From: an uncultured bacterium
GTDB taxonomy: Bacteria > Patescibacteriota > Saccharimonadia > Saccharimonadales > UBA4665
Assembly: GCA_965652795.1 (NCBI GenBank)
Contig: CBFGXJ010000005.1
Span: forward strand, 25-64,024
Length of the DNA: 64,000 nucleotides
Reading direction: 5' to 3'
In this document: in pieces, positions 1 through 64,000 of the stretch
How the letters are laid out: the number at the start of each line of letters is the position of its first letter
Numbering within the stretch: position 1 is the stretch's first letter
The notes under the pieces: model-generated
What the model saw: the letters and a program-made list of their open reading frames with translations, nothing else
The model's database searches: none
What the model was told of the DNA's origin: nothing
Translations under genes and position numbers: made by a program

Positions 1-159
1 ACCGACGAAGCTTAAGCAGCATTGCCGAATGTGATCCTGACGCCGCATATCGGCTTCTTCACTGAAGAAGCGCTGGTGCGTAAAGGTTATATCTGCGTTA
101 CAAATATCGAAAATTTCGTCGCCGGCGACCCGACAAATGTCGTGACCGATGATATGTAA
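1..159 (+). pseudogene. 3' remnant of a D-isomer-specific 2-hydroxyacid dehydrogenase gene with in-frame TAA at 13..15 (partial at window edge)
   Basis: Frame +1 reads TDEA*AALPNVILTPHIGFFTEEALVRKGYICVTNIENFVAGDPTNVVTDDM*. NV(I/L)xTPH..(F/Y)T.EA is the conserved catalytic-His block near the C-terminus of this family. Stop TAA at 157..159. Too short for the ORF track. Confidence 0.45.
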
Positions 160-224
160 CCTTCCGAGATGCGGGTGGCGGCTTACGAACCGGTCGGCCC
201 CTGTCTGCAGGGCGCGGTCGTAGG

Positions 225-881
225 CTACGCGGCCTTGCGGCCGTTTTCAGCCCGCCATTTGGCGATTTCGCCGTGGTGACCGCTTAGTAGCACGTCGGGT
301 ACGCGCCGGCCGCGAAATTCCTCAGGCCGCGTGTACTGGGGTGCTTCGATTGCATCTTCGTCCGTCTGGAAGGATTCTACCGCCGCACTGGTCTCGCCGC
401 CTAAAACTCCGGGGATCAGCCGAACGAAGCTATCGATCATAACCATTACCGGCAGCTCGCCACCAGTCAAAACGTACGGTCCCAGGCAATACTGCAGGTC
501 TATCCAATCCGTAATGCGCTCATCGTAGCCTTCATAGCGCGGGCAGACAAATATAACCCCCCGTTCGTCGTCAGCCAGCCGCTGTGCTTCCGTTTGGGTG
601 AATACCCGCCCCCGCGGCGTCGGCAGCACCACTACCGCCGTCGGATCAACCTGCTTGGCATGCTCTATGGCGGCCACAAGCGGCTCGGGCTTTAACAGCA
701 TGCCGTCGCCGCCGCCATACGGCGTGTCATCTACCGTCTTGCGGCTCCCCAGGCCAAAATCACGCAAGTTAATGTAACTGAATACCACCAAGCCGCGGTC
801 CTGGGCCTTCCACAGCATGCTTGCATTCAGCACCCCGGGGAACATTTCAGGGAACAAACTGATAATTTGGACACGTTTCAT
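225..881 (-). CDS. trmD: tRNA (guanine37-N1)-methyltransferase TrmD
   Basis: 218-aa ORF. IISLFPEMF, DDTPYGGGDGMLLKPEP and LLSGHHGEIAKWR are TrmD hallmarks. Confidence 0.95.
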   Translation of the reverse strand: MKRVQIISLFPEMFPGVLNASMLWKAQDRGLVVFSYINLRDFGLGSRKTVDDTPYGGGDGMLLKPEPLVAAIEHAKQVDPTAVVVLPTPRGRVFTQTEAQRLADDERGVIFVCPRYEGYDERITDWIDLQYCLGPYVLTGGELPVMVMIDSFVRLIPGVLGGETSAAVESFQTDEDAIEAPQYTRPEEFRGRRVPDVLLSGHHGEIAKWRAENGRKAA

Positions 882-888
882 TAGTGTA

Positions 889-897
889 ATTATACCA
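889..897 (-). promoter_or_regulatory. extended -10 promoter (TGGTATAAT) of trmD, leaderless geometry
   Basis: Reverse complement of attatacca. The hexamer ends 7 nt before the trmD ATG (881) with no Shine-Dalgarno in between. Confidence 0.6.
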
Positions 898-951
898 CTT
901 TGTATGAAATGTTATTGCGTAATTCTTAACTTATTATATAGTTAGAACATC

Positions 952-1587
952 ATGTCCGAAGTACATCCTATCGTCCACCCTGCCGCCCCCTTTAGCGAGG
1001 CTGGCGCCCGCAACATTGCAGAACTTCACGAGGCCGGCCTAGCGGCGGTCAGCTGGCTGGGCAAGCGCCCGAAGCGCGCGATCCCTGCGCCGCGTCGCAG
1101 TCCGGACGCAAGGAACCGGGAAACCATCATCAGATCGTACGCCTCTCAGGATCACCAACGATCCGTACGGGCAGCACTATTATCGGCTACAGCACAAAGC
1201 TCACCCGAAAGCCGCCTCGTCTCGTTTCCTGTTACGGACCCTACGTTTTCAAGTGCTGCTTCGGCCGACCAGGTCAGCCAACTACTGATGGACGTCCATC
1301 AGTCCGTCACTATAAAGGCTATTGGCGGCGCGTCACTCCTGACGCTGCTGCGCTATGAGTTCCCCGCGCGTGAAGACAGAGGCCACCTCATAGAATTTGA
1401 AGGCCACATACTCACCGCCGCCGGAACGCCGTCAGAACATCTGACCGAACAATTCGTTACGCTCTGCCCCACCCCCACAGAGCGTAACGATTACTTCGCA
1501 TATATGGCTAACAGCCATATTGCGGGCACGACACTGATTGAGCTCCATCAGCATTGGGAAGCCGCCGCCCGGCATGCCAACTCATAA
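952..1587 (+). CDS. hypothetical protein (orphan, 211 aa) in the slot where rimM normally lies
   Basis: Only long ORF in the trmD-KH gap, followed by a strong bidirectional terminator. No recognisable domain. Confidence 0.5.
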   Translation: MSEVHPIVHPAAPFSEAGARNIAELHEAGLAAVSWLGKRPKRAIPAPRRSPDARNRETIIRSYASQDHQRSVRAALLSATAQSSPESRLVSFPVTDPTFSSAASADQVSQLLMDVHQSVTIKAIGGASLLTLLRYEFPAREDRGHLIEFEGHILTAAGTPSEHLTEQFVTLCPTPTERNDYFAYMANSHIAGTTLIELHQHWEAAARHANS

Positions 1588-1665
1588 TCATCCGCTCCAA
1601 GCTTTTTCTGATATATACATGGCTCCGCCATACCTTGACCTTGCAGCACACTTCACTGTATATAC

Positions 1666-1695
1666 AAAAAGACCGGCGTAACTGCCGGTCTTTTT
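1666..1695. terminator. bidirectional intrinsic terminator hairpin
   Basis: aaaaagaccggc-gtaact-gccggtcttttt: 12-bp perfect stem with A-tract/T-tract arms, between convergent ORFs 952..1587 and 1803..2210. Confidence 0.8.
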
Positions 1696-1802
1696 GCCAC
1701 ATATAAGGCTCCCATCCGTTTCTTTTTGGAACCAGATGGCTCGCATGAGCGCTTAAAAGGTTTTTGTTTTTAAAAAAGCCAGTCACTTGGGACTAGCTCT
1801 TA

Positions 1803-2210
1803 CTATACATCGAGATCATCCAGCTCTTCAAGCTCTTTACGGGTTTTAGTTACAACACTACTCCGTGAATCGTCGTCGTCACTGGAGCTGCGTGCCGCGG
1901 CAAAGTTGTCATCACTCGACGCCGTGACCGTAGTGCCGCCGTCGTCACTTACGGGCATACCCGTACCGTTGTCGACGATTTTCAGATTATAGCGCGCATT
2001 TTGCTTTGTGCCCAATGCACGCAAAAGCGTCCGCAAGCTCTGGGCGGTTGCGCCACGCTTACCGATTACACGGCCTAAATCCTCAGGGTCTACTGTCAGT
2101 TCGAGCAATACCCCCTTTTCGTCAATCCGACGCTCAATCAGCACCTTTTCTGGATTGCTCACGAGCGACTTGACTATGTAGTCTACAAACTGTTGGTCAA
2201 TACTACTCAT
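1803..2210 (-). CDS. KH-domain RNA-binding protein (YlqC/UPF0109-like) with acidic C-terminal tail
   Basis: VLLELTVDPEDLGRVIGKRGATAQSLRTLL contains the KH GxxG loop (GKRG). Conserved position next to rpsP. Confidence 0.9.
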   Translation of the reverse strand: MSSIDQQFVDYIVKSLVSNPEKVLIERRIDEKGVLLELTVDPEDLGRVIGKRGATAQSLRTLLRALGTKQNARYNLKIVDNGTGMPVSDDGGTTVTASSDDNFAAARSSSDDDDSRSSVVTKTRKELEELDDLDV

Positions 2211-2326
2211 TGCAGGAAGTCCTCTAATTATATTTAGTAAGGCTAATTATATATCAAATAAAAGCAGCCCGATGTGAGCTGCTCTATTGCATTTGAAGAG
2301 TTGGTATGTTAGTTACGCGGTAATAT

Positions 2327-2713
2327 TTAAGAATTCTCGGGCTTTTCTTCAGCTTCGGGTGCACTGGCTTCAGCTTCGTCGGCCGGAGCGGCAGCTTCTT
2401 TGGGCTGGTTTTTGCGCAGTTTTTCAGGGTTGCGCAACTTGCCGGCCTTACCTTCGCTTAAACGCACCCACTTCGGCAGGTCGATGCCTTCGGTTATAAG
2501 CAGGCGGGCAACGCGGTCTGACGGCTGGGCGCCGTTGCTTAGGAAGGTAACGGTCTTTTCTTTGTCGAGCGTTACAGCCTTGCTGTGCGGGTCGTAATTG
2601 CCCAGCAGAGCGACAATTTTACCACTGGTAGGGGTACGGTGCGCGTCCTGGACGACAACACGGAACATTGCGTGACCCTTGCGACCGGTGCGCTGCATGC
2701 GGATAGCTAACAT
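2327..2713 (-). CDS. rpsP: 30S ribosomal protein S16 (long C-terminal extension)
   Basis: MLAIRMQRTGRKGHAMFRVVVQD fits the S16 N-terminus. The ORF-track start at 2737 is a TTG 8 codons upstream, and the ATG at 2711..2713 fits the family better. Confidence 0.93.
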   Translation of the reverse strand: MLAIRMQRTGRKGHAMFRVVVQDAHRTPTSGKIVALLGNYDPHSKAVTLDKEKTVTFLSNGAQPSDRVARLLITEGIDLPKWVRLSEGKAGKLRNPEKLRKNQPKEAAAPADEAEASAPEAEEKPENS

Positions 2714-2848
2714 AAAACTCTTATTTCTCTCTTTCAATGCGTTAGATTGTTGTATCTATCTGCATGTATTTTACAGATAAACACCTCTGATGTCAACTAA
2801 GCCTGCCCAGACCGGTCACTAGTGTACGCCGCTCAATGCCCCGCGGCC

Positions 2849-3379
2849 CTAGCCGCACGTTTGACTTTGGGTTATAACTACCCCCACACTGCCCTGCATA
2901 GCCGTTGGCTGCGGTACGTTTTCAGGTGGTGAATGAGACAATGCAACGGTGAAATATAGTTCTGTTAAGTCGCCAGGGTAATGTGCTCGGCTATAATTTT
3001 GGAGTTCTCGAATGCCGTTCTCGGGCCCTTGAAAAAGAGGCGATGAAAAGCTCATGTCGTTTTCTGCCGCATCAACTTGGCCAACTTCCCCATATCCTGT
3101 AAAAATACCCGTATAGGTAAGAACCGCCCTGGCCGGCGCTCTCTTGCGGCTCGTTATGATTGCCTCACCCGCATCCGTAATGACTTGCTTGGCGGCCTCA
3201 GGATCAGCCGGCTCGGCCACCTTGCCCGTCAGCTGAAGCGCGTAGTATCCTGCGAATATTTCCCTGGATGCAATTGGAATGCAGTCCCGAGGCGTCTCCT
3301 GCTTGGCAACGCCTGACCCGCCGAGTAAGCCCACCAATAATCCCGCACTCACTCTAGTTGCTATTCTTTTTGATCGCAT
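2849..3379 (-). CDS. secreted hypothetical protein, Cys-pair family (176 aa)
   Basis: N-terminal signal-like segment (RVSAGLLVGLLGGSG). Exactly two Cys, one early (RDCIPIA) and one 2 residues from the C-terminus (QTCG). Confidence 0.6.
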   Translation of the reverse strand: MRSKRIATRVSAGLLVGLLGGSGVAKQETPRDCIPIASREIFAGYYALQLTGKVAEPADPEAAKQVITDAGEAIITSRKRAPARAVLTYTGIFTGYGEVGQVDAAENDMSFSSPLFQGPENGIRELQNYSRAHYPGDLTELYFTVALSHSPPENVPQPTAMQGSVGVVITQSQTCG

Positions 3380-3433
3380 AGCCGTATCCTAACATATCTC
3401 CGCATTTTAGCCATGCAATCGGCTGAGGAGAAC

Positions 3434-3985
3434 CTAAACCTCGCAGGTTCCCGGCACCACAGTGACCCGCACGCTCACAGTGCCGACATCGATCGTTGGC
3501 TCAGGCATGACTATAGCGGCCGGAAGTTCGCTGGAATACGCCTCTTCCCAACCGATGCGTGGCAGCAGGTCGGGTATACGCTCTTGGGCATGGCGGGTAA
3601 CCATAGCCTTGGCGTCATCAACGGCCTGCTCCATCGGGTCGTTATCATTCGTATTTTGGTTAGCACGCGCACGCTGCTCCGGCGTGCCGAACACCGCCAA
3701 AGATACGACCAGGCCGCCCAGCGGCTCGGTAGCCGCCGCCCGGTACTGGTCGATCGCATCCACCGCGCTGCTGGCTGTCCATTCGCCCCAACCGGGGTGT
3801 GGCATCTCGTAGGTTGGGTCCAGCCGGGCCGGGTAATAGTCGTAATATACCTGTGTCGACTCGCCCTCACTGGCGCACACCAAAGGCTGGGATGGTATAG
3901 GGCGGGTTTTACCCGGATCAGAAGACTCACAACCCGCCACCAGCACGCATGTCATGGCAGCGGCGAGCAATCGCTCGCCTTTCAT
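3434..3985 (-). CDS. lipoprotein, Cys-pair family (183 aa)
   Basis: Lipobox LVAGC. Mature part has an early Cys (LVCASEG) and a Cys 3 residues from the C-terminus (GTCEV). The start overlaps the stop of the upstream gene (TAATG at 3983..3987). Confidence 0.7.
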   Translation of the reverse strand: MKGERLLAAAMTCVLVAGCESSDPGKTRPIPSQPLVCASEGESTQVYYDYYPARLDPTYEMPHPGWGEWTASSAVDAIDQYRAAATEPLGGLVVSLAVFGTPEQRARANQNTNDNDPMEQAVDDAKAMVTRHAQERIPDLLPRIGWEEAYSSELPAAIVMPEPTIDVGTVSVRVTVVPGTCEV

Positions 3986-4539
3986 TATTTCGGCCCTTGC
4001 GGAGAGGCAGCGCAGTCTCTTGCGGCCACCACGGCTAGCATTACGTGCCCTATGCCGGGTGGTATAACCAGTTCGGGATAGTCTGAGCTAGGCGCTAACT
4101 CTATTACAGGAGGAATTATCTGTACGCCCGGCATAACATGGTTCGGTATAATGACCGACGGAACTTCGGTCGCCAGCCGCAGCGGACCATTGTCCGCCGC
4201 AACCTCTTTAGCATAGACAGCATCTTCGGCAACTCCCGTTAGCTTCATTCCGAACGCTATATCATCGTACCGTTGATGATGCGCATTCATGGTATTGATC
4301 GCACCGTTTAATACATCCAGCTCTTGGCGTTCAAGTACTGGGTTCCCGGCACGCGGCCCTTCAGTATGAACCAAGAAGCCGCCGTCATACACGGGGAATG
4401 GCCTCCTATCACAGGCTTCCGGGGAAGGTGATGCTACGGTTGCCGGTGGTGTCGGCTGCGGCTGAGCCTCGTTGCCGGCGCTGCAACCGCCAACCATAAG
4501 TCCTACTCCGAGCGCCGCTGCCGCAAATCGTTCTTTCAT
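3985..4539 (-). CDS. lipoprotein, Cys-pair family (184 aa)
   Basis: Lipobox MVGGC. Early Cys (EACDRRP) and late Cys (ARDCAAS). Confidence 0.7.
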   Translation of the reverse strand: MKERFAAAALGVGLMVGGCSAGNEAQPQPTPPATVASPSPEACDRRPFPVYDGGFLVHTEGPRAGNPVLERQELDVLNGAINTMNAHHQRYDDIAFGMKLTGVAEDAVYAKEVAADNGPLRLATEVPSVIIPNHVMPGVQIIPPVIELAPSSDYPELVIPPGIGHVMLAVVAARDCAASPQGPK

Positions 4540-4612
4540 GTACTTACTAAATCAGTTTTATGATTTCTGCGCAATTAAATAGGGTTGTAAAAGTTACCCT
4601 AGGCTACAGATA

Positions 4613-5320
4613 TTACGCGCCGGGCTTGGCTTCATACTTTCGTAGAGCATCTTCGGCAGCTTGCTGCTGGCCGGACTGCTTACTGGGGCCGGTGCCCTGC
4701 CCCTTCAGCTGGTTGTTGACGAACACGCCGACCGTAAATGTCTTGTCGTGGTCGGGGCCGTCCTCGGCCAGGACGCGGTAGACCGGCGTGTGACCTTCGC
4801 GGCTCTGCACCACCTCTTGCAAATGCGATTTAGGATCAAGCCACGAGCCACTCGACAAAATGTCTTTAAAGGTGCTGATGAGGCTCTCGGTAATAAAGGT
4901 TTTGGCGGCTTCATAGCCCTTATCCAGGTAAATCGAGCCTACCACGGCTTCGTAGCTGTTGGCCAAAATCTGCACCCGGGCGCGGGCAGTGCCGTGCTTC
5001 TCCCCGCGCGACAGGCGCAGCATCGGTTCAAAGCCGCTACGGGCGGCCGCGGCGGCGATTGACTCGGTGCGCACCAGGCTGCTGCGCCAGTTGGTGAGCG
5101 TGCCTTCCGGCTCACTGTAATTAGCGTAGAGATACTCGGTTACCACCAGCTCAAGCACGGCGTCGCCGAGAAATTCCAGCCGCTCGTTGTGCTCGCGGGC
5201 GGTTTTCTTGTGCTCATTAACATATGAACGGTGCGTAAAAGCAGTTACCAGGAGCCCGATGTCGTCGTAGGCAACACCGAGCGTGTCGCGGGCAAAGGTT
5301 TGGTAGGCGCTGTAATCCAT
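4613..5320 (-). CDS. rnc: ribonuclease III
   Basis: ERLEFLGDAVLELVV RNase III signature plus a C-terminal dsRBD (DHDKTFTVGV...GPSKQSGQQQAAEDAL). SD GAAGGAA upstream. Confidence 0.95.
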   Translation of the reverse strand: MDYSAYQTFARDTLGVAYDDIGLLVTAFTHRSYVNEHKKTAREHNERLEFLGDAVLELVVTEYLYANYSEPEGTLTNWRSSLVRTESIAAAAARSGFEPMLRLSRGEKHGTARARVQILANSYEAVVGSIYLDKGYEAAKTFITESLISTFKDILSSGSWLDPKSHLQEVVQSREGHTPVYRVLAEDGPDHDKTFTVGVFVNNQLKGQGTGPSKQSGQQQAAEDALRKYEAKPGA

Positions 5321-5349
5321 GCTGCGTATTCCTTCTGACGGGTGCGCGC

Positions 5350-5847
5350 CTAGAGGCGGGCGTCCCTAATCCTCTTCATTCCTACTAATATTAGCTTCCC
5401 AATATCATCATAAGCTATTTTATCAATAGCGCTGTGCGCTGGGAACCATTTGATGTCGTTCAGCCAGTCCTCGCCTTCGAGGTCATCGGTATCGCCGAGC
5501 GCCTGCACCAGGTAAATGTGCATTGTCATCAGCACCAGCGTGCTGCTGCGGCGGTAGCGGAAGTTGACCTTGCCCAGCCAGCTCATGACCTTCATTTCTT
5601 TCAGGCCGGTTTCTTCTTGGATTTCGCGGCGGGCTGTTTGCTTGGGCTCTTCGTCGGGCTCAACATGCCCTTTCGGGATCGTCCAGCGGTTCTTGGCATC
5701 CTGAATCAGCAGGATCTCAAGCGTACCACCCTCACCGCGGCGAAAAATAATCCCGCCGGAGGTCGTCTCGTGGACTACCTCTTGGATCGTAGGCCGCCGG
5801 CCCGGGATAAAGCGGCGGATTCCCTGGATCGGCTTAGGTCGCTTCAT
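5350..5847 (-). CDS. NUDIX hydrolase
   Basis: Nudix box GHVEPDEEPKQTARREIQEETGL (GX5EX7REUXEEXGU). Confidence 0.9.
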   Translation of the reverse strand: MKRPKPIQGIRRFIPGRRPTIQEVVHETTSGGIIFRRGEGGTLEILLIQDAKNRWTIPKGHVEPDEEPKQTARREIQEETGLKEMKVMSWLGKVNFRYRRSSTLVLMTMHIYLVQALGDTDDLEGEDWLNDIKWFPAHSAIDKIAYDDIGKLILVGMKRIRDARL

Positions 5848-5849
5848 AG

Positions 5850-6395
5850 TTATTCTTCTTTCTTTGAAGACTCGTCGCCGGGCGCAACCGCAGCGTCGGT
5901 AGCCGGCTTTGCGGCAGCTGCTTCAGCGTCGTCATTTGCGCCGGTGGCGGGCTCGTCGGCCAACTCGCCGCCGTCACGCTTGCGCAGCAGCGTACCCAGC
6001 ACGCCATTGACGAACTTGGAGGAGTTCTCGCTGCCGAAGGCCTTGGCAAGCTCAACAGCTTCGTTGATAACCACTTTGGGCGGCGTGTCCTTCTCATGGA
6101 GCAGCTCGTACAGACCCAGGCGCAAAATAGTACGGTCCATGCGGGCGATCTGGGCGATCGGCCACTCCGGGGCAACCGGCTGCAGCATGTCATCCAGCTC
6201 GGCAGCACGCTCACTGACGCCGTTGACCAAGCGCTCAATGAAGGCTTTGTCATCAACGGTCGTCTCGTAGCGCGAGATATTGCGCGCCAGCACACCGGCC
6301 AGCTCAAACCCGGCGTCACGCGAACTCTCGCGGAAGTCTTGCTCGAACAGCGTTTGCAGGGCAATGATGCGCCCTAAATGTCGGTTTGATGCCAT
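5850..6395 (-). CDS. nusB: transcription antitermination factor NusB (Ala/Glu-rich C-terminal tail)
   Basis: RIIALQTLFEQDF, RLGLYELL and VINEAVELAKAFG are a NusB-family pattern. Confidence 0.9.
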   Translation of the reverse strand: MASNRHLGRIIALQTLFEQDFRESSRDAGFELAGVLARNISRYETTVDDKAFIERLVNGVSERAAELDDMLQPVAPEWPIAQIARMDRTILRLGLYELLHEKDTPPKVVINEAVELAKAFGSENSSKFVNGVLGTLLRKRDGGELADEPATGANDDAEAAAAKPATDAAVAPGDESSKKEE

Positions 6396-6486
6396 CGTTC
6401 GCCACCTTTTCCTAACGTTACCAGCCAGTGCGGTTTAGGCCGTCTTCTTTGGTCTCTTCTTCGGTCCGTATGACAGATATCGAAGA

Positions 6487-6642
6487 CTAAGCTTCGGCAG
6501 CCTGTTTCTTACCGCTTTCGCGGCGGGTCGTGTAGGCCTTGACCGGAGACTTGGCGTTAACTGCACGGGCCAGATCAACAACCAGGTGGCTGCGGCGGGC
6601 GCCGGTGCGGCGAGCGGATGTACGCTTCTTTGGTTTACCCAT
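6487..6642 (-). CDS. rpmF: 50S ribosomal protein L32
   Basis: Hand translation gives MGKPKKRTSARRTGARRSHLVVDLARAVNAKSPVKAYTTRRESGKKQAAEA* (51 aa, below the ORF-track cutoff). The K(K/R)RTS..R...RR(S/A)H N-terminus is the L32 signature. GGAAGGAG lies upstream. Confidence 0.85.
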   Translation of the reverse strand: MGKPKKRTSARRTGARRSHLVVDLARAVNAKSPVKAYTTRRESGKKQAAEA

Positions 6643-6707
6643 AGAGGAGAAACTCCTTCCTGTCGGTGACAGTCTTCTATGATTTTAGCTTTAGTGAATT
6701 ACTTGGT

Positions 6708-6736
6708 ATTATACCCCATATTGGCGTTGGCTACAA
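6708..6736 (-). promoter_or_regulatory. sigma70-type promoter of rpmF (TTGTAG-17-TATAAT)
   Basis: -35 is the reverse complement of 6731..6736 and -10 the reverse complement of 6708..6713, with a 17-nt spacer, about 58 nt upstream of the rpmF ATG. Confidence 0.6.
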
Positions 6737-6844
6737 GTGTTTACAGATGTTTTAACACGTGCCTGTAGGCATTGTACTGTCTGCAACTGCATGCTGGCTG
6801 AAGGTGCGGCATCGACGGCACCGCACCAGCTTCGTGCGATTTTA

Positions 6845-6874
6845 TTGACTTTTTATAGATTTTATGTTTAAATA
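6845..6874 (+). promoter_or_regulatory. promoter of ORF 6880..7302 (TTGACT-18-TAAATA), leaderless geometry
   Basis: -35 at 6845..6850 and -10 at 6869..6874. The ATG at 6880 is 5 nt downstream with no SD. Confidence 0.5.
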
Positions 6875-6879
6875 ACGCA

Positions 6880-7302
6880 ATGAGAGCACGAATCAGACGA
6901 GAACTGTTAAAAGGTACCAGCATCGCAGGCATCGCACTGACGGCCGGCATCCTGATCGGCCAACACAGTGAGAAAGAGGCACCTGCACCGCAAGTATGCG
7001 GCTACAGCACCTCTGCCGAAGGCAGCACCTTCAACGAAATGGTGCATGAGGCCGCCCAGCAGGCCGGCGTACGCGTCACCGAAAATGACGTAGTAGCCAT
7101 TGGACAATCGGCCGTCGCTTACTACGGCCATCTGATGAATACGCCCGCACATGCTGCCGAACTGAAGCCAGGTGTTCGTTTAGGCTTATGCTGGGGCATT
7201 GGTCATCCGGGTGAAAGCGCCCAGATCAACTTCAGCGGTCCTGCCTTCGGAGGCGATCTGCCGGCTTTGCCGCCTAGCGCCGCCCCTTCTTCGCCCCAGT
7301 AA
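6880..7302 (+). CDS. membrane-anchored hypothetical protein (140 aa)
   Basis: N-terminal TM helix (SIAGIALTAGILIG). Own promoter and a downstream bidirectional terminator. Confidence 0.55.
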   Translation: MRARIRRELLKGTSIAGIALTAGILIGQHSEKEAPAPQVCGYSTSAEGSTFNEMVHEAAQQAGVRVTENDVVAIGQSAVAYYGHLMNTPAHAAELKPGVRLGLCWGIGHPGESAQINFSGPAFGGDLPALPPSAAPSSPQ

Positions 7303-7340
7303 AGCGGCTTGCAGCGCCTAGTCCGCCCCTATCCGCATAT

Positions 7341-7368
7341 AAAAAGAGCCTGGCGACAGGCTCTTTTT
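7341..7368. terminator. bidirectional intrinsic terminator hairpin
   Basis: aaaaagagcctg-gcga-caggctcttttt: 12-bp perfect stem, between convergent 6880..7302 and leuS. Confidence 0.8.
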
Positions 7369-7440
7369 AGCAACAACACTACCCCGTCAGTCCGTGCAAA
7401 TACTGCCAGCTGGCCTATACGGTTACAGTCAGTTTCTTAC

Positions 7441-9924
7441 TTAAACGACGAAGTTGACCAGTTTCTTAGGTACGTAAATGCTCTTTTTGGGTTCCTGGCC
7501 GTCTAGCATGGCCAGGATTTTGGCGTCTTCGCGGGCCGCGGCCAGCACGACTGCTTCATCGGCATCGGCCGGCAAGCTCAGTTGGGCGCGAACCTTGCCG
7601 TTCACCTGCACGACGACGGTCATCATATCCTCTACCAGATACTGCTGGTCGTACGACGGCCAGTCGCTTTGGTGCACCGAGCCTTCGTGGCCCAGCCGCT
7701 GCCACAGCTCTTCGGCTATGTGCGGCGCGAACGGCGCCAGCAACTGGGTGAAAGTCGTCAGTGCTTGGTTCCACTCTGTGGGCGCCTGGCGCATAAGGAT
7801 GCGGCCGCGCAGTTCGTAAAGGTCGTTGGTGTATTCCATCAGGGCCGCGATGGCGGTGTTAAAGCCTAAACGCTCGAGGTCTTCGCTGACGCGCTTGGTA
7901 GCTTTTGCCGTCGCCCGCAGCAGCGGCGCGGCGTCGAAGTCGGCGGGTACGACAGCGTCTTCTTTTTGGTGCTCGTTCAACCACTCGACCAGCTGCCAGA
8001 CCCGCTGCAAGAAACGAAATGCGCCGCCCATGCCTTCGACGCTCCAGTTGGCGGCTTGGTTCCATGGGCCGATGAAGAGTTCCATGATGCGGATGGCATC
8101 AGCACCATAGCCCTGCTCGATCAAGCCGTCCGGCTCGATCGTGTTGCCCTTGGACTTGCTCATTTTGTTGCCGTCCGGCGCCAAGATCATGCCTTGGTTG
8201 CGCAGCGTTTTGAAGGGTTCGTTGAAGTCGACCAGGCCGGCGTCTTGCATCACCTTCGTCCACATGCGGGCGTACAGCAGGTGCATAACGGCGTGTTCGG
8301 CACCGCCGATATAGTCGTCTACCGGCAGCCATTGCTTGACTTTTTCGGCGTCAAAGGGCTTTTGGCTGTTGTGCGGATCGGCAAAGCGCAGGAAATACCA
8401 GCTGGAGCAAGCGAAGCCGTCCATAGTGTCGGTTTCGCGCTGGGCCGGGCCCTGGCAGCTCGGGCAAGTGGTATTGACCCATTCTTCAACGCGCGCCAGC
8501 GGGCTGCGGCCGTCGCCGGCGGGCTCGAAGCTGGTCATTTCCGGCAGGACGACGGGCAGCTGGTCTTCGGGCACAGGTACAATGCCGCACTGCTCGCAAT
8601 GTATCATCGGGATGGGCGCGCCCCAGTAGCGCTGGCGGGAGATTAGCCAGTCACGGATTTTGTAGCTTACATGAGAGGTTGCCAGCTGTTGTTCTTCAAG
8701 ATAATCAACGATGTTCTGACGCAGATCACCAGCGCGCTGCCCGGCAAATAATTCCGGCTCGGTTAAAACGCCGTTTCGCATATCGGTGAAGCAGATCTCC
8801 TGGTTGCGGACTTTTTCCGCCTCGGCCGGGTCAGTTGGGAAGAGCACCGTTTTCAGCTTGATGCCATATTTCTTGGCAAATCTAAAGTCACGTTCGTCAT
8901 GGGCCGAACATTTAACGATACCCGTACCGTAATGTGATAAGGCATAGCTAGCCACCCAAATCGGCAAATCCCCATTGCCAACCGGGTCTTCAATATACCT
9001 TCCGGTAAAGATGCCTTCGACATGCTCTTCGTCGGCATAGCCCTGGCTATCACGCTTTATAACCATGTCACGGGCAAATTGCAACACCTTTTCTTCATCA
9101 GGCGTGCCCTGTACTAACTCCTTTAAGAATGGGTGGTCAGGCGCAATGACAACAAAGGTGTCGGCCCGGAACGCTTCAAAATGCGCCGAAAAGGTCTGGA
9201 TTTGCAAATCGGTGTCTTTTACGGGAGCCGTAAAGACCATGCCGGTCGAGCGGCCGATCCAGTTGCGCTGCATGTGCTTGATGCTGTCGGTCCAGTTGAC
9301 TTCGTCGAGATCTTGGGCCAGGCGGTCGGCGTAGTCGGTAATCCTAAAGAACCACTGCGGCAGCGCCTTCTTCTCCACCACGTTGTCGCAGCGCCAGCAG
9401 CGGCCGTTCTCGACTTGTTCATTTGCCAGCACGGTTTTATCGACCGGGCACCACCACTGCAGGCTATCCTTGCGGTACGCCAGACCGCGCTGGTGCAGCA
9501 GCAGGAAGAACCACTGGGTCCACTTGTAATACTCGGGGTCAGACGAGTTAATCTCGCGCGACCAATCGTAGCTGAAGCCCATTTGGGTCAGCTGGCGCTT
9601 GAATTTGGCCGTGTTGGTGGCGATGGTTTCCTGCGGCGTGGTGTTGTTCTTGATGGCATAATTTTCGGCCGGCAGGCCGAAGGCGTCCCAGCCCATTGGG
9701 TGAAGCACGTTGAAGCCCTGCATGCGGTAGTACCGGCTGATGACGTCACCGATGGTATAGTTGCGCACATGGCCAACGTGCATGGCGGCGCCGCTCGGGT
9801 ACGGGAAGTACTCTAAGATGTACTTTTTCGGTTTGTTTGAGGCGTCGGAGGCTTCATACATTTTGCTGTCAGCCCAGACCTGCTGCCACTTCGGCTCGAT
9901 TTCTTTGGGGTTGTATCGTGTCAT
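7441..9924 (-). CDS. leuS: leucine--tRNA ligase
   Basis: 827 aa with class-I motifs HVGHVRNY (HIGH) and KMSKSKGN (KMSKS) and the CP1 editing region. Confidence 0.97.
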   Translation of the reverse strand: MTRYNPKEIEPKWQQVWADSKMYEASDASNKPKKYILEYFPYPSGAAMHVGHVRNYTIGDVISRYYRMQGFNVLHPMGWDAFGLPAENYAIKNNTTPQETIATNTAKFKRQLTQMGFSYDWSREINSSDPEYYKWTQWFFLLLHQRGLAYRKDSLQWWCPVDKTVLANEQVENGRCWRCDNVVEKKALPQWFFRITDYADRLAQDLDEVNWTDSIKHMQRNWIGRSTGMVFTAPVKDTDLQIQTFSAHFEAFRADTFVVIAPDHPFLKELVQGTPDEEKVLQFARDMVIKRDSQGYADEEHVEGIFTGRYIEDPVGNGDLPIWVASYALSHYGTGIVKCSAHDERDFRFAKKYGIKLKTVLFPTDPAEAEKVRNQEICFTDMRNGVLTEPELFAGQRAGDLRQNIVDYLEEQQLATSHVSYKIRDWLISRQRYWGAPIPMIHCEQCGIVPVPEDQLPVVLPEMTSFEPAGDGRSPLARVEEWVNTTCPSCQGPAQRETDTMDGFACSSWYFLRFADPHNSQKPFDAEKVKQWLPVDDYIGGAEHAVMHLLYARMWTKVMQDAGLVDFNEPFKTLRNQGMILAPDGNKMSKSKGNTIEPDGLIEQGYGADAIRIMELFIGPWNQAANWSVEGMGGAFRFLQRVWQLVEWLNEHQKEDAVVPADFDAAPLLRATAKATKRVSEDLERLGFNTAIAALMEYTNDLYELRGRILMRQAPTEWNQALTTFTQLLAPFAPHIAEELWQRLGHEGSVHQSDWPSYDQQYLVEDMMTVVVQVNGKVRAQLSLPADADEAVVLAAAREDAKILAMLDGQEPKKSIYVPKKLVNFVV

Positions 9925-10056
9925 ATGCTAATGCCCTTACTTTACATAAAGAATAAATGATCTTGGAACGTGAGTACAATCGGTAATAAAAATCTAGCGC
10001 CCGTACGGGGCGAGGAGGAGGGTGAGCGTGCCGGTGGTGCTGCGCATAATGGGTGC

Positions 10057-10065
10057 ATTATACCA
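10057..10065 (-). promoter_or_regulatory. extended -10 promoter (TGGTATAAT) upstream of leuS
   Basis: Reverse complement of attatacca. It lies between the deacetylase stop and a GC hairpin plus T-run (9998..10012) in the roughly 125-nt leuS leader. Confidence 0.5.
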
Positions 10066-10108
10066 TTCTGAGAAGCGAAACACCAGATCCGCGCCGGAAA
10101 AGCCAACC

Positions 10109-10879
10109 TTAGCGGCCGTAAAACTCACCCCGATGACCGGTTTGGTCGCCGAAGAGCTGACTCATGGTGACCAGCTTGTACTGTCCGCTCAGGTCTTGAA
10201 TAATTATCGGCAGCGCCTCGACCGTCGGGCCATGCATGTCATGCAGGTCGACGATCCGGCCCCGGCCGGCATGGGCGTTTATGTGATCCTTGATGAGGTG
10301 GTGGTTTTTCTTGCCCCAATCCTCGGGATCGACATTCCACAACGCCAGCGCCAAGGGTACATGGGCACGCACCTGCGCATTGACCGCACCGTACGGCGGC
10401 CGGAACCAGCGCGGCGCCGGCACGCCGGCCGCTATGATAGCCGCTTGCGTCCGGCTTACTTGGTCGCGGATCTCACCGGCGCTAAGCCGCGTCAGGTTGG
10501 CATGATCCCAGCTATGGTTGCCGATCTCGTGGCCCTCCTGATGGATCCGGCGAACGATATCCGGATGAGCGGCAGCCCGGGTGCCGACCAAGAAGAACGT
10601 GGCGTGCGTCTTATGCTGCGCTAGAATATCCAGCACTTTGGGTGTATAGCGCGGATCAGGCCCGTCGTCGAAGGTCAAAGCCATACAGGCCGCCTCGGCA
10701 CAATCAACAAAGGCGGCAGCCGAAACCACCGCCGGCGTGTTTTGTACGGGCGACGCCGCCCGCTTAGGCTTCTGTGTGGCCGGATCAGGGGGCACCCCGC
10801 CCGGCATGACGGTCAGTCCCACCACCAGCAACAGCAAACATACGGCGGTTGCTACGTGAGAAGGACGAAACCACTTCAT
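10109..10879 (-). CDS. polysaccharide deacetylase (NodB homology domain), membrane-anchored
   Basis: LTFDDGP, HEIGNHSWDH and LHD motifs. N-terminal TM helix. Confidence 0.92.
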   Translation of the reverse strand: MKWFRPSHVATAVCLLLLVVGLTVMPGGVPPDPATQKPKRAASPVQNTPAVVSAAAFVDCAEAACMALTFDDGPDPRYTPKVLDILAQHKTHATFFLVGTRAAAHPDIVRRIHQEGHEIGNHSWDHANLTRLSAGEIRDQVSRTQAAIIAAGVPAPRWFRPPYGAVNAQVRAHVPLALALWNVDPEDWGKKNHHLIKDHINAHAGRGRIVDLHDMHGPTVEALPIIIQDLSGQYKLVTMSQLFGDQTGHRGEFYGR

Positions 10880-10885
10880 CGTTCC

Positions 10886-11401
10886 TTAGAATAGCATGGG
10901 TACAACGAATATGGCGAGTGCAGCCACGATCAGCACCGCCAGACCGATGAGTACGAACGTTGCGGAACTGGGATGATGCACACCCGGCTCGCCGGGCACT
11001 ACACCATGACCCTCAGCCGGCGTCGGCCCGGCAGATGAAGGCGCTGCATCCGTTCCACCAGTAGGACCAGTCGGAGGCATACCGCCCGTCAAAGGGTCGG
11101 AAGCGTCGGAGGGCGTACCACTTTGCGGCGCGTCAGGCGTGATCACACCGGGCTGCGGGGGTACGCCGATATCACCAGGCGCGCCAGGAGTTTGCCCTGG
11201 TGTGAGGTCGCTGGCAATGTTCGGGGCGTCCGGCCCGCCCACGGTAGACTCCGCAGGCGCCGGCGGCGTCGTAGGCGGCACCGATGCGCCATCCGTAGGC
11301 ATTCCTGTAGGGTTACCGGCAGTTGCTTGCTGTTCATCGTTCCAGTTGGCCGCCGCGGGGTCGTTAGTTTGGCCGGCCTGCGCGTTCTTCTGTGGGTCCA
11401 T
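10886..11401 (-). CDS. Pro/Gly/Thr-rich tail-anchored envelope protein
   Basis: About 140 aa of low-complexity sequence followed by a single C-terminal TM helix (FVLIGLAVLIVAALAIFVVPMLF). TATAAT box at 11445..11450 (minus strand). Confidence 0.6.
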   Translation of the reverse strand: MDPQKNAQAGQTNDPAAANWNDEQQATAGNPTGMPTDGASVPPTTPPAPAESTVGGPDAPNIASDLTPGQTPGAPGDIGVPPQPGVITPDAPQSGTPSDASDPLTGGMPPTGPTGGTDAAPSSAGPTPAEGHGVVPGEPGVHHPSSATFVLIGLAVLIVAALAIFVVPMLF

Positions 11402-11521
11402 ATCTTTATCCTGCTTAAAAGGAGCTTAGTAAAACCTACTCATGATTATACAGAAGCGGGATGATTTGCCAACCTGCTCACGTGCCCGGCCGGCCACATT
11501 ACACCTAACGGGGACCGGGGC

Positions 11522-12421
11522 TTACTGGAAAACCGACTGGAACCGTCCGCTTAAGTCGTCGATCGGTATGTGCTTCGAGGGCACTTCGGCCTCCATCGGC
11601 ACGCCGTAGGCGCTATAGGTTTGCGTGTAGTTGCTGGATGGGTACGTTACGGCAATCAGCTGGCGGGCACGGACATCGATCGTCATAGTCATCTTTACCG
11701 TGGCCAGCTCGCGGTAATCAGCCGGGTCGACTTGCTCAAGCGCGCTAATGCCGATGTTGCGGGCGAACAGCTTCATAACCTGAACGTATACGAACGGGGC
11801 CGATTCGACGTCGTACGTGTAGAGCAAACGCCCGTTTTTATGCTCTTTTTTGACATTGGCAAAATCTATGCGGTACAGTGAGCGCTCGCGGATCTGCTTG
11901 AGCAGTTCGCGGCGTTGTTCAGGCGTTACCTCGCCCATTGGCACTGGAATACTGCCGAGCGACAAGCCCAAGCCCAGCGATGCCTGACCGAAGAGCTGCG
12001 GATTGCTCTTCGCCCATAACCCCTCCAGCTTATCGGCTTCAGCCTGCTTGGCGGCAGCCGCACCGCCGAGGGTTATGCTGAGGTAACGTGTGTAGTCGGC
12101 CTCAGGCGTTGCCACGACTTCGCTGGTAATCTTGGTACCCTGTTGGTCGATTTGTACCAGCGCCCGGGCGGCGTTGGTCGAGCCCAGACTGAGCGCCAGC
12201 GTCTGCTTGATGCTATTACCGGCTCCGCCCTGCGACGCCTGCATCGTCACGCTGCTGGTTGCCAGCCCCTGGCGGATCGTTTGCCAAAAGGTGCGCTCAG
12301 GGTTCGTTTGCACCCGGGCAAAGAAGAGCCACACTCCGATCAAGGCGATGATCGCACCGCTTATAAATGCCATTCGTATCCAGTTCGCGCGCCAGAAGCT
12401 TAGGAGTGGGTCGTCTTTCAT
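11522..12421 (-). CDS. membrane-anchored extracytoplasmic hypothetical protein (299 aa)
   Basis: N-terminal TM helix (MAFISGAIIALIGVWLFFA). No recognisable domain. Confidence 0.65.
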   Translation of the reverse strand: MKDDPLLSFWRANWIRMAFISGAIIALIGVWLFFARVQTNPERTFWQTIRQGLATSSVTMQASQGGAGNSIKQTLALSLGSTNAARALVQIDQQGTKITSEVVATPEADYTRYLSITLGGAAAAKQAEADKLEGLWAKSNPQLFGQASLGLGLSLGSIPVPMGEVTPEQRRELLKQIRERSLYRIDFANVKKEHKNGRLLYTYDVESAPFVYVQVMKLFARNIGISALEQVDPADYRELATVKMTMTIDVRARQLIAVTYPSSNYTQTYSAYGVPMEAEVPSKHIPIDDLSGRFQSVFQ

Positions 12422-12437
12422 GTCTCTATTGTAACAG

Positions 12438-13175
12438 CTATTTGGTTTGGCGGCGCAGGGTTAATGCGCCCAGCAGCACCGCGGCCACGGCAAACCCCAG
12501 GACAATCGCAATATTTATGAAGGCCTGACTGGGGAGACTGACGTAGCGGGTCACCAGCTGCATCGACTCGACAGCATACGTCAGTGGTAAGATATTGGCG
12601 ATTCCTTCCAGGATGGCTGGCATGTCTTCAACCGGCATAAAGAGGCCGCATAATAGCAGCTGAGGCAAAAACAGTGCCGGCAAAAATTGCATCGCCTGGA
12701 ACTCCGTCCGCGCGAAGGCGCTCACGAACAACCCCAGCGCCGTCCCCAAAATAGCATCGGCCACTGCCACTACCACCAGGAACCACTGCGGGCCGTCCAC
12801 ATCCAGACCAAGACCGTACAGTGCCAGCGAGCTCACGAGAATTGCCTGCAGCGCAGCCAGCAACCCGAAGGTCACGGCGTATCCCATTAAGATGTCGGGT
12901 CGGGCCGTCGGCATCGCCAAAAGCCGCTCCAGCGTACCGGCCGACCGCTCGCGAAGCATAGTGATTGACGTTACCAAAAACATTACAACGAATGGAAAAA
13001 TGCCGAGCAGCGGCGCGCCGGCCAGGTTGAACATCGGACTATTACTGCCGAACATCCACGACAGCAACGACATCAGTACGCAGGGCACGATGAAGATAAG
13101 GCCGAGTGTGCGCTTGTCGTGCGAGAGCTGCTTTAGTACGCGCAGCGCCGTTGCCCAAACGATCCTAGGATGCAT
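12438..13175 (-). CDS. ABC-2 type transporter permease
   Basis: 245 aa with six hydrophobic segments. 11-nt overlap with the upstream ATPase gene. Confidence 0.88.
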   Translation of the reverse strand: MHPRIVWATALRVLKQLSHDKRTLGLIFIVPCVLMSLLSWMFGSNSPMFNLAGAPLLGIFPFVVMFLVTSITMLRERSAGTLERLLAMPTARPDILMGYAVTFGLLAALQAILVSSLALYGLGLDVDGPQWFLVVVAVADAILGTALGLFVSAFARTEFQAMQFLPALFLPQLLLCGLFMPVEDMPAILEGIANILPLTYAVESMQLVTRYVSLPSQAFINIAIVLGFAVAAVLLGALTLRRQTK

Positions 13176-13923
13176 GCGAGTCTCCCTCCTGTACGGCGCT
13201 GGCCGGGAAGTCCGCTGGCGCCTCGATCAACCTGATGAACGCCTCATTTATGTCGCTGGCGCCGGTGCCGGCCAGGATATCGTCCCGGCTGCCGTGGCGC
13301 AGGATTTTGCCCTCGCGCATCAGCAAAAGGCGCGGGCACTGCTCAGCCTCGTCCATAACATGACTGGATATCAACAGCGTTTTGCCTTGGTCGCTCAAAC
13401 GCGCAAATAAATCCCACAAGCGGCGACGCAGCAAGGGGTCCAAGCCAACAGTCGGCTCATCGAGGATCAACAGCTCGGCATCGCCGAGCAGGGCCACGCC
13501 CAGGCTTACCCGCGCCCGTTGCCCGCCGGAAAGCGCGCCCACCAGGCGGTCGCCCATCAGACCGAGATCGACGATATCGAGTACGTCATTTACCCGCGCC
13601 GTCGATTGCCCCAGCACAGCGGCGAAATAGTGCAGGTTCTCACGCACGGTTAGGTCGTCGTATACTGCCGGCGTCTGCGACACATAGCCGATGCGGCTGC
13701 GCAACGAAGCATCTCCGGCCGGCTGATCGAGGACGGTAAGCGTACCCCCGGTAATGACCTGGGTACCTACGATCGCTCGCATCAGAGTGGTCTTGCCGGA
13801 ACCGCTCGGACCGATCAGCCCGGTAATATTGCCCTTCTTGATTGTAAAGCTCAGCCTGTCCAAGACTGTTTGTCCGTCGCGGATAATGGTAAGCTGCTCG
13901 GCGGCAATGGCGGTATTGTGCAT
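13165..13923 (-). CDS. ABC transporter ATP-binding protein (DrrA-like)
   Basis: Walker A GPSGSGKTT, signature LSGGQRARV and Walker B LLILDEPT. Confidence 0.93.
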   Translation of the reverse strand: MHNTAIAAEQLTIIRDGQTVLDRLSFTIKKGNITGLIGPSGSGKTTLMRAIVGTQVITGGTLTVLDQPAGDASLRSRIGYVSQTPAVYDDLTVRENLHYFAAVLGQSTARVNDVLDIVDLGLMGDRLVGALSGGQRARVSLGVALLGDAELLILDEPTVGLDPLLRRRLWDLFARLSDQGKTLLISSHVMDEAEQCPRLLLMREGKILRHGSRDDILAGTGASDINEAFIRLIEAPADFPASAVQEGDSHAS

Positions 13924-14046
13924 ATGGTTAGCATTATCCGCGCTCGCCTCTATGTTCGCAAGCGCTTTATGCTGAGGGCTCCGAAAAATTCGGACATTTT
14001 ATTACTAATCATTGTTTTTGTGTTTTAGCTCAAGTCATTGCCGGGA

Positions 14047-14060
14047 AGCTACAGGGACTC
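14047..14060 (-). repeat. partial duplicate of the tRNA-Ala 3' region (T-loop/T-stem/acceptor)
   Basis: agctacagggactc is identical to 14166..14179 inside tRNA-Ala, in the same orientation, about 100 bp beyond the tRNA 3' end. Confidence 0.55.
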
Positions 14061-14119
14061 CATCTGGTCGAAGTAAACAGCCAGTGGCTGTTTGCACACT
14101 ATTCGTCTCATCCCCTTCT

Positions 14120-14165
14120 CCACCAAAGAAAATACCGGATCAATGTCCGGTATTTTCTTTGGTGG
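14120..14165. terminator. 20-bp perfect hairpin abutting and overlapping the tRNA-Ala 3' end
   Basis: ccaccaaagaaaataccgga-tcaatg-tccggtattttctttggtgg. The right arm includes the encoded CCACCA end of the tRNA. Confidence 0.75.
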
Positions 14166-14236
14166 AGCTACAGGGACTCGAACCCTGGACCTCTTCCATG
14201 CCATGGAAGCGCTCTAGCCAACTGAGCTACAGCCCC
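14160..14236 (-). tRNA. tRNA-Ala (anticodon GGC), CCA encoded
   Basis: GGGGCTGTAGCTCAGTTGGCTAGAGCGCTTCCATGGCATGGAAGAGGTCCAGGGTTCGAGTCCCTGTAGCTCCACCA folds as a cloverleaf. The G3:U70 Ala identity pair is present and the anticodon loop is AUGGCAU. Confidence 0.93.
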
Positions 14237-14263
14237 GCTCTTTTAGGCCTGTTACAATAAGCA

Positions 14264-14272
14264 ATTCTACCA
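14264..14272 (-). promoter_or_regulatory. extended -10 promoter (TGGTAGAAT) of tRNA-Ala
   Basis: Reverse complement of attctacca, 28 nt upstream of the mature tRNA 5' end. Confidence 0.5.
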
Positions 14273-14405
14273 GATACGGCGCAAAAAGAAAAGTGTCGGC
14301 AGCCCGCGCGGCGCATAGACACGTCTTTTGGGCAGTTTATATCTGCGAAACGGTTTACACGTAGCCCTCTTAGCCTCGAAGCGTCCTGAAGTGACTCTCA
14401 AAAAA

Positions 14406-14414
14406 TGGTATAGT
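14406..14414 (+). promoter_or_regulatory. extended -10 promoter (TGGTATAGT), leaderless geometry
   Basis: The hexamer ends 8 nt before the ATG at 14423. Confidence 0.5.
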
Positions 14415-14422
14415 AATCTTAT

Positions 14423-14701
14423 ATGAATACCTCGCCGATCCCCCGTTGCCGCGCCTGCCCCAGCCCCTTTGCGGGGCGGACATTTGAGCTGCCGTGCGGC
14501 ACTGAGGCCATGCCGCGGATTGACGAGGAATGCCCCGGCCCGGTAACCGTACCGCTTGCTTCAATCGTGGAGCGGGTATCCGGCTACAACGAATTCCCAG
14601 TCAGCGACGCTTACCCCGAAACATGGGCGTCCTGCCCGAAAGACCGCCCAGTCCTGCCGCCTACGTTACTGTTTGTCGAGCAGCCGCACAATCGCGCGTA
14701 G
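14423..14701 (+). CDS. small Cys-containing hypothetical protein (92 aa)
   Basis: High third-position GC (about 75% by hand count, like known genes here). Own promoter. CRAC...C...C spacing. The 3' end overlaps the convergent gene 14666..15130 by 36 nt. Confidence 0.45.
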   Translation: MNTSPIPRCRACPSPFAGRTFELPCGTEAMPRIDEECPGPVTVPLASIVERVSGYNEFPVSDAYPETWASCPKDRPVLPPTLLFVEQPHNRA

Positions 14702-15130
14702 GCCTTGGTCGTTCTCGGGAATATCCAGCGTGCAGAGCGTAAACTGCTTGCCCGGGTGCTTCAGCGGGAACGACAACACCAGGTCGACGCCGTCGGCGAA
14801 CGAGGGGCACTGCGGCTCAGGGTTCGGCCCGTACGCAGTAAAATCGGTCCGCTGGATGATGTCTTTCAATTGAGCAATATCGCCGGCCGAAAAATTCTCG
14901 TGCCGCTCAAACCGGCCGTCACCGAACACGCGGTAGCTCGCCTCGCACGGTTTGCCCGGTTGGCACAGGCCGCCGCGCTGGGTTAGTACCATCACGACGT
15001 CACTGGGGCGCGGCTCCGGCGCCGGCCGTGTCATCATATATATAATGACGCCCGTAATAGCCGCCAGCACCACAAGTGTGACGATCGCAAACTTGCGGGT
15101 ACGCACCGGCAGCATCCACTCCGTAAGCAT
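14666..15130 (-). CDS. membrane-anchored hypothetical protein (154 aa, 4 Cys) downstream of corA
   Basis: N-terminal TM helix (FAIVTLVVLAAITGVIIYMM). The start lies 1 nt after the corA stop. Confidence 0.65.
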   Translation of the reverse strand: MLTEWMLPVRTRKFAIVTLVVLAAITGVIIYMMTRPAPEPRPSDVVMVLTQRGGLCQPGKPCEASYRVFGDGRFERHENFSAGDIAQLKDIIQRTDFTAYGPNPEPQCPSFADGVDLVLSFPLKHPGKQFTLCTLDIPENDQGLRAIVRLLDKQ

Positions 15131-15131
15131 A

Positions 15132-16061
15132 CTAGAAAATCCGCTTGTTACGAGCTATCACGAACACGAAGGCCAATAGCAGCAAGCTGATACCCAGGAC
15201 AAGGGGGTACGCAAAAGCGGCGTGCTGGAATGGCAGCTTGATATTCATGCCGTACATGCTATAAACGACGTTCGGCAAGGTAATAAGCACCGTTGCAGCC
15301 GTCAGCAACTTCATGGTGCGGTTCAGGTTGTTGGAGCTGATCGAGCTATACGCCTCGCGGATGTTGACGATGCTTTTGATATTGGAGTTACAGGCTTCGA
15401 TCGACTGCTCGTTGTTCAGCAGCAAATCCTCGATGATATCCTGGTCTTCCTCAAACAACGGGATGTAGCGACCGCGTAACAATCGCCGCAAGGTAGCGTT
15501 GGTCGGTTGCAGCGACGCCAGGAACTCGTTCAGCTCGTCTTCGATCACCACGAAGTCGATGAAGTCCTGGTTGGATATCTCATGGCCGCGCAGGCGCGAG
15601 CGGATGAGTTTGATCTGCTTGGAGGTGCCGTTAATGTAGGCGTCGTACTGCTCGACGATCTGATGTAGAATTTGCAACACAAGCTTGGCACGCTGGGTGG
15701 TGGCAAACTCTACTTTGCCCTGCACAAACTTGTCGATACACGGCACGCGCACCAGCGAAATGGTCATCATGATGTCACTACTGAATATAAACAGCAGCGG
15801 CACGGTCGCCAGCTCGCCGTCTACGCCTTTGTACGCGTAACGGACAAAGATGTAACTTTGGTCGCCTTCTTTCTCGAGGCGGGGCATCTCATCTTCGTCC
15901 AGACCGTCCTCGATGTGGCCCGGCGTGAGGTCGAACCGCTCTACCAGGTAATCGACTTCTTCTGGCGTGGGCGCCTCTACGTACACCCAGGCGCCACGCT
16001 TGTAGTCATCAAGCTCCTGCACCGACTGGCTGCGCAGGCTTTTGTAATAATACTTGATCAT
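15132..16061 (-). CDS. corA: magnesium/cobalt transporter CorA
   Basis: YGMNIKLPF (GMN motif) between two C-terminal TM helices. 309 aa. Confidence 0.92.
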   Translation of the reverse strand: MIKYYYKSLRSQSVQELDDYKRGAWVYVEAPTPEEVDYLVERFDLTPGHIEDGLDEDEMPRLEKEGDQSYIFVRYAYKGVDGELATVPLLFIFSSDIMMTISLVRVPCIDKFVQGKVEFATTQRAKLVLQILHQIVEQYDAYINGTSKQIKLIRSRLRGHEISNQDFIDFVVIEDELNEFLASLQPTNATLRRLLRGRYIPLFEEDQDIIEDLLLNNEQSIEACNSNIKSIVNIREAYSSISSNNLNRTMKLLTAATVLITLPNVVYSMYGMNIKLPFQHAAFAYPLVLGISLLLLAFVFVIARNKRIF

Positions 16062-16094
16062 GCCGTCACCCTACCTAAACCGTGTTAGTGTTGC

Positions 16095-16223
16095 CTTTTA
16101 GACATATTGTACTAAAAGAACCGCTGCTTTGGCAAAACAGGCGGTTCTCTATCGTGCGCGCCCACCCGCGGCGGGCGATGAAACAAGTCGGTTTGTTTGT
16201 CGTTTTTGTTTCACGCGCCCACC
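16095..16223 (-). promoter_or_regulatory. structured corA 5' leader with terminator-like hairpin (candidate attenuator)
   Basis: On the minus strand: GGUGGGCGCG direct repeat x2 (16157..16166 and 16214..16223) flanking an 8-bp hairpin (16179..16213). Then AGAACCGC-N16-GCGGUUCU (16117..16148) followed by UUUU, whose U-tract can alternatively pair in an AU hairpin (16095..16118). Confidence 0.45.
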
Positions 16224-16364
16224 AGTTATGAGCGCACGAATTACTTTAAGCATAACCGAATCTGTTGCTTTGTCAAGCAGATACTTATACAGTGTCATAT
16301 ATCCTCCGAATTTCCAGGTTACCAGGTGCGCCGTAACCTGCTACCATAAAGACAATTAAGAAGG

Positions 16365-17360
16365 GTGGCTATGAAAAAATCATATCGGTTACTCCTGCTC
16401 GCCGGCATCGTGCTCGCCGCAGGTATAGTTGGTTTTGGCTTTTATATGTTCGTCCATACAGTGATCCGCAATAATAGCATCAGTAATCAGGAGACCAGCC
16501 AGCGCCTGTACGCTAAAACGCTCGCCATCGATATCGAAGAGTTCTTTGAGGATGTCGAGAAGCGGATGGAGATCATCTCACTCTTCCCGACGATCAAAAA
16601 CGCCGAACGCAGCGAAAAATGCAACCAGGATTTGCAGTACCTGCTGGAGCACAACAGCGCTGTCTTCAGCAACCTGGGCCGCGTCAGCAAAGACGGCATC
16701 TTCGTGTGCGCCGTAAACAGAAGTATCGTTGGCGAGCCGGCCTCGAAATACGGTGACTACTTCCAGCGTGCCAAAGCCGATCCCGAACACAAAGCCGTCA
16801 TGAGCCGCCTGATTTACCCGACAGGTTCAGGCGAGCCGGTTATTGCGGTGCATGTGCCTGTTTTTAACGACAAGGGCGAATTCAACGGTACCATCGGCGG
16901 TGCGGTGTACTTCAGCGAATTCCAGCAGCACCTTTTGAACGATGTCAAGATCAGCCCGCGCAGTTTCGTCATCCTGCACGACGAAAACGGCGATATCTTG
17001 TACCATCCTGATCCGCTTATCCGCGGCAAGAACATTGCCAGCAAGGAAATGATGGACATGTTCACTCCGCGCCAGGTAATGAGCGATTTTGCAAACACCA
17101 TTAAGAAAGGCGGCTCGGGGCGACTGCAGTACTCTTTGCGCGGCCAGGAGCGCGTTGCGATGTATGAAAGGGCGAATGTCATCGGCCGCCATTGGACCGC
17201 TGTGATCGCCGTGCCCAGGCAAGACCTGGACAAAAGTACCCACGACTCCTCGGTACAGCAGCTGCTGATTGCCGTGGCCATTCTTCTGAGCCTCAGCCTG
17301 TGCCTACTAACCGTCTATGTACTGCGTACGCACACTAAGGTAAATCTGCTCAAGTGGTAA
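16365..17360 (+). CDS. Cache-like periplasmic sensor domain membrane protein without output domain
   Basis: Two TM helices flank about 260 aa with a Cache-type pattern (YPTGSGEPVIAVHVPVFNDKGEFNGTIGGAVYFSEF). About 15 cytoplasmic residues. 7-nt overlap with the kinase gene. Confidence 0.75.
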   Translation: MAMKKSYRLLLLAGIVLAAGIVGFGFYMFVHTVIRNNSISNQETSQRLYAKTLAIDIEEFFEDVEKRMEIISLFPTIKNAERSEKCNQDLQYLLEHNSAVFSNLGRVSKDGIFVCAVNRSIVGEPASKYGDYFQRAKADPEHKAVMSRLIYPTGSGEPVIAVHVPVFNDKGEFNGTIGGAVYFSEFQQHLLNDVKISPRSFVILHDENGDILYHPDPLIRGKNIASKEMMDMFTPRQVMSDFANTIKKGGSGRLQYSLRGQERVAMYERANVIGRHWTAVIAVPRQDLDKSTHDSSVQQLLIAVAILLSLSLCLLTVYVLRTHTKVNLLKW

Positions 17361-19558
17361 TGAAGAGGTCAAAAGACAGCTGGTTCAAAGCCGTTACCCG
17401 GCCTTTTGCCCGGCTTTCGCTCAAATACAAGCTATACGGCAGCTTTACCGTGCTCATCTTGCTGTTGGTGGCCTTCGCCGGCTTTGCATATTATCAGATT
17501 GCCGCCATCCAGGATAAGCACGTTCCCGCCCGGGCCGTCGCGCGCAATCTAGAGCAAGCCTTCAGCGACATGCAAACCCAGCAGTTGCAGCTTACCGACG
17601 AGCTAAACAGCCCCTACAACACCGCCTTCTACCTGCGGCGCCAAAGTCCGAACTTTGCCGCTTGGGAAGCCAACTACAACACTTTAACTGACGGCGCCGA
17701 CCAGTTGATACGACTCTACCCCGGCACGGCGCTGGCCGACCGGCTTGAAGGCACCAAGCCGCACTTTACGGCTTACCGCGACAACTTCCTGCAAATTATA
17801 AGCAAATACCAGCAGCGCGGCTTTAAGGACTTCGGCCGCGAGGGTACCATGCGCTTGCGTGCACAAGAACTTGAAAGAACGCTGAGCAATCCAGCCGACC
17901 AAGTGCTGCTCCTGCAAATGCGCCGGGCCGAAAAAGATTTCTTCCTGCGCCAAGAAGCCTCATACATTGAGACATTCAACCGCTACGCCAGCCAGCTGCG
18001 GGCACGTTTGGCGGCAGCCAACCAGAAGACATTAGCCGAAGAATATACCAACCTCTTCAACGAAATCGCCACACTCGACAAACAGATCGGTCTCACCCCC
18101 AACGATGGCTTGCGCGGCCGGATGAGCCAGACACTGTCGACCACCGAACCAGCCGTCCAAGCCAGTACGAGCGAAGTACTCAGCCGTACTTCGGACAGCA
18201 TAGCTGCCATCAACCGCACGCTTATCCCTGTAGCGGTCGTCTTTACGATTATTGCCATCACCCTGGCTGCGGTTATTTCCCGCTTTATAACCCGGCGGCT
18301 GCAAGCTTTGCTGCGCGCTACCCGTCAAATCGGTGCCGGCATGCTGCAACATCGCATCGCGGTCACCAATACCGATGAGCTAGGCATGCTGGCAGGCGGC
18401 TTCAACAGCATGGCCGACCGCTTGCAAGCTGCCCGGCAAGAGCTGGACGAACGGGCAGCCGCGCTCGCCGGCAGCGTTAAGAAATTCGAGCTTGCCTCCA
18501 AGGCCGTTAACGAAGCTATCTACGACTGGGATATACACGCCGACACGCTGGTGTGGGGAGAAGGTCTGCACACGGTCTTCGGCTACGGCCATGAGCAACT
18601 CCAGACATCGATCAGCTGGTGGACGGACCGTATCCACCCCGACGATGCGCCAAAGGTCAACGACACGTTAGACAAGGTGTTTGCTAAGAAGAAATCATAC
18701 TGGGCGGCCGGCTACCGCTTCAAGCGGCACGACGGCCAATACGCCTACGTTGAAGACCGCGGTTTCATAGAATACGAGAGCGGCGAGCCGGTGCGCATGG
18801 TGGGTTCGCTGATCGACATTACCCGCCAGCGTGAGCTGGACCGGGCCAAAGACGAGTTTATATCAGTTGCCTCACACCAGTTGCGGACGCCTCTCGGTGG
18901 TATCCGCTGGAATCTTGAGCTCATCCTGGAGGAAAGCCGCCGCTTCAGCAAAGAAACGCGCGAAGTCCTGCAGACTGCCTATAAAAGCACTTTGCGCATG
19001 ATCGGGCTCGTCAACGACCTATTGAGTGTGGCCCGCATCGAGCAACACCGCGTCCAAGACACACCGGCACCGACCCAACTAGTCGAGGTCATCCGTATGG
19101 CCGCCAGCGAAATGGCACCGCTTATCAAGCAGGCAGACGTCACGCTGGCTATCGTTGAGAAAGGCCGTGCCGCCCCTGTAGTACTCGACGCCAAGCGGTT
19201 CCGCGAAGCCATTCAGAACCTAATGTCCAACGCCGTTAAATACACGCCGGCCCGCGGACGCGTTACCGTAACCCTCAACTACAGCCCCAAAGATATTGTG
19301 ATCAGTGTCGCCGACACCGGCATTGGCATTCCCAAAGAGGACTTGCACCACCTCTTCCAAAAATTCTTCCGGGCCAGTAATGTTACCACTACCGACACCG
19401 AGGGTAGCGGCCTCGGCCTCTTCGTGGTTAAATCATATGTTGAAGCTTGGGGCGGTAAAATCTGGCTGGAATCAGAGGTTAATAAGGGAACGACGTTTTA
19501 TATCAGCATCCCTGCCAAACCGCGAAGACAACGAATAACACCTCAACAGGAGAAATAA
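17354..19558 (+). CDS. sensor histidine kinase (2 TM, HAMP, PAS/PAC, HisKA, HATPase_c)
   Basis: H-box SVASHQLRTPL, N-box NLMSNAVKYT and G-boxes DTGIGI / GSGLGL. PAS/PAC region (WWTDRIHPDD...GYRFKRHDGQYAYVEDRG). Confidence 0.93.
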   Translation: MVMKRSKDSWFKAVTRPFARLSLKYKLYGSFTVLILLLVAFAGFAYYQIAAIQDKHVPARAVARNLEQAFSDMQTQQLQLTDELNSPYNTAFYLRRQSPNFAAWEANYNTLTDGADQLIRLYPGTALADRLEGTKPHFTAYRDNFLQIISKYQQRGFKDFGREGTMRLRAQELERTLSNPADQVLLLQMRRAEKDFFLRQEASYIETFNRYASQLRARLAAANQKTLAEEYTNLFNEIATLDKQIGLTPNDGLRGRMSQTLSTTEPAVQASTSEVLSRTSDSIAAINRTLIPVAVVFTIIAITLAAVISRFITRRLQALLRATRQIGAGMLQHRIAVTNTDELGMLAGGFNSMADRLQAARQELDERAAALAGSVKKFELASKAVNEAIYDWDIHADTLVWGEGLHTVFGYGHEQLQTSISWWTDRIHPDDAPKVNDTLDKVFAKKKSYWAAGYRFKRHDGQYAYVEDRGFIEYESGEPVRMVGSLIDITRQRELDRAKDEFISVASHQLRTPLGGIRWNLELILEESRRFSKETREVLQTAYKSTLRMIGLVNDLLSVARIEQHRVQDTPAPTQLVEVIRMAASEMAPLIKQADVTLAIVEKGRAAPVVLDAKRFREAIQNLMSNAVKYTPARGRVTVTLNYSPKDIVISVADTGIGIPKEDLHHLFQKFFRASNVTTTDTEGSGLGLFVVKSYVEAWGGKIWLESEVNKGTTFYISIPAKPRRQRITPQQEK

Positions 19559-19562
19559 CAGC

Positions 19563-19943
19563 ATGACACGACAAAAAGCGTTGATTCTGGTAGCCGAAGA
19601 CGACCACGCCTACGGCAAGGCATACGTCAATAAACTGGCCGCTGAAGGCTACGAAGTCGTTTGGGTTAGTAACGGCGGCGAGGTTATGCCTGCTCTTCGC
19701 GAGCGGCGGCCGGATTTGCTGATGCTCGATCTTATAATGCCTGACCGGACCGGGCTCAGCATCCTTGAGGAACTGCGCGCCGACCCGAACCTAAAGGACC
19801 TCAAAGTTATCGTGGCTTCCAATCTAAGCAACGACATCGACAAAAGCCAAGTAGCGAAGTTCGAGGTGCAGGATTACTTCGTTAAGTCGGACGTATCGAT
19901 TGGCGAGATGATGACACGGCTGCGAAGCGTCCTGCGAGCATAA
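19563..19943 (+). CDS. single-domain response regulator (receiver only)
   Basis: 126 aa. Acidic pocket AEDD, phospho-acceptor in LLMLDLIMPD and VIVASN. No output domain. Confidence 0.92.
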   Translation: MTRQKALILVAEDDHAYGKAYVNKLAAEGYEVVWVSNGGEVMPALRERRPDLLMLDLIMPDRTGLSILEELRADPNLKDLKVIVASNLSNDIDKSQVAKFEVQDYFVKSDVSIGEMMTRLRSVLRA

Positions 19944-19997
19944 ACAGCCGCAAAGCGACTTATGCGCATGCAGCGCACTTTGTGGCGGCAGCGCAGG

Positions 19998-20540
19998 TTA
20001 TTGCTGCAAGAATTCGCGCAGCTTGGCAAGCCCCTTAGTACGGTACGAGGTAGCGGCGTAATCTTCTGGGGTCATTTCGCCGCGGGTCACCGCAAAACCA
20101 TCATTCATAAAGATAGGGTCGAAGCCGAAGCCGCCGGTGCCGCGCGGAACCGCCACCAAACGGCCGCGCATCTCACCTTCAAAAAACCGCACTTCACCAC
20201 CGTCACAATAGCCGTAGCAAGCCGTGCCGACCGCTTCCTGGCTTTCAAGGCCGGCCGCTAGCTTCGCCAAGCCTTCTATGCCCAGTTCTTCGATAAACCA
20301 CTTGATGTACGGGCCGGGTAAGCGTCCCATCGCCGTCAGCACCAGTGCGGCGTCTTCCACCAGCACCGGGCGCTGCAAGAGCTGGTATGCCTGGCGGGCT
20401 TTATGCTCGGTTATCTTGCGCAGGTCCAGCGACTGTATCTCGTCGAGGTCCAGCTGATGATGTGCTACGGGCAGGCCGAGCCAGGCGGTTACTTGGGCTA
20501 CTTTATTTTTGTTGCCGGTTATAAATGTTATTTGGGTCAT
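19998..20540 (-). CDS. rdgB: dITP/XTP pyrophosphatase (RdgB/HAM1 family)
   Basis: ITFITGNKNK, VEDAAL and FGFDPIF motifs. ATG at 20538..20540 is preceded by TATACT plus 6 nt. The ORF-track N-terminal extension of 25 codons was rejected. Confidence 0.88.
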   Translation of the reverse strand: MTQITFITGNKNKVAQVTAWLGLPVAHHQLDLDEIQSLDLRKITEHKARQAYQLLQRPVLVEDAALVLTAMGRLPGPYIKWFIEELGIEGLAKLAAGLESQEAVGTACYGYCDGGEVRFFEGEMRGRLVAVPRGTGGFGFDPIFMNDGFAVTRGEMTPEDYAATSYRTKGLAKLREFLQQ

Positions 20541-20627
20541 ACGTGTAGTATACAGGTTTGGTTGGTTAGGGGCGTACTGGCTTCTGTCGGTCATCAACCG
20601 GGCTGGGATCCGCATGCTAACGGCCTG

Positions 20628-21659
20628 TTAGGAGGCTGGGCTGTCATCAGGCCGATCGCCTCGCTCCGGCAGCCGCTTGGCGACGATGTTTCGCCAGAAG
20701 TTCATCACACTCTCCGAGACGTTGTGCGGTGTACATTGCGTAAGGGTAGCCCCCGCCGCCAGGCGGCTATCCACAAAATCCAGGTAATCCGCCAAGCTTA
20801 CTATATCAACATACTCAAGGGGGCCACCGCTAATGGTAGCCTTTGCCGGATCGATGAACCTGACCGCATAGCCTTCGACACCGGCACTCCCTTGCTTTCG
20901 GCGGTGAAGCTCTTCCCTGATGAGCACGTTCCAGCTGCGCCGTCCGATCTTGCGGGCAGTCACCAGGTCTATACCCAGCGCGGCGGCATATTCCTGCTCG
21001 GCAAACCTCATGAAGTCGGCTTCTTCGGCCGGCTCGAGGCGGCCCTCTAAAGATTGCTCGGGCACATATTTAGTGAAGGCTTCCCCCTCCGGCTGGACCT
21101 GCGCCGGAATCGGCACGAACGGATCGATACCCAACTTGCTGGTAGTAAACCGGCGCCAAAACCCGACAACGTCCTGAAAGCCATTGCGCGGGGTTATGTC
21201 GCGCAATGCAGCGCCCTGGTGCAAACGCGCATCGATAATGTCCAGATACACCGCCAAGCTGCCGACATCGAGAGCATCCGGCTCCTCATCCGGTTCTTGT
21301 ACCGCCCTGCCTATGGCATCTACGAATCGTACCGGATACGGGTCGCATGGCACTTCGCCGGTTCGGCGGCGTTCCCTATCCGTTATGGCGAGTACGCTCC
21401 ACGATTTCGTACCCAAGTTCGTGCGGCCGTCCGACGACGTCTCTCTTGAAAACTGTTTGAATTCTTCCTTGGTGGCGGTAACGAGCGCCGGCTCAAGTTC
21501 AGGCTGCCCTTGGATGGCCGCTTGGTCGATATTCGTAACGGTAACATCGGTGCTGCCGGTAAGCCGCAACAGGACGCCGATCCGCCACCATACCTCAGGC
21601 GGCGCACTAATAATATGCGCTATCTGCTCGGAGCGTGCACCTATCGATTCTCCCATCAC
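20628..21659 (-). CDS. hypothetical protein made of two tandem ~125-aa repeats, each ending in an HTH-like module
   Basis: Repeat 1: SWSVLAITDRERRRTGEV..YPVRFVDAIG...VGSLAVYLDIIDARLHQGAALRDITPRNGFQDVVGFWRRF. Repeat 2: SWNVLIREELHRRKQGSAGVEGYAVRFIDPAK...IVSLADYLDFVDSRLAAGATLTQCTPHNVSESVMNFWRNI. TGGTATATT box (21666..21674) 6 nt upstream of the GTG/ATG start. Confidence 0.7.
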   Translation of the reverse strand: MMGESIGARSEQIAHIISAPPEVWWRIGVLLRLTGSTDVTVTNIDQAAIQGQPELEPALVTATKEEFKQFSRETSSDGRTNLGTKSWSVLAITDRERRRTGEVPCDPYPVRFVDAIGRAVQEPDEEPDALDVGSLAVYLDIIDARLHQGAALRDITPRNGFQDVVGFWRRFTTSKLGIDPFVPIPAQVQPEGEAFTKYVPEQSLEGRLEPAEEADFMRFAEQEYAAALGIDLVTARKIGRRSWNVLIREELHRRKQGSAGVEGYAVRFIDPAKATISGGPLEYVDIVSLADYLDFVDSRLAAGATLTQCTPHNVSESVMNFWRNIVAKRLPERGDRPDDSPAS

Positions 21660-21774
21660 AGCGCAAATATACCACAGACTGCCGGATTTGTTCGTATTAT
21701 TTCGTACGACCTTTCTGCCAGGATTCCTATCGTGCCTTAACCCGACTTATAGCCGGTATTCCGCCTGGAGTACG

Positions 21775-22302
21775 CTACTGTTGAACGATGCCCGCCTCGG
21801 CTTCTTGCAGCTCGCTTATGCAGGCGCTGATCGTCGTCTCGGTACGAAGCTTGGCCTCGCAGTCGTCAAACCGCAGCGAAATCCACTTGCTGTGCGGCTC
21901 GTTTGCCTCCGGCGTCCATGTCAGGTCGGGCTCTTTTGCCAGGGCTTCCTCAGGAGCCACGCCTTTTGGCAACAAGAAATCCACGTGGTCCAACCCTACC
22001 GGGCAGTTCGAGCCGGGACGCCGCTGCATAAGTTTGACCAAAGGGATTTCGCAGCATAAGTGTCCTGGGTCACGCAAAATGAACGTCGCGATCCAGCGCT
22101 CATTGATCCAGGCAAGGTGCGCCTGCGAGGAAACCGCCCGCAGCTGTTTGAAAAGGTGGTCGAACTCGGCCATGTCTTCAGTTTTCCAGCCCACGCCGGC
22201 GATTTTGAGCGACCCGAAGAACGCAGGGTCAACCCGGGCAGCTACCAGCGCGTGCCATTTTTTATGGAACGCTTCCAGGGCTTCGTTAAGTGGTCCGAAC
22301 AT
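21775..22302 (-). CDS. YecM-like VOC (glyoxalase-fold) family protein
   Basis: INERWIATFILRDP and VKLMQRRPGSNCPVGLDHVDFLLP parallel the E. coli YecM blocks INGRPICLFKLHEP and VELPWPGEKRYPHEGWEHIEIVLP (recalled from memory). ATG at 22300..22302 has a strong SD (GGAGGAG). The longer ORF-track start overlaps ligA. Confidence 0.6.
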   Translation of the reverse strand: MFGPLNEALEAFHKKWHALVAARVDPAFFGSLKIAGVGWKTEDMAEFDHLFKQLRAVSSQAHLAWINERWIATFILRDPGHLCCEIPLVKLMQRRPGSNCPVGLDHVDFLLPKGVAPEEALAKEPDLTWTPEANEPHSKWISLRFDDCEAKLRTETTISACISELQEAEAGIVQQ

Positions 22303-22330
22303 AGCTCCTCCTTCTTCTGATTTACCTATA

Positions 22331-25377
<3,047 letters not shown>

Positions 25378-25386
25378 ACCCCGCTA

Positions 25387-26265
25387 TTATAGATGACCTT
25401 CCATCTCGCGCAAACGGCGGATACGGTCTTCAACCGGCGGGTGGGTGCTGAAGAGCTTGGCGAGCGCCTTGCCCTTCAAAGGATTAGCAAAGAACAGGTG
25501 CGCCGTGGCGGTATTTTGCTTGCGCATGGTTGAGCCGTGGTCGCGGATTTTCTCGAGCGCGCGGGCCAAGCCCTCCGGGTAGCGCGTCGTGAGCGCACCG
25601 GTGCTATCGGCCAGGTACTCGCGCCGGCGCGACACTGCCAGCTGCACCAGCATGGCGATAATCGGCGCCGCAATGGCCGCCACAATCGCCAGTACGATAA
25701 AAATCGGGTTAGGCGAACGGTTGTCGTCGTTACCGCTAAACCACATGAAATGCAGGATCATGTCGGCGATAAAGCCGATGGCGCTGACCAGCCCGAAGAC
25801 GATCATCATCACCCGGATGTCGAAGTTCTGGACATGCCCCATCTCGTGAGCCATGACAGCCTCAAGTTCGGTGTCGTCCATGGCTTCCAGCAGGCCGGTC
25901 GTAGCTGCCACGACGGCGTGGTCGGGGTCACGGCCGGTCGCGAACGCGTTCAAGGCCTGGTCTTCGATGATGTATACCTTTGGCATTGGCATGCCGGTCG
26001 TAATCGCCAGGTTCTCAACGATGCGGTACAGGCGCGGGTTGTCGCGCTTCTGGATCTCTTTGGCGCCGTTCATAGCCAGCGCGATCTTGGATGCCAGGAA
26101 GTACTGTACCAGCGCGTAACCGCCACCGACGATGAACGCCAGATAGAGGAACATCGGCTGGCCGTACAAACTGCTCACCACCCAGCCCATCAAACCGATG
26201 ATGACCAAAAACAGAAACATTATCAGCCAGGTTTTGCGCTTATTGGCTGCGATTTGACTGTACAT
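25387..26265 (-). CDS. htpX: zinc metalloprotease HtpX (M48)
   Basis: HEMGH motif, four TM segments and the typical NAFATG block. Confidence 0.93.
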   Translation of the reverse strand: MYSQIAANKRKTWLIMFLFLVIIGLMGWVVSSLYGQPMFLYLAFIVGGGYALVQYFLASKIALAMNGAKEIQKRDNPRLYRIVENLAITTGMPMPKVYIIEDQALNAFATGRDPDHAVVAATTGLLEAMDDTELEAVMAHEMGHVQNFDIRVMMIVFGLVSAIGFIADMILHFMWFSGNDDNRSPNPIFIVLAIVAAIAAPIIAMLVQLAVSRRREYLADSTGALTTRYPEGLARALEKIRDHGSTMRKQNTATAHLFFANPLKGKALAKLFSTHPPVEDRIRRLREMEGHL

Positions 26266-26307
26266 GTACTCTCCTACTCGTGCCTACGTCTTTTACGAGT
26301 GTACCAG

Positions 26308-26862
26308 CTAAAACTTGACTTCTACTGGAGTTTCAACGGCGGCGCGGTCTTCGACTTCAAAGAACTCGCGCTTCTTGAAACCGAACATGCCGGCGACCAA
26401 ATTGGACGGGAAGGTGTCAACCTTAATGTTCAACTGGCGGACTGCGCCGTTGTAGAAGCGGCGGGCGGCCATGATCTTATCTTCGGTGTCGGTCAGCTCG
26501 GCCTGCAGCTGCTGGAAGTTCTCGCTGGCGCGCAGCTGCGGGTAGTTCTCGGCGACGGCAAAGAGGCTCTTCAGCGCGGCTTCGAATTGGTTTTCGGCGG
26601 CGGCGGTTTCCTTGACGCCCTGGGCGTTCAAGGTGTTAGCGCGCGCGTTGGTGACGTTCTCGATGACTTCTTTTTCGTGTTTGGCATAGCCCTTGACAGC
26701 GTTCACGAGGTTAGGAATGAGGTCTAAGCGGCGCTTCAGCTGGACGGTAATATCGCTCCAGGCTTCATCGGTACGCATGCGCAGGGTAACGAGGCCGTTA
26801 TAGAGTACGATGCCGATGATGAGAATTAGTACCACTACACCGACGATAATCCAGACTGTCAT
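26308..26862 (-). CDS. lemA: LemA family protein
   Basis: N-terminal TM helix plus the LemA pattern (YNGLV.LR...AWSDI.VQLKRR.DLIPNLV..VKGYA.HE). SD AAGGAG. Confidence 0.92.
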
Positions 26863-26933
26863 GTTTCTTTATAACTCCTTAAGAACTTATGTATTAAGTA
26901 TAGCATATGCGCGTGATGTTGTATTATGGTCAT

Positions 26934-28160
26934 ATGTATAGCGTGCGGGCAAAGCGCAAACGCAAACATACGTCGATCTTACGAAAAGCAACGCTTGTTA
27001 TCTTACCGCTGTTGCTGGTCGCCGGACTGCTTGCCAATGCTTTCCGCCCCTTGCCTGCCGCCACCGCCACACCCGAAGGGCTCGTCAGCACCGTCAGCGC
27101 CGTTAAGCTGGCCTGGCCGAGCGCCGGCTCGGCTGCTATCGGTGCACAGGGCTTCGGCGTACTGGACGCCACCGGCGCAGTCACCGCCCGGCCGATGGCA
27201 AGCCTGGCTAAACTAGTCACCGCCCTGGCGCTGATTGAGCAAAAACCGTTCAAACTGGGCCAGCAGGGCGAAACCTACACCATTACCGAGCGCGACGTCG
27301 ACTTGTACGCAAGCTATCTGGCCCAAGGCGGCGCCGTCGCCAAAGTAGCCTTAGGCGAAAAGATCACGGAATACCAGATGCTGCAAGCCATGCTGCTGCC
27401 CTCAGCCAATAACATGGCCGACACGGCGGCGCTGTGGGCCTTCGGCTCGATGGATGCGTACCTCGCCTACGCCAACGGCATGGCGAAGCGGTTCGGGCTC
27501 AAGCAAATGGTATTAGCCGACGACGCCAGCGGCATGTCGCCCAAAAGCATCGCCACTACCCGAGAACTCGTCCGCCTGGGCGAATACGTCATGGACAACC
27601 CAGTACTGGCTAACATAGTCGGGCAAAAATCGGCCACCATACCGGTGGCCGGCACCATCAACAGCGCCAATGCCCGGTTAGGCTACAACAACATCATCGG
27701 CATCAAAACCGGCCTTACCGACGAAGCCGGCGGCTGCTTCCTGTTTGCGGCCGGACACAAGCTGCCCACCGGCGAAAACGTAGTCCTGATCGGCGTGATC
27801 CTGGGCGCACCCAACCTGGTAGCCGCCTTTGATGCCAGCGAGCCGCTGCTGAATTCCGCCAAACCGCACTTCGCGGTTGCGCGGGCGGCGCAGGCGGGCC
27901 AAAAGATTGCTTCGTACCAAACGCCCTGGGGTGCGCGCTCCGATGTCGTCGCGGCGGGCAATATCGACATGGTGATGTGGAAGGGCGTGCCGCTCACACC
28001 CAGCATCAATCTGCACCAGCCCAGCCACGCCAGCAACAAAGGCGACGTCGTCGGCACCTACACCGTCCGCTCTGGTCTCAACGGTAAATCTACTAAAATC
28101 CTTTTGAGAAATGACCTGCCGGGCCCGTCATTGATGTGGCGCCTAACCCGGCTTGATTAG
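26934..28160 (+). CDS. D-alanyl-D-alanine carboxypeptidase (S11, PBP5-like)
   Basis: SLAK (SxxK), SANN (SxN) and KTG motifs. N-terminal TM anchor. ATG at 26934 is preceded by TATTAT plus 6 nt. The ORF-track start at 26907 is possible but less likely. Confidence 0.88.
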   Translation: MYSVRAKRKRKHTSILRKATLVILPLLLVAGLLANAFRPLPAATATPEGLVSTVSAVKLAWPSAGSAAIGAQGFGVLDATGAVTARPMASLAKLVTALALIEQKPFKLGQQGETYTITERDVDLYASYLAQGGAVAKVALGEKITEYQMLQAMLLPSANNMADTAALWAFGSMDAYLAYANGMAKRFGLKQMVLADDASGMSPKSIATTRELVRLGEYVMDNPVLANIVGQKSATIPVAGTINSANARLGYNNIIGIKTGLTDEAGGCFLFAAGHKLPTGENVVLIGVILGAPNLVAAFDASEPLLNSAKPHFAVARAAQAGQKIASYQTPWGARSDVVAAGNIDMVMWKGVPLTPSINLHQPSHASNKGDVVGTYTVRSGLNGKSTKILLRNDLPGPSLMWRLTRLD

Positions 28161-28214
28161 GCTATCCTTACATAGCATGCGGTGAGCCGATATCGCCTGG
28201 GGGGATGTCGTGAA

Positions 28215-29294
28215 CTACTGCTGATCGGGCGGTTTGCTGGCGTAATACCTTGCCTTGGCCTGCTCTAAGCTATCTATGGCCCACTGCACAAATTGAGGCG
28301 AATATTCTACCTTGCCCTGGTTGGTACGCGCAGAGGGGAATTGGTTGCCCAGTTTATAGCGATTGCGGGCTATAAATCCTCGTACAATGTTTTCTGGAAG
28401 CTGCGTCCGTTCCATAATGACTTCTACGCCGCCCCATTCAACCAGGGGTGCTGCCACTTGGGCTTCTATAAGTTTTGCCGGGCCCGGTGCTCCCCGCGAT
28501 GGAGGCTCAGCCATATCATTTGCTGGCAGTGGTGGTGTTTCAGGCGCGGACTCAGGCGGCCGCTCTACGTTAGGAGCGCTATCCGGCGCTCCTATGGGCA
28601 GCGCCTCGCCGCTTTCATCATTCATATGGCCTTCAAGCCCGGGAATATGTACCACCGGCCGTATGAACCCGATGTAACGTGAACTGTCAGCAATATGCCC
28701 GCGCACTACCTTCCGCATATCGGTAAACCCACTACGGTAAAAGTAATATGCAAAGCCGCCTGCACGTCTCGCCCTGGTAATCGCCTCGCCTATTTTGTCT
28801 TTTAGGTTCGCCAGTAATCGGGCAATCTCCTGTTTACTGCCCATGCCGTTTTCATATAGGTCCTGCGCTGTTATGGCGTCGTCCACTAGAAGCAATTGAT
28901 TAACTGCGAAGAGCTCTTTGCCGCCCTCAAGCTCTACCCTGTGATCATCAACGACCAATACGTTATCGGCCGGAATAATTATGCGGCGCTTGGGAGGCAG
29001 AAACGACTTATTTGCCAGTAAGCTATGCGGATACTCTGCTGCCGTAATGAGACGACGGAAGAGCAATTGGCGGCATTGTTGACGCCCTTCTTCAGACATA
29101 ACAGTCATGTCATAAGGGTCTAGAGATCCAACCGGAACATCTTCGTCCAGCGCACTCCGTATGGCTGCCCCGGGTATGCCTGGCGCTTCATGAGCGGCCT
29201 GGTTCTCCGGCGCGGCACCCTCGCCGCGAATAGATGAGGGGAGGCCGCCTGCCGGGTCGAAATTGCCGGCAGACTCAGGTTTTGGCTTATTCAT
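28215..29294 (-). CDS. hypothetical DNA-binding-like protein: disordered N-terminus, OmpR/PhoB-type winged-helix-like core, C-terminal HTH-like module
   Basis: VLVVDDHRVELEGGKELFAVNQLLLVDDAITAQDLYENGMGSKQEIARLLANLKDKIG...GGFAYYFYRSGF resembles Trans_reg_C. The C-terminal IMERTQLPENIVRGFIARNRYKLG resembles the module repeated in ORF 20628..21659. SD AAGGAGG. Confidence 0.6.
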   Translation of the reverse strand: MNKPKPESAGNFDPAGGLPSSIRGEGAAPENQAAHEAPGIPGAAIRSALDEDVPVGSLDPYDMTVMSEEGRQQCRQLLFRRLITAAEYPHSLLANKSFLPPKRRIIIPADNVLVVDDHRVELEGGKELFAVNQLLLVDDAITAQDLYENGMGSKQEIARLLANLKDKIGEAITRARRAGGFAYYFYRSGFTDMRKVVRGHIADSSRYIGFIRPVVHIPGLEGHMNDESGEALPIGAPDSAPNVERPPESAPETPPLPANDMAEPPSRGAPGPAKLIEAQVAAPLVEWGGVEVIMERTQLPENIVRGFIARNRYKLGNQFPSARTNQGKVEYSPQFVQWAIDSLEQAKARYYASKPPDQQ

Positions 29295-29342
29295 CGGTTG
29301 GCTACAGCCTCCTTACCATTCTTATTACTTTCAAGTTCAGCC

Positions 29343-29377
29343 ATGAAAATACCCTGGCTGAACCAGGGTATTTTCAT
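29343..29377. terminator. 15-bp perfect hairpin abutting the tRNA-Val 3' end
   Basis: atgaaaataccctgg-ctgaa-ccagggtattttcat, directly adjacent to the tRNA CCA end (29378). Confidence 0.75.
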
Positions 29378-29454
29378 TGGTGGGCGCTGAGGGACTCGAA
29401 CCCCCGACCCTCTCGGTGTAAACGAGATGCTCTAGCCAACTGAGCTAAGCGCCC
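29378..29454 (-). tRNA. tRNA-Val (anticodon UAC), CCA encoded
   Basis: GGGCGCTTAGCTCAGTTGGCTAGAGCATCTCGTTTACACCGAGAGGGTCGGGGGTTCGAGTCCCTCAGCGCCCACCA. Perfect 7-bp acceptor stem and anticodon loop UUUACAC. Confidence 0.93.
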
Positions 29455-29578
29455 TTCCTGATGAGATACCGCTAGCGGCACCATCTCATCTAAAAGTACT
29501 CTGAGATTGTACGCTACTTCGCCCGATTTATCAAGTGCCATGGCCGCAGAGCAACGGCCGCGCATAGCTTGCATCATT

Positions 29579-30310
29579 CTAGTGCATAACCTCCAGGCGG
29601 GCCGGCTGGGCCGGGTCCCCCGGGCCGCGGGCGGCGTTGTCGTGAACCGCCAGGTGGGTCAAGGATCGAATATTGGCCATCGGCATGACCATCGTGGCGT
29701 GCCTTGCGTCGGTATGTGCGATTTCAAAGGCAGGCCGCGGCACCATCGAAGCATCCGGTTCTTTGCCGGGCAGTTTATCAAGACTCTGGCATACCTGGAT
29801 GGCCCGGGTATTGTTTGCGAATGTCCTGGCCCATAATCCGTTGAAAACCTCACGGCTCGGCTGCGGGCCGCTGGTGCGCTCAATAGCATAATCTACCACG
29901 ATCGCTGCTGCGAATTGCTCGGCCAAACCCCGCTGACGATATCTTTTGGCGAGCCGAAACTCGATAGTGTCTTTAGGCCGTGGCGCCCCGTCGAGACAAG
30001 CATCTACGGCTTCGAACATATCTTGACCGCCTACCAGGGGCTGCACCCGGCCCCAGCCATACCCGCCCAGACTGCCGCTCGGCGAGACTAACCAATACGG
30101 CATGATGCTGCCCTGGCCCAGGCGCTGATTCAGGAATCTCCAGGTCTCGCCCACATCCGAAAAACGGCTTTCGGCATCAGGCACCCAGTTAAATATGTGC
30201 GGGTCCTGAGCCAGGCGTGGCAGTTCCAAAAACCACTCTCCTATACCACGGTACACCTGCATGGCAGCGCCCTTATCGTCATAAATCGTTCTGAAGTACT
30301 CTGCGTTCAT
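29579..30310 (-). CDS. GNAT-like acetyltransferase-fold protein with ~55-aa C-terminal extension
   Basis: IEFRLAKRYRQRGLAEQFAAAIVVDYAIE (motif A-like, Q/RxxGxA) and LWARTFANNTRAIQVCQSL (N..A... motif). TGATATAGT box at 30320..30328 makes the ATG at 30308..30310 the likely start. Confidence 0.55.
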   Translation of the reverse strand: MNAEYFRTIYDDKGAAMQVYRGIGEWFLELPRLAQDPHIFNWVPDAESRFSDVGETWRFLNQRLGQGSIMPYWLVSPSGSLGGYGWGRVQPLVGGQDMFEAVDACLDGAPRPKDTIEFRLAKRYRQRGLAEQFAAAIVVDYAIERTSGPQPSREVFNGLWARTFANNTRAIQVCQSLDKLPGKEPDASMVPRPAFEIAHTDARHATMVMPMANIRSLTHLAVHDNAARGPGDPAQPARLEVMH

Positions 30311-30434
30311 AGTTTGCATACTATATCATAATTTGAATGTGATTGCTTGTGATTTTTGTACTGTTGTTCACTACTTTCAGTACCTCTGTAAAAACGGATT
30401 GTCGTTGGCGAGCTACTCCGGATATGGTTAAATA

Positions 30435-31676
30435 GTGTTACTGACCGTAAAAAACAAAGTGTATCCGCAAAATTACCCCAGCCCATCCAAGAAACTCCGC
30501 CCGGCAACCATCGCATACATAGCCGGTGCCGCAGCTGTTGTACTGCTGATAATCGGTATCGTCATATGGAACAGTCGCTCAGGCGACCAGCCGACCCAAG
30601 ATACTGGCAAAACCCCCGCCAAAACCCAACCGGCTACACCCGAAGGGGGCAAAACCACCCCGGACACTACCACCAAGCCAAAGACCGACGATCCCAAAGC
30701 GAAAGATCAACCCAAAACGGACGCCAAAAAACCGGCCCAGACACCCAGCTCGCAGCCATCTGCCGGCGGCAGTACCTCGCCGGGCTCTTCCGGCTCTTCC
30801 GGCTCCAGCGGCGGCGGCACCTCCGGAGGCGGCTCCAGCGGTAATCCGGGCACGTCTTGCAGCAGCAGCGCCACCCACACGAACGACGGTCCCGATGGCG
30901 CCGGCGGCTGCTGGCCCGGCGCTTCCAACACCGGCGTACCCAGCGGCACGGTGTTGACTGCGTATAGCGGCCCGTCGACCATAACCACCTCAGGTACGAC
31001 TATCATTGGCAAAACCATCAACACTGACCTGTTCATTCAGGCCAGCGGCGTCGTCATAAAGAACTCGCGTATTAACGGCCACATAGATGTCGACGGCAAC
31101 GGGTACTCCCTGACGATTGAAGACTCCGAAGTCCACGCCAGCAGCACCTCGGCACCAGCAATCGGTTATAACGACATAACTGTGCGGCGCGTTGAGGTCA
31201 CCGGCGGCCAGCATTCAATCTCGTGCAGCGGCAACTGCGTCATCAGCGACAACTGGCTGCACGACCAGTACAACCAGCCCGGCGGCTCATTTCACAATAA
31301 CGCCTTCATAAGCAACGGCGGCAACAACATGACACTCACCCACAACACGCTGGACTGCACACCCGAAGACAACGGCGTCGGCGGCGGCTGCACCGCTGAC
31401 GCGTCGTTCTTCGGTGACTTTGCGGCCATCACCAACGCAACCATCAACAACAACCTGTTCGTTGCCACCCCGTCGGGCGGGTACTGCGGCTCATTTGGCC
31501 ATAATCCGGGCAAACCATTCCCCACGCCGTCGAACGTGGTGGTGACGAACAATATTTTCCAGCGCGGCCCAGGCGGTGTCTGCGGGATCTGGGGGCCAGC
31601 CACGTCATTCTTGGCCGGGAGTGGCAGCAGCTGGTCGAATAATAAGTATGATGATGGGTCGGTCGTGAATCCGTAG
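30435..31676 (+). CDS. membrane-anchored surface protein with right-handed beta-helix-like C-terminal domain
   Basis: N-terminal TM helix, Lys/Pro/Thr/Gly/Ser low-complexity linker, then repeated (I/V)xN(N/S)x(I/F/L) turns (VIKNSRING, CVISDNWLH, MTLTHNTLD, ATINNNLFV, VVVTNNIFQ). GTG start uncertain. Confidence 0.72.
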   Translation: MLLTVKNKVYPQNYPSPSKKLRPATIAYIAGAAAVVLLIIGIVIWNSRSGDQPTQDTGKTPAKTQPATPEGGKTTPDTTTKPKTDDPKAKDQPKTDAKKPAQTPSSQPSAGGSTSPGSSGSSGSSGGGTSGGGSSGNPGTSCSSSATHTNDGPDGAGGCWPGASNTGVPSGTVLTAYSGPSTITTSGTTIIGKTINTDLFIQASGVVIKNSRINGHIDVDGNGYSLTIEDSEVHASSTSAPAIGYNDITVRRVEVTGGQHSISCSGNCVISDNWLHDQYNQPGGSFHNNAFISNGGNNMTLTHNTLDCTPEDNGVGGGCTADASFFGDFAAITNATINNNLFVATPSGGYCGSFGHNPGKPFPTPSNVVVTNNIFQRGPGGVCGIWGPATSFLAGSGSSWSNNKYDDGSVVNP

Positions 31677-31718
31677 GTAGGGTGACAGGACGTTAATCGA
31701 GCTTTTGGTGAGGACGCG

Positions 31719-31976
31719 CTAAGATTCGAAGAAGCTTAAACCGATCCAACGACCAATTTGCTTACCATTATCGCCATATTGAGTAATAATGAAGTCCCCT
31801 GCGTATAGCCGCTCCATAGTAGAGTCGTTCTTGTCTCTTTGACTCAGAAAGTCATTTATTACAAATCGCAAAAAAGCTTTAGCACGGTCTTTTTCTTGGA
31901 AGCTCCATGTATCGCTGTTTGTCCGATTTACTATTACGTATTTGGCATGCGCTGCAGTTAGATTTTTTGTATCCAT
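31719..31976 (-). CDS. hypothetical protein (85 aa) in the low-GC islet
   Basis: TAGAAT box (31983..31988) 6 nt upstream of the ATG. No recognisable domain. Confidence 0.45.
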   Translation of the reverse strand: MDTKNLTAAHAKYVIVNRTNSDTWSFQEKDRAKAFLRFVINDFLSQRDKNDSTMERLYAGDFIITQYGDNGKQIGRWIGLSFFES

Positions 31977-32110
31977 ATGCTGATTCTACACTAGTGCTAA
32001 GAAAAGTTGAATCCTTAGCCAGACTAAGCTTTAAAATTCCATGACAGGTGTCAGGACTCGAGCGTATGTAGCTGAAAGAATTAAGAATACGAAGGTGCTC
32101 AAATTCAACG

Positions 32111-32131
32111 TGGTGCGGATGAGAGGGCTTG
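32111..32131 (-). repeat. tRNA-Leu 3'-end fragment (variant copy, 19/21)
   Basis: The reverse complement CAAGCCCTCTCATCCGCACCA differs at 2 of 21 positions from the tRNA end CAAGTCCTCTCGTCCGCACCA. Confidence 0.7.
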
Positions 32132-32148
32132 CTTCCTGTACGCGCCAA

Positions 32149-32841
32149 CTACTTACTTACGGTCACTTCGTTCACAATAAACGCATCAACACCGGACTTA
32201 ACTACATCGTTGCTATTGCCCAGCTTCTCCGTGTAAGCAGTAACCTTAAAATTTCCAGGGGGAATGTTAGCGTCCGCGAGTATTTTTTCAAGCCGATCTA
32301 TTGTGTAGCGAGTTTTGATTCGGCCGTTTTCGTTAAAGACGCCCTCTTCTTGCTCCGTGGCAGTTGTGGCGAGGAACTCCATTTCTGCACTATCATCAGG
32401 AGATTTGAGCGAAAGATAGCTTTTACCGCCACTTCGTAAGATTCGATACACTTCTGAAAACAATTGAGCAAGCACTTTGGACTCAAAATAATGCAAGGCC
32501 AGACGCGAATAAACAATATCCACTGAGCTATCTTCTAAGGGCAGCTTGCCAAAACTAAAATCGCACTGAAGCGTTTTATGTTTGTCTGCAAGGCCCAACT
32601 CGTTTGCATGAGCATCGGCCTTAGCTAGAGGCTCATCGGCAATATCCACCAAGACAACCTCGTGCCCTTTTTCGGCAAAATAAATGCTGTCGGTGCCCGT
32701 GCCGCCGCCAAGGTCGCAGACCTTTGAGTTCCTGGGAAATTCCTTTTCCTTTTCGGCCGCGTATAACGAATGGCCTTTATCGTCGGGGATGCGTGCGCTG
32801 TTCTTGTTCCAGAAATCCTGTAAATCAATCATATAGTCCAT
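32149..32841 (-). CDS. class I SAM-dependent methyltransferase (small-molecule type)
   Basis: Motif I VCDLGGGTGTDSIYFA, motif II VDIVYSRLALHYF and post-II ILRSGG. GC about 40%. The ORF-track N-terminal extension runs over a tRNA fragment and was rejected. Confidence 0.8.
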   Translation of the reverse strand: MDYMIDLQDFWNKNSARIPDDKGHSLYAAEKEKEFPRNSKVCDLGGGTGTDSIYFAEKGHEVVLVDIADEPLAKADAHANELGLADKHKTLQCDFSFGKLPLEDSSVDIVYSRLALHYFESKVLAQLFSEVYRILRSGGKSYLSLKSPDDSAEMEFLATTATEQEEGVFNENGRIKTRYTIDRLEKILADANIPPGNFKVTAYTEKLGNSNDVVKSGVDAFIVNEVTVSK

Positions 32842-32860
32842 GATACAGCAATTTAGATTA

Positions 32861-32880
32861 AAGAGGGCTTGAACCTCCGC
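32861..32880 (-). repeat. tRNA-Leu T-arm fragment (variant copy)
   Basis: The reverse complement GCGGAGGTTCAAGCCCTCTT matches the T-stem/T-loop. It shares the 10-mer agagggcttg with 32122..32131, so the methyltransferase gene is bracketed by a direct repeat. Confidence 0.6.
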
Positions 32881-33083
32881 TAATAGATGATAGTTACAAC
32901 AAGAAAAGTCCCGAGAATACATTCTGAAGTACGGCTGGGCATTTTGCCAAACTCGGCCGCGCGCTCGCCGGTTTGCTTATTAAACCAAGTACTTATACCG
33001 TTGTGCCAGTATCATAAGGGAGAAAACGATTTCAAACAAAAAGAGTTCGAAAACCAAACTCTTTTGTATCTGTTACTTCAACT

Positions 33084-33104
33084 TGGTGCGGACGAGAGGA
33101 CTTG
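33084..33104 (-). repeat. exact 21-nt duplicate of the tRNA-Leu(GAG) 3' end (att-like)
   Basis: tggtgcggacgagaggacttg is identical to 33211..33231, in the same orientation, 106 bp beyond the tRNA 3' end. Confidence 0.85.
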
Positions 33105-33171
33105 TTTTCTGTTTGCAGCAGACTACCACCGGCAGTCTGCCTACTTTCCGTCAAGTCCTCTCTATTCAAGA

Positions 33172-33210
33172 CTAGTAAAATACCCTGGGCAAGCCAGGGT
33201 ATTTTACTAG
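33172..33210. terminator. 17-bp perfect hairpin abutting the tRNA-Leu(GAG) 3' end
   Basis: ctagtaaaataccctgg-gcaag-ccagggtattttactag, directly adjacent to the CCA end (33211). Confidence 0.78.
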
Positions 33211-33295
33211 TGGTGCGGACGAGAGGACTTGAACCTCCACGGGTCACCCCACTACCACCTCAAAGTAGCGCGTCTACCGATTCCGCCACGTCCGC
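33211..33295 (-). tRNA. tRNA-Leu (anticodon GAG), CCA encoded
   Basis: GCGGACGTGGCGGAATCGGTAGACGCGCTACTTTGAGGTGGTAGTGGGGTGACCCGTGGAGGTTCAAGTCCTCTCGTCCGCACCA. Long variable arm and anticodon loop UUGAGGU. Confidence 0.93.
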
Positions 33296-33319
33296 ATACT
33301 GTCGTTTAAAACATTTGCT

Positions 33320-33348
33320 AGTATACGCTAAAAAGGTGGATATCTCAA
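33320..33348 (-). promoter_or_regulatory. promoter of tRNA-Leu(GAG) (TTGAGA-17-TATACT)
   Basis: -35 is the reverse complement of 33343..33348 and -10 the reverse complement of 33320..33325, 24 nt upstream of the mature 5' end. Confidence 0.5.
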
Positions 33349-33370
33349 CCCTTGAACCAGGCTGGGCAGC

Positions 33371-36055
33371 CTAGGCTGAAGGCAGGCGGTCGTAGGCGAC
33401 GGCGACACCGGTTTTGGTTAGCACGAAGGGCGTGGTCACCCGCTGACGGGAAAGTTCCTGAGCCCGCTCGGCAAAGGTAGCGTTGGCTTGCTGCAGGTTG
33501 GCGGGCGCTGCTGCGTCGGTAGCAGGTGCTTCGCCTATCGTGACCAGCCGCTCAAGCACGTTAAAAGGCCGGCCGTCAGGCCCCGCCTCGACACCGCGCA
33601 GGCTGGCCAGGCGGTCGGCCATAGACGAGCCGAGCGCCCTAACCTGCCCGTACATGCCGGGGTCTACGCCGCTGGCCTGGACCTCGCCGCTGTCGGCAGG
33701 CGGCAGCTGGGCCATAATGGCCGGCATATCAACGGGCGGCGGTACGTCATACATACTAATAGGTGGGCGGATAAGGACTTCTTCAGGATGTACCCTGCTG
33801 TAGCCTACCAGCCCCGCTTCTTCGGCCATATCCATTAATGGCTCCAGTAGGCCGCGCCATGCCGCATAGGCGGGCAGGTCGCGACCGGCAATGGTAAAGT
33901 CGGGGTTACGTTCCATAACGTACGCAATCAACGCTTGTTCGTGCCGCAGTTGCAGGACCCCTACCCCTTGACCGCTATAGCGCATGAGTGTTTCGTTATA
34001 CTCTTGGTTCGGGTCAAGCTGCAATCCGGTCACCCCGTGAAGCGGCGCCCCGCCGCCCAGTCTGCTCACTTCGGCAATCAGCTCTTTTTGGAATGATCTC
34101 AACCGGTCGTTCATGAGCTGCGGGCCGCTCTCCGTCCTGTCACGCGTGTACCCCAAAGCCTCCAGCGCGGCCGGCACATAGCTACCTACTGCCGCTTGCG
34201 TCAGGAATCGGTCAAGTGATTCGCCCAAGACGATCGGCGTGCCGGCTTCATGCAGTTGCTGGAGCGTATCAGCCAGCTGCCCGCCCTCTACATTAAGCCG
34301 GGCCGGCAGCGGCGCGTACGTATCGCCCAATCTCTCGGCCAGCCGGGCACGTACCGTCTCTGGCTGCATACGGAACATAGCCATCAGCCTGCCGTATGCA
34401 GGATTAGCCGTCACCAGCGCCGTCGCTTCAGACGGGATAAACGGCAACCGGAAGCCGATAACCGTATCGGGCGCCTCCAGCCGGGCGGCATGAGCCGCGC
34501 CCCATAAACCGACTATGTCCGCTGCGGTGCCACCGTACTGGGCGCTCCGGATGACGGGTATGGCCTCCGGGGGCGCTGCCTGCTCGTCCAGCCGTACGGA
34601 TGCCGGATACGTGGACTTGAATCGATCCAAAACACCAGTATTCAAGCCCGACGGCGCTGCCCAATCCCCGCCCCTGAAGTAATCCGTCAGTTCGCTCAGT
34701 GCAGTAGTGGTCACCGTCGACAGGCATTCGTCCAGGTTAGCTGTATACGACGGCGAGATACCCTCTAAACTATCCACAAAGTCCTGCACAGCTTGGACGC
34801 TGTCAAAGCCGGCGGCGCGCCACTCAGTTCGCCCTTTCGGGCTGATAGTACGACCTCTAAGCAGTTCGGGGTCATGCAACGTCACGGTAACCGTTTGATT
34901 AGCATCGGCCGGGTTCGTAATAGTGAGCGTCATTGCGCCATAATGGATAGTGACATCGGCAATCGCACGTCGATCGGCCGGCGCTTCGGTGCTCATGCGC
35001 GAGCCGGCGGCAGCCAGTAGCGCCACACCGGTAATATGGTGGGCTTCTTGCGCCGTGCCCAGCCGTTGTAACTCTGGTTGTAATATCACTGCGGTGGCTG
35101 CATTCTGCAGCCTTTGCAGGTCGACAGTTGCGGTATCACGTCTTATTCTTTCCATGAAGTTGGTTATGCTGCGGCCAGGGTAGGCGGTTTCCGGTGTACG
35201 ACCCTCCAGATAGTCGGTAACTTCAGCTGGCGGAGCAGTGACCAGGCCGCTTTCTCTGATTTTAGGATGAGCCAGCTTTTGGCTCACCGTCATGGTGCCG
35301 AATATCTCGTCGGCGTACTGCGCCATCTCTACTGCGCGGCGCGAGGCTACGCGGTCTATGGTATCCAGCACGCCGTTCTCCAGCGTCGGCGGCTCGTGTT
35401 TAGACCGGCCGGTAAACGTGGGTTTGGCGACAGGCTTCCAGGGCTTACTTGCGGCAGCCACCAATGCCACCACTGGTGCATCGGCCCGCAGCCGGTCGCT
35501 TACCAGGGCGGCCGTCAGGACAGGGGCATTAACCTGGGTATCGGGCGTCCACAGGACTGGGGCGGGCTCGTCGGCCTGGAGCGTACTTACCCGCAGCACC
35601 GTTGCCATAGCTGCACGATCTTCCGACCTGCCGATGCCGAAACTATCAGGGTCAGGCTTATCAAACAGCGGCGCAAGCATCTCTGCACGGCTCAGCAAGT
35701 ACTCGTCAAGCGGCGATACGCCCGTTGCCGGGTTTACTTCAGAGGAATACCGTTCGGCGGCAGCGGCGTACACATGTGCGCCCAACGCATCAGCAAAGCG
35801 GCGGCGCAGACGCACCCCTGGTACGGGAGCTTCCGTCCAAGCGGTAAAGACCTCGACCATCGACTGCTCTGCCTGCGCAGTGTCGCCGTTGTTCAAATCG
35901 GTCAGTACCGCACCGGCTACGTTCCAATGGTTGGTCAAGTATTCGCCGGCACCCTGCTGAGGGCGTACACCATGGCTATTTCCCCAGGGGAATTCGTGTA
36001 TAGCGGCAGGTACATGAAACTGTGGTTGCTCCGGGGTATTGACTGTTTCGGACAT
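33371..36055 (-). CDS. large orphan protein (894 aa), Ala-rich, predicted cytosolic, no recognisable motif
   Basis: Uninterrupted ORF. ATG at 36053..36055 has SD AGGAG 11 nt upstream and a TGCTATAGT promoter. No signal peptide, TM helix, P-loop or HExxH, and a single Cys. Confidence 0.8.
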   Translation of the reverse strand: MSETVNTPEQPQFHVPAAIHEFPWGNSHGVRPQQGAGEYLTNHWNVAGAVLTDLNNGDTAQAEQSMVEVFTAWTEAPVPGVRLRRRFADALGAHVYAAAAERYSSEVNPATGVSPLDEYLLSRAEMLAPLFDKPDPDSFGIGRSEDRAAMATVLRVSTLQADEPAPVLWTPDTQVNAPVLTAALVSDRLRADAPVVALVAAASKPWKPVAKPTFTGRSKHEPPTLENGVLDTIDRVASRRAVEMAQYADEIFGTMTVSQKLAHPKIRESGLVTAPPAEVTDYLEGRTPETAYPGRSITNFMERIRRDTATVDLQRLQNAATAVILQPELQRLGTAQEAHHITGVALLAAAGSRMSTEAPADRRAIADVTIHYGAMTLTITNPADANQTVTVTLHDPELLRGRTISPKGRTEWRAAGFDSVQAVQDFVDSLEGISPSYTANLDECLSTVTTTALSELTDYFRGGDWAAPSGLNTGVLDRFKSTYPASVRLDEQAAPPEAIPVIRSAQYGGTAADIVGLWGAAHAARLEAPDTVIGFRLPFIPSEATALVTANPAYGRLMAMFRMQPETVRARLAERLGDTYAPLPARLNVEGGQLADTLQQLHEAGTPIVLGESLDRFLTQAAVGSYVPAALEALGYTRDRTESGPQLMNDRLRSFQKELIAEVSRLGGGAPLHGVTGLQLDPNQEYNETLMRYSGQGVGVLQLRHEQALIAYVMERNPDFTIAGRDLPAYAAWRGLLEPLMDMAEEAGLVGYSRVHPEEVLIRPPISMYDVPPPVDMPAIMAQLPPADSGEVQASGVDPGMYGQVRALGSSMADRLASLRGVEAGPDGRPFNVLERLVTIGEAPATDAAAPANLQQANATFAERAQELSRQRVTTPFVLTKTGVAVAYDRLPSA

Positions 36056-36097
36056 AGACAACAAAACTCCTACATAACAGCTACGTTCGTGTCACAT

Positions 36098-36106
36098 ACT
36101 ATAGCA
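36098..36106 (-). promoter_or_regulatory. extended -10 promoter (TGCTATAGT) of the 894-aa orphan gene
   Basis: Reverse complement of actatagca, about 42 nt upstream of the ATG. Confidence 0.5.
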
Positions 36107-36135
36107 TATGCCGCTGCCGGTCGCAGTTCGCTGGC

Positions 36136-36417
36136 TTACTTCTTGGCGCGGCGCTGGTGCTGCTGCCGGTACCGTTGGGCAAATGATGTCAAACCGCGGA
36201 AGGCGACTGCAATCCACACCGCATTAAGCACGATACCGATGTACGTTTGGTGATGGAACTGGTAAATGATCATACAGGCAGGCCCAACCAAGTTGTCGAG
36301 CTCGTACCAGAAGGATTTATTCGTCCAGCGACCAATACTGATGCGGTAAAATCCGAATAAGATCAAGCTGGCGCCGACCAGTCCGATCAGGTCATATGGC
36401 GAAGTAATGATATTCAT
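36136..36417 (-). CDS. small 3-TM membrane protein (93 aa)
   Basis: Three hydrophobic helices and a basic C-terminal tail. ATGA overlap with the upstream oxidase gene. Confidence 0.6.
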   Translation of the reverse strand: MNIITSPYDLIGLVGASLILFGFYRISIGRWTNKSFWYELDNLVGPACMIIYQFHHQTYIGIVLNAVWIAVAFRGLTSFAQRYRQQHQRRAKK

Positions 36418-38096
36418 GAGCGCGGCAGGTGGTCATATAAGTGGTCAAGCGTGAAGGTGTTGCGCAGTAGCGGTTTGACCATTTCAGAGGTAACATTGAT
36501 CTTCACACCGGGGTTGAGGGTGCCGTACGGGTCGAAGATTTGCTTTACTTTTTTGAAGACGTCGTACATTTCGGAGCCGTACAGTTTCTCAAGGTACGGG
36601 CCGCGCAAGCGGCCGTCGCCGTGTTCGCCGGTCGTGCTGCCGCCGAGTGAGATCACCAGGTTGTAATACTCATCGATCACGCGGAAGACGCGCTGGCGGT
36701 CGCCCACCTGTGACAGGTCCAGGAACGGTTGCATGTGCAAGTTGGCGTCTCCGGCATGGCCCCACACAGCTGCCTGCAAACGGTTGCGCGCAAAAATCTC
36801 ATAGACGCCCTCGATGTACTCGCGGAAGCGCTCAAGCGGCACGATGCCGTCTTCGATGATCGGCAGCGCCTTCAGGTTGCCCTCGGTATGGCCGGCAACC
36901 GCGGCCGAGGCGTGCCGTAACTTCCAGAGGCGGGCTTGCTCGGCCGGCTCGGTTTCGACGACGTGGCTGGTGGCGTATCGCTCCATGACCTTCTCTGCCT
37001 TTTTGACCATTTTCTTCTGAAGCCGCTCGCTGGTGTCATCGAACTCAACCAGCAAGACAACCTTCGGGAAGGGCTTGGTAATGGCATCTTTCAAAAGGTT
37101 GGGATTCAGTTTTTCAACCAGTTGCAGCAGTTGGTCGTCGACCATCTCGATCGCACTGGCAGGCTCAGGCAGGCTGCGCAGCTCAAGCACGGCGCTCTGG
37201 ACGGATTCCAGGCTGTCGAAGTAGCCGACGACAAGCGATGTTTCCGGGTTGTATTCTTCGGTTTCAAGCGTTACTTCGGTCACAATGCCCAGCGTGCCCT
37301 GCGAGCCGACGATCAACGGCGTTAGGTCGATTGAGCCGTCTTTGTTCTTGACGCCTCTTAGGGCGTAACCGGCCGAGTTCTTAGAAACCCGCGGGTCGGT
37401 TTTTTCGATCACGTCCTGGTGTTCTTCGATAAGCGCATCGATGGCACGGTAAATTTCGCCCTCGAAGGTGGCAAGGCCCAGCTTTTTATTGGCTTCACGC
37501 TTGCTTAGGCGACCGGTTTCGATCACTTCGCCGTTGGCCAGCACGACGCGCAGCCCGCGCACATAGTCGCGCGTGACGCCGTACTTGAAGCTTTTCTCGC
37601 CGCCGGCATTGTTAGCAACCGCGCCGCCGATGGTCGAATACTCCAGTGAGGCCGGAAACGGCGGTAAAAAGCGGTCATGCGTCTGCAGCGTCTGCTGGAC
37701 TTTGCCGTAGATAGCGCCCGGTTCAACCGTCAGCAGCCCCGACTTCGCATCCAGCTCAATGATACGGTTCATATGCGCCGGAAAGGCCAGCATAATACCG
37801 TTGCCCAGCGCCGCGCCCGATTGGTCGGTTCCTGCACCCCGGGCTGTCAGCGGTATGACGCGGCCGCGCTCGGCCAGCTGCCAGGTGAAGCGGGCGGTCT
37901 TGCGGACGTCATTCTCGTTGCGCGGGTACACCACGATCGACGGCGTAATGCTAAACACGCTGCCGTCGGTGGCAAAATACCGCCGCGCATCCGCCGAAGT
38001 AATGACCGTACCACTCAAATGATCCTGTAAATAATGTGCAACCTTACTCATATAAAAGCTGAACCTCTTTGGTGAATACTTTCTAGCATCCATCAT
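36414..38096 (-). CDS. FAD-binding oxidoreductase (GlcD / D-lactate dehydrogenase-like)
   Basis: PCMH-type FAD-binding region (VVYPRNENDVRKTARF...TARGAGTDQSGAALG) and a C-terminal FAD-linked oxidase block (GSTTGEHGDGRLR). An internal ATG at 38049..38051 is an alternative start. Confidence 0.88.
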   Translation of the reverse strand: MMDARKYSPKRFSFYMSKVAHYLQDHLSGTVITSADARRYFATDGSVFSITPSIVVYPRNENDVRKTARFTWQLAERGRVIPLTARGAGTDQSGAALGNGIMLAFPAHMNRIIELDAKSGLLTVEPGAIYGKVQQTLQTHDRFLPPFPASLEYSTIGGAVANNAGGEKSFKYGVTRDYVRGLRVVLANGEVIETGRLSKREANKKLGLATFEGEIYRAIDALIEEHQDVIEKTDPRVSKNSAGYALRGVKNKDGSIDLTPLIVGSQGTLGIVTEVTLETEEYNPETSLVVGYFDSLESVQSAVLELRSLPEPASAIEMVDDQLLQLVEKLNPNLLKDAITKPFPKVVLLVEFDDTSERLQKKMVKKAEKVMERYATSHVVETEPAEQARLWKLRHASAAVAGHTEGNLKALPIIEDGIVPLERFREYIEGVYEIFARNRLQAAVWGHAGDANLHMQPFLDLSQVGDRQRVFRVIDEYYNLVISLGGSTTGEHGDGRLRGPYLEKLYGSEMYDVFKKVKQIFDPYGTLNPGVKINVTSEMVKPLLRNTFTLDHLYDHLPRS

Positions 38097-38158
38097 AGCA
38101 TAACCGTGAAGGCAGCGTCAGGTGCAAGTAACATCATACCCTAAAAGAAACTACCGAT

Positions 38159-38917
38159 TTGAAAGCCGATATGGATGCACAGCGTGATATACTTATCATA
38201 ACTATTCTTAATACGTGCTGTATGAGCCGACATTTTCTTGAAGTAATGGGTTATGATCCACATGTGGTGGACATGTTAGGGTGGCCGCGACCAATATACA
38301 GTGCCGATTCCGAGTATCGGTTGCGAGATGTCGAGTCAACTATCTTAGAAGATAATCTCGCAAACACATGGACTGCATACGCTGAACATTCATATACAGT
38401 TACACCTGAGAGAGATGTGTTATCCCAGTATGTAGCCAAGTTACCCGACGACATGAACGGCCGGCTTTTAGAGGGCTTGCAACAGGGCGTTTTACAGCTT
38501 GCGAATGGCACCTTACAAGCCAGGTATGTATCTGCATTGTATGCTGTTTCTCAGTTTATTGCGCAAGGTGCCAGCAATAGACGCATATGCATGTATGTCG
38601 CCAATGAAAGACTTCGGTGTACAGGGCAGGCAAGCTTATGTCTCACCTCGGCGGTTGCGGCGGTCGAAGGCAATATACCCGCTTTCAACCTAGCTCCAGC
38701 ACCCACCTTAACGCCATACAAAGCCGTCGAGCTAGCCGCACTCGCCCTGCAGCGTGCCTACGACGTCACTAATATCGAGCCGTATATGTGGGGAGACGCG
38801 CACCGCACCGCTGCGCTCATGGCGGGCATTGTCAAACGTGTCGAACATGCAGCCCTGCCCCAGATAGATCGCTCGCGACCGCTCATCTTGCCGCGATTTG
38901 AACCTTTGACCCGTTAG
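38159..38917 (+). CDS. hypothetical protein (orphan, ~250 aa), low-GC 5' half
   Basis: Only long ORF in the interval. No motif recognised. TTG start at 38159 or ATG at 38171. Confidence 0.5.
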   Translation: MKADMDAQRDILIITILNTCCMSRHFLEVMGYDPHVVDMLGWPRPIYSADSEYRLRDVESTILEDNLANTWTAYAEHSYTVTPERDVLSQYVAKLPDDMNGRLLEGLQQGVLQLANGTLQARYVSALYAVSQFIAQGASNRRICMYVANERLRCTGQASLCLTSAVAAVEGNIPAFNLAPAPTLTPYKAVELAALALQRAYDVTNIEPYMWGDAHRTAALMAGIVKRVEHAALPQIDRSRPLILPRFEPLTR

Positions 38918-38920
38918 CGG

Positions 38921-40339
38921 CTACCGCTCGGGCTTCAGGCCGATGCCGGCCGCGAATGACTCTACCGGGTCAAGCGCTGCGCCGTCGACCGGGGCGCTCA
39001 GGCTGCTGCAGGTGCGCAAGACATAGGCTCGGCTACCGTCCTTCAAGATAGCGACGGCATAGTGCGTGCGCACGTGGCGGCCGCTGGCCATTGTGCCGGT
39101 GAAGGAATAGCTTGGCAGGTTGTAGCTGGTTTTGTTAGGGTCGGTCGGATGTGCCAGCTTGAGGTCGGCCATAGCCGTCGGATCGCCGAAGCTGCCGCCC
39201 TTGTTGCGCAGTTCCTGGATTTGGCGGCCGATGATGTCGTTGCTGTTGTCGCCTGGCAATGCCTCCGCGCTTAGGGTGCCGAACTGCAGTTCGCAGGCGC
39301 GGTCTGCGCTGCGGTAAGCCGTCACGCCGGGCGTCTTGTAATCGAAGGTGCTGTAACCGTCGGGGATGTTGGCTGGCGCGGTGAAGCTGGCGCGGGTGAA
39401 GTCGCCCAGAGCCAGCACTGCTGGCTGAGGTGCGGGCGCAGGCTCCGCAGGCTTTTCCGCTTCTTCCGGCTTGTTCTGGGACGGTTGCGGCGTTTCGGCC
39501 GGCTGCTCTTCAGCTGGCTTCGGCGCCGGTTGGGTAGTGGCCGGCTTTTGAGCAGGTTTGTCGTCGCGCGGCGAGTAGAACAGATAGGCTATCGCCCCGG
39601 CTGCGGCCAACACAAGCAAGAAGGTGATCGTCATGAAAACTTTAAAGCGGCGCGAGTGGCCCGGCACCGGCGTCGAAAGATAATTTTCAGTCGGCTGCGG
39701 TTGCGGCACCGGAACGGGCTGAGGCTGGGACGGCGGCGGGCTGACGGGTGCAGGACGCTGGGCCGCCTGAGGCGCTGGAGCCGCCACGTCGGGCAGCTGC
39801 GGGTTGGCCGCGTAAGGGTTTACGGCCGGGTCAGGCCGGATCGGCTGGTACGGGTACTGCGGCGTACTCGGAGCCGGCCGGAATGGCTGCTCGTAGCTTG
39901 GCTGCGGCCGGTCAGGCGCGGCCGGCAAATGAGGCTGGCTAAACTGGTACTGGCCCGGCACAGAGTACGGGTCGGCATCCGGCTCGGCCGGGTACTTGGG
40001 GAATACCGCCGGTGAGGTCTTTGGCTTGAACCAATCAGCCGGGTTCTGGGTCTGCGAAGTTGGGTTCTGGGCCGGCAACGTCGGATTCTGGACCTGTGGG
40101 ATTGCGTTCTGGGCTTGCCGAGCCGCGTTCAGGCGCTGCGCTGATTGGCTCGAAAGTTGCGAGATAGGGTCCTGCGCCTGCGACGAAGCATCTGCAGCCC
40201 CAGGCACAGACTGCTGCCCTGCCGGCGGCGTTTGCTGAGCATTAGCCCATGCCGAACCGGCCGGCTGCGGAGCAGCCCCGGGAGCATCTTGTGGTGTGCG
40301 AAACGTACTATTATTAGTAGCAGGGTCTCTCGGATCCAT
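38921..40339 (-). CDS. Pro/Gln-rich bitopic membrane protein with C-terminal extracytoplasmic domain
   Basis: About 230 aa of P/Q/A-rich sequence (QNP-type repeats), a central TM helix (VFMTITFLLVLAAAGAIAYLFY) and a ~200-aa C-terminal domain. TGGTATAAT at 40363..40371 lies 2 nt from the ORF-track ATG, so the ATG at 40337..40339 (SD GAGG) is preferred. Confidence 0.7.
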   Translation of the reverse strand: MDPRDPATNNSTFRTPQDAPGAAPQPAGSAWANAQQTPPAGQQSVPGAADASSQAQDPISQLSSQSAQRLNAARQAQNAIPQVQNPTLPAQNPTSQTQNPADWFKPKTSPAVFPKYPAEPDADPYSVPGQYQFSQPHLPAAPDRPQPSYEQPFRPAPSTPQYPYQPIRPDPAVNPYAANPQLPDVAAPAPQAAQRPAPVSPPPSQPQPVPVPQPQPTENYLSTPVPGHSRRFKVFMTITFLLVLAAAGAIAYLFYSPRDDKPAQKPATTQPAPKPAEEQPAETPQPSQNKPEEAEKPAEPAPAPQPAVLALGDFTRASFTAPANIPDGYSTFDYKTPGVTAYRSADRACELQFGTLSAEALPGDNSNDIIGRQIQELRNKGGSFGDPTAMADLKLAHPTDPNKTSYNLPSYSFTGTMASGRHVRTHYAVAILKDGSRAYVLRTCSSLSAPVDGAALDPVESFAAGIGLKPER

Positions 40340-40381
40340 ACATAAAACCTCGCTTCCCATATATTATACCACTGTCAAGCC

Positions 40382-40410
40382 TTGAATGCGAGCCCCAATT
40401 AGGATACAAT
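40382..40410 (+). promoter_or_regulatory. promoter of tRNA-Leu(CAG) (TTGAAT-17-TACAAT)
   Basis: -35 at 40382..40387 and -10 at 40405..40410. Confidence 0.5.
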
Positions 40411-40461
40411 AGCTTGCGTTAGTCCGAAGGTGCTTTTATAGACCCGAAAGACACAAGTTAT

Positions 40462-40548
40462 GCCGCAGTGGTGAAATTGGTATACACGCTAGTTTCAGGT
40501 ACTAGTGGGCGCAAGCTCGTGGAGGTTCAAGTCCTCTCTGCGGCACCA
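40462..40548 (+). tRNA. tRNA-Leu (anticodon CAG), CCA encoded
   Basis: GCCGCAGTGGTGAAATTGGTATACACGCTAGTTTCAGGTACTAGTGGGCGCAAGCTCGTGGAGGTTCAAGTCCTCTCTGCGGCACCA. Perfect acceptor stem and a long variable arm. Confidence 0.93.
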
Positions 40549-40550
40549 AT

Positions 40551-40585
40551 AGTAAAAGACTCTGGCCAAGCCAGGGTCTTTTACT
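40551..40585. terminator. 15-bp hairpin 2 nt after the tRNA-Leu(CAG) 3' end
   Basis: agtaaaagactctgg-ccaag-ccagggtcttttact (one G-U pair). Confidence 0.75.
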
Positions 40586-40631
40586 TTCTGATCAAGGGAG
40601 AGGGCTTGCCGGGGTCTGCTATACTGGCTTC

Positions 40632-41438
40632 ATGCAATACGAGCCCAAGTCCGAGGAAGTCATCTACATAGACCTGCCCGGCACAGACGGCCTGAAGGTC
40701 AAAGGCATCCTGCGCGGCGACATCACCGATCCGCTGGTCGTGATGATGCACGGGCGGCCCGGTAGCGGCAACGCGCTGATCCAGTACCTGGGCGCGCGGT
40801 ATCTGCACGCTCGCGGCCTGGCGACGCTGCGGCTGTTTATGTATGATTTCGAGCCGGGCACGCGCAACCTGATGGACTGCACGCTGGAGACGCACGTACA
40901 TGATTTTGAAGCTGTCGTCGCTTATCTGCGGGCCCTGCGCAAACAGCCTGTATTCGCCGTGGGCCACAGCTACGGCGGGCTGACGATCCTGGCGTCGAAG
41001 GCGAAGCTCGACGGCGCCGTGTTATGGGACCCGTCGCACGGCTTATGGTGGCAAGAGAATCGGGATGCGCGCTTCTCTGATCGCTTTCCCCAAATTGTAG
41101 AGGGACCGTACGTCATCGGCACGGCCGGGGAGGGCTGGGTCTACCCGGTGGCAGCACTAGATAAAGACAAGCAGCGCGGCGACACCTCGGCGCTCGCCGC
41201 CAAGGGCTATCCGATTAGCATCATCGCTGCCGGCGCCGGCGCGCTAGTAGACCTGGAAGAGCGGTATTTCCAGGCCGCCGATGAACCGAAAAACCTGCAC
41301 GTGATCGCAGACGCCAGCCACGGCTTCGACGATTCCGACGCCGTTATGCTCGAGCTCTTCCAGGAGACCTGGCACAGCCTGTCAAAAATGCTCGTCGCTA
41401 CTCGCCGGGCTCAGGTGCCCGCAACAACGAAAACGTAA
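40632..41438 (+). CDS. alpha/beta hydrolase
   Basis: Nucleophile elbow GHSYGG, HGRPG oxyanion region and a late acid/His (ADASHGFDD). TATACT plus 6 nt upstream of the ATG. Confidence 0.85.
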   Translation: MQYEPKSEEVIYIDLPGTDGLKVKGILRGDITDPLVVMMHGRPGSGNALIQYLGARYLHARGLATLRLFMYDFEPGTRNLMDCTLETHVHDFEAVVAYLRALRKQPVFAVGHSYGGLTILASKAKLDGAVLWDPSHGLWWQENRDARFSDRFPQIVEGPYVIGTAGEGWVYPVAALDKDKQRGDTSALAAKGYPISIIAAGAGALVDLEERYFQAADEPKNLHVIADASHGFDDSDAVMLELFQETWHSLSKMLVATRRAQVPATTKT

Positions 41439-41853
41439 CAACACCCGATCCATCGGTTTGGTGCCAGCGGCTTTCTTGCAGGCTGCAGCCCGGTGTTACA
41501 TTATCGAACCAACGTGATGCAACAAACGAGTAGTTCGGATCATCTATCGCTGAAGGGTAAAACTCGGCTTCGTCCAATCGATCTGGGTCAATATCAAATG
41601 TTTGACAGACCATGGTGTCTATTATTGTGGACGCATACTCCCAGGAGCCTTGCTGGCTCGATACCGGAATCGTCATAACCGGTGTCGGTAGTCCCGACTC
41701 CAACAGCAGGGCGAGGCTGCGTGGCAGCTGATCGCACATTGTCAGTTGTAGTTTTGCAACGTCCCTACTGCGATATAACGTTCGCAGCAGAGCTTCATGC
41801 TCCGCCATCGGGTTGCCTTCCGAAGGGACGGCATGATGTTCGGTCATATGCAT
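41398..41853 (-). CDS. hypothetical protein (orphan, 151 aa)
   Basis: TATAAT box and AAAGG SD upstream. The 3' end overlaps the convergent hydrolase gene by 41 nt. Lower GC. Confidence 0.5.
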   Translation of the reverse strand: MHMTEHHAVPSEGNPMAEHEALLRTLYRSRDVAKLQLTMCDQLPRSLALLLESGLPTPVMTIPVSSQQGSWEYASTIIDTMVCQTFDIDPDRLDEAEFYPSAIDDPNYSFVASRWFDNVTPGCSLQESRWHQTDGSGVVTFSLLRAPEPGE

Positions 41854-41928
41854 ACCTTTTACAATTAAACTATAATTATATCATAAAAGGCGCGGCCATA
41901 CCACTACAGCTCGGTGTCAACCGAGAGG

Positions 41929-43716
41929 CTATTCCTGCGAGACGCGCACCGTGCGGATCATCCAATTGTGGACGTTCTTAAAGCGCTCAACGTCGGCATT
42001 GATCACCCGCTCATTCAGGCCGTACACAGTACTGCGGGTTACATAGAAAAACCGCGGCTGGTACAGGCCGACAGCCGGCACGTCGTCGCGCCAGGCGCGC
42101 ATGAACGGCTCGTACTTGATGATGCGCAGGTCTTTACCGGAGCGCGTCCGGCCGGACTCCAGGGCTACGTCGGCGGCACCCGAGCTCCACTCCGAGAAGT
42201 TCAGCCGGTTTGCGGCCCTGATGTCGGCCTGCGTGCTGTGCCAATAGACGAAGACGTCCGGGTCGGCCCCGACCGAAATGCCATACAGCAATGCGTCGTA
42301 CGAGTGCCCGGCCAGGGCAGCCTGGAACTCGTCGCTGTCACGCATGATCAGCTCCACATCCACACCGGCAGCGCGCCATTGGGCGGCCAATGTGCGGGCA
42401 ACGGCTGCGTATTCGGCGCTGTCCTGAGCTACCAGATTGAAGCTGAGCGGCGTTTTGCCTTTGTAGCGCACACCGTCTTTGCCTACCCGCCAACCGGCTT
42501 TGTCCAGCTGGCGCTTGGCTTCGGCCAGGTCAAAACTACCTTGCGAGTAATCTGGGTTGAAGTACCCCTTTTGGTTCATTAGGAACGGCTGCGTCACCGG
42601 CCTGGTCGGGTAGCCCACTTCATTCAGGATGGCTTTGCGGTCGGTGGCGTACAGCAGCGCATGGCGGATGGCTTTGTCGGCCAGCAAGCCTTCGCTGGTT
42701 TTAAAGAACGTCATCACCTGCGCCGTCAGCGGCAAGCCGTACTGGCGTACAGCGCTGGCGTTCACATCGGCCGGCAGGCGGGTCAGGCCGACCATGGCGT
42801 TAATCTCCTGATCTTTGAAGCTGTCGACCAGGCGCTGCTCGCTACGGAAGGTGCGGATCACGAAGCTGTCCAGCTTCGGTTTGCCCAGGTGATATTTGTC
42901 GAAGGCAGTTAGAGCGATGCGTTCTTCGCGCGTATCGGCCGCTGAGCCCAGCACCTCAAGCGCACTAAAGCGGAACGGGCCGCTGCCGACCGGCTGGGAG
43001 GTGTTAAACTGCGACGTGCGCAGCGCGCTCAAACCCGTATCGGTGTCCAGGATATGCTTCGGAATGATGCCGTTGGTGAGCGACTGCGGGAAGGCGCTGA
43101 GCGCGCCGGGCAGGATAAACTTGACCGTCAGCGGATCGGGCGCCGAGACTTCGATGCCGCGCCAGCTGCTGCCCAGCGGCGACTGCGCGTCCGGGTTCTG
43201 GATCACCTGATACGTGAATAGTACGTCAGCCGAGGTAAGCGGCTTGCCGTCGTGCCAGGTAAGGCCGGGGCGCAGCTTGACCAGATATGAGGTTTCGCGG
43301 GCGTCCACCGTCCAGCTTTCGGCCAGGTCTCCGACCAGCTTATTTTCTTCGTCATACGTCAGTAAGCCCGAAAACAGCAGCCTGGAGACAGCCGCGTTAG
43401 CAAGGCCGCTGGCGTAAATCGGGTTGGCGTTCGTGAACGGCCCCAGTACACCTTCGGTGTAGGTGCCGCCGGCAGCCGGCGTAATGTCCTGGTAAAAGGC
43501 GCTCAAGCCGCGCATCTGCCCGATCACGCACCCGCCCAAAAGCACCAGCAGCAGCATCCATGAGGCCACAAAGCCCTTCACCGGCGCCAAACGCTCGAGC
43601 CGCTTGATGAAGTTGCGCTCCAGTTGCTGCTCGGCCTGTGCGCCCAGCTCCTCAACCTGGCGTTTCTGAATCCGTAAATGGCGGCGAAAACGCAGCTTGA
43701 TTGCCTTCAGGATCAT
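41929..43716 (-). CDS. ABC transporter substrate-binding protein, family 5 (peptide/nickel type), TM-anchored
   Basis: 595 aa. N-terminal TM helix, then an OppA/DppA-like pattern (LLTYDEENKLVGDLAESW...LRPGLTWHDGKPLTSADV). No permease or ATPase genes adjacent. Confidence 0.88.
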   Translation of the reverse strand: MILKAIKLRFRRHLRIQKRQVEELGAQAEQQLERNFIKRLERLAPVKGFVASWMLLLVLLGGCVIGQMRGLSAFYQDITPAAGGTYTEGVLGPFTNANPIYASGLANAAVSRLLFSGLLTYDEENKLVGDLAESWTVDARETSYLVKLRPGLTWHDGKPLTSADVLFTYQVIQNPDAQSPLGSSWRGIEVSAPDPLTVKFILPGALSAFPQSLTNGIIPKHILDTDTGLSALRTSQFNTSQPVGSGPFRFSALEVLGSAADTREERIALTAFDKYHLGKPKLDSFVIRTFRSEQRLVDSFKDQEINAMVGLTRLPADVNASAVRQYGLPLTAQVMTFFKTSEGLLADKAIRHALLYATDRKAILNEVGYPTRPVTQPFLMNQKGYFNPDYSQGSFDLAEAKRQLDKAGWRVGKDGVRYKGKTPLSFNLVAQDSAEYAAVARTLAAQWRAAGVDVELIMRDSDEFQAALAGHSYDALLYGISVGADPDVFVYWHSTQADIRAANRLNFSEWSSGAADVALESGRTRSGKDLRIIKYEPFMRAWRDDVPAVGLYQPRFFYVTRSTVYGLNERVINADVERFKNVHNWMIRTVRVSQE

Positions 43717-43737
43717 AGACCCTCGCCCCCTTACGGT

Positions 43738-43953
43738 TTACCCTATTACGACACCCAGTAAGATCGAACCGGCAAATACGAATGCGGTGATGATCGTCAG
43801 CTGGTAGATGGTTTTATCGGTGCCGCGGCGCTCGATGTTGACTTCACCGCCACCGCCAAGGCCGGCGCCCAAAGAAGCGCCGCGCGTTTGTACCAGAATC
43901 AGTAAGGTCAGCAGTAACATTGATCCGACTGTAATGTAATTGAAGATGCTCAT
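43738..43953 (-). CDS. secG: preprotein translocase subunit SecG
   Basis: 71 aa with two TM helices and the Gly-rich loop GASLGAGLGGGG. Confidence 0.85.
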   Translation of the reverse strand: MSIFNYITVGSMLLLTLLILVQTRGASLGAGLGGGGEVNIERRGTDKTIYQLTIITAFVFAGSILLGVVIG

Positions 43954-44321
43954 CGTTCTCGACTCTCTAAAATAGTTGTTACCAGATAGTTTACCAGCCC
44001 GATGATCATACCGGCAAGTATCGCCGCCCAGAAATTAGTGATTTCCAGCGGTGCGTACAGCCAGCTGACCAGAAAAACTGTAAAACCGTTGATGACGATC
44101 ATGAACAATCCCAGCGTGAACAAGATGGCTGGCAATGATAAGATCACCACCACCGGCTTGATGATGGCGTTAATAATCGCCAGCAGCAGCCCCGCCATGA
44201 CGATCACGAAGAAGCGATCGCCGTACATGATGTGGTTGCTTAACAGCTGCGCCGAAATCCAGAGGCCCAGCGCACATATCAACCAACGAACTAAAAACCG
44301 ATACAAAAAACCGTGGGGCAT
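43950..44321 (-). CDS. 4-TM membrane protein, DUF360 / phage-holin-family-IV-like
   Basis: LVRWLICALGLW...IINAIIKPVVVILSLPAILFTLGLF...GLVNYL pattern. ATGA overlap with secG. Confidence 0.8.
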   Translation of the reverse strand: MPHGFLYRFLVRWLICALGLWISAQLLSNHIMYGDRFFVIVMAGLLLAIINAIIKPVVVILSLPAILFTLGLFMIVINGFTVFLVSWLYAPLEITNFWAAILAGMIIGLVNYLVTTILESRER

Positions 44322-44331
44322 AATCTTCCTT

Positions 44332-45576
44332 TTATTTTAGCACAAGCTCGCGCGGCAGGCGGGCACTTAAAACTTCGCAGCCCTCAGGGGTAATAACGAC
44401 GTTATCCTCAATGCGCACACCGATGGATTCTTCAGGGATATATATGCCGGGTTCGACCGTCAGTACTACGCCCGCCTCCAGCGGGTGGTCGTAGTCGCCG
44501 CCGTCGTGGACATCAAGGCCTAAAAAGTGCGATGTGCCATGCGGAAAGTACGCCCGCACCGCCTCGGGCTCGATGGTTTTGATCAGACCGAGTTCCCGCA
44601 GTTTTTCGCCGACGAAGGTCTCGACCTGCTTTTCATATTCTTTGAGGACGACACCGGGCCGTAAGAGGCTGATGGCGTACTCCTGTGCCTCGAGCACCGC
44701 CTGGTAGACTTGCTCCTGGCGGCGGCTGGGCTGCTCGCCCAGCACCAGCGTGCGGGTGATGTCGGCAGCGTAACGGTTCCAGCCGGCACCGACGTCCAGC
44801 ACCAGCAGCTCACCGCTGGCAAGCGCGGCGTTGTTATCGGTATTGTGCAGTGTGCAGGCCCGCTCGCCGCTAGCCACAATCGGCGCGAAGGCGTGGCCGT
44901 CGGCGCCGCGGCGGCGGAAACCCCGGGTGAGGTCGGCCTCAATTTCGTACTCGTAGGCGTACTTTGCCAGTTGCTTGGGGCGGCCGATTTCTTTGAGCGT
45001 ATCGAGCGTGATGTCGATGGCTTGCTGGATGGCCTCAATCTCGACCGTCTGCTTGACGGTACGCATGCGCGCCAGATGCTGGCGCAGGTCGAGCAGCTCG
45101 ATATCGGCATTGACTTCCTTCAGCCGGCGGATGAGCGTCGCCCGGGCCGGATTGGTGTACATGCCCCAAAAATCCACATAGGGCTGCGGCGCGCCCAACG
45201 TGGCAACGTGCTGGACACGCTTAAGGCGCGCCGCCAGCTGCTTCCAGCCGTCTTTGTCGGCGTAGACGTCTTGGATGCCGGAAATGCGGCTCAAAGCAGC
45301 ATGGTCGATCCGGCCGTCGAAGGCCTCGCGGGCGGCCTCGCGCTCCGGCACAATCAGATATTCTTTACCCTTGTCCATCACCAGTACCGCATCCGGCACG
45401 TCAATGCCGGTTAAGTACCAGAAATTGCGCTCCTGGTGGAAAGGGTAGGCCTCGTCGGTCGACTTTTGCAGCTGACCATGGGCCGTTATAACGATCGGTG
45501 CAGTACCGGTAAAGAGCTGCCGCAGCCGCTCGCGGTTACCGCTGAAGAAGCTGCTGTCAAAAGGAGTTTCGTTCAC
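44332..45576 (-). CDS. pepP: Xaa-Pro aminopeptidase (M24B)
   Basis: Pita-bread metal-ligand blocks DVGAGWNRYAADITR, HGTSHFLGLDVHD, EPGIYIP and IRIED. GTG start preceded by TGCTACTAT plus 6 nt. Confidence 0.92.
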   Translation of the reverse strand: MNETPFDSSFFSGNRERLRQLFTGTAPIVITAHGQLQKSTDEAYPFHQERNFWYLTGIDVPDAVLVMDKGKEYLIVPEREAAREAFDGRIDHAALSRISGIQDVYADKDGWKQLAARLKRVQHVATLGAPQPYVDFWGMYTNPARATLIRRLKEVNADIELLDLRQHLARMRTVKQTVEIEAIQQAIDITLDTLKEIGRPKQLAKYAYEYEIEADLTRGFRRRGADGHAFAPIVASGERACTLHNTDNNAALASGELLVLDVGAGWNRYAADITRTLVLGEQPSRRQEQVYQAVLEAQEYAISLLRPGVVLKEYEKQVETFVGEKLRELGLIKTIEPEAVRAYFPHGTSHFLGLDVHDGGDYDHPLEAGVVLTVEPGIYIPEESIGVRIEDNVVITPEGCEVLSARLPRELVLK

Positions 45577-45623
45577 GGGAGTATAGTAGCATATTCTGGC
45601 GATATCTGCGTAACCGCTCAGCG

Positions 45624-46481
45624 TTAAGCCGCCTCGTGCGGCGGGATGACAGGTGTCGTAGGATTAGTTCTAGGATTGCAGGCACCACCACCGTCAAGCT
45701 GGACCATCTCATCAAGCGCAGCAAAAACTACATTTCGCCACTCTTCAAGGTCGCTACGCGTGGCAATAGCTGGGTTGTTAAGCGTATGGATGTCGGTATA
45801 GGAAATCTCGGCTCCCTGGACGATTATCTCTTTGCCGCTAGCATCAACGGACCTATGGAAGCGCATCGTCTTGCCCTGGCCATCAGCGCTGAACGGATCA
45901 ATATATGAAATTACAGCCAGGTTGCCCGCACGGCTAGCGGCATGTTTGACGTCATCGTAGTCATGGCTATCTTTAAACGTCTCGCCGGCGAATGGGTGTA
46001 TATGCACGCCTATGCCGACCGCGCCGGCAGCAGTTCGGCTCGACAGGTAAAACCACATGGAGTCATCATATTTTCCAGGCCTGCTCGCTCCTGTCATGAC
46101 TTCAGCGGTAACATTGACGGGTGCTTCCTCGTATTCTTCCGTAAAGAATGTGTTGCTGCCGTACCATTCTTCTATCGTAAAGCCTTCTACGTCATGGACT
46201 TCAAAGTCCGGTATGTGGTCCGGCGTATCGCCCAGCAAGCAGATCGCCGTTTCAGCGATAGCCTGGTTCGTACTGGCATAGATGGCGCTGGCAAGCGGAT
46301 CAGCAAAGCCCTTAGGCGGATGCACGTTCGGTGACGGCCCGGCCGTCGCTACGGCGCCAGGGGAATGGCGGTTCCCGGACGGCTGTGATGGGTCGCCCTC
46401 AGTGCAAGCGGCGGCGCCAGCCACCAGGGCAAGACTGAGCGCGGCGGCCGGAACTTTCTCGATCAGGTTACGCATTGTCAT
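45624..46481 (-). CDS. lipoprotein (285 aa)
   Basis: Lipobox-like LVAGAAAC. No recognisable domain. Confidence 0.65.
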   Translation of the reverse strand: MTMRNLIEKVPAAALSLALVAGAAACTEGDPSQPSGNRHSPGAVATAGPSPNVHPPKGFADPLASAIYASTNQAIAETAICLLGDTPDHIPDFEVHDVEGFTIEEWYGSNTFFTEEYEEAPVNVTAEVMTGASRPGKYDDSMWFYLSSRTAAGAVGIGVHIHPFAGETFKDSHDYDDVKHAASRAGNLAVISYIDPFSADGQGKTMRFHRSVDASGKEIIVQGAEISYTDIHTLNNPAIATRSDLEEWRNVVFAALDEMVQLDGGGACNPRTNPTTPVIPPHEAA

Positions 46482-46622
46482 AGCTCCGTTAAAGGCATTA
46501 TTCTACCGTATTTTTGAAGAAACGTCTATTCAGGCAATACGAAGCAGCAACTCCTGGCGCCAACGACCTGCTGCCCGCGGCATAATATAGCTTACGCTTA
46601 CAAACCATGCTACAGTTAAGGC

Positions 46623-47354
46623 ATGCGCGACCTGCTAATCAACATTCGTCTTAGCTGGTTTTTCTTTATTTTCTTCTTTACGTTTTTAGGGCTGGCGCTG
46701 TGGGTCGAGGGTGTGCAGTTGCCGGCGGCGGCGCTGACTCTGTTTTCGGTCAACTCGCTGCTGTTCGGTTTCTTCATTTTGCCGACGCTGGCCTCGCAGC
46801 GCAACCGTATCGACGAGCTGGCTAAGGCCATCCGCGCCGAAGCCAACGGCCTCTTCGATATTCTGATCAAAACCAAAAAACTGCGCCGGCGCAGCCGTAA
46901 CCTGGTGCAGGGCCAAATCGAAGATTACATTACGGCAGCCTTCCGCGAACGCCGCCCGGGCGCCGGCGAGGAACAATACGAGCAGCTGATCGAGCACTGC
47001 CTGGCCTTCGAAAGCGACGACAAGCAACAAATGGAGCGCATGGACAAAATCCTGACCGCGCTCATCAACAACCAGCAAAACCGTTCGCAGGTCGCCTTGT
47101 TGCTGGGCAACCGCGTTTACAACAATGAGTGGTGGATCATGCTGGTGCTCTTCAGCATCACGCTCGGGTACATCCTGATGATTCTGGTGCCTGACGTGCC
47201 GGTAATGTACCTCATTAAGGCGCTGCTGTGTACCGGCATCTCGATGCTTTTAGTGAGCTTGCTCAAACTAAGCACACTGACGCACAAGAAAGCGCGCGAT
47301 ATTTGGAAGCCGCTTGATAACCTGAAGATGAGCCGATTTCGGCGACTGGACTAA
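46623..47354 (+). CDS. hypothetical membrane protein (243 aa)
   Basis: Two N-terminal and two C-terminal hydrophobic helices around a helical soluble segment. TGCTACAGT plus 6 nt upstream of the ATG. Confidence 0.6.
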   Translation: MRDLLINIRLSWFFFIFFFTFLGLALWVEGVQLPAAALTLFSVNSLLFGFFILPTLASQRNRIDELAKAIRAEANGLFDILIKTKKLRRRSRNLVQGQIEDYITAAFRERRPGAGEEQYEQLIEHCLAFESDDKQQMERMDKILTALINNQQNRSQVALLLGNRVYNNEWWIMLVLFSITLGYILMILVPDVPVMYLIKALLCTGISMLLVSLLKLSTLTHKKARDIWKPLDNLKMSRFRRLD

Positions 47355-47393
47355 TCCCGCCCTCGGGCTAAGCGGCCACAACACACGGCCCTG

Positions 47394-47948
47394 CTACTTG
47401 CCCGAAGGCATCTCGCTGGGAGGCATAACGGGGCGAACATCACCCTTCCCGCAAATTTCGACCGGGTTGCCGGTCTGTATGCCTATCTGGCCAGGCGGCA
47501 CTTCTGCTATACGCGGATCATCCAAGCCCATACCCTCAAGCTCCAGCCGGATAACGCCTTCTGGAACAACAGGGGCAGAAAGGTCGCTAAAGCCAGCTGG
47601 CCCCATTCCTAGTTGCAGTCTGATAGCATCGGCTGACTTTTGGAGGCCTTGCTTGTCAGCTTCGCTCGCCGGACCAGCCTTGAAATCACCGTCATCCATC
47701 ATGTAGCGCAGCAATCGCGGCGGCAAGGCTGAGCGCGGCGGACGTATCGGATCAACGTTCTCAGGCGCGATACCACGCTTTAGATTGGCACTTTCGGTTG
47801 TGCTTAGTACCATTGAGCCGACAATCTTATAGCCCGGCACGCACTGTTCGGCCTTATCTTTAGAACTGCAAGCGGCGATGTTGCCGACTGCCAGCGCTAC
47901 TGTCAGCCCGAAAGCCAGCCTTTTCCTGTGTAATCGTTCTGTAATCAT
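47394..47948 (-). CDS. lipoprotein, Cys-pair family (184 aa)
   Basis: Lipobox NIAAC, early Cys (EQCVPG) and late Cys (VEICGKG). Same size and Cys pattern as 2849..4539. Confidence 0.68.
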   Translation of the reverse strand: MITERLHRKRLAFGLTVALAVGNIAACSSKDKAEQCVPGYKIVGSMVLSTTESANLKRGIAPENVDPIRPPRSALPPRLLRYMMDDGDFKAGPASEADKQGLQKSADAIRLQLGMGPAGFSDLSAPVVPEGVIRLELEGMGLDDPRIAEVPPGQIGIQTGNPVEICGKGDVRPVMPPSEMPSGK

Positions 47949-48008
47949 AGTTTTTTATGGTACGTGCTTGAGCGGTTTAATGCAATGCCGGGCCGCCGGC
48001 GCCTCCCC

Positions 48009-49508
48009 TTATTTGTTGGTGGAGAGCCACTGGCAGACGACTTTGGCTTTGGCAGGGCCGATGAGGGCAGCGACTTCCTCCAGCGAGGCTTCGCGTACAG
48101 CCCGAAGCGATCCAAGGCCGCGGATGAGCTTCTTGCGCGTGGCCGGACCGATGCCGGGGATGTCGTCGAGCAGGCTGACAGTCTGGCCCCTTTGCTTGAG
48201 CACTGAATGGTATGTAACGGCGAAGCGGTGCGACTCGTCGCGGATGCGCTGCAGCAGCTTGACGAGATTGGTACTGTGCGGCAAGTTGACTAATATGAAC
48301 TCTTCTGTCAGCGTCTTCCAGCCGCCCAGCCGCTGCAACACGCCGTCGTCCAGTGCGACGTTTGACTTCTCGCGGTGGATGACGATCTGCTCCTCGCGCT
48401 TGGCCAGGCCGATGCACGGCAGCGTCGGCAGGCCCTGCTCGTCGCGGGCCCGCAAGGCAGCGTCCAGCTGACCCTTGCCGCCGTCGATCAAGAGCAGGCT
48501 GGGCTTGCCCCATGCTTTGAGGTTCTTTTCGCTTAGGCGGCGCGTGATTGTCTCGTGCATGTTGAAGAAATCGTTATTGTGCTCTTTGCGGGTTTTGAAC
48601 TTGCGGTACTCGCCTTTGTCGGACACACCGTGCGTAAAGACGACCATGCTGGCGACAACGTTAGTGCCCTGCATGTGGCTGATGTCGTAGCCCTCGATGC
48701 GGCGCGGGAAATCGGCCAGGTGCAGAAGTTCAACCATTTCCGCCAAGGCGTGGTCTTTCGAGATATCGAGGAATTCTTTGTCGCTGAAGATAACCTGCTT
48801 CGAGATATTTTGCAGCAGAAGCAGCTTGTTGCGCAGGCGGGCGGCGTCCTCAAAGCGCTGCTCGCGGGCGGCGCGCTTCATGTCTTTTTCCAGTTCTTTC
48901 TCGACGGCGGTACGCTTGCCTTCGATGACGCTTATGAGTTTGCGCAAAGAGGCCCGGTAGTCTTGCAGCGACGTCCGACCTTCCTCAAGCCCCGGGTCGA
49001 GGCCGAGGTGATACTGCAAGGTGGCCCGTTTTTGGCCGGGTATCCGGCGGGTCGCAAACGGAAACACCCGGCGCAATACTTTGAGCGCCTGCCGGATGGC
49101 CGTTGTCGAGCTGTACGGGCCAAAATACCGCGCGCCGTCATCCAACGGCCGCCGCGTAACGCTAACTGTCGGGTAGTCGCTGTCGTAATCGATGCGGATG
49201 TAGCTCATGGCTTTGTCGTCGCGCAGCAAGATGTTGTAGCGCGGCATGTAGCGGCGCACCATTTCGGCTTCGAGGAAGAGCGCCTCGATCTCGCTGTCGA
49301 CCACCATCCAATCGGTGTCGGCGATCTCAGCCACCAGCACGTCGGTCTTCGGGTCGCGCAAGCGCGACTTCTGGAAGTACTGGCGCACGCGGTTGTTCAG
49401 CCGGGCGGCCTTACCGACATAAATAATCTCGCCGGCACGGTCTTTATGGAAGTACACGCCTGGGCGACTGGGCAGCTCTTTCAATTTCTCTTTCAGTTGG
49501 TCGGTCAT
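48009..49508 (-). CDS. uvrC: excinuclease ABC subunit C
   Basis: GIY-YIG (PGVYFHKD...IIYVGKA), UVR domain (RFEDAARLRNKLLLLQ), endonuclease domain and C-terminal HhH2 (IPGIGPATRKKL). Start moved to the ATG at 49506..49508 (MTDQLKEKLKELPSRPGVYF, a typical UvrC N-terminus), which is preceded by TATAAT plus 9 nt. Confidence 0.95.
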   Translation of the reverse strand: MTDQLKEKLKELPSRPGVYFHKDRAGEIIYVGKAARLNNRVRQYFQKSRLRDPKTDVLVAEIADTDWMVVDSEIEALFLEAEMVRRYMPRYNILLRDDKAMSYIRIDYDSDYPTVSVTRRPLDDGARYFGPYSSTTAIRQALKVLRRVFPFATRRIPGQKRATLQYHLGLDPGLEEGRTSLQDYRASLRKLISVIEGKRTAVEKELEKDMKRAAREQRFEDAARLRNKLLLLQNISKQVIFSDKEFLDISKDHALAEMVELLHLADFPRRIEGYDISHMQGTNVVASMVVFTHGVSDKGEYRKFKTRKEHNNDFFNMHETITRRLSEKNLKAWGKPSLLLIDGGKGQLDAALRARDEQGLPTLPCIGLAKREEQIVIHREKSNVALDDGVLQRLGGWKTLTEEFILVNLPHSTNLVKLLQRIRDESHRFAVTYHSVLKQRGQTVSLLDDIPGIGPATRKKLIRGLGSLRAVREASLEEVAALIGPAKAKVVCQWLSTNK

Positions 49509-49545
49509 GTCACTCATATTATACGTCACTGTTTACGCATTATTT

Positions 49546-49573
49546 TTGCAAATACACAAAAAGTTTATATAGT
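49546..49573 (+). promoter_or_regulatory. promoter of Q1 (TTGCAA-16-TATAGT), leaderless geometry
   Basis: -35 at 49546..49551 and -10 at 49568..49573. The ATG at 49580 is 6 nt downstream. Confidence 0.6.
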
Positions 49574-49579
49574 TGACAT

Positions 49580-50152
49580 ATGTCTTACCCGTTCCACACT
49601 GAGCCCGCGGTAACGCCCACCTTTTTCCCGTTTACACGGGAAACGAAGGAACGTTTAGTCCGCAGCACAATAGACAGTGACCCAGCATTTGCGATTAGAC
49701 AGCACCATATGCTGCTTAATCGTGACAACGGCATAATGGCGCGGATCATCTTCGATACCGAACTTCTCATGCTGCATGAAGGCGCCGTCAGTACGCAGAC
49801 CCATACCCGAGGGGCTCTTTTTACGTATGCCATCCTGAATGCGGAAGGCCCGCTGCAGCCATTGCCGGTTATGAGCCCAGATGCTGCCCGCACGTTGCAG
49901 GATCGCCATATATTCATGGGAGCTCCCATGCCAGAGGATGACGGTCCGGCCGATCCCAATGTTTTGAACATTTTGGAGGATGTGTATAAACCTTACCTGG
50001 AGGCCGAGCCTGACATGAGCGAACTGCTTGAACGCCGCTCGTACCGAACCGGCAACCCCCGCTTTTACCTTCTGGGCGGCGCAGCGACGGTGGCATGCCT
50101 GCGTGTAGCTGCTCTTGATGAAGGCCGCGAGCCGCCCAGCCAGCCCGTCTAA
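49580..50152 (+). CDS. hypothetical protein Q1 (190 aa), paralog of Q2
   Basis: The C-terminal half aligns with ORF 50193..50741 (YLEAEPDMSELLERRSYRTGNPRFYLLGGAATVACLRVAAL vs FLAAEPGIQERMAEIAAYRTDRNAFMVGAAVVVAAARLSLL). Confidence 0.65.
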   Translation: MSYPFHTEPAVTPTFFPFTRETKERLVRSTIDSDPAFAIRQHHMLLNRDNGIMARIIFDTELLMLHEGAVSTQTHTRGALFTYAILNAEGPLQPLPVMSPDAARTLQDRHIFMGAPMPEDDGPADPNVLNILEDVYKPYLEAEPDMSELLERRSYRTGNPRFYLLGGAATVACLRVAALDEGREPPSQPV

Positions 50153-50192
50153 GGGTTAGGTATTCATCTAGACTAAGCAGTACAATAAGCGC

Positions 50193-50741
50193 ATGAACAC
50201 CCTACCGGACCCCGAGCACAGCACGTACCGGCTAGGGGCCTTATTTCCGCTCGACTCCTACCAGACAGGGTTGACGCTTGAACGCGTACGCGCGGATGCC
50301 GCAAAGACCCTGTATAACGAAATCGATTATATTGGCGCCCACAACGTTCCGCTTAGTAACGTGTTAAGGCACCAGTCGTCGCGCATGCCGGCGCATGCTC
50401 ACACCGGCCACTATAACGGTGCGGCTCTCAGCCATATACTCATTCGGCAGGCTGCTATGCGCCCGATGGTACGTCTACATGGCAAAGCCCTTGAACTGCT
50501 GATCGGCCTTTCCGGCCCTGCGATTAGCCCCGGCCGCGTCCACAACAAGAACAGCCAGGGTCTGGCCTCGAATATACGCCACATGCATGAAGCGCTCATA
50601 CCCTTTTTAGCGGCAGAGCCGGGCATACAGGAGCGTATGGCAGAAATAGCAGCCTACAGAACCGATAGAAACGCTTTTATGGTGGGCGCGGCCGTCGTTG
50701 TGGCCGCGGCCCGCTTGAGCCTTTTGGCGCGTGACGACTAA
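50193..50741 (+). CDS. hypothetical protein Q2 (182 aa), paralog of Q1
   Basis: See Q1. TACAAT (50181..50186) plus 6 nt upstream of the ATG. Confidence 0.65.
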   Translation: MNTLPDPEHSTYRLGALFPLDSYQTGLTLERVRADAAKTLYNEIDYIGAHNVPLSNVLRHQSSRMPAHAHTGHYNGAALSHILIRQAAMRPMVRLHGKALELLIGLSGPAISPGRVHNKNSQGLASNIRHMHEALIPFLAAEPGIQERMAEIAAYRTDRNAFMVGAAVVVAAARLSLLARDD

Positions 50742-50765
50742 CGCTACAGTAACCGCGAAAACATT

Positions 50766-50795
50766 TTGACAGGCTATCTAAAATCGCCCTATACT
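50766..50795 (+). promoter_or_regulatory. near-consensus promoter of guaB (TTGACA-18-TATACT), leaderless geometry
   Basis: -35 at 50766..50771 and -10 at 50790..50795. The ATG at 50801 is 5 nt downstream. Confidence 0.65.
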
Positions 50796-50800
50796 GGTAT

Positions 50801-51934
50801 ATGGAACATCAATTTTCACTTGCCCTTACATTCAACGACGTACTCCTTAGGCCCGGCTTTGCCGGGTTTTCTCGTAGCGACATTTCGCTCGAAACTCGTA
50901 TTACTAAAAATATCGGGCTGAAGAGCCCGCTGGTGGCTGCGCCGATGGACACGGTCTGCGAGAGCGGCCTGGCGATCGCACTGGCGCGCCTGGGCGGAAT
51001 CGGCTTTATCCACCGCAATCTTACCATCGAGGCGCAAGCCGCCGAAGTAGCCGCAGTAAAAAAAGAGGGTCTGCTGGTCGGTGCCGCCGTCGGCTCCAGC
51101 CCGGGCTACGAAGACCGCGTTAAGGCACTTGTCGCAGCCGGTGCCGATGTTATTTTAGTTGACAGCGCCCACGGTTTCGCCACGAAGGTTATTGAAGCCA
51201 CTCGCTACATCAAAAAGAATTATTCCGTCGACGTCGTCGCCGGCAGCGTTGCCACCACCGAAGGCGCCGAAGCCATGATCGAAGCCGGCGCTGATGGCAT
51301 CCGGGTCGGCATGGGGCCAGGCGCGATCTGTACCACGCGGATCGTCTCGGGCATGGGCGTGCCGCAGCTGACAGCGCTGCTTGAGGTTGCTTCCGTGGCC
51401 AAACGGCACGACGTACCCGTCATTGCTGATGGCGGCATCAGCTACTCCGGCGACATCGTAAAGGCCTTGGCCGCCGGCGCCTCAACCGTTATGATGGGGC
51501 GCATCTTTGCCGCCACCGAGGAATCACCCGGTAAGGTCGTCCGCTTGAGTGCCGAGCAAGTGCCAAGCCGTTTCCAAAGCATCATCAACGGCGCCAAAGA
51601 GTATGTCTTCAAAGAATACCGCGGTATGGGCTCGGTGGCAGCCATGAAAAAAGGCATCGAGATCAGCTCGGAAGATGAATTCCACGGCAAGAATTACCAA
51701 GGAGATGTGCTGGTGGCCGAGGGCGTCGAGGGCCTGGTGCCCTGCACCGGCACCGTCAAGGCGTTGTCCGACCAATTGCTTGGCGGTATTCACTCCGGCA
51801 TGTATTATGTCGGTGCGGCCACGGTTCCCGAGCTATGGAAAACCGCCCGCTTCATGCAGATCACCCAAGCCAGCCTGACCGAAAGTCATCCGCATGACCT
51901 CTTTATCACCAACCCAGGAGACAACTACCAATAA
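50801..51934 (+). CDS. guaB: IMP dehydrogenase lacking the CBS (Bateman) subdomain
   Basis: TIM-barrel IMPDH/GMPR family. Catalytic Cys loop [11 protein letters not shown] and flap/finger regions. 377 aa, with [19 protein letters not shown] joined directly to [10 protein letters not shown] where the CBS pair would sit. Overlaps the guaA start by 1 nt. Confidence 0.88.
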
Positions 51935-53460
51935 TGGAAACGCTCGTCATTCTCGACTACGGCTCGCAGTACACCCAGCTGATCGCCCGCCGGGCGCGTG
52001 AGCTTGGCGTGTACAGTGTTATTCTGCCTTTTTCGGCCACACCCGCAGACATCCGTACGCACACACCCAAAGGCATTGTATTATCCGGCGGCCCCAGTTC
52101 CGTCTATGACGAAGGCGCGCCCGGGCTCGACCCGGGAGTGCTCGAGCTGGAAGTGCCCGTGCTGGGCATTTGCTACGGCATGCATTTGCTCACCCAGGCG
52201 CTTGGCGGCCGGGTTGAACCGGGCGGCACCACCCGCGAATACGGCAAGGCCACCCTTACCCTGGAAGAGCCCAGCGTCTTGCTTTGCCATGAAGCCAACA
52301 AATCAACCGTCTGGATGAGCCACGGTGATTACGTCTCGGCCGCACCCGAGGGCTGCCGCGTCACAGCCACGAGCCAAGGCATCATTACCGCCATCGAGGA
52401 CCCAGCCTTGGGGATCTTCGGCTTGCAGTTTCACCCCGAAGTCGTCCACAGCCAATGTGGCCGCGAGACCCTGGAGCGCTTTATTACCACCTGCGGCTTC
52501 AAGCGCGATTGGCGCCCGGGCGCTATCATCAAACAGCATGTCGATACTATCCGCAAGCAGGTTGGCGCGGCTAATGTCGTCTGTGCGCTGTCGGGCGGCG
52601 TCGACTCGTCGGTAGCTGCCAGCCTGGTACACAAGGCGATCGGCGACCAGCAAACCTGCATTTTCGTGGATACCGGCTTGCTGCGCGACGGTGAGTACGA
52701 TGAAGTTTTGAAGGCCTACGAGCAACTCGGCCTGCACATCCGTCCCGTCCGGGCCGGCGATGAGTTCATGGCAGCACTTAAGGGCGTCAGCGATCCCGAG
52801 CAAAAGCGCAAGGCGATCGGCGCCTTGTTCATCAAGATTTTCGAGCGGGAAGCCCGCAAGCTTAAAAACGTAGGCTTTCTGGTGCAGGGCACGCTGTATC
52901 CGGATGTTATCGAGTCGGTCAGCGTCAACGGCCCGTCGGTAACGATCAAATCACACCACAACGTCGGCGGCCTGCCTGAAAAAATGCATTTGCAGCTGGT
53001 AGAACCCTTGCGCGAACTCTTTAAAGACGAGGTCCGCACCATTGGCCACGAGCTCGGCCTGCCGGACGCGATCGTGCAGCGGCAACCCTTCCCCGGGCCC
53101 GGGCTTGCCATCCGTATCGTCGGCGAGGTCACGCCCGAGCGGGTCGGACTGCTGCAAAAAGCCGACCGCATCGTGCGCGAAGAGATTGAAGCCCATCCCA
53201 TCCGGCCGGAACTCTGGCAGTTTTTTGCCGTCCTGTTGCCGGTAAAATCCGTCGGCGTTATGGGCGACGGCCGCACCTACGAGCAAGCCGTCTGCGTGCG
53301 CGCCGTCACCTCCACTGATGGCATGACAGCCGACTTCGCGCCATTGCCGCACGACTTGCTGGCGCACATTTCGGGGCGCATCATCAGCGAGGTCCACGGC
53401 CTTAACCGCGTCGTCTACGATATTACCTCAAAGCCGCCGGGCACGATCGAATGGGAGTAA
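51934..53460 (+). CDS. guaA: GMP synthase (glutamine-hydrolysing)
   Basis: GATase-1 (GICYGMH, HPEV), PP-loop SGGVDSS and the C-terminal PPGTIEWE. Confidence 0.96.
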   Translation: METLVILDYGSQYTQLIARRARELGVYSVILPFSATPADIRTHTPKGIVLSGGPSSVYDEGAPGLDPGVLELEVPVLGICYGMHLLTQALGGRVEPGGTTREYGKATLTLEEPSVLLCHEANKSTVWMSHGDYVSAAPEGCRVTATSQGIITAIEDPALGIFGLQFHPEVVHSQCGRETLERFITTCGFKRDWRPGAIIKQHVDTIRKQVGAANVVCALSGGVDSSVAASLVHKAIGDQQTCIFVDTGLLRDGEYDEVLKAYEQLGLHIRPVRAGDEFMAALKGVSDPEQKRKAIGALFIKIFEREARKLKNVGFLVQGTLYPDVIESVSVNGPSVTIKSHHNVGGLPEKMHLQLVEPLRELFKDEVRTIGHELGLPDAIVQRQPFPGPGLAIRIVGEVTPERVGLLQKADRIVREEIEAHPIRPELWQFFAVLLPVKSVGVMGDGRTYEQAVCVRAVTSTDGMTADFAPLPHDLLAHISGRIISEVHGLNRVVYDITSKPPGTIEWE

Positions 53461-53545
53461 TTGGCAGTATGTCTCGCACCTCCAGCGTCGTTTTAGGCAA
53501 CGTTTGGCGCGGCCTGACCGGCAGGCAGCAAGCGGCGGTCTCGTA

Positions 53546-53800
53546 ATGGAGTTGTGGCTTCCCTTTAACCCCAACCGCGTCCAGCCCGCCGATATCGGAG
53601 CCGTGGCAAACGCCGAAGTCTTCGAGCTGGCTTTTGGCACGGCCGCTCCACGCAATGACCGCTATTCGCGCGGAAGTAGCAGCCAAGCCTCCAACACCGC
53701 CAGCTACCCAACCTTCAACCGCGTATGGACGGGCGACGATCCGCAACAACCACGCCGCCAGGAGCACGACAGCCCCTTCCAATTACCGGGCGCAGACTAA
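53546..53800 (+). CDS. possible small protein (84 aa), low confidence
   Basis: Third-position GC about 71% by hand count versus about 64% for the competing antisense ORF. No SD or promoter seen. It fills an otherwise empty 340-bp gap. Confidence 0.3.
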
Positions 53801-54687
53801 GATACTTCTTGCAAACGCGTTCGGCAAACATCCGAACAAGTGTTGTTGGCGGGCTTGCAATCGTCGCAGATCAATATGCGTGTATTGCATTCTGCCAGGG
53901 CGCAGTTCTCAAAGTTGCTGGTGTTGGCACCGCAGTGGATGCAAACGCCGATGTCTTTCGATTTGTCCGAGAACCGCATTTTGATCCGGTCGTCAAAGAC
54001 ATACAGCGCGCCTTCCCACAGGCCGTCATCGCCGTAAGCTTCGCCGTATTTTACGATGCCGCCGTCTAGCTGGTAGACTTCTTTGAAACCGCGTTTTTTC
54101 ATCAGCGACGACAATATTTCGCAGCGGATGCCGCCGGTGCAGTAGGTTACGACCGGCTTGTCTTTTATGTTGTCGTACTTAGTGCTTTCGAGCTCTTTCA
54201 GAAAATCCTTGGAGGTTTCGGTGTCGGGTACGATAGCGCCTTTGAACTTGCCGATCTCGGCCTCGTAGGCATTGCGGCCGTCGAAGAAGACGACATCGTC
54301 GCCGCGTTCTGCGACTAGCTGATGCAGGGCTTCGGGTTTGAGATGTTTGCCGCCGCCAACGACGCCGTTTTCATCGACCTCAAGCTCGTATGGCACGCCA
54401 AAGCTGACGATTTCGGGCCGCACCTTCACGCTCAAGCGCGGGAAGTCCTCGGCACTGCCGTCAGACCATTTAAAAACCGTGTTTTTGAAGGCCGGGTACG
54501 TCCGGGTGGCGCGCACGTATGCCTTCAGCGCCTCCAGGTCGCCGCCGACCGTGCCGTTGATCCCATGGGGCGACAGCAATATCCGGCCGCGCAACCCCAA
54601 GCTTTCGCAGAGGGTCTTTTGCCAGAGCTTGACCGCCTCGGGGTCGGGTAACGGCGCAAACATATAATACAGCAGGATTTTCTGCAT
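53797..54687 (-). CDS. trhO: rhodanese-domain tRNA uridine(34) hydroxylase TrhO (UPF0176/YceA family)
   Basis: N-terminal [14 protein letters not shown] pattern, rhodanese active-site loop YCTGGIRCE and a C-terminal Cys cluster (CIHC...C..C...C..C). Confidence 0.88.
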
Positions 54688-54727
54688 AATCTATTATTAT
54701 ACCAGATACAGTGCGCTTGGAGGCAGG

Positions 54728-55696
54728 TTACTGCTCGTTGCTATTCTCGGGTTTAGCTTTTGGGTTCCGTCTAATGACCGTCTTAAAGCCCTCCCTATAC
54801 TCTTTCACGCCGCGGTATAACCGCGAGATAGCATTTCCAACGATCTTGATGTCTTCCTGGGATGCTTCACTGCGGGGCTTGCAATACGCCTTAATCAGAC
54901 GATCAGTCAGATAAGGCCGTCTTTCCATGTCGCTATGCTTGGCTGCATTGTTAACATTCTTGAGCCTCAGTGATGATATTATTGCCAGCTCACCCACCGG
55001 CACCACCAAAGTGCCCCAATGCTCACCCGCCCCCGTGACATGCGACTCGCATACGGTTATAGGGATCAGCCTGGCCTGCGATCTAATGCCATAGAGATGA
55101 TAATGCGTCATAAGGCCCTCACGGTAATCAGCGTCCTGCACACTGGCAGGCGCCGGAAAGGCGGCGATATCCGCCTCCGATCTACGGTTAGCCAAGCCGA
55201 GCACCAATGCCTCGTGCGTCTTCTGCCGAACCAAGTCATCCAACTGGCTGACAGTATTTGAGCCCTTCGTAAAGTCACTGATTACATCGATCACTTTCCT
55301 GGCCGTACCAGACTTGGCCGGATGAGGGGCATACCTGTCATTTCCCAACTGAACCGGGTCTAAGGACTCGCCCCGCGCAAGCGTTTCTACTATTCCCCAA
55401 GCTGCAGTCGTTAAACGGGCATCCAGCCAGTGCACGTCGCGGGCGGCGCGCAGCTCTGGGTTGGCTACATTCCGGTCCAGTACTGTCTTTGCGAAGGGTA
55501 CGGCCGCCTCGGTATCGGGTGAAGGTACTTTCTGCAGTACGTCACTTATAACGCGCCAGGCGCCTGTTTGGATGTCCTGCGGGCTGGCCGCAGGGTCACG
55601 GGCGAGATCGGGTAAATATGCATATCGTTCCGCTAGTGGTTGTATCATTGAAGCAGTATACCACTTGCAGGCAAAGTCAGGCATATCCGCCCGCAT
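54728..55696 (-). CDS. hypothetical protein (orphan, 322 aa), lower GC
   Basis: ATG at 55694..55696 has SD AGGAG 8 nt upstream. The longer ORF-track start would overlap the divergent ABC exporter gene. No motif recognised. Confidence 0.65.
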   Translation of the reverse strand: MRADMPDFACKWYTASMIQPLAERYAYLPDLARDPAASPQDIQTGAWRVISDVLQKVPSPDTEAAVPFAKTVLDRNVANPELRAARDVHWLDARLTTAAWGIVETLARGESLDPVQLGNDRYAPHPAKSGTARKVIDVISDFTKGSNTVSQLDDLVRQKTHEALVLGLANRRSEADIAAFPAPASVQDADYREGLMTHYHLYGIRSQARLIPITVCESHVTGAGEHWGTLVVPVGELAIISSLRLKNVNNAAKHSDMERRPYLTDRLIKAYCKPRSEASQEDIKIVGNAISRLYRGVKEYREGFKTVIRRNPKAKPENSNEQ

Positions 55697-55754
55697 AGTA
55701 TTTTCTCCTAGTCTACACCTGGATTTATCGGGCACCACCTGGCATGATAGGATA

Positions 55755-57578
55755 ATGGCAAAACCGTTAGTAGAACCACCCACTGACACGGCCGAAGAAC
55801 GCGAGCCTTTACGCGCCGGCGCTACCCTCGGCATCTATTGGCGCACCATCAGGCAGTATCCGCGAGATATGGCTTGGTGCACGCTGTATCCTATCGGCAT
55901 GGTGCTGCTTGGCGTCGGCGTGCCGTATTATATCGGGCGGCTGCTGGCAAATATCAGCAATCCGGCCGTAAACCTCAGGCAGTACCTGCTCATGCTGGCT
56001 ATCGTGTCTTTGGTCGGAATCGTCTGCCACCGGCTAGGCTTTGCCGGCATTTGGCGAATGCAAGCCAATGTATTGAGCGATCTGCAGCGGCAATCGCTGG
56101 ATATCCTGCTGCGGCGCAGCGCCGGCTTCCATAGCAATAATATCAGCGGCAAATTAGTCTCGGACGCGCTGGACTACCAGCAAGCCTACGCCCGTTTTAC
56201 GGCCGCCGCGTACATCGGTGCTTTGCCGTTCGCATTGATTTTAATTATCGGCCTCAGCGTCGTGATGTGGCATTCCTGGATGATGGGCGCCAGCCTTGCC
56301 ATCATCATGACCATTACTATCACCTGGGCCATTCTGGAAAGCCGCACACGGGCGGCCCTGCGCAACAGGCGGCTGGTTGCCACCAAGCGTGTCACCGGCC
56401 ATTTTTCCGACACGATCATAAACGCCCAGACGGTAAAGGCCTTCGCCGGCGAAACCAACGAAGACAAGCGCCACCTGCACCTCAACCATATTTTGCGTGA
56501 CTTGCGCGTCAAAGACTGGCTGCGGGCCAATCGCAGCAGCAACAACCGCATGGGCACGCTGCTCGTGTTCCAGATCGGCTTTATGGCCGGCGTGGTGTAC
56601 CTGGTGCAGCGCGACCCGGACCTGCTGGGGATCGGTATTTTTGCCTTTACTTACACTTTTATGCTCATCCAGCGCTTGTTTGAAGTCAACGTCCTGACCC
56701 GTGAGCTGGAAGAATCTCTGCTGCTGGCATCGCCCATGACCAACATTTACCTGCAGGATATCGAGGTGAAGGACGCGCCCGGCGCACCGGCGCTGCGGGC
56801 TACGGCCGGCGAGATCAAATTGGAAGACGTTCACTTCCGCTACGATAACGACCAACCGGCCGGCGAAGCCGTCTTTGAAGGCCTCAACATACATATCCGC
56901 CCCGGCGAGAAGATCGGCCTGGCCGGCCCGAGCGGCGGCGGGAAGTCCACTCTTACCCGTCTGCTGCTGCGGTTTGAAGATGTCACCAGCGGCCGCATTC
57001 TGATCGACGGTCAGGACATCTCAAAGGTTACCCAAACCAGCCTGCGCCAGCAGATCGCCTATGTCGCCCAGGAGCCGCTGCTCTTCCACCGCACCGTGCG
57101 CGAGAATATCGCCTACGGCCGCGCCGACGCCAGCGACGAGGCGGTCATCGCCGCGGCGCGCAAGGCGCACGCCCATGACTTCATCGAAAAACTGCCGCAA
57201 GGCTACGACACCATCGTGGGCGAACGCGGCGTGAAGCTCTCCGGCGGCCAACGCCAGCGGGTCGCCATTGCCCGGGCCATTTTAAAGGACGCACCGATCC
57301 TGATACTCGACGAAGCCACCAGCGCCCTCGACTCCGAAAGCGAATCTTTAGTCCAGGAGGCCCTCTGGCAGCTCATGAAGGGCCGCACTACGTTGGTCAT
57401 CGCCCACCGGCTCAGCACTATCCAAAAAATGGACCGCATCATCGTGCTTGAGAACGGCCGCATCACCGAAGAAGGCTCGCATGCAGCGCTGATCCGGCGC
57501 AAAGGCATGTACGCCCGGTTATGGAGCCACCAGTCGGGCGGCTTCTTGCAGGACGAAGAGGAAGATACCGCGGCATAG
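55755..57578 (+). CDS. ABC exporter, fused permease/ATPase (MsbA-like)
   Basis: Six-TM domain plus NBD with Walker A GPSGGGKST, signature LSGGQRQRVAIARA and Walker B ILILDEATSALD. Start at MAKPLVEPP (ATG 55755). The upstream 98 codons of the ORF are antisense to gene 54728..55696. Confidence 0.92.
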   Translation: MAKPLVEPPTDTAEEREPLRAGATLGIYWRTIRQYPRDMAWCTLYPIGMVLLGVGVPYYIGRLLANISNPAVNLRQYLLMLAIVSLVGIVCHRLGFAGIWRMQANVLSDLQRQSLDILLRRSAGFHSNNISGKLVSDALDYQQAYARFTAAAYIGALPFALILIIGLSVVMWHSWMMGASLAIIMTITITWAILESRTRAALRNRRLVATKRVTGHFSDTIINAQTVKAFAGETNEDKRHLHLNHILRDLRVKDWLRANRSSNNRMGTLLVFQIGFMAGVVYLVQRDPDLLGIGIFAFTYTFMLIQRLFEVNVLTRELEESLLLASPMTNIYLQDIEVKDAPGAPALRATAGEIKLEDVHFRYDNDQPAGEAVFEGLNIHIRPGEKIGLAGPSGGGKSTLTRLLLRFEDVTSGRILIDGQDISKVTQTSLRQQIAYVAQEPLLFHRTVRENIAYGRADASDEAVIAAARKAHAHDFIEKLPQGYDTIVGERGVKLSGGQRQRVAIARAILKDAPILILDEATSALDSESESLVQEALWQLMKGRTTLVIAHRLSTIQKMDRIIVLENGRITEEGSHAALIRRKGMYARLWSHQSGGFLQDEEEDTAA

Positions 57579-57580
57579 CA

Positions 57581-57610
57581 TAACGGCCGGACGATAACGC
57601 CCGGCCGTTA
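57581..57610. terminator. intrinsic terminator hairpin between convergent ABC exporter and rplY
   Basis: taacggccgg-N10-ccggccgtta: 10-bp stem followed by ttatt. Confidence 0.65.
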
Positions 57611-57667
57611 TTATTCTGCCCCAGGAAAAAGCAGCCATGGGGCCGCCCCTGCAACTACCCGGGCAGA

Positions 57668-58369
57668 TTACGCCTTGTCGCTGGCTTTGTCGGCCTCGCC
57701 TGAATCGGCTGCGGCGGCTTCGGCATCGGCTTCAGCGGTTTCTTCGGCGCTGGCATCTGTATCGACGGCGTCACCGCCGGCCGCATCGTTCGCTGCCGCC
57801 AAGGCGCTGGGCTCAAAGACGGTCGCCAAGACATGCTCGGGCTCGGCCTTAACCGTTACACCGCTCGGCACGGTCAAATCGGCAACGGTGGCTTGGTCGC
57901 CTACCGCTACCAATTTCTCGCCGCTGAAGGTCAAGGCGTCCGGCAAGTCGCGCGGCAGCGCCTCAACCTCTACCGACTCCAGCTGGTGCAGCACGATCAA
58001 ACCGGCGCGTTCAGCCGGACTGGCGTCGTTACCTTCGTCGTAGACGACATGCACCGGCACCTCCGCCGTAACCGGCTGATTGGCCTTAACGGCGTTAAAG
58101 ACGATGTGTGTCAACTTGTTTTTCTTCGGGTCGAAGGTCGCCTGCTTGATAAGTGCCGTGTAAGTGTGACCGCCGGCCTTCAAGCTGACTGGGTGGTGCT
58201 TACCGGCTTCGCGGTATACCCTGTACAGCTCGTTATACGGCGCCATTACGACGATCGACGCCTTGCCGTGGTCATGAATTACTGCCGGCACCTGGCCCTC
58301 GGCCCGCAGGCGCTTGACAGCCTTACCGGTTACATCACGTGTTGCAAGTTCTAGAAGTACCTTATCCAT
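57668..58369 (-). CDS. rplY: 50S ribosomal protein L25/general stress protein Ctc (Ala/Asp/Glu-rich tail)
   Basis: LRAEGQVPAVIHDHGKASIVV...HPVSLKAGGHTYTALIKQATFDP is the L25/Ctc two-domain pattern. Confidence 0.9.
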   Translation of the reverse strand: MDKVLLELATRDVTGKAVKRLRAEGQVPAVIHDHGKASIVVMAPYNELYRVYREAGKHHPVSLKAGGHTYTALIKQATFDPKKNKLTHIVFNAVKANQPVTAEVPVHVVYDEGNDASPAERAGLIVLHQLESVEVEALPRDLPDALTFSGEKLVAVGDQATVADLTVPSGVTVKAEPEHVLATVFEPSALAAANDAAGGDAVDTDASAEETAEADAEAAAADSGEADKASDKA

Positions 58370-58450
58370 TCTGTAATCTCCTTGTTAGCGTGCCCACTTG
58401 GTATCTAGTATAGCAAAGTATAGCCTGGGTGTGGTGGCGTCGGCCCTGAC

Positions 58451-58478
58451 TTTACAAAGACTAAAAGAATGGTACTAT
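58451..58478 (+). promoter_or_regulatory. promoter of P1 (TTTACA-16-TGGTACTAT), leaderless geometry
   Basis: -35 at 58451..58456 and extended -10 at 58470..58478. The ATG at 58487 is 8 nt downstream. The ORF-track ATG at 58469 lies inside the promoter. Confidence 0.55.
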
Positions 58479-58486
58479 ACATCATT

Positions 58487-59068
58487 ATGTCTGCACCCTT
58501 TCCCGGGCCTTACCTCCGTCCTCACGAACTTACGAATCTAACCGCCGCTTATACTCGCCCTGATTATATTCAAGCTTGTCGATTAGGCTTGTTGGTCAAC
58601 CGGCATCTTGAGCTTGCCAACCGCGACGAACGGATGTGGAGCGCAACTATAGACCCACAGGATCGACAATGGGATCCCCTTACGTTGGCCACGCCTAACG
58701 TTAAGATAGCCCCAACCTGGGATGCCTACCTTCAGTTCCACGTGCCCTCACACTTTGACCATCTTATGAGAACTGCCGAGTGGCTGCCCAAGGCCGATCT
58801 GCTCGTCCTCAGGCTTGGCGGGTTCGCCACCGAGATTCCCGAATCCATGGAAGGCTACACCGTAGATCCCATAACGTGGGCGGAAGTCTATTGCCAAAAA
58901 TCTCCGCAGCGCATCGACTCCGATGCGGATTTAAAAGACACCTCGCCACCCTATGCTGCATTCCATAATAACGGCGCCGGCTTGAAGAAAGCCCAAACCG
59001 AAACCGTCATCAGCATTCTAGGGCTCATGGCCCGTGCCTACGCCGCCCAGGACCAGGCCGGGGCCTAG
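58487..59068 (+). CDS. hypothetical protein P1 (193 aa), P-family paralog
   Basis: Aligns end to end with P4 and more weakly with P2 and P3 (see findings). Confidence 0.7.
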   Translation: MSAPFPGPYLRPHELTNLTAAYTRPDYIQACRLGLLVNRHLELANRDERMWSATIDPQDRQWDPLTLATPNVKIAPTWDAYLQFHVPSHFDHLMRTAEWLPKADLLVLRLGGFATEIPESMEGYTVDPITWAEVYCQKSPQRIDSDADLKDTSPPYAAFHNNGAGLKKAQTETVISILGLMARAYAAQDQAGA

Positions 59069-59130
59069 CTACATTTTTGCCGCATATCAAAAACGTTGGT
59101 ATAGTTATTACATTATTTTCCGGAGCAACC

Positions 59131-59751
59131 ATGCAGCATCTCACATCCCAAAATGCCGACTTAATCTGGAACACTCTGCCGCACTTTGTGCCCGAAGCAT
59201 ACTCGGATACTGATCCGCTGCGGCCGCGCCGGCTGTGGACAGTCATCGGCCGCCATACCATGCTGGCAAACAATTACCCGCATATGCGGCAATCTGCTAC
59301 CGATGATGAAGACGGACTGCGCTACTCTGATGCAATGCCGGAAGTCGTACTGGGCGACACGACAAGCGCCGTACTTGAGTTCGTCGCGCCGGAGGCCGCC
59401 CAGGAGCTAGAAGGCAGCCGGCACTGGCTGCGCGCCGCCGACAGCATAAATCTGACATTATTCGACTATGAGCAGCCCCTCTCATTGCCGCGCGGGGCCA
59501 TCATTACACGGGACCACAACGCGCCTGCCCGGGGCCAACAAGCACTTACTGTACGTTGTGCCCGCATGCTGCTGTCCGGCCTTTCGATTGGCGGCCCGCA
59601 ATCAGCAAATCTGCCAACAATCGGCCGCTTATACCACGCCCACTATGAAGACGGTACGCTGCTCAATCCCCGCAATGCCGAACAAGTTATCGGTGCACTG
59701 CAGCTGATGGCTGCGGCTTACCAAAAGGATATTGACAAACACGCAACATAG
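59131..59751 (+). CDS. hypothetical protein P2 (206 aa), P-family paralog
   Basis: ATG at 59131 with SD GGAG. TGGTATAGT box at 59097..59105. Family blocks RHTMLANNYPHM and AEQVIGALQLMAAAY. Confidence 0.65.
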   Translation: MQHLTSQNADLIWNTLPHFVPEAYSDTDPLRPRRLWTVIGRHTMLANNYPHMRQSATDDEDGLRYSDAMPEVVLGDTTSAVLEFVAPEAAQELEGSRHWLRAADSINLTLFDYEQPLSLPRGAIITRDHNAPARGQQALTVRCARMLLSGLSIGGPQSANLPTIGRLYHAHYEDGTLLNPRNAEQVIGALQLMAAAYQKDIDKHAT

Positions 59752-59767
59752 AAAGGAGTACTAAAAA

Positions 59768-60346
59768 ATGGCTTCAGAACAATATTTTTCCGAGCATCTA
59801 CTCAGAGAACTAATCAGCTCTGATGATAGCTGGCAGGGCCAATATCGCCAGGCCCAACGGCTAGGTAGCCAGGTTACGCGGATACTTAATAGCCTAAACC
59901 AAGATCCAGCAGCCTGGAAGTCCGAATACGTGAATGCCGATACCTCTGAATACGCGGGACAGGAAAGAACCTTTAAGGTGGCACCGCGCATAACCGCTAG
60001 CCTCGTGCCCTTTGTACTTGCCGATCACTCGTTACTGGCAGGTACGCCCGCTTGGCTCGCTGAAACGCATGAGATTACATTTACTCTCAGCCAGTACCAG
60101 CATGTCGTGCCCGATGACCTTACTGCATTCAGCGTAGACCCCCAGCACGAAACGCACCTCCTTTTGAGGCCGTTAGACCACACTAGCACCAGCGCCGTTC
60201 CTCCGGCCATTCCGGAGAAGCCGTATGTGGTCATATATGAAAACGAAATGGGCCTCAGGCCCGAATATACCGAAGTAGTCATTGGCACACTAGCCTGTAT
60301 TGCCGACCAAATGATCACCGCCCCGCCAACCGGCCAAAAGGGCTAG
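59768..60346 (+). CDS. hypothetical protein P3 (192 aa), P-family paralog
   Basis: SD AAAGGAG. Family blocks FKVAPRI...TPAWLAETHEITFTLSQY and TEVVIGTLACIADQM. Confidence 0.65.
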   Translation: MASEQYFSEHLLRELISSDDSWQGQYRQAQRLGSQVTRILNSLNQDPAAWKSEYVNADTSEYAGQERTFKVAPRITASLVPFVLADHSLLAGTPAWLAETHEITFTLSQYQHVVPDDLTAFSVDPQHETHLLLRPLDHTSTSAVPPAIPEKPYVVIYENEMGLRPEYTEVVIGTLACIADQMITAPPTGQKG

Positions 60347-60381
60347 ACGCCGCCAGCCAAACAAGGTAGGCTATAAGGGAT

Positions 60382-61071
60382 ATGCTAGATGTTACCGGAT
60401 GGCTTGAGGGCGCGAGCGTCCTCACTGGACTCTTGATACTTGGCGCGATCGTCTTTGCCGAGTCGGGCTTGTTGGTCGGCTTCTTTTTGCCTGGTGATAC
60501 GCTGTTATTTACGGCTGGCTTCTTTGCTGCGCAGGGTAAGCTGCCAATTGCGCTGGTCCTGCTGGTGATCTTCGTGGCAGCCGTGGTGGGCGATAATGTC
60601 GGCTACACCATCGGCCGGCGAATGGGTCCGCGCCTGTTCCGCAAAAAAGACGGTATTCTCTTCCGCCAGGCATATGTGGCCCGCGCCGAGGAATTCTATG
60701 AAAAACACGGCGGCAAAACCATTATCCTAGCCCGCTTTATCCCTGTCGTGCGCACCTTCGCGCCGCTGGTTGCCGGCGTGGGCAAGATGCCGCGGGCGCG
60801 CTTCACCTTCTACAACTTCTTGGGGGCCTTCATTTGGACCTTCGGTGTCGTATTATTGGGCTACTTTTTGGGCAGTCTGGTCGACCCGCACACGGTTGAG
60901 AAATATCTGCTGCTGGCAATCGGCCTGGCAATGCTTATTACGGTCGGTCCAGCCGTGTACCATCTGATTATGGAGCCGCGCGTCCGGCGTTTCGTCGTTA
61001 ACCAGTTCCGGCGTTTGGCCGGCAAAAAGCCGCTGCCGCAAGAATCGTCAGACCCGACTCCCAAGCCGTAA
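60382..61071 (+). CDS. dedA: DedA family membrane protein
   Basis: GFFLPGDTLLFTAGFFA, GRF.PVVRTFAP and G.F.W are DedA/SNARE-associated motifs. Confidence 0.9.
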   Translation: MLDVTGWLEGASVLTGLLILGAIVFAESGLLVGFFLPGDTLLFTAGFFAAQGKLPIALVLLVIFVAAVVGDNVGYTIGRRMGPRLFRKKDGILFRQAYVARAEEFYEKHGGKTIILARFIPVVRTFAPLVAGVGKMPRARFTFYNFLGAFIWTFGVVLLGYFLGSLVDPHTVEKYLLLAIGLAMLITVGPAVYHLIMEPRVRRFVVNQFRRLAGKKPLPQESSDPTPKP

Positions 61072-61097
61072 TCCGGACGTATGCAAAGCAGCTCCCT

Positions 61098-61712
61098 ATG
61101 CATTCTCGTTCTGCCGACCCATTTCTACGCAATAATTTGCTTGTCGACCTAGCATCGGCTACCAATACACACAATGAACACCAGGCACGTGAGCTGGGTA
61201 AGGTTGTACGGCGGCACGTACTACTAGCAAATCAACATACCGACATGTGGGTTCCCACAGGCGCCCAAGACCCTGAGCTGTGGCAGAATTTGACAAGCAG
61301 TACCCCATACGTAAAAGTAGCGCCCAAGTGGGAAGGATACCTGCAGTTCAGCGTGGCAGGGACTTTTAATTATCTTCAGCGTACCCCGGCCTGGTTGCCG
61401 AAGTCTGACATACTTTTACTACGGCTTAGCGGCTTTGAAAGCGACATACCCGAAGATACGAGTAGCTTCTGGGAAGAGCCGACTCGGGCAACAGAGGTCT
61501 ACTGCATGCGCTCCCCGAACCGACTTGATTCCGACCCTGATGCGCGGGTCCAGCCGCCGCCGCACACGGCGTTCAACGAAGAAGGTACGGCCTTGACCAA
61601 CGACCAAACCCGTACCGTTATAGATATCCTTCGTCTCATGGCCGACCGCTATGAGCATGGATCTACTAACACTACACCGCCGGACGGACCACGCCTTAGA
61701 ATCGTCCAGTAA
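61098..61712 (+). CDS. hypothetical protein P4 (204 aa), P-family paralog
   Basis: VKVAPKWEGYLQFSVAGTFNYLQRTPAWLPKSDILLLRLSGFESDIPE aligns with P1 VKIAPTWDAYLQFHVPSHFDHLMRTAEWLPKADLLVLRLGGFATEIPE. Confidence 0.7.
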   Translation: MHSRSADPFLRNNLLVDLASATNTHNEHQARELGKVVRRHVLLANQHTDMWVPTGAQDPELWQNLTSSTPYVKVAPKWEGYLQFSVAGTFNYLQRTPAWLPKSDILLLRLSGFESDIPEDTSSFWEEPTRATEVYCMRSPNRLDSDPDARVQPPPHTAFNEEGTALTNDQTRTVIDILRLMADRYEHGSTNTTPPDGPRLRIVQ

Positions 61713-61731
61713 CCCGAACGCATGCAGCCGA

Positions 61732-64000
61732 TTACAGCATGCGCTTCAGGAACTGGCCGGTGTACGAATCTTTGACTTTGGCAATCTCTTCCGGCGTGCC
61801 GGTAGCCATTACCGTGCCGCCGCCCGAGCCGCCCTCCGGCCCCATGTCGATGATGTGATCGGCCGATTTGATCACGTCCAGGTTATGCTCAATCACCACC
61901 ATGCTGTTGCCGGTGTCGACCAGGGCGTGCAGCACGTGCAGCAGCTTGTCGACGTCGGCCATGTGCAGGCCGGTCGTAGGTTCATCCAAAATGTAGAGCG
62001 TGCGGCCGGTCGGCCGGCGCGACAGTTCCGATGCCAGCTTAACCCGCTGCGCTTCACCGCCAGACAGCTGCGTTGCGGGCTGGCCAAGCGTAATGTACCC
62101 GAGGCCGACGTCAACCATCGTTTGCAATTTGCGCGCAATCGATGGAATGCTGCCAAAGAACTCCAGCGCTTGCTCGCAGGTCATTTGCAGCACATCGCTG
62201 ATCGTCTTTCCTTTGTAATGAATCTCAAGCGCTTCGCGGTTGTAGCGCTGGCCGTGACAGACCTCGCAGGGTACGTACACGTCCGGTAAAAAGTGCATTT
62301 CGATCTTGATGATGCCGTCGCCGGCGCAGTTCTCGCACCGTCCGCCCTTTACGTTAAAGCTGAAGCGCCCGGGGCTGTAGCCGCGCAGGCGTGCCTCAGG
62401 CGTTTGGGCGAACAGCTCGCGAATGGGCGTAAACAAGCCAATGTACGTCGCCGGGTTGGAGCGCGGCGTGCGGCCGATCGGCGACTGGTCGATAATGATC
62501 GCTTTGTCGAGCTGCTTGATGCCCTCGATGTCATCGTGCTTGCCGGGTACAGTGTTGGCGCGCATCAGCCGGGCCTGGAGTTCCTTAGCCAGAATATCAT
62601 TGATCAAAGAGGATTTGCCCGAACCGGACACGCCCGACACCACCACCAATTGCGCCAGCGGGATCTCAACGTCAACATTCTTAAGGTTGTGTTCGCGGGC
62701 GCCGCGGATCACCAGCTTCTTGCCGCTGCCCTTCCGACGCTTCTTGGGTACGGCAATCATCTTGCGTCCGGATAAATACGCGCCCGTTACACTGTCTTTG
62801 TTGCCCGCAACTTCGGCTGGTGTGCCATGCGCCACCACATTGCCGCCGTGCACGCCGGCGCCAGGGCCGATGTCCAGGAGGTAATCCGCCGTGCGGATGG
62901 TGTCTTCGTCGTGCTCCACCACTAGCACGGTGTTGCCGAGGTCGCGCAAGTGCTTGAGTGTACGGATCAGCCGGTCGTTATCGCGCTGGTGCAGCCCAAT
63001 CGACGGCTCGTCCAGCACGTACAACACGCCCTGCAAGCCGGAGCCGATCTGCGTCGCCAGCCGGATGCGCTGCGCCTCGCCGCCGCTCAACGTCGTGGCC
63101 GAACGCAAGAGCGTCAAGTAATTCAGCCCGACATCGCGCAAGAAGCCGAGACGCGCGCAAATTTCCTTTAAAATCTGCTGCGCGATATGCAGCTCTTTGT
63201 CGGTAAAATCAAGGCTGTTGAAGTACTCGATAGCTTCGTCGATCGACAGCTCACAGATGTCCATGATCGACATGTCGCCGACGGTCACAGCCAAAACTTC
63301 AGGCTTCAGGCGGCGGCCTTTACAGGCGTAACACGGCTTTTCCTGCATGAAGCGCTCAATGTCGTGCCGGATGAAATCGCTGTCGGTCTCTTTATGGCGG
63401 CGCTCGAGGTTGGGGATGACGCCTTCGTAGGTCGTTTCAAACGAGCGGCCCAGTCCGAGCGACACTCTATACTTCTCGTTACCGGTGCCATACAGCAGCT
63501 TGTTCAGTTGGTCTGGCGTCAGCTCGCCGGTCGGCACATGCAGCGAAAAGCCGTAGCGCTCGGCTACCGCCGCCATTTTCTTCATATACCAGGCATCGAC
63601 ATTAACGCGGTTGAAGGGGCGGATGGCACCTTCGGCAACGGTTAAACGGCCGTTCGGAATCACTAGCTCCGGGTCGACCTCCAGCCGTGAACCCAGGCCG
63701 GTACAAACCGGGCAAGCGCCGTGCGGCGAGTTAAAACTGAATGTGCGCGGCTCAAGCTCAGGAATCGCCACGTCCGGGTGGTCGATGCAGGCGTACATCA
63801 GGCTGTACTGGAACTCTTCGTTCGCATCGGCATTCACCACCCGCATTTTGCCCTCGGCGACTTCCAGGGCTTGCTCGGCTGATTGCGCCAGGCGCGAGCG
63901 CGAATCTTCGTCGTTTACCAGACGGTCGATCACGACTTCGATGGTGTGCTTATAATTTTTATCGAGCGCCGGGAATTCGTCGAGCGCATACACGACGCCG
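61732..64000 (-). CDS. uvrA: excinuclease ABC subunit A (partial, N-terminus beyond window end)
   Basis: Two ABC modules (GVSGSGKSS, LSGGEAQR x2, LYVLDEPS/LYILDEPT) and zinc-finger Cys clusters (CPVCTGLG, CENCAGDG...CEVCHG). The ORF is open to the window edge. Confidence 0.97.
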   Translation of the reverse strand, partial: GVVYALDEFPALDKNYKHTIEVVIDRLVNDEDSRSRLAQSAEQALEVAEGKMRVVNADANEEFQYSLMYACIDHPDVAIPELEPRTFSFNSPHGACPVCTGLGSRLEVDPELVIPNGRLTVAEGAIRPFNRVNVDAWYMKKMAAVAERYGFSLHVPTGELTPDQLNKLLYGTGNEKYRVSLGLGRSFETTYEGVIPNLERRHKETDSDFIRHDIERFMQEKPCYACKGRRLKPEVLAVTVGDMSIMDICELSIDEAIEYFNSLDFTDKELHIAQQILKEICARLGFLRDVGLNYLTLLRSATTLSGGEAQRIRLATQIGSGLQGVLYVLDEPSIGLHQRDNDRLIRTLKHLRDLGNTVLVVEHDEDTIRTADYLLDIGPGAGVHGGNVVAHGTPAEVAGNKDSVTGAYLSGRKMIAVPKKRRKGSGKKLVIRGAREHNLKNVDVEIPLAQLVVVSGVSGSGKSSLINDILAKELQARLMRANTVPGKHDDIEGIKQLDKAIIIDQSPIGRTPRSNPATYIGLFTPIRELFAQTPEARLRGYSPGRFSFNVKGGRCENCAGDGIIKIEMHFLPDVYVPCEVCHGQRYNREALEIHYKGKTISDVLQMTCEQALEFFGSIPSIARKLQTMVDVGLGYITLGQPATQLSGGEAQRVKLASELSRRPTGRTLYILDEPTTGLHMADVDKLLHVLHALVDTGNSMVVIEHNLDVIKSADHIIDMGPEGGSGGGTVMATGTPEEIAKVKDSYTGQFLKRML

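Follow-up and report, generated by a model that had tools for sequence, protein, structure and literature searches.

A low-GC islet behind tRNA-Leu(GAG) in a Saccharimonadales genome carries a methyltransferase cassette and a structured repeat that copies a tRNA 3' end

We analysed a 64,000-nt stretch of DNA (the window) from a 1.29-Mb genome of the Saccharimonadales and conclude that the islet behind its tRNA-Leu(GAG) gene (31677-33210) is probably a horizontally acquired patch, laid down in three layers at a tRNA-Leu hot spot used family-wide. The islet contains a methyltransferase gene that was acquired horizontally and is repeatedly linked to tRNA-Leu ends, with no recombinase gene beside the cassette, and a member of a previously undescribed repeat family with a covarying hairpin. 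A first-pass annotation, made from the sequence alone, had interpreted the locus as successive tyrosine-integrase insertions, now decayed; its observations were confirmed and its interpretation proved partly right.

The genomes of Saccharibacteria, like those of other CPR bacteria, are very small and contain few recognised mobile elements. The tRNA-Leu locus offers a concrete route of gene gain for these bacteria, in which gene acquisition is poorly explained: single-gene cassettes would move between genera hooked to the tRNA-Leu 3' end and its trailer, without a recombinase of their own.

Results

Composition and layout of the islet

The GC content of the islet is 44.6%, compared with a genome mean of 56.3% (s.d. 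4%) across windows of equal size and 59.6% in the neighbouring beta-helix gene. Low GC had been counted by hand in two 60-nt samples (31721..31780 and 32401..32460); both have 38.3%, and the wider calculation that had been proposed places the islet within the lowest 2.5% of genome windows of equal size. Three other assemblies of the species have an islet 100% identical to this one, so there is no sign of current mobility.

Hairpins of the type that adjoins tRNA-Leu(GAG) (H1; Table 1) also lie behind tRNA-Val and tRNA-Leu(CAG), and at the latter site the hairpin is accompanied by a truncated copy of the repeat described below, made up of an inverted T-arm piece, GAGAGGGCTTG (40598-40608), and then part of hairpin H2. 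The native trailer of tRNA-Leu(GAG), which is homologous to sequence directly behind full tRNA-Leu genes of other genomes, lies further downstream with a second hairpin (term2). By their shape, H1 and term2 are terminator-like; a strict terminator scan flagged neither, because their T-runs sit inside the stems. The 3' part of the adjoining spacer (32881-32926) is 80% identical to the tRNA-Leu(CAG) trailer of a relative (G023).

Two minor features at the far end of the islet had been highlighted by the first-pass annotation. The 85-aa orphan ORF and the TAGAAT ahead of it are both present, the coding status of the ORF is uncertain, and the homolog search that had been suggested found none outside the species. 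The acceptor-end-like string tggtgaggacgcg is likewise present, at the GC drop and in the orientation of the tRNA, but chance alone predicts about two matches per window to a 13-mer with up to two mismatches; its position and orientation make it suggestive, and it is possibly the oldest remnant at the locus.

Table 1. Features of the islet and related sites in the window
Feature	Position	Strand	Basis or details
tRNA-trailer module behind tRNA-Ala(GGC), second of the window	14039..14126	-	R1 match C5:14063-14150
tRNA-Val(TAC)	29378..29454	-	far edge of variable interval
Acceptor-end-like string tggtgaggacgcg	31706..31718	-	11/13, at GC drop
Orphan ORF, 85 aa	31719..31976	-	39.5% GC, GC3 0.38; TAGAAT 7 nt ahead of ATG
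Copy B unit	32104..32139	-	CAG-box-like ACAGGAAG, variant 3' end CAAGCCCTCTCATCCGCACCA (32111-32131), CGTTGAA
Class I SAM-dependent methyltransferase, 227 aa	32149..32832	-	Pfam, homologs
Extended -10-like box TGCTGTATCAT	32840..32850	-	7 nt ahead of ATG; alignment A5
J2, T-arm remnant GCGGAGGTTCAAGCCCTCT	32862..32880	-	variable cargo begins just past CCTCT
Spacer	32881..33036	-	~115 nt of it missing from other methyltransferase loci
Native tRNA-Leu trailer AGTTGAAGTAACAGATAC and term2	33037..33083	-	second hairpin with T-run
tRNA-trailer module, 88 nt	33084..33171	-	covariance model R1, 84 bits
Module: direct copy of tRNA positions 56-76 (copy A)	33084-33104	-	
Module: CAG box	33105-33117	-	
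Module: hairpin H2	33118-33140	-	10-bp, GGT loop
Module: inverted T-arm copy	33151-33162	-	12 nt
H1, terminator-like A-tract/T-tract hairpin adjoining tRNA-Leu(GAG)	33171..33210	-	18-bp; inverted repeat I1, RNA fold
tRNA-Leu(GAG), intact	33211..33295	-	ARAGORN; Rfam tRNA 52.7 bits
Promoter-like site by tRNA-Leu(GAG)	33320-33348		promoter scan
H1-type hairpin and truncated module behind tRNA-Leu(CAG)	40549..40620	+	

Copies of the tRNA-Leu 3' end

The 21-mer CAAGTCCTCTCGTCCGCACCA is repeated 21/21 as copy A and 19/21, in the same orientation, as copy B. Shuffled sequences gave an expectation of 0 matches of this quality. The T-arm variant GCGGAGGTTCAAGCCCTCT forms J2 and, together with copy B, therefore brackets the methyltransferase gene with the 10-mer CAAGCCCTCT on both flanks. 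The nested remnants that had been described, namely the perfect copy, the 19/21 variant, the T-arm fragment and the bracketing 10-mer, are thus all found where the first-pass annotation had placed them, and the genome-wide search that it had recommended located copies nowhere else, the remaining near-matches being real tRNA-Leu genes only. Copies A and B are alike beyond the tRNA part, with 86% identity over 36 nt (32104-32139 versus 33077-33112).

The meaning that had been given to these copies fared less well. Copy A, taken as an integrase scar, is the 3' arm of a structured repeat of ~88 nt with at least 16 copies, and members of the family also follow tRNAs with no foreign DNA downstream; copy A is therefore no evidence for an integrase-borne island. 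The T-arm fragment had been read as one half of a split tRNA end, but at least five genera keep its junction motif behind tRNA-Leu. Rather than an att site, copy B may be a module end that has decayed. Two further candidates were rejected: the idea that copy A arose by inversion between the two divergent tRNA-Leu genes, dropped because copy A has the GAG tRNA's acceptor and is a member of the module family, and an integron-like attC at the GTTGAAT after CCA, dropped for lack of an IntI.

A structured repeat behind tRNA genes

Members of the repeat family, which we call the tRNA-trailer module, share a design of ~88 nt: a 12-nt inverted copy of the T-arm, a covarying hairpin of 10-11 bp (H2), a CAG box and a direct copy of tRNA positions 56-76, with arms that match whichever tRNA is local. 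At least 16 copies are present in the genome, 11 of them 34-130 nt behind nine tRNA genes; orientation is constant, and the distance between module and tRNA is 103-111 nt in 16 of 20 cases. The module at tRNA-Leu(GAG) has a fold z of -8.9 as RNA and -3.6 as DNA. Compensatory changes were found in 18 of 22 pairs, and the observed score was reached by 0 of 500 shuffles; all 11 positions of H2 show double changes that preserve pairing. Complementarity of the inverted arm is confined to the T-loop and T-stem part (81% versus 34% for the acceptor part). A search of the islet against Rfam 15 returned the tRNA itself as the sole match at E ≤ 1, and no family fits the module.

The family was found in 4 of 102 genera, and at the tRNA-Ala locus the module is present or missing within a single genus. 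Relative to three methyltransferase loci (L024, L102 and L103), the module appears in alignment A5 as 127 nt inserted into the T-loop; H1 falls inside this insertion at tRNA-Leu, yet it is already there at empty tRNA-Ala sites of genus g54. Most modules have no cargo behind them, and several are followed by native DNA of normal GC. Cargo does occur behind the modules at tRNA-Leu(GAG) and tRNA-Lys, and modules also lie within an island at tRNA-Gln.

The methyltransferase cassette

The methyltransferase gene starts at 32832 (227 aa), which replaces a candidate start at 32922. Its product matches Methyltransf_25 (1.5e-18) and Methyltransf_11 (6e-18) in Pfam and has a Rossmann-type domain for SAM binding; its GxGxG motif is represented by an invariant DLGGGTG. 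Relatives in the PDB are exclusively generic small-molecule or tRNA methyltransferases (E ~1e-9), so we make no substrate call. The -10-like box is kept in all methyltransferase loci, and the start appears to be leaderless.

The gene is foreign to this genome, and the first-pass claim of foreign DNA 3' of tRNA-Leu is borne out by its rarity (3 of 401 genomes of the order), by discordant identities and by low GC. Its amino-acid identity to homologs in other genera is 90% (L024) and 79% (L025), versus 36-72% for flanking housekeeping genes (L024/L025: SBP_bac_5 58/36%, M24 peptidase 71/41%, UvrC 61/56%, holin 72/43%). GC3 is 0.50 versus 0.65-0.79 for backbone genes, and total GC stays at 42-47% whatever the host, with backbone genes ranging from 45 to 61%. 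Strong purifying selection would likewise raise the conservation of the methyltransferase, but neither the rarity of the gene nor its GC would follow from such selection.

Linkage to tRNA-Leu ends is recurrent. The methyltransferase lies directly 3' of tRNA-Leu(CAG) in L024, L102 and L103 and directly 3' of tRNA-Leu(GAG) in L025 and in the window; in L101 a 15-nt fragment of a tRNA-Leu end precedes it. A homolog with 49% identity is found 15 nt behind tRNA-Ser(GGA). In two genomes the gene sits beside an XRE regulator with no tRNA near, one of them also having AbiEii and a VirD4-like gene. The cargo in the window lies between two 36-nt repeat units (33077-33112 and 32104-32139) with no recombinase in cis, a design that recurs in L024, L101 and L102, where we find the right-arm motif GAAAAGTKATCTTAACGT, a partial ..GCACCA and NGTTGAAT; site-flanked cassettes are arrayed in L101, L102 and L132. 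No recombinase adjoins the methyltransferase or J2 in the ~10 loci examined, in keeping with the earlier description of the gene as cargo without a recombinase in cis, and no integrase fragments were found across ~10 related cassette loci. Scans of viral contigs with the J2 and right-arm motifs gave three matches, each within unrelated coding sequence and taken as chance.

Emptier states in relatives and the slot after J2

An emptier state of the locus had been predicted and was found: tRNA-Leu(GAG) and tRNA-Val(TAC) are 9-63 bp apart in three relatives (G011, G012 and G024). The form predicted, with tRNA-Leu followed by the beta-helix gene, was not what these relatives have. In a metagenome contig (L130), tRNA-Leu(GAG) ends in ..CGTCCGCACCA and is followed directly by AGTTGAATTTACAGATAC, the sequence that here follows copy A. 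A DNA search for the empty site among the 40 nearest genomes, none of the same genus, matched the tRNA alone. The J2 motif is kept behind tRNA-Leu across genera, and the cargo after it varies and includes AHSA1, NUDIX, HAD and YdcF-like genes, among others.

Recombinases and other mobility genes

The first-pass annotation had postulated a decayed tyrosine integrase. A single Xer-like tyrosine recombinase is present in the genome (C7:26964-27434) and in 9 of 15 relatives checked, and there is no ORF with a phage-integrase fold between 29455 and 33210; the recombinases found at tRNA ends here are instead of the large serine type. The genome has three of these, at tRNA-Pro(TGG), at tRNA-Gly(GCC) and beside ychF, and the elements at the two tRNAs end exactly in the tRNA 3' ends, each bordering a low-GC island. 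None with Resolvase and Recombinase domains is located at tRNA-Leu(GAG), and the distal remnant at tRNA-Pro is merely ~7-10 nt. Serine integrases normally leave few shared bases, and copies A and B share 36 nt; the repeat family or homologous recombination accounts for a 21-nt copy better than serine integration does. The genome has no reverse transcriptase (RVT_1), so a tRNA-primed retro-mechanism would lack an enzyme within it, and no Y1/RAYT transposase (PF01797) was found in five module-bearing genomes (G000, G407, G554, G607 and G617).

Discussion

A model for the locus

We propose that the ancestral layer comprised tRNA-Leu, its trailer (AGTTGAA..ACAGATAC), a hairpin and the old T-arm remnant J2. 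The slot after J2, which differs by genome, would here have been filled by the 227-aa methyltransferase with its own -10 box, a gene that probably travels between genera along with the tRNA-Leu end and trailer. On the right side of the cassette, copy B echoes the left junction (CAG box, 21-mer and GTTGAA) and may be the trace of a circle or imported fragment that recombined at ..GCACCA/NGTTGAA; beyond it lie the 85-aa orphan segment and perhaps a third, older remnant. In the latest layer, the ~88-nt repeat would have separated the tRNA from what had been its 3' end, giving rise to the perfect copy A. Recombination may have been catalysed in trans, with the large serine recombinases at other tRNA 3' ends as candidates, or DNA taken up by the cell may have been exchanged homologously, anchored by the conserved tRNA and its trailer.

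Comparison with known systems

Cargo that lacks a recombinase and is flanked by recombination sites is known from CIMEs, pdif modules and integron cassettes, the last depending on IntI and an attC that is an imperfect palindrome, and usually being promoterless. The islet resembles all three in having one cargo gene between two site copies, possible mobilisation in trans and arrays, but where those systems use attC, dif or an ICE att site, it has the tRNA-Leu 3' end with the trailer; in contrast to integrons, there is no IntI in the genome, only the one Xer-like recombinase, and a conserved -10 box of its own precedes the methyltransferase. The large serine recombinase elements of this genome are similar in that two end in tRNA 3' ends at low-GC islands, and differ in that none is at tRNA-Leu(GAG) and the tRNA-Pro remnant is ~7-10 nt, not 21-36 nt.

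Islander-type islands (PMC4383910) also show an intact tRNA followed by deviant foreign DNA with direct 3'-end copies from the T-loop. The direct 3' copy, the deviant composition and the absence from relatives were all found here; no integrase gene was found in the islet, the only tyrosine recombinase of the genome is Xer-like, the units measure 0.1-1 kb, and one of the islet 'fragments' belongs to a multi-copy structured repeat. Prochlorococcus tycheposons, which carry tyrosine recombinases and replication genes (10.1101/2020.12.28.424599), share the setting of a streamlined genome with few classical mobile elements and islands beside tRNAs, as well as older insertions pushed outward, partial tRNAs between cargo and degenerate remnants. 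Unlike tycheposons, the locus has single small genes with their own promoter, and no tyrosine recombinase or replication genes were found. The module, for its part, is like MITE, REP or BIME-type repeats (surveyed in PMC2267715) in being ~88 nt long, multi-copy (16 copies), lineage-restricted, hairpin-forming, intergenic and non-coding, with inverted arms. It is unlike them in that the arms copy the upstream tRNA (12 nt inverted, 21 nt direct) at a fixed distance; its termini are thus not fixed in sequence, searches for Y1_Tnp in module-bearing genomes and for RVT_1 in this genome found neither, and the module-bearing genomes checked also differ from REP/RAYT systems in having no Y1 HUH gene.

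Alternative explanations

Two or three classical islands or prophages, inserted by tyrosine integrases with a crossover in the T-loop and since decayed to cargo and att remnants, would account for direct partial copies that all run from T-loop to CCA, the tRNA sublocation typically used by these enzymes (PMC4383910), and for J2 as an older remnant beginning further 5' in the T-arm; tycheposon islands (10.1101/2020.12.28.424599) offer a precedent for cargo arrays split by partial tRNAs. We regard this origin as improbable, because copy A belongs to a set of at least 16 modules with a fixed design, several of which have native DNA of normal GC behind them, because non-Xer tyrosine recombinases are missing from the genome and from 9 of 15 relatives checked and integrase fragments from ~10 related cassette loci, and because the 'elements' would be merely 106, 950 and 400 bp long. 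Vertical inheritance, with an old tRNA-Leu neighbour mostly lost, low GC that is local or gene-specific and tRNA-end copies derived from the repeat family only, seems very improbable. The methyltransferase does occupy an equivalent place behind tRNA-Leu in six genomes, the locus has no polymorphism inside the species, and J2 and the trailer are ancestral, but these points are set against the presence of the gene in 3 of 401 genomes, its 79-90% identity versus 36-72% for backbone genes, a GC3 far under that of the backbone, and a preceding isoacceptor that varies (CAG or GAG) or, in the two genomes with the XRE regulator, is replaced by no tRNA at all.

Acquisition at a tRNA-Leu hot spot is our preferred reading of the islet. 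The module copies exactly tRNA 56-76, that is, from the T-loop cleavage point to CCA, the span of a tRF-3-type fragment, and tentatively it may represent a new kind of element with ends templated by the tRNA it lands behind. Insertion would then read the mature tRNA or its gene through an unrecognised enzyme, by RNA-templated, guide-like or fold-back synthesis; alternatively, a selected decoy or landing pad with a harmless tRNA-end copy would seed integrase-free cassette arrays. That the module is a functional RNA or DNA structure, not mobile DNA, serving as a mimic or decoy of the tRNA 3' end or as a landing pad, we consider rather unlikely, and we judge in the same way the related proposal that the methyltransferase cassette was placed there by recombining with the decoy. 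Such a function would fit the H2 pairing that survives double changes, the restriction of the inverted arm to the T-loop and T-stem part, the fixed orientation and tRNA distance, and the cargo after modules at tRNA-Leu(GAG) and tRNA-Lys together with the modules inside the tRNA-Gln island. Against it, the module occurs in only 4 of 102 genera and varies inside a genus, a pattern more in line with a selfish repeat than with a function that the cell requires; in addition, most modules lack cargo behind them, and no Rfam family matches. If mobile, a repeat that copies the 3' end of the preceding tRNA would follow an unusual targeting principle; if functional, it would be a new tRNA-linked structure. 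Either way, module sites are natural landing-pad candidates for genetic tools in Saccharibacteria.

Islet behind tRNA-Leu(GAG)

Our comparisons show that the islet is foreign DNA at a tRNA-Leu hot spot used across the family. It is layered: an ancestral trailer with a T-arm remnant (J2) is joined by a travelling methyltransferase cassette, by another tRNA-Leu-like end whose flanks match, and by an orphan segment; a structured repeat inserted recently gave rise to the exact tRNA-end copy (copy A). In a source genome of 1.29 Mb (56.3% GC, 40 contigs), the islet has 44.6% GC versus 59.6% in the beta-helix gene beyond its far side, and ranks among the lowest 2.5% of genome windows of its size; the two 60-nt samples hand-counted in the first-pass annotation each gave 38.3% on recounting. 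The same islet sequence is present in three other assemblies of the species.

The reported copies of the last 21 nt of tRNA-Leu(GAG), exact (copy A) and 19/21 (copy B), were recovered in tRNA orientation, with 0 such matches expected from shuffles in either case; in the genome-wide search that had been proposed for the 21-mer, the remaining near-matches were real tRNA-Leu genes only. Likeness between the copies extends into their flanks (36 nt at 86% identity). The T-arm variant J2 was also found and shares CAAGCCCTCT with copy B. The acceptor-end-like 13-mer is present, but alone it is no better than chance level.

Coordinates of features in the window (C5 25-64024) and on other contigs (C-numbers) of the source genome
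Feature	Position	Strand
Islet	31677-33210	
tRNA-Leu(GAG)	33211-33295	minus
Copy A	33084-33104	
J2	32862-32880	
Methyltransferase	32149-32832	minus
Copy B	32111-32131	
Acceptor-end-like 13-mer	31706-31718	
GNAT-like and 413-aa genes	29579-31676	
897-aa ORF	33371-36064	
H1 hairpin and truncated module	40549-40620	
Further module	14039-14126	
Further module	C3:38572-38754	
Further module	C13:7445-7533	
Further module	C24:735-822	
Further module	C14:18990-19078	
Further module	C14:23824-23912	
Further module	C4:37706-37866	
Further module	C3:9668-9731	
Further module	C20:18805-19014	
Further module	C22:47-134	
tRNA-Thr(CGT) arrangement	C7:10122-10199	
Low-GC island, serine recombinase at border	C8:46500-52321	
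Low-GC island, serine recombinase at border	C4:66000-75004	
Low-GC island, serine recombinase at border	C18:550-5196	
tRNA-Gln(TTG) island	C2:21700-31000	
Modules in tRNA-Gln(TTG) island	C2:24943-25028, 30929-30993	
tRNA-Gln T-arm fragment	C2:29413-29432	

A repeat whose arms copy the local tRNA

When each tRNA of the source genome was searched for additional copies of its own ends, a recurrent layout was found behind many of them, and copy A is part of one such repeat (the tRNA-trailer module, ~88 nt). The tRNA, ending CCA, is followed by an A-tract/T-tract hairpin (H1), 12 nt that repeat the local T-loop and T-stem in inverted orientation, GAnGAAT.., a 10–11-bp hairpin (H2, inner TGCC-RGY-GGCA), CTTCnnCAGnnn and finally a direct copy of that tRNA, position 56 through CCA. 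A covariance model of the module (R1) detects 16 copies in the source genome: 11 at 34–130 nt behind nine tRNA genes, 3 at contig ends and 2 within a low-GC island behind tRNA-Gln(TTG). Copy A thus belongs to a repeat family and is not the integrase scar it had been taken for.

Among 20 tRNA-linked copies, the direct copy begins 103–111 nt past CCA in 16 and matches tRNA positions 56–76 at 80% mean identity (21/21 in five), while for the inverted arm the match is 81% to positions 54–65 and just 34% to the acceptor part. In a clean alignment of 26 modules, 85% of cells pair and 18/22 pairs have changes on both sides; none of 500 shuffles attained the observed score and slid controls dropped to 33–48%. 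Since the outer arms both copy the tRNA, they would be expected to covary, and the informative result is that for H2, with both-side changes in 11/11 pairs. The window module folds with z = −8.9 (RNA) and −3.6 (DNA). Aligned to three module-free methyltransferase loci, the window has 127 extra nt, inserted exactly where T-loop position 55 meets position 56; H1 lies inside this insertion, yet an H1-type hairpin already occurs at empty tRNA-Ala sites of genus g54. The module arms take their sequence from the local tRNA, and the direct copy stops at the mature CCA end; standard transposon models explain neither property.

R1 matched 9 of 301 genomes of the family (4 of 102 genera) and found no module in the 40 nearest genomes, all from other genera. 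Genomes of g54 carry 1–11 copies each. In other genera, chiefly g54, 12 of 16 module loci follow tRNA genes (ten kinds) at a distance of ~37 nt, with arms matching the local tRNA, and at the g54 tRNA-Ala(GGC) locus two species have the module and two others do not. The family is undescribed; Rfam has no matching family, and we found no description of such a tRNA-trailer repeat in the literature.

Further modules follow tRNA-Leu(CAA) and tRNA-Leu(TAA), each with a tandem pair, and tRNAs Tyr, Lys, Ser(CGA), Ser(GCT), Glu and Ala; in tandem modules the distal copy is more decayed. In the window, tRNA-Leu(CAG) precedes an H1 hairpin and the truncated module, whose inverted arm GAGAGGGCTTG is complementary to the T-loop variant of copy B and J2; the rest of the module is replaced by the next gene's promoter. 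In another genus (L086 and L093; G617:C19:70876 and 73196), a module behind tRNA-Leu(CAG) has a direct copy with the tRNA-Leu(GAG) acceptor, and an identical module lies 2.3 kb downstream behind a ..GCACCA fragment, so that tRNA-end copies bracket a cargo segment. Behind tRNA-Thr(CGT), an 11-bp hairpin abuts a 26-nt partial tRNA copy (88%), from G53 to CCA.

Ancestral site and cargo

In relatives from other genera, tRNA-Val(TAC), tRNA-Leu(GAG) and tRNA-Leu(CAG) share one neighbourhood with varying spacing and orientation. The predicted empty site, tRNA-Leu followed by the beta-helix gene, did not appear; instead, the Leu(GAG)–Val(TAC) gap is 9–63 bp in three relatives (G011, G012 and G024) versus 3.76 kb in the window. 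The GNAT-like and 413-aa genes, which separate the islet from tRNA-Val, match the backbone in GC; as they are missing from this interval in relatives, the whole 3.76 kb is variable. Upstream of tRNA-Leu(GAG), the 897-aa ORF has no Pfam match and lacks a counterpart in 12 relatives at the syntenic loci, where the FAD oxidase gene adjoins the tRNA.

After copy A the window continues with AGTTGAAGTAACAGATAC, a hairpin and a T-run, a sequence that elsewhere sits directly 3' of complete tRNA-Leu genes; for example, L130, a metagenome tRNA-Leu(GAG) whose acceptor is the same, reads ..CGTCCGCACCA|AGTTGAATTTACAGATAC. The J2 motif, (GATTTCTA)ATCTGTTGnnnn-GGTTCAAGYCCTCT, follows tRNA-Leu in eight or more genomes from no fewer than five genera. 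Likeness stops just past CCTCT, where differing cargo starts: the methyltransferase (window, L024, L102), AHSA1 (second unit of L102), NUDIX (G003, L132), a HAD-type gene (L120) or another gene (G023). J2 is therefore an old tRNA-Leu remnant marking a variable cargo slot, and not a product of methyltransferase insertion. The unit's right end in L024, L101 and L102 reads GAAAAGTKATCTTAACGT, partial ..GCACCA, NGTTGAAT, where the next unit begins; the window lacks this arm, and copy B lies 17 nt past the methyltransferase stop codon. Behind tRNA-Ala(GGC) in L110 (G607:C10), a J2-like junction has ATCTGTTG and then a T-arm fragment of that tRNA, so this junction type is not confined to tRNA-Leu.

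The methyltransferase (227 aa, start at 32832) is a generic class I SAM-dependent enzyme; of 401 genomes sampled across the order, 3 have it. Identity is 90% to the L024 copy (GCA_036526215) and 79% to that in L025 (CP066696), with shared neighbours much more diverged (L024/L025: SBP_bac_5, 58/36%; M24 peptidase, 71/41%; UvrC, 61/56%; holin-like, 72/43%). Its GC is 42–47% whatever the host, with backbone genes at 45 to 61%, and its GC3 in the window is 0.50 versus 0.65–0.79 for backbone genes. Every copy examined is tied to a tRNA end or mobile-element genes: immediately after tRNA-Leu(CAG) (L024, L102, L103) or tRNA-Leu(GAG) (L025), after a 15-nt tRNA-Leu end fragment (L101), 15 nt past tRNA-Ser(GGA) for a 49% homolog (L032), or, in two further genomes, beside an XRE-type regulator, one also with AbiEii and a VirD4-like gene. 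The gene is acquired cargo travelling with tRNA-Leu ends. Between its stop codon and the right-arm motif, L024 (6685-6790) and L102 (844-960) have ~100 nt, absent from the window, whose reverse strand could code for a small peptide (..VKITF(T/Q)DD..) in L024 and L102.

Recombinases and joining

No recombinase gene adjoins the methyltransferase in the window or at the other loci examined, and the islet has no integrase in cis, as the first-pass annotation stated. The tyrosine-integrase origin proposed there is not upheld: the sole tyrosine recombinase of the source genome is Xer-like, and so it is in 9 of the 15 relatives checked, among them most of those that bear modules. The source genome has no reverse transcriptase, and neither it nor the module-bearing relatives checked have a Y1 transposase. 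Serine integrases targeting tRNA ends are uncommon. The source genome has three large serine recombinases, each with Resolvase and Recombinase domains: one ends within the tRNA-Pro(TGG) 3' end, bordering a 6-kb low-GC island of which the distal end retains just GAGCCGACCA, another reaches into tRNA-Gly(GCC) where its contig ends, and the third adjoins ychF. Each of three low-GC islands has such a gene at its border, and in the tRNA-Pro(TGG) and tRNA-Gly(GCC) cases it is the recombinase reading frame that extends into the tRNA 3' end. Elements of this kind targeting tRNA ends thus exist in the genome, but none is at tRNA-Leu and the repeats they leave are shorter. The methyltransferase cassette would have been joined at ..GCACCA/NGTTGAA, either by a recombinase encoded elsewhere or by homologous exchange following DNA uptake, with the conserved tRNA and trailer as anchors.

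The nearest published parallels are islands in tRNA genes that leave displaced fragments (PMC4383910) and Prochlorococcus tycheposon islands, in which partial tRNAs separate cargo after successive insertions (10.1101/2020.12.28.424599). The islet differs in having no cis-encoded integrase, in being built of cassettes with one gene each and in drawing one of its tRNA-end copies from a structured repeat.

The second low-GC island, behind tRNA-Gln(TTG), spans about 9 kb at 38–48% GC. We saw no recombinase in its ORF list; the cargo, its domains assigned from translations by eye, comprises NUDIX, HD, NYN-like and other small genes, accompanied by two modules and a tRNA-Gln T-arm fragment.
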